NCBI GenBank assembly: GCA_000934665.2
Contig: KZ538406.1
Coordinates: forward strand, 53,893-73,892
Origin: Catajapyx aquilonaris
Taxonomy: Eukaryota
DNA: 20,000 nt
Reading direction: 5' to 3'
In this document: piece by piece, positions 1 to 20,000 of the stretch
How positions within the stretch are numbered: position 1 is the stretch's first letter
Layout: the number at the start of each line of letters is the position of its first letter
Notes under the pieces: model-generated
The model's database searches: none
The model's input: only the letters and a program-made list of their open reading frames with translations
Told to the model about the DNA's origin: nothing
Position numbers and translations under genes: made by a program

Positions 1-155
1 GATTTCCCTATTGGCAGAAAATATACCGTTAATAGTATGCTACCTGTTCCAACTTCCAATGTACACGGGTGAAAAAAATCTGTCAGATAATACGAACACC
101 TACCTTGGAAAGTGCAGTGGTGGGCACATTTACTGTTGGTTTTTGTGGCCGTCAG

Positions 156-599
156 AACTTGAATCACTGGGTGTCGAGCTGGGTGGACTGGAACATGGCC
201 CTGAACGCAACTGGAGGACCCAACTGGGCGGGTCTAGGGGCAGACTCGCCCATCATCGTCAACTCAACATCAGACGAGTTCTACCGTCAGCCTCTCTTCT
301 ACACCATGGCCCACGTGTCCAAGTTCTTCCTACCTGGATCTGTCCGAATCGGGACCACATTTGCCTTCGAAGGAGGGCCTTTGGAAGGAGTGGCCGTTCG
401 CAGGCCGGACAAGGCCATTGCCATATTCCTTCTCAATAAGTAAGAGACTTTGCCCTTTCACGCCTATACAGGATTGACATGCTCGCCTTTTCCCCTCAGG
501 AACGATCAGGATGTACAAGTTGTGCTGCAGGATCCAGAAAGAGGAGTGGCCAAGTTTACTAGTTACAAGAGATCGATTCAGAGTGTACTTTATTGGTAG
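156..599 (+). CDS. GBA: Lysosomal acid glucosylceramidase (GH30), last two coding exons (156-439, 500-599); 5' part lies outside the window
   Basis: Exon 156-439 translates NLNHWVSSWVDWNMALNATGGPNW...DSPIIVN...DEFYRQPLFYTMAHVSKF, matching the GBA DWNLAL/GGPNW/DSPIIV/FYKQP/HFSKF motifs. A 60-nt GT-AG intron (440-499) joins in frame to KNDQDVQVVLQDPERG...SIQSVLYW* (TAG 597-599), which resembles the GBA C-terminus. Confidence 0.95.
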
Positions 600-1164
600 G
601 CTTAATTTTGAGTGCAAAGACAGATATTTTACCGTTTAGTCACCTGAGATTTGGTTTTTACTCAGGAATTAGTATTAGACTACACGAATTGGTTCCATGC
701 CAGAATGAACCATTAATATTTTAATGCCCTTTATTTTGTCTAACTTGGGCGGCTAAGTGCATTTCAATTTCTGTTCAAAACTGACATACAGACACATAGG
801 CCTGCCGGCATGGTTCCATAATCTAGTCTGCTTATTTGCTATTTGTGTAATTAAAAAAAAAAAACTGACCCACACGAAGTAAATTTTTATACTGTAGTAC
901 CGTAAGTTATGCATATTATTGACACGAGATTTAAAACACTACTCCATGATTAATGAGAAAATATAAACTAAATGTTATGGTTATTTATATACCGTCAATC
1001 AGATCCTATAGTACACTCTGGCGGTATATGTTAAAGTTATTTTTTAGCCTGACGGAAGTATTCTCAATGTTATCAACATTTTGTAGATTACATCTCAAAG
1101 CACAAAGTTTTAGTCGTTACATATATGGGTCAGAAATCGTGCACTCAACTGGAATAATATTGTA

Positions 1165-1197
1165 TTTATTTATTTTTGAATAAAGCCATATTTTATT
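1165..1197. promoter_or_regulatory. Cluster of polyadenylation signals on both strands (convergent GBA and peptide gene 3' ends)
   Basis: AATAAA on + at 1179-1184; AATAAA on - at 1197-1192, 1174-1169 and 1170-1165. Confidence 0.5.
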
Positions 1198-1235
1198 TAT
1201 CAAAGTGTAACAACTTCTGGTTATCAGGCGATGTT

Positions 1236-1728
1236 TCAATTCTGTTTCTTGCGAAATAGGTCGATAATTCGACGAACTGACTCGTGCTCTGCCACATCTT
1301 TCAGATGAGTGGCCGCCTGTTCAATTTTCTTGGCGTATTCACTTACGCGATCCAGAAAGTCTCTCAGGCCTCGTTTCTCTGACGGTAAAGAAAGAAATGT
1401 CAGGATTTTATCAGATAAAAACACATTAAAAATATTATAAAAGTCACCTCGCAGTGTATGAGCGCTCCTTTTATCCAAAGGAATGCCTCTGAGATCATTA
1501 TCCAGCTTTTCGAGATCTGCGAGTGTATCTAGGTTATTGTCAGCAGACCTCTTCTCGAGTGACAGTGCTACAATAACAATGCAACAATATTACATAACAT
1601 GTACGTATATTAATACCTTAAGTCTTAAAAAGACAGAACTGAAATCCGTACTCACCCGCTCCATTTCCCACATGTATCATCACCAGAGCAAACACAACCA
1701 CAGCAATCCATACGTTTAATTTCGCCAT
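1236..1728 (-). CDS. Uncharacterised 111-aa secreted prepropeptide (candidate antimicrobial, toxin-like or signalling peptide precursor); exons 1728-1656, 1567-1448, 1378-1236
   Basis: ATG at 1728. Two phase-1 GT-AG introns (88 nt GTGAGT..TAG; 69 nt GTGACT..CAG) give an uninterrupted frame: MAKLNVWIAVVVFALVMIHVGNGAALSLEKR-SADNNLDTLADLEKLDNDLRGIPLDKR-SAHTLREKR-GLRDFLDRVSEYAKKIEQAATHLKDVAEHESVRRIIDLFRKKQN*. Hydrophobic signal peptide, three KR sites, upstream TATA box and downstream AATAAA all support a real gene. Confidence 0.85.
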
Positions 1729-1766
1729 GTTTGAAGTATGGATCTCAGGCAAAGAGAAACATGCAG

Positions 1767-1803
1767 CAGTGAGGTTGCTCCAAACCCTCTGTTCCTATTT
1801 ATA
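1767..1803 (-). promoter_or_regulatory. Core promoter of the peptide gene: TATA box plus Inr-like element
   Basis: TATAAATA on the - strand at 1803-1796; TCACTG (Inr-like) at 1772-1767 about 30 nt downstream; ATG follows about 40 nt later. Confidence 0.7.
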
Positions 1804-3361
1804 CCTTTCCCTCGTGGAAAAACATTTCCGACATCCGGAGGAAATTGAGGTTTTTCGCAAAACGCGGTATAGGTCTATTGATAAAGAAAAGTGGCAGTCG
1901 GTGGAAAATAATAATCTGGAACCGAGTTGATATTGGCTTGGGTTTGGCTCCGGGTGCTTGCGGTTTTCCTCGTTGTGGGTGCCGACAAGTTTATATCAGA
2001 TGTCTTAGTATACCGGTCAGTAAACCTCAAGATATGATTTTACGAAAGAATGAATGTCCTGCAAAGTAGTAATTTCTCTCAGTTTATTCCCGTTTTCCCT
2101 GCAAAGAATTAAACTCAAGGGGATGAACTCACTCTTGGTAATTGTTATTAATGATTTTTTAGCGGAAGTGTTCAAACGTCCGGAATTGTGTACATGTGGC
2201 CGATTTGCTCTGGAGACCAATTTATCCGTTGAAGCAACAATCATGGCCGCATTTTACTTGTCGTGGATTGTTGCTTCTTTTTAATCTTGTTGCTGGACTT
2301 TAGCAAACTCAGATAGTGCAGCCTTCCCTCACCTTGGACTCGGAATTCGGATAGTGCAGCACAAACACTGACAAGAACTGCATGCATTAGTATTGTAAAA
2401 TGATGCCATTTGTATAGGCCACAACAGGGTGAGTCAAATTGAAACGTGTGGATGTGTACTTGTACCATGATAGGCTGTAGGCCTACTGAATAAAATGACG
2501 ACACTGAAAACAATCTCTGACCTTCAGGTACGGACGTACGGTTATTGAGTTTGTGATCCACCACTGTGCAACATGTTAGATTACGTGCAACGACAGAACA
2601 TGTCCTGTCTTCAAACACGATACACATCACCTTTGGACTGCCGGTGGCTGAGCAAGATGAAAATTAATATACATTACAGTAGTTATTAGAGCAGGTTGCT
2701 GTAACCACTGCGAAACCTGAATCATTGGACGGTGAGTGCATAATGGTAAACGCGACATTCGTTCTCTGAAATAACTCCTCGAAACCGCGATCTTTTGCAG
2801 GTCAATCATTCGTAAGTCTCGACTTTGTGACGCAGGCTCTGGGACGCTGCAGCATTGGGCAGAAGAGTATACAGCACCATATTGGCGTAATGCCATAATC
2901 ATTGTTTAGACTAGAGGTGAGTTGAAATTGCACTTTGTAGTCAAATGCCATTGCATTGTACTATATAGGCCTACTGCGAAAAAATACTGCTCTCTTTCCG
3001 TCACTTGCTACATTGCCATGTCATTGTGCACACGATATTCATTCCTGCGACATGACCACTTATTATGATCATTCTAGAAGAGCACAATGGGCATGCGGTT
3101 GGAATTCAAAAGCAACAAATGGTTACAATACTATACTGCTGTTTTTCCTGCACAATACTTTTCTGTTCCCATGGAATAGGCGTCAATCAATCAGCTTAAT
3201 TACAAATTTACAATCAAGTGTCATTTGCAATTATTATACCTACACATAATACGCGTATCGTCTCTGATCTGATAATTCTTGATTTATGCAGCACAGCATT
3301 GCAGATGTATCAAGTAATAACACGATTTGCTTTCGTCCACAATATACGAAGGAAAACTTTA

Positions 3362-6300
3362 TTATGCGACTTCATCTGTAGGTTTTTCTTTCTTTCGCCT
3401 ACAGCACTGGGAGCAAAATATATTCTTCAGTATCTTGTTCTTTCCTAAATCTCGTGCATCTGTTCTCTGGCCCTTTGCAAACACCAAAAATATCTGCTCC
3501 AAGGTGGTCTCACCCACCGAATAGTCCTCCACCAGGGGCCATCTCTCCTTTATACCCTCCAGTTGCCGAAACAGCGTGGACCAAGGAATCTTCGGATCCG
3601 TCACGTGATAATGTAGAAATCCCTAAAAAGATACCGTATGTTTCAAACTAATAATTACGGAGATTCTAAGCACTGAAGTTCATTGCTAGAGATTTCATCA
3701 GTGGTGGAATTTCACCTGGTTTTTATCCTTGAGGACGCACGGTGCGAGTTTGGTGAGTATTTCTGTTTCGAGAACCTCTTCGTCCTTCAGGGCATGAGGC
3801 AGCTCCACCAGCATCGTCGGCCTCAGTTTGACCAGCACCGTGAAGCCCTGCCCAAACTTGTTCTTCAGCTGCTGGGGACTTCCCAAGCACTGGAACTGCC
3901 CGTTGACCATGATGGCCACTCTCTGGCACAGCACTTCGCATTCCTCCATGCTGAAATTAAGGGACTGCTGGATCACACACCCCGATGGTTGATGGCAGAA
4001 TATATTTCTTCTACCAATAATAATAATCACCTGTGCGACGTGAGCACAACGGCCTGCCCCAGCATCTGGATGTTAGCCAAGGCTTTCCAAAGCCTTCTCC
4101 TGGCCCTTGGATCCATCCCGCTGGTTGGTTCGTCCAGGAGAACCAGAGGGGGGTCGCCAACTAGCGCCATCGCCGTGCTGAGCTTCCTCTTGGTGCCTGA
4201 GCTGTACTGGCCGCACTGCTGGTCACAACTATCCTCGAGGCCTGCAACGTGCACAAGAAATGGCTATTTATCACCTGCTGCACCAATTGCATCCCCTGTT
4301 GTCAGCTAACTTACCCAGGTATGCCAGCCATTTCTCAGCCTCGCCTTTCACTAAAGACCAGGGGACTCCTCTGAGGCTCGCAAACAGCTGCAACATCTCC
4401 TTCCCGGTCAGGGTGTCCACCAGCCCGTCGTACTGAGGACAATAACCGATGCTCCGGAGGTACTGCAGGTGCAGTTAAGACAAGGGACGGTTACAATGAT
4501 CAGATGTTATTTATCTGATGCAACTGACCTCTGAAGTTTGTCCCTTGAGGGAATAGCCCTGGACAACTGCGTTTCCCCTGGTGGGACGCATGTCCCCAGT
4601 CAGCATCCTGAACGTGGTGGTCTTCCCCGCTCCGTTGACGCCTAGCAACCCGAAGCACTCGCACAGGTCCACCCTGAACGACAGCCCCTGAACGGCCACC
4701 AGGGACCCAAAGGTCTTGGCCACGTCCTGGACCAGCAGAGCGTGCTTCTCTTCTGCTTCCTCTGGTTCTGACGACTTTCGGTGAAGGCTTTTCTTGGCCA
4801 CCAGCTGCCTCTCCAGCCTGACCTCCTCCTCCAGCTCCGACTCTCCCATATCCACCGTGGTCCCCCTGTCCTTCAGCAGCATCTTCAGGGTGCGGCTGCC
4901 CTCCAGCAGCAGGACCAGCAGCATGTAGGCCGTGCCCAGGAGGAACATGTACACGATGCACTGCCCCGGAGCGGGTAGCTGTCGGTCGCTGGGCGTCTTC
5001 GTCTGTTCCTTTCCGCAAGTCTGTTCACCTCCGCCGGATCCTTCCACCGTCAATTTGCCCTGCAGCACTTCCCAATCCAGGTACTTGATGACCTCGTGGC
5101 AAGCGTGGCGATTCAGGCGGCAAAAGTTTTCTGGGGCACAGTAAGAGTTGCCAGTTAAGCTTTTACTCGCAGATAAGTCAAACGGTCTGTTCCATTTTTT
5201 TAAAGGTCCAAGTGACAAAATTATACTCATTCACAAAACATAATTATTGGAGATTTCCTCCTGACGATTTGATGCAACCAGCACTTTACGATAACATTAT
5301 AGTGGCATTGCAGGAACAGTAAAATTATAGCAAATACGTTTCGAAACATAACGAATCATTGACTATTATACAAGTGAGTGTATACGCATTAGCAACCACA
5401 TACCGCAGCAGGAGTATATGGAGTTGGCAAACGCAATACTTCTGGGGCTCTGGCTGAAATCCTGATCGCACGTGCTGTTTAGGAATTTTTCGGTGTAGTA
5501 TTTGCACTTGTTGTTCTTGGTGGCGATCTGGGAAAACCGAAGAAGTCCGTAGGAGACCAGGTAGGCAGGAAAGAGCTGGAAAATCCATCGCAGGATGTTT
5601 GCCACCAGGGCGTCGTTCTTGTCCTCCTCCAGGGTGAACACCACGTAGCACAGGACGGTACCTGGTTCCAGGTGGAGGTGACGACACGTCACACTGTTTA
5701 CGTATGCAAGGTACCACTACACACCCTTATACTACAGGATTTTCTCTAGAGAGGCAGACAAACTGAAGAGTTTTGTAATGATTCTAGTAACAGAGCGACT
5801 TTCTCGCATTTCTGTGATCATACCAATACAGTAACATACGTATTATTTTGAATATCGCAGACTACAGTCATTGAAAAGCTATATGGGCTTCTTTACGCAG
5901 TTTTACAGCTAGATCTCCCTATACACTCTGCACACCCGCACTCACCGCTGACAACATGCAACAAGCTAACCAGTCCCAGGGCTCCAGATACGCTCTTACT
6001 GAAGAAGCTGACCAGGTAGGAGAAAGCCAGGCTGCACCAGCTAAAGGTGAGGAGCAAGTAGAATATGCTACCTGTGCGATATAAAGGTACCACCTTGAAA
6101 TGCCTATCGCAATGGGAAATTCATCGCAGCCTCCACCAATCCACGACTGGAAACAGTAGACTAAGTATTGTATACTGACCAAGGCCTTCGAAGTGGACGT
6201 ATGTCCCGATGTCGTCCATGAAGTAGATGACCAGGACGACCAGCACGTGGGTGAGCAGCACGAAGAGGGTGTCCCAGAAGAGCATCACCATCCAGTAGGT

Positions 6301-9300
6301 GACGGGCGAGGTCCCGGTCATGAGCTGCAGCTGCTTGGCCGAGGAGATCTTCTCTTGGGTCGGGGTGATGAGGAATCCCGTGGCCAGGAGGGACAGGCCG
6401 ATGGTCATGAAGATGGAGAACATGACGCTGATGTTGAGGAGTTTGCTGGCCCCCGAGGAGATCGGGAGGAACCCTTGATGACCCACCACCATCGGGAGGG
6501 GATAGTTCGCCGTGGTGATGCTGTATTCTGAGTCCTTTCCTCCGGTGTAATGTCTCAGCATCGCGTTGTGGACCAGGTTCAGCGAGAGAGGCGCCCCGTG
6601 GAAGGCGAAGGCGGAGAACATGGCTACCACCTCATGGCCGCTCTTGAAGTCGGCCGCGACCACGAAGGCCGCCTTGTAGGCCATCTGGTCCTTTCTGGCC
6701 TGGTCCAGCAGCGATTGGGTTAGGTTCTGGTTCGTGTCCACCTGAAAGGAACGGTTGTCAACTCCCCAACTATCAACTTAATTTTTGCCCAAGACCTATT
6801 CAACTCAGTACCTGAGTGAATATGGAGTCACCCGGGATGAAACTCTGGTAGACCTGGACTATCCCCGTCCCGTTGGGCCATCCTTGAGGATCCAGGTGGA
6901 CCATCGTGCTGGTGTCGCTGTAGTCCTCCAGACTGAATACTCGGTATGGCGGGGGCTCTGGCTGGGTGTACATTTCCACCGAGTGGTTACTCAGCACGAT
7001 GCAGGACACGGTCAGGAGCACCATGATGAAGGCCTGACCGATGTACATGGGCCAACGACGGAACATGTTCAGGAAGCTCTTTATCATCAGGGCTCTCAGA
7101 CGCTGGAAGCCCAATAAGACCCCGCGGAGCTTCTCGCTCTGGGCCACACCTTGCAGGACACAAAGAAGGACTATAGTTATGACTGACAGGTTGCTTCCGG
7201 ACAATGCAGTTCATGTGGTACTGCTTGCTGGGACAAACCTTCCCTGGATATCTTTTCATCTATACAGCAATTATTCAATCTTCAACTGTGGACTTTGGAC
7301 AGTGGCTTTACTTACTTTTTCTTTTTCGGAGTGAGACAACATTTCCCTCCTCTAGCGTCTGCGGCTCCTCCGTATCCTCTTCAACTACTCTGCACAAAAT
7401 GAGAAAATTTATGACAGAGGGTTACAGTGCTGTCACTATATACACGATTGTCTGGCTGATACAATGGAACCAAGTGCACCTGTTTCCTTCCGCTGACATT
7501 TTCATTTACAAAAAAAAGAGTACGGACTTATGGCCTTAATAACTTACTTCATGAAGACGTCATCCATGGTGGTGAGCGACACCCCGAAGCTGGCTATGCC
7601 CAACTTGCTTCGCTCCCGGTCCATGACCTCGAAGAGCTGGAGGAACCTGGAGCTCTGGTTCACGGGCAGGCGGTAGCCCAATTCTTTGTTGGAACTGGAG
7701 GGCTCTCTCTTTACGCCAGGGAACTGGGACTGAACCAGTCTAGTCACCTGATCCTCATCGCCAGAGCTGGACATGGTCAGCTTCAAGTGGTAGCCCATCT
7801 CTGCAGGAGTGACCACGAAGGTGTTGCAAAACTACGATATAGGCCCAAACTACATGACAGAGAATCACTTTATGTAAAGATGTCGTTCGGCCTGTGCCAC
7901 CTTGTTATCGAGATTGGCTTCAAACGAAAGATATGAAGTATCCTGGAAGATACACGTCACGTCTCGCTACCTTGCAGTTATTTTTTTAATTTTAATTTTT
8001 CTTTACATTATAATAACAAGGCTGCGGACGGTCACCTAAACGGCACTCCTATACAATTCTCCTGGGTCAAGGGGTCATCTTATAGGCATTTGTATGCATC
8101 ATTACGAAACATTCTGTATCATACGTTGCTGTATTTCAGAACACGTATATATACGTGTTCTGAAATACAGCAACGGCATTTCATTTGATTACCATAAGCC
8201 TTTTTGAGGAAGTGCGGACTTCCGCAGCACTTGATGCTTCCGTGAACCATGATTGCAATGCGGTCGCCAAGAATGTCGGCTTCCTCCATTATTTGGGTGG
8301 TGATCAGGGTCGTGTACTGCCCTCGGAGTTCCTGCGTAAGGAAGAGCTCCCAAAGAGTTGAGCAATCAGCAAAAAAGAAGATGAATGCACCTTACCAAAA
8401 GGAGGTCCCACACTGCTCGACGCGCTTCAGGATCCATTCCAGACGTGGGCTCATCAAGGATAAGCACCTGGAACATTAACACACATTACCAGATTGTTCT
8501 CTACGAGTGTGTACAGAGACTTATCCTGGAAGTCAGTCTTCCGCGCATTGCAAGAGAGGTGCATGGGTTGCCCTCGAGGGATATGATAAAATGGAGGAAA
8601 TACTATTTTTTTTCGGAGAGTTATGACTCAAGATTGACATTATGTGCAGCATACCCGTAGCAACATTAAAAGTCATCACCTGTGGCTCTCCTAAGAGAGA
8701 GATCCCTAGACACAGCTTCCTCTTTTGTCCCCCGGAGAGGGTTGAAGCCACCGCGTTCAACTTTTCCCGAAAGTTCAGTTTCTCGGCCAGATCCTCCGCT
8801 TGCCTGCTGGCGTCAGCCTTTTTCATGTCCTTCAGCTGCATACCCCGCAAGATCACAATTTATTACTAAGCACACCAATCTCAGACCATCTGCATGCTCA
8901 ATTTAATGCTCATCCCATACCATCCCGAAGAAGACAAAGTGCTCCTTGACCGTGAGTCCCTCTATCAGCATGTTGTGCTGCGGGCAGAACCCGACCAGCC
9001 TCTGTGCCTTGGCGAGGTGCCTCTTGATGTTGACCCCTCCCACGTGGGCCCGACCTTTGTCCGGGGAGTAGAGGCCAACCAGCATGTTGAGGAGGGTGCT
9101 CTTCCCAGCCCCAGTGTCTCCCAACAGCACCGTGATCTGCCCCTGGAAAGCGGTCAGGGTGGCGTCGGACACCGCCATCACCGTCCGTCCCCCGAACAAG
9201 GAGAATGTCTTCTGCATGCCCGACACCACTATTCCGGCAGGAAGACCCTCCGGTTCCGCCTCGAAGCTCGGAGTTGCAGATGGCAAAAGCTCTTCCTCCG

Positions 9301-12283
9301 GACCCGGATCTGGGATGGTCTTTCTTATCCGTTTGCGGCAATCGCATGGCTAATAAGGAGGGGATTTAAAAACTGTAACATACTATAGTAGTACGCCGAC
9401 GAAATTTCCACGCTTTGACATTTCGCAGAAGGTCGACGGCTCACTTGATTTGAAGGAGCCAAAGCAACTATGGCTATCTGGCTATGACACAAGACACAAG
9501 GGTGGGACAGATGGAGAGAAAAACGAATAAGAGCAGCTCTTGATAAGAGACAATAAAGAAGAGTCTCCCAAAGATCTGTCCAACTTGGGTGGCCATATAC
9601 TAGTATAGACGAAGCTATACCGCCGGCATAGCTCTTCGGGGTCATGGATCTTACCCGAAAGATGAAGTACCACGGCTTGGTCACGCCATATCCGCCGGGC
9701 ATCACGTTGGAGACGTACACGGCAAGGGCGAGGTATATGACAGTGTCCACCGTCAGCATGATGTACACGTCCGCCACGGTAAAGTTGTCGTCCATTTCTC
9801 CTAGGGGCGTCAATAGCTTTCCAGGAGTGGTGAGCTTCCCAAACGTTAGTCTCTGCCCTGGGCGACAATGAAAAAAGAAACAAAAAACACACGCAGTCAT
9901 ACTCATGAAGGTGCATAGGCTTATCAAATACGAGGATCCTCAGACTACTTTCGCTTCCTACAGTTTTCCTCGTATATGGCGAATACCACTAGCCCTTCCG
10001 TCAGCGCTGCGTGCGGACTAAGGCAAGTCAGCATTTTGACAAGGTACGAGAGGGTCGGGTATTTGGGCAGAAGGGTCAGCGCTGGAGCCAGGTAGCTGAT
10101 GATCCAGAGGGCCATGCCGACACCAGTTGCAGTCGAAGCTGCGGAGAACGAACGGATGAGAATCGAGCTGGGTTCACACGGGCGTTGCTGTCATTGTCTT
10201 TCGGGTCTGGAATTCACCAGCCAGACAACAACGACCGTATGAGCTCAGCTTATTGTGCCAGTGTGTGCACTGACATGAGTTGAAGAAAGCGCTTATGGTG
10301 AAGCAGAAGGCTGTGCACGAGGTGGTGTACAGGGCCAGCAGGAACCAAACTACTCCAGGGTTGATGCTGTCCAGGACTGCACCTGTCCCGGAAAAGTCGA
10401 ATACAAGCAGGAAGACTACCAGTATGATTGACACAGAGATTGTCATCAGGACGTTGCAGATCCAACCAACCAGGTTCAGCCACTGGGGTACACCCACCAT
10501 TTTCAACAGTTCCTGAAAAATATTATTGCCTGATTGTTGATTGCGGCACAAAACCAGCATTGATCTGGGATGTTCTCTTAATACAACCCACCCTGCGCAT
10601 CTGCACGAAAAACTATTATAGGCAAATTCTAAGATTGCTGGAGAAAAATTCCTAAAATAATCCTAACACCTTTTGACCCAAGTTCGGTTCCTTCGTATTG
10701 CAAAATCACCACTTTCTACTCTAATATCATTGGGAACAACCTCACAAATAATATTATTACGACATTAAACACATCCTTAAACGCATCTGATATTTGCGCA
10801 AGAACCGTACAGTCATTCCCGTTTCCTTTTCCTGAACTACGCCGTTGATGACTGAGGGACAGATGAAAATAAACCCGAAGACCAGAAAGTTGGGCAAGAA
10901 AATGGCGAAGAAAATGTGAAAGTCCTGAGGCGGTCTTGCTTTGTCTTTGGGTAGAGGCAGCAGTTGAAACTTGACCTGGCAAAATAATATTTCTCATTAG
11001 CGGCCTTTGAAGTAAGGGTCAAACGTTTGTCCTTACATAATTATTTGTTTCTTTCCCCTCCACACTTGGGGGAAAATCTTTTCACGGCATGAGATCCTAC
11101 CTTGTAGTCGGGAACTGTTGAATGGGACACCATTTTGATGAAGGATCTGTCTATGAGAAGCTGAAGAGTGGTAAAATCTCTCTGGATATACATGAGGGCT
11201 GGAAATTCACACGAAATCATTAACTCAAATAAACGATAACATGGCTTACTTAAAATGCTATAATGGCTCCCAGCAGATAGAGTTGGTACAACCTTCATTG
11301 ACTCCTTATAACCTTACAGCTACTTGTACTCATCAGTATAGCTTACCCTGGTTTCGAAGTTAATAAAGCATTCTCATGAAGCACTTAAATATCTTACCGC
11401 CTTGACACCAGAGAGCGTCGGAAGCGATCCTGAAGTTTGTAAACTTGTGATTTGTGTTCCAGTTTGGAGGATTAAACCTGAGGGTGTAATTCAAATGTTT
11501 AGGCGTGGATTCGTCCGAAGGAACGTTATCGAAGAAGACATTTCCTACAAAATTATGGTCATTTAGGGTCATGTTCATGCCAAACGCAACCAGATCTTCC
11601 ATTTTGTCTAATGCCTTCATATCTGAAACATTGACTCAATGTTGCGCGTGCATATAATATTAAAGTATACTCTAACTACAAAAGGTTACTTACACCATGT
11701 TCCGTTTTCGACAGGGGAAGTTGATATAGTTTTGTGTTGTAATTCCTCCGTCTTTTCAAGTTGCCACTTGAATGAATTATCGATGTCTTTCCAAACCTTC
11801 ATTTCTCTCTCAACCATTTCCATAATTTCTCTTGTAAATCGAGTGTTGGGTGCGTACCCAACAAGCAGTGGAAGATTAGCATATTGTGGTTTCGGAAGAT
11901 TTGTCATTCCAACTACCAGGTCTTCAGAAATGGTGGGATATGTGATGTCTTTTGTGTCATGTACCTTTCGAAAAACCAACTCACTCGTAAGACTGACTTG
12001 TGCAAGTAATATGCCAAGTAGTTGGCTGCGTACGACTGACCTGGTATTCTGCGCGGTCGGCTCTCATCTTGGCCAGAATGACGGTCAGGAGACATGGAAG
12101 AATGAGCTCCACGATGGTCAGGATAATATGTCTCTTCCGAAGCAAGAAATTCTTCCACATGAGCAACGTAAAGTGATGCCAATGGCGCTTCGTTGACTCC
12201 CGACATTTCTTTGTGCCTGAGCGACGATAAGAACTTATCGTGCTCTCAGCCTCGTGGGAACGGCTAGTCATGCTAAAAGGCAT
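3362..12283 (-). CDS. ABC transporter subfamily A, full transporter (ABCA3-like), about 1827 aa, 23 coding exons
   Basis: Frame-consistent GT-AG exons: 12283-12041, 11964-11694, 11622-11398, 11198-11101, 10975-10811, 10512-10275, 10138-9962, 9857-9655, 9349-8921, 8835-8680, 8467-8396, 8331-8193, 7800-7548, 7389-7316, 7149-6812, 6741-6180, 6071-5946, 5661-5404, 5130-4529, 4462-4315, 4241-4031, 3950-3716, 3622-3362 (5484 nt). ABCA hallmarks: [42 protein letters not shown]1 ([34 protein letters not shown]), TTMDDVF, NBD2 ([40 protein letters not shown]), [13 protein letters not shown]. The exact start ATG is uncertain. Confidence 0.95.
8124..8175. repeat. Perfect 52-bp palindrome in an ABCA intron
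   Basis: cgttgctgtatttcagaacacgtata (8124-8149) is followed directly by its exact reverse complement tatacgtgttctgaaatacagcaacg (8150-8175), with no spacer. Confidence 0.95.
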
Positions 12284-12370
12284 GGTTGGACTTTATATTT
12301 GATAAAAACTCGCAGAGAACAGCAACACACTGTTGCTTCTCCATGGAAATACAATTAAGCTGGCCTACTG

Positions 12371-12658
12371 ACAATTGAGGCGTTGACATGGGAAAGGTAG
12401 AGAAAGGGCACAAAGAGGCACAAAGAGAAATGTGCCTCAAAAGGGGGAAAAAGTTGGCTACATTATTTTAAATGCTAAACTCATAAACTGCTTTGATTTG
12501 ACTTTTTATGACTTTCTGTAACAGACTCCAACAATAAGAAAGCTTTTGTGTAATAAAATCCGAATCACAATGTTCTTAAAACCGCCTCCCCACCAGCCCG
12601 TGTAAACAAAATAATATTTTTGTGATTATTCCCTTTCCCATGTTAACGCCTCAATTGT
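12371..12658. mobile_element. MITE-like element with 27-bp inverted termini
   Basis: acaattgaggcgttgacatgggaaagg (12371-12397) matches the reverse complement of 12632-12658 with one mismatch. AT-rich non-coding interior. Can be read as AATT-flanked GAG...CTC ends. Confidence 0.65.
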
Positions 12659-12804
12659 TGCCGGTTTTGTTAGACATTCACAAGCATGGTTTGAGTCCCC
12701 TGGCCCTGGATCAGTCATCAGGAGCACAAATTCGGCAAAGGGAATCTGTAATTTGAGCCGCTCTCGACTCAATTTTGGTGGCCTTCACCTGCCTCCACCC
12801 TATA

Positions 12805-13215
12805 CAGGGTGTGTCTGAACTCAGTGCCCCGACGTATATGACTGCCTTCCTAGCCACCAGAGGATCAACGTATGTAGAGGAGTCATTATGTCTGGGCAGA
12901 CTCATTACTGAGATACACTCTTTAGCGATTTTTGCCTAATCGCTCCTTCTGACATTTAAATAGAATTTTAGAGGCCTTACCACCTGTGGGCAACAAACCA
13001 ACAAAGTCCGGCCCCCAGACCTTCCAGAGCCTTATTCTGACTGGGGAAGGGTTCGATAGGTGGCCTAACCGACAGGATATTTTGTACTACATGTTTGCGG
13101 GCATTTATGTCAGTAATGCGGCGGCCAGACATAATGACTCCTATACTTAAATCGATCCTCTGGTGGCTAGGAAGGCAGCCATATACTTCGGGGCACTGAG
13201 TTCAGATACACCCTG
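12805..13215. mobile_element. Tc1/mariner-type MITE (411 bp, about 105-110-bp TIRs, TA target-site duplication)
   Basis: TA|CAGGGTGT... at 12803-12812 and ...ACACCCTG|TA at 13208-13217. The first 62 bp of the TIRs differ at 3 positions; similarity extends to about 12912 and 13108. No transposase ORF. Confidence 0.88.
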
Positions 13216-13374
13216 TATATACACCACTAATTGCGTACCTTCTTACCTCCATAATTAAGTTTTTTTCTGGCATAAATCAATTTATACGTTATTATCGAAT
13301 AATTTTATGTCAATTCTCATTGTGAGCAACTTTGTGCTGTCTGAGGGATTTGAGCTCAGCGCCAGAAGTGGTGC

Positions 13375-13501
13375 CAATCCCACTAGTGACGTCACTTCCT
13401 TCCATAAGTTTCGTTTTCCTCCGCTGCAACCCGAAGTGGCGCGTTTCCGTTGGCGACCCTGCCTCTCCCCCCACCGACCGAATTCGAAAATTTGACCGTT
13501 A
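13375..13501 (+). promoter_or_regulatory. Putative KIF4 promoter with CCAAT, CRE, Myb-type and CHR-like motifs
   Basis: CCAAT near 13375; palindrome AGTGACGTCACT 13385-13396 (CRE core TGACGTCA); CCGTTG 13447-13452 and CCGTTA 13496-13501 (Myb YAACKG on -); TTCGAA 13483-13488 (CHR variant). CpG-rich stretch upstream of a splice acceptor at 13716 and the ATG at 13726. Confidence 0.5.
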
Positions 13502-13725
13502 CGGGATCGAACCGGGTCAGAAAGTTGTTGGAGCTGGCAAGGCCAAGGGGCTGGAATAATTATTTCACATTCGTCTCGCCGGGGAAAGGCTGCTGGTTAG
13601 CCGAACTCTGCCCGGACACACCGGGAGGACACGGGCCGAAGATCACTGAGGGTAAAATACCAGGGGAGGACCAGCAGTTTCGTAAGGGTAATTATTCTCG
13701 TTCCACTAAATTCCAGGTGCTCGTA

Positions 13726-16700
13726 ATGGAGCAGGAAGCACCAGTGAAGGTTTGCCCGGTGCGGGTGGCCTTGCGTGTGCGGCCACTCATTCCTAAGGAG
13801 GTTGGCGAGGGGAGCCAGCAGTGCCTGGAAGTGGTCAAGGGGCAGCCCCAGGTCGTGGTCAAGGGGAACCGGTCCTTCACCTACGACTACGCGTTTGGGC
13901 CTGAGACCTCGCAGAAGGAAACTTACCAGCAGTCGATCGCTGATGTCGTGCAGAACCTGTTCAAAGGTAGGCTGCGTAGGAAATCCAACAGGATGTCGGT
14001 CACTCGACTAATCCATGTTGGAGGGTGCTGGAGCGGAATTGGCAAACCGTCCAGATTTGCTAAGATGGCTTATGGAGGGTGTTATGAGACCTAGCCTTCA
14101 TTTGTGGACTGAAAATTTTCAGCCATGATCAAAGTGCTTATATTGTCATATTTAGCATAATTATGGTGCACAAAAGGCAGTGTAAATATGAAGCAGAAGT
14201 GTAAGACACGGTACCGTACAGGTCGAGAATCCTTGATCAGAAATGCCCAAGTCCTTCAATTTTAAGAGTGCTGCTCACAAATTGAAAATTCCATGTGATT
14301 GTGACATGACTAGCTTCATTACGTGTATCTGAAAGTATAAAAAATTATTACTAAATTCATAATAAAACTTCCTCCGGGGTTTATTAATCTCTATTAAGAA
14401 ATGTGTGTGAAGGTCAACTTGAGGCATTTAAGTCATACCAAAGCAGTCCTATTTTATAGATGCAAACATTCGAATATTCCAACATCTTTAAAAAACGAAA
14501 CATTGCCTGCCCCAAGCGTTGCGGATAAAGGATTCTCAACCTGTACTTGACTCATTCCGATGAGGAACCAGAATCGAGTTGCTCGCATCCGAAAAGCATG
14601 GAAGCCGGTAGTGAACTGGCACATCTGGCCATGAGTGCTAAATGTCACCATTGCATAATTATGACATGCTATTTGGTTTGCTAATTGTGGCCAGTGTTGA
14701 ATGGGTCAACGAGTTGGGTTATGTTCTATAAAATGGCGGGAAATAAATTAACTGGGATGTCGCTAAATATTGTCATCTCCTCAGTAATGCAAAGAGATTA
14801 GGCTGGTTCACCGCTCTCATTCTTTGCAGAGGCTGCAGCATTAACATTGACTTCTCAATAATTAGCCAAAATGTACCCTTTTTTCTACACTCTGACATTG
14901 TTTTTTCTGTGATTACCAGGTTACAATGTCACCGTTTTTGCTTACGGCCAGACAAGCTCTGGGAAGACTTTTTCTATGGGAACATGCTACGACTCAGCTG
15001 ACACAGAAGAAACCAAAGGAATAATACCAAGGGCACTGGACGATATCTTTGCGGGAATCCAGGCTCGCCCGGACTGGGACTTTGAGCTGAAGGTGTCCTT
15101 CATGGAACTGTATAATGAGCAGCTCTATGACTTGCTTGCGCCCAATCGAGCCGTGGTGGATCTTCGAGAAGATCCTACTTTTGGTGTGAAAGTGGCTGGA
15201 TTGACTGAGGTATGTTGGACTTCTGATGCGGTTTTCCTCCCTATCTTTGCCTATTGAACCTTTCCACTTGTTTACATCCCAACTTGTGTTGCCTTTACAT
15301 TTGTCACCCATCACACCATGTATTTTTCCCTTGCTCACAAGCTGTGGGGTTCGCTACTAGGAAAAAGTAACTTACATCAGTAACAGTGCATTAGAGGCCA
15401 ACACCCTGTGAATGGACAAGCAATTTTGACCTTTGTTGATGTGTCCTATTAAGTGAAAATACATAGTCTTGAGGGGACAACCCTCAGTTATATGTACTGT
15501 ACAAGTTCTCCAATCTGAAAACACTATTGTCTCATTAGTTTGATTTCTCTTGATTGTTCTAGATGGTTGTCTGCAGTGTGGCTGACACCATGAGAAGCCT
15601 TGAGCTTGGTTCTCAGGGGCGTTCAACTGGTGCAACAGCCATGAACCATAAGTCCAGCCGCAGCCATGCTATTTTCACCATGACGATCGAGCAGTGGCAG
15701 CGAGAAGACAGTTCCAATGTTACCTCAGCCAAGTTCCACCTGGTAGACTTAGCTGGATCCGAGCGCCTGAAGAAGACGAAAGCTGAAGGGAGCCGTCTTA
15801 AGGAAGGTGTGAACATTAACATGGGACTGATGACTTTGGGAAAGGTCATCAAAGCTCTCTGTGATGGAGAGTCACACATTCCTTACCGGGAAAGTCGCCT
15901 GACACGACTCCTGCAGGATTCCCTCGGGGGAAATTCCCACACTATTATGATGGCATGTGTCAGTCCAGCAGATGTTAACCTTGATGAGACAATGTCCACA
16001 TTGCGCTATGCAGACCGTGCCCGTAGGATCAAGAACAAACCGATTGTAAACAGAGATCCACAGGCTGCTGAGATTGCACGTCTGAAGGAAGAGGTGAGAC
16101 GTTTGGCAGCCATGTCTGGCAGTGGCGGTGATATTATCGAGGAAGTCCATCGCCTGCGGACTGAGAACCATCGCTTGGCTGCAGCGCTTCAGGATGCTCT
16201 GGACAAAAGTGCGGCCATGGTGAATCAACTTGCACAGTCTGGATCAGCACAAGAGCGTATGCGCTTGCAGATTAATGACCTGCAGCGAAGGGCCAAATGT
16301 ATGGTGGACTTGAACCAAACGTATGATTGCTCTGATGGAAGTACCAAGTTGCTAAAGGAGCTTGAATCAAGACTGAGTCAGGCTGCAGAGGCATCAAAGA
16401 ACAAGTTGCCAGAGTTGGAGGAGGATAAGGAAGAGGGTGAAATGAAAGATGATGATGAGGAGGAGGAGGAAGAGGATGAGGCCAACTTGGTCCTGAAACA
16501 AGCGGAAATGAACCGAGAGCTGGAGCGTCTGAATCGTGATTTGCTGGACAGGGAGGCGTTAATGGTGCAGGTGGCCCAGAGTGCAGGCATGATGGGGGAT
16601 CAGGAAGGCAGAGCTGCTGAGGAGGTCAGGCGCCTGGAGGACGAGGTGGAGCGTCTGTGTAAGGAGAAGGAGGAGCTTCAGAATGCTCTCAGGAATGCCC

Positions 16701-19700
16701 GTACCAGTGCAATATCTTCCAAGTATATGCATAATTATGAGCTTTTGTAATAGTAGTAATTGTGACTGAAAGTCTAACTAAAATATGTCTCAATTCTTTC
16801 TAGGTTGGCAGAGGATCGTCGTAAGCGGGTTCAGGAACTTGAGAAGCAAATAGGTGATCTCAAAAAGAAAATCACAGAACAGGGCAAGATGTTGAAGGTC
16901 AAAGAGAAGACAGAGGAGAAAGTGAAGCGTCTAACATCTGAGATAGATGTGAGTAGCTGCCTGGTATTTAGAATGGTCAGGTTAATTTAATTTGTTTTAC
17001 TGGAGACGCTAAAGCACATACTGTGTGGCTTTTATATCGAAAAATAAATCAGCCATTAAGTGGTAGGGAACTGCAGCTTGTGAAAGAATAAAGTTGAACG
17101 AGATTTTTTTGTGTGTGGATATTTGAGATCAGCATTACATTTGCAGATGCAGCAAACATTGTGTATTGCTAAATGTGCGAGTCAACTATTTGTGTAAAAA
17201 TTAGTCTTGTAGTCACAATAACATGTCGGCTAATTTCCCAGGCCATGAAGCACAAGAAGGTGGAGCTGATGCGCCGCATGCGGGAGGACTCGGAGCGTTT
17301 TCGCCGTCTGCAGCTAAAGCAAGATCGGGAAGTGGTGCAGCTACGCCAGAGGGAGCGCCGCCAGGAGTGCCAGCTTCTCCGTATGGCCCAGGCACATACC
17401 AAGCGTCAGAATGTCCTGCAACGCAAAGTGGAGGAGGTGAATGCCATCAACCGTCGCCTAAAAGAGTCCCTTCAGATCCAGAGGGCTGCCAGGGAAAGTC
17501 GTAGCAAGAGCAGCAGCAATAAGGCAGCCAGCAGCAAGGGAGAGGATAGGATTGGCAGCTGGATCTCCCAGGAGCTCCAGGTGGCCATAAATCGCCACGA
17601 CGCCCGGTTCACCCTCCAGGAGCTGATGGATGACAGGGCTTCATTGAGCGGAAAGGCAACCTGGGCCAGGGAAATGGCTCGAGTAACCAAGGATCGTGAA
17701 GAAGCAGACCAGCATGAAAAGGATGCAGCCCAATGTGAGGGAGAGGTTGCTTCCATCAGCCAACAGATTGCTCAGCTGCAAGAGAAGCTTCTTGAATCAG
17801 ACACAGGTCAGTGGTGCTTGTAGGAGTACAGTAGTTGCTTTGGTTCCTTCCCAATCAAACAAATGAAAGGGATTATTTTTCTAAAATTTGACTACTTCAA
17901 ACTAGGGGTGCGACTTAGATTCGAGTCAACACTGTGATTAATCTTTTCTGCCAGATTAAATTGATAATTGAACCCCTCCCTTGAAGAAGGGTGTATGTAA
18001 CAAAAGTGAAGTTTAGAGAAAAACAGAAAAAACTGGATGGAATAACCAACCTTATGGGACAAGCTACCTTTCGAGCTCTGCTGTGATGAGCGAAATTGCC
18101 ACACGCACCCAGGTGGTATCATTATGATGGAACAGAAGGGATACTGTACTACCTTTTCCACTGGCCAGTTCACTTTAGGCAATTTTGCAACATACACCCT
18201 TCTTCGAGGGATCGGTTAAATTGTAGTTAAAATGCTGGTGTCAGAGAAATGTTTCAGAATTATTTTTGATGTCGAAATGCTCACTGATGATGATGGGTTG
18301 TCAAAGGTATAAATGCAATCGGTTTGTGGGGGAATGTGTCGGCATCTGCTAACTCCCAATGTTTTACCTGCAGAGTCAACAAAAGAATGGTCCCGATGGG
18401 ACAGCATCAACACAGTGAGTGAGGCCAAGTATGGACTTAAGTACCTGTTCCGCCAGGTTGCTGCCATCAAGACAGAGGCCACCGTACAGGGAAAGCAGTT
18501 GGAAAGTGTTAAGGTAATGTCAGAACCACCATGTCATTCACAAATATTTAAATTGGCCAAGGATTCATATAGGAGCCCTGTAATGTGTTGTTTCATAAGT
18601 CCGGAGAGAAATTAATAAAGAAAAAGTTCATCATACAAGTACAGTCGACTCTGGATATAAGAGCCTGGGCTAAAAGCGACCTTGGGTTAGCCAACTCAAA
18701 GGACTCGTTCCGACATACTTCCATACTGTAAACGTATGGCCTGTGACCTGTGTGTTTGGATATGGGACATTTAGAATATAGGATACAGATTTTCACTGTC
18801 CCTTGAAGTCTCTTACAATCCCAAGTCAACTGTTACACAGTGAAACCTTTTTGCCTTCTCTGGCCCTCCCCCATATTTATTTCCTGTTTCAGAAGAAATC
18901 AAATTTGGAATGTAAAGCAACTAAAGGCAGGGAAACATAAAAGACTTGAATAATTTATAACAACATGAGGTATGTGCAATGGGATCAGATTGACATGATC
19001 CTTTCCAGCTTGTGGGTTTCCTGGTAATTTGGCTTGCTCTTGCACCAATTTTTAAGCACTAGTGGATTGCCATCCTCCAATACCAGTGCTACAGCTGAAG
19101 TGTGAAAATAGTGTGCGACATTTTGACATGAGATGTGCATAACATTCTGCGCTTTCTGTATTGGGTAGATATTTTGAAACAGCTTGTGTGTATGGGTTCT
19201 TGTTTATGAAATGACTGAACTTATCTCAAGATTATCTAACCTCACACCCCACCTTTTTTTATATAGAACTACAGCACCAGCCTACTGGAAGAAATAGAAA
19301 AGCTCAAGCGGAATAAACAGGAACTGCAGGCAGCCCACCGTCAGGAACTCAACACCTTGGAGCGGGAGCATGAGGAGAAAGTGTTGACTCTGCTGGGACA
19401 GTTCAACACCACTGCCTCAGAGGCTGCCGACACGGATAACAGCAGCCAGCTGGGTGGAGAGGACTCTGTCCTGAAGCGTGTGCGGTTCCAGGAGGAGGAG
19501 CTGGTTAGATCCCGACGAGCTCAGGAGTCCCTCAGGGAGGAGCTGGAGCAGCTCAGGAGGGAGTTGGCCACTCGAAAAGCAGAGGCTGCGGCTAAGACTC
19601 TGGTCATCAAGACTGCCAAGGGGGCCAAGTCAGCCCAAGCAGACAGACACCATACACCAATGACCCCAGAAACTCCAGACGGAGCCACGTCACAGGGTGA

Positions 19701-19751
19701 AGATGATCCCGAAAAAGACCCGGATTGGACCAAGACTCCCATTTACAGGAG
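13726..19751 (+). CDS. KIF4: Kinesin-4 family chromokinesin (KIF4/Klp3A-like), 3' incomplete; exons 13726-13966, 14920-15209, 15563-16722, 16804-16948, 17242-17806, 18374-18513, 19267-19751
   Basis: [39 protein letters not shown] (P-loop), SSRSHAIFT (switch I), [12 protein letters not shown] (switch II), [42 protein letters not shown]. Kinesin-4 stalk features: [61 protein letters not shown]. All junctions are GT-AG and in frame. Confidence 0.93.
14219..14543. mobile_element. pogo/Tigger-type MITE (325 bp, TA-flanked) in the first KIF4 coding-region intron
   Basis: TA|CAGGTCGAGAATCCTTGATCAGAAATGC at 14217 onward versus the reverse complement of the right end, TA|CAGGTTGAGAATCCTTTATCCGCAACGC (element ends at 14543, TA at 14544-14545). 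Confidence 0.8.
17973..18215. mobile_element. Degenerate TIR element, possibly a piggyBac-type MITE, in a KIF4 intron
   Basis: tcccttgaagaagggtgtatgtaacaaaa (17977-18005) matches the reverse complement of 18183-18211 at 26 of 29 positions. Ends read TGAA|CC...GG|TTAA. Confidence 0.6.
18642..18832. mobile_element. Possible old pogo-like MITE remnant in a KIF4 intron
   Basis: TA|CAGTCGACTCTGGATATAAGAG versus the reverse complement of the right end, CAGTTGACTTGGGATTGTAAGAG. Several mismatches, one gap, and an imperfect right TA. Confidence 0.4.
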
Positions 19752-20000
19752 GTCAGTGCGTAGTGAATGCTGCCAATTTAAATTGAAGGGAATGCATTTA
19801 AATTGTAGGATATATATAGTATATATCAAAAACTTTCCCTTCAGTAAAAAAAAGAAGAAGTAAGACCTCCGCGGCGGAATAAAGGTACTGAAACAAGGCA
19901 GGTGCACGTAAGACCTTCACCAATTGATTTAAGCTGTACCATAGGTCTTACTCAAGCAATTTCCAATTCACTGCTCATGAAGTCTCCTTTCTGAAACAAA

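Follow-up and report, generated by a model that had tools for sequence, protein, structure and literature searches.

The precursors of frog skin AMPs are described as tripartite, with a signal peptide, an acidic pro-region and, behind a Lys-Arg (KR) pair, the C-terminal peptide (PMC7693824). As far as that account goes, the hydrophobic residues of natural AMPs are quoted at 40-60%, and the ocellatins show an invariant Asp4, a net charge of only +1 to +3 and usually at most 2-3 acidic residues (PMC7693824). In the precursors of the long scorpion NDBPs, as described, the mature peptide lies directly behind the signal and the propeptide is C-terminal. Regarding arthropod hormones, the basic DH31 gene is outlined as three coding exons which hold the signal, a conserved peptide and DH31 respectively (PMC6585902). 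DH31-like transcripts have also been reported, without functional tests in the account at hand, from several arthropod venom glands, and therefore the recruitment of a DH31 gene would have a precedent. Finally, the class A helix, as summarised in PMC7451220, carries its bases where the polar and nonpolar faces meet, and its acids in the middle of the polar face. Here we describe a locus within a stretch of 20,000 nucleotides (the window), which is a transcribed and spliced three-exon gene for a precursor of 111 residues, and we compare it with these systems.

The gene lies on the minus strand, where an ATG at 1728 opens coding exons of 73, 120 and 143 nt, that is 112 codons including the stop. 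A 370-nt contig (one sequencing run, X1, of one study) matches the locus with zero mismatches, covering 1232-1378, 1448-1567 and 1656-1758 and skipping exactly 1379-1447 and 1568-1655. Since this cover is confined to the exons and the joints are GT..AG, we read the contig as a spliced transcript; its source is a single run whose kind is not on record, and its depth is no rank of expression. The original prediction had drawn a three-exon gene for 111 residues and had set the junctions 1655/1568 and 1447/1379 as the check. The contig bears out this gene model to the single nucleotide, skipping precisely both introns.

Exon 1 (1656-1758) comprises the 5' UTR and the coding part 1656-1728 with the signal peptide, exon 2 (1448-1567) the pro-region, and the coding part of exon 3 (1236-1378) a KR site, the mature peptide and the stop codon. 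Intron 1 (1568-1655, 88 nt, GC 0.30) and intron 2 (1379-1447, 69 nt, GC 0.26) are both AT-rich, both of phase 1 and both bounded by GT..AG. Upstream, on the same strand, there is a putative TATA box (TATAAA, 1798-1803), 31 nt upstream of an initiator-like site (TCACT, 1768-1772) which is the probable transcription start, the contig reaching 1758. At the other end, two AATAAA signals (1192-1197 and 1169-1174) in an AT-rich 3' UTR may serve for polyadenylation. No second copy of the peptide gene was found within the 20-kb window.

Two further observations concern the transcript. A short upstream ORF (1745-1762, minus strand), out of frame and of 5 codons plus stop, lies around 10 nt past the likely transcription start. 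Besides, intron 2 is stop-free and in frame, with a GTGACT donor, so that its retention would insert 23 residues and turn the R-E-K-R furin-type site, which the intron splits, into a plain KR site. The contig holds the spliced form only, rare variants being beyond what one contig can show. A model of the read-through of exon 2, intron 2 and exon 3 was of low confidence (pLDDT 61), and in a word search with the same read-through none of the 31 candidates, with lengths of 59-191 only, reached E<=10.

Regarding the precursor, exon 1 encodes an uncharged run of 21 residues, whose best Kyte-Doolittle 12-mer is 3.08, and from the sequence the signal peptide is likely cut after residue 23-25. Exon 2 carries a first candidate dibasic site (LEKR, 1548-1559, minus strand), an acidic spacer peptide of 25 residues and net -5 (1473-1547), which is partly helical in a low-confidence model, and a second candidate site (LDKR, 1467-1478), followed by Ser-Ala as at the first one. 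Intron 2 falls within the third site, R-E-K-R, which directly precedes the predicted 44-residue mature peptide (1239-1370) and fits the furin consensus. Cys is absent from all exons. Our recount agrees with the original prediction on the three KR sites, the acidic spacer, the charges and the hydrophobic positions, and by sequence the architecture of a secreted precursor holds, in which signal and KR sites are followed by a 44-mer that is free of Cys.

Both exon-2 sites read Leu-acidic-Lys-Arg-Ser-Ala (1461-1478 and 1542-1559, minus strand). The repeat suggests that the motif was either duplicated long ago or kept by selection, and as its residues are kept though only 2 of the 6 codons are identical (11 of 18 nt), selection on processing is suggested. 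This bears on whether the intact 44-mer is the product at all. Cleavage might continue inside it, at the RR of positions 33-34 or at KK, the acidic 25-mer might be the active piece, or the locus might be a young, near-neutral orphan gene; we regard this whole set of readings as very improbable. The 44-mer indeed contains internal dibasic pairs (mature positions 14, 33, 40 and 41), and the GC3 of the peptide exons (1239-1728, minus strand) is 0.44-0.46, lower than the 0.56-0.81 of the three neighbouring genes sampled. However, Ile comes next after the internal RR, which the convertase rules disfavour, and convertases rarely use KK sites. Furthermore, the suggested selection on processing, the complete set of promoter, splice and polyadenylation signals and the extreme helix pattern described below argue for function.

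The predicted 44-mer has a mass of 5,225 Da and a net charge of +2 (10 K/R, 8 D/E, 2 H), with neither Cys nor Trp and a single Gly, at position 1. AlphaFold2, run with no alignment, folds it as helix-kink-helix with high confidence (mean pLDDT 91), namely a neutral heptad helix over residues 1-27, a kink, and a cationic helix with a tail over residues 31-44. Residues 1-27 have net charge 0, and their amphipathicity was reached by only 4 of 10,000 shuffles. Among 14,556 six-frame 27-mers of the window 4 matched it, probably the peptide's own overlapping windows, and the same value was found in 1 of 30,069 windows from KIF4 homologues and in 22 of 18,520 from GBA homologues. Over all 44 residues, however, nothing stands out in the 100-degree moment, which 819 of 10,000 shuffles reached. 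Thus the single 44-residue amphipathic helix first proposed stands for residues 1-27 and not for the whole peptide; in the model the 44-mer is two helices and no single continuous one. An artefact or a chance ORF is ruled out by the exon-skipping contig, the gene signals and the extreme amphipathicity of residues 1-27.

The two parts differ in character. Helix 1 is Ala-faced and of low mean hydrophobicity (0.18; around 0.0-0.2 in its 18-residue windows), and the last 14 residues (31-44), with +4, are the sole cationic part. The hydrophobic residues are 17 of 44 (39%), just under the range quoted above for natural AMPs. The 44-mer probably binds membranes or lipids, and it may serve defence, signalling as a hormone, or the handling of fat.

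Helix 1 follows a perfect heptad, with L2, V9, I16 and L23 at a, F5, Y12, A19 and V26 at d, and L6, A13, A20 and A27 at e, and its best helical period is 103-104 degrees. This pattern favours a non-lytic secretion peptide that binds lipids or bundles with itself, either like a class A helix of apolipoproteins or like a small coiled coil, and whose task in the haemolymph, the cuticle or a gland secretion would be to carry, emulsify or organise lipid. We consider this unlikely, with some points in its favour. At 103 degrees, 4 of the 5 basic residues stand at the rim and 4 of the 5 acidic ones in the middle of the polar face, but this segregation is a trend only (17 of 252 and 25 of 252 permutations). 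The top PDB sequence matches are designed antiparallel coiled-coil bundles, but they are weak repeats summed, in which no single stretch passes. With the model peptide 18A the 44-mer has six ungapped identities, which is chance level (7,472 of 100,000). Moreover, an acidic pro-region with several KR sites would be superfluous for a simple lipid carrier.

The neighbourhood has also to be weighed here. The peptide gene stands tail-to-tail with a GH30 glucosylceramidase gene (1-852, plus strand), whose 3' end the X1 contigs extend to at least 852, around 300 nt from the polyadenylation signals of the peptide gene, and it lies downstream of an ABC transporter gene on its own strand (3362-12250, minus strand), whose A-subfamily label is our reading of the translations. 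A KIF4 kinesin gene with few large exons comes next (13700-19900, plus strand), head-to-head with the transporter gene. The peptide could possibly be linked to the neighbouring transporter and glucosylceramidase, which would suit a lipid-binding role; nevertheless, in animals the gene neighbourhood seldom implies a shared function, and the presence of lipid-handling neighbours may be a coincidence.

These flanking genes also say something about the host, although they are distant from the sequences compared with them. The GBA exon is mostly 44-60% identical to its homologues over the full length, with insects and crustaceans in the top rows, and the KIF4 stalk is 27-32% identical to known relatives. 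In a tree of 18 rows, the KIF4 exon has a long branch (2.06) and falls outside the non-arthropod group (91/96), with no resolved position among the pancrustaceans; this placement is weak. Together, the flanking sequences suggest a pancrustacean host.

As regards relatives of the precursor, no homologue appeared in the databases searched, in line with the earlier remark that no named family was recognised. Pfam gave 0 families for the precursor, NCBIfam sub-cutoff matches only, Rfam none, and an exact look-up of two sequences found neither. A full HMMER scan of 1.84 billion representatives returned 2 matches, which we rejected since they are long repeat proteins that hit pieces of the pro-region by summed repeats. 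ESM Atlas, searched twice, gave no usable match; its recognition is low, so neither absence nor novelty follows. As to fold, Foldseek had 0 matches, and the best VIA-align result (Z 5.0, rmsd 4.0, 46 aligned) corresponds to generic long helices, both searches being uninformative. Five short motifs of the precursor had no occurrence in the literature searched. The orphan status holds only for these databases, the newly reported neuropeptide-like families of insects (iPTH, fliktin, hansolin, CNPLP-1 and FERLQ-like) being left out of the sequence comparison.

Of 424 seeded stretches in a metagenome scan, a single one passed. This match (L001:2001-2159) is the C-terminus of a bacterial DusB, whose terminal helix is identical in 22 of 56 positions to the KR site together with the mature peptide, including an exact stretch of 9. 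The DusB model has no match to the peptide, and we therefore discarded the stretch as a chance helix match. Taken as a control, it shows that unrelated proteins can match the helix of the 44-mer at around 40% by chance.

This control matters for another candidate explanation, namely that the 44-mer is a peptide hormone or a neuropeptide-like ligand, with a class B GPCR as its probable receptor; the gene would possibly be a duplicate of that for DH31 (the calcitonin-like diuretic hormone), far diverged and without the glycines and the amide. We judge the hormone reading possible, if somewhat unlikely, and DH31 ancestry, which makes up a share of it, quite improbable. The multiple KR sites suit a hormone; three such sites, two of them followed by Ser-Ala, are more like a neuropeptide precursor and speak against a defence role. 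Compared by exon number and roles, the gene has the three coding exons of the DH31 gene as described, and the mature peptide likewise starts just after KR at the beginning of the last exon. Aligned by eye to lobster DH31 with one 4-residue gap, the 44-mer is identical at 10 positions; a Gly-Leu start, Leu6, Arg8 and a Gln-Ala-Ala-x-His-Leu stretch are common to the peptide and DH31. Among 150,000 composition-matched random 31-mers, 22 reached ten identities, and with the first two letters fixed 250 of 150,000 did, in a comparison made post hoc and picked out of many families. In addition, by eye, 8 of the 18 beetle DH31 precursors in the published set show the exon-2 helix pattern L-x-T-[LI]-A-x-[LI], 2 of them exactly.

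The differences are, however, considerable. DH31, as described, is 31 residues long, has glycines inside the chain and ends in a Pro-amide (encoded as Pro-Gly plus basic residues), whereas our peptide is 44 residues long, lacks these features and has 1 Gly against 8 in DH31. Among the 18 divergent DH31-gene peptides in the published set, all 18 keep a hydrophobic-Gly core and 17 the amidation Gly end, and the 44-mer has neither; conversely, the extra KR site and the short peptide found here are absent from the DH31 precursors as they are described. Helix-pattern matches as strong as that of DusB arise by chance, and the word search, HMMER and ESM Atlas gave no DH31-type match. In the window there is no CATATG E-box, which is the DIMM motif, and the E-box scan is at chance.

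If the gene nevertheless came from a duplicated DH31 gene, an outcome that we hold quite improbable, the copy would have kept the exon plan and scattered residues, replaced every internal glycine and dropped the amide. In a hexapod or crustacean lineage that branched early, a GPCR ligand would thereby have turned into a secreted, membrane-active effector, its helix now continuous, lipid-binding and extended by a new cationic tail. Regarding the CRF-like hormones DH44 and DH37, the length is similar and DH37 is likewise non-amidated, ending at the stop codon in the precursors as described; 0 of the 11 DH37 precursors listed end in Gly, so non-amidated insect hormones exist. Nevertheless, by eye the N-terminal Ser-Leu-Ser-Ile-type motif was not found in the 44-mer, and there is no Pfam match. 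Thus two negative statements of the original prediction were borne out, namely that the peptide does not match CRF-like DH44 and that it lacks an amidation Gly, since it ends without Pro-Gly and basic residues. On the whole, the class A and heptad character of helix 1 and the partial likeness to DH31, neither of them mentioned in the original prediction, keep the hormone and lipid-binding readings alive.

Our best explanation, which we put forward tentatively, is a membrane-binding peptide of defence type, that is, a lineage-specific effector of host defence or of a gland secretion. After removal of the signal peptide, furin-type and prohormone convertases would cut the three KR sites, and the cut at R-E-K-R would free the non-amidated 44-mer, which the acidic spacer (-5) may keep inactive until then. 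On lipid surfaces the 44-mer would take up its helix-kink-helix fold, in which the short C-terminal helix, with its +4 over 14 residues, would dock on anionic membranes, and the long neutral N-terminal helix would rest on the surface or bundle via its heptad face. Such an effector might perturb membranes, convergently with frog skin AMPs and long scorpion NDBPs, with a lytic potency that is probably modest.

This defence-type reading is favoured by the spliced contig, the tripartite plan, the two confidently modelled helices, the extreme amphipathicity of residues 1-27 and the cationic C-terminal helix, and also by the start and length shared with long scorpion NDBPs and the Asp4 and low charge shared with ocellatins, as detailed below. 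Effector peptides evolve fast, so the orphan status fits as well. On the other hand, the net charge of +2, the 8 acidic residues and a helix 1 of net 0 and low hydrophobicity argue against a lytic defence peptide, as does the single copy in the window. Upstream of the gene there is no exact kB consensus, one site with 1 mismatch being found at 1960, and the number of kB sites over the window, 79, is what chance gives (mean 86). The membrane-active defence or venom peptide first proposed therefore keeps the support of its plan, helices and amphipathicity, whereas charge, acidic residues and hydrophobicity count against it and nothing supports a venom.

What this locus offers is a secreted-peptide gene with transcript support, to which the databases searched hold no relative. 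It comes from an arthropod lineage that has been little sampled, and its mature peptide is short enough for direct synthesis and testing. If antimicrobial, the 44-mer would add a bihelical scaffold of low charge that is new; as a hormone, it would be a possible ligand for an orphan class B receptor; and if derived from DH31, it would show how hormone genes can give rise to linear membrane-active peptides. The precursor architecture itself is familiar, which limits the present interest.

Compared with the known systems, the precursor agrees in plan with the frog AMPs of dermaseptin type, having a signal, an acidic spacer, KR and a C-terminal, linear, Cys-free amphipathic helix. The 44-mer shares Gly1, Asp4 and a low net charge with the ocellatins as described, and these make a low charge with Asp4 compatible with AMPs, but it has 8 acidic residues against usually 2-3 there. 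In the account consulted, frog precursors have one KR site and mature peptides of 21-32 residues, against three sites and 44 residues here; the frog signal peptide ends in Cys, whereas the present precursor lacks Cys and an amidation Gly and comes from an arthropod host, and no sequence homology to frog AMP precursors was detected with Pfam or the homologue searches.

Regarding the long scorpion peptides (NDBP-2, a class of 39-50 residues including hadrurin, pandinin-1, opistoporin and heterin-1), the 44-mer agrees in size and shape with those listed, which are of 41-49 residues, Cys-free and helical, and by eye 3 of the 9 listed share its Gly-hydrophobic-x-Asp start. The order of their precursors is reversed relative to ours, where the pro-region comes before the mature peptide; their charge is +4 to +7 in 9 of the 9 listed, against +2 here; and they come, as listed, from the venom gland, several of them carrying Trp, whereas the 44-mer has no Trp. 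A likeness to pandinin-1 (around 6 identities with one gap, by eye) was judged unremarkable. Thus the dermaseptin and scorpion analogy drawn at the outset serves as a way of working, in the frog precursor plan, but fails in the scorpion precursor order, the charge, the Cys-ending frog signal and homology.

The class A helices of apolipoproteins are zwitterionic like helix 1; unlike them, the 44-mer sits behind an acidic pro-region and has a strongly cationic second helix. As the precursor fails defining features of the frog AMP precursors, NDBP-2, DH31 and the CRF-like DH, it is assigned to none of them. We did not find its sequence family, or the design of a neutral helix joined to a cationic one, described before, whereas a linear amphipathic peptide released by convertases is a known kind.
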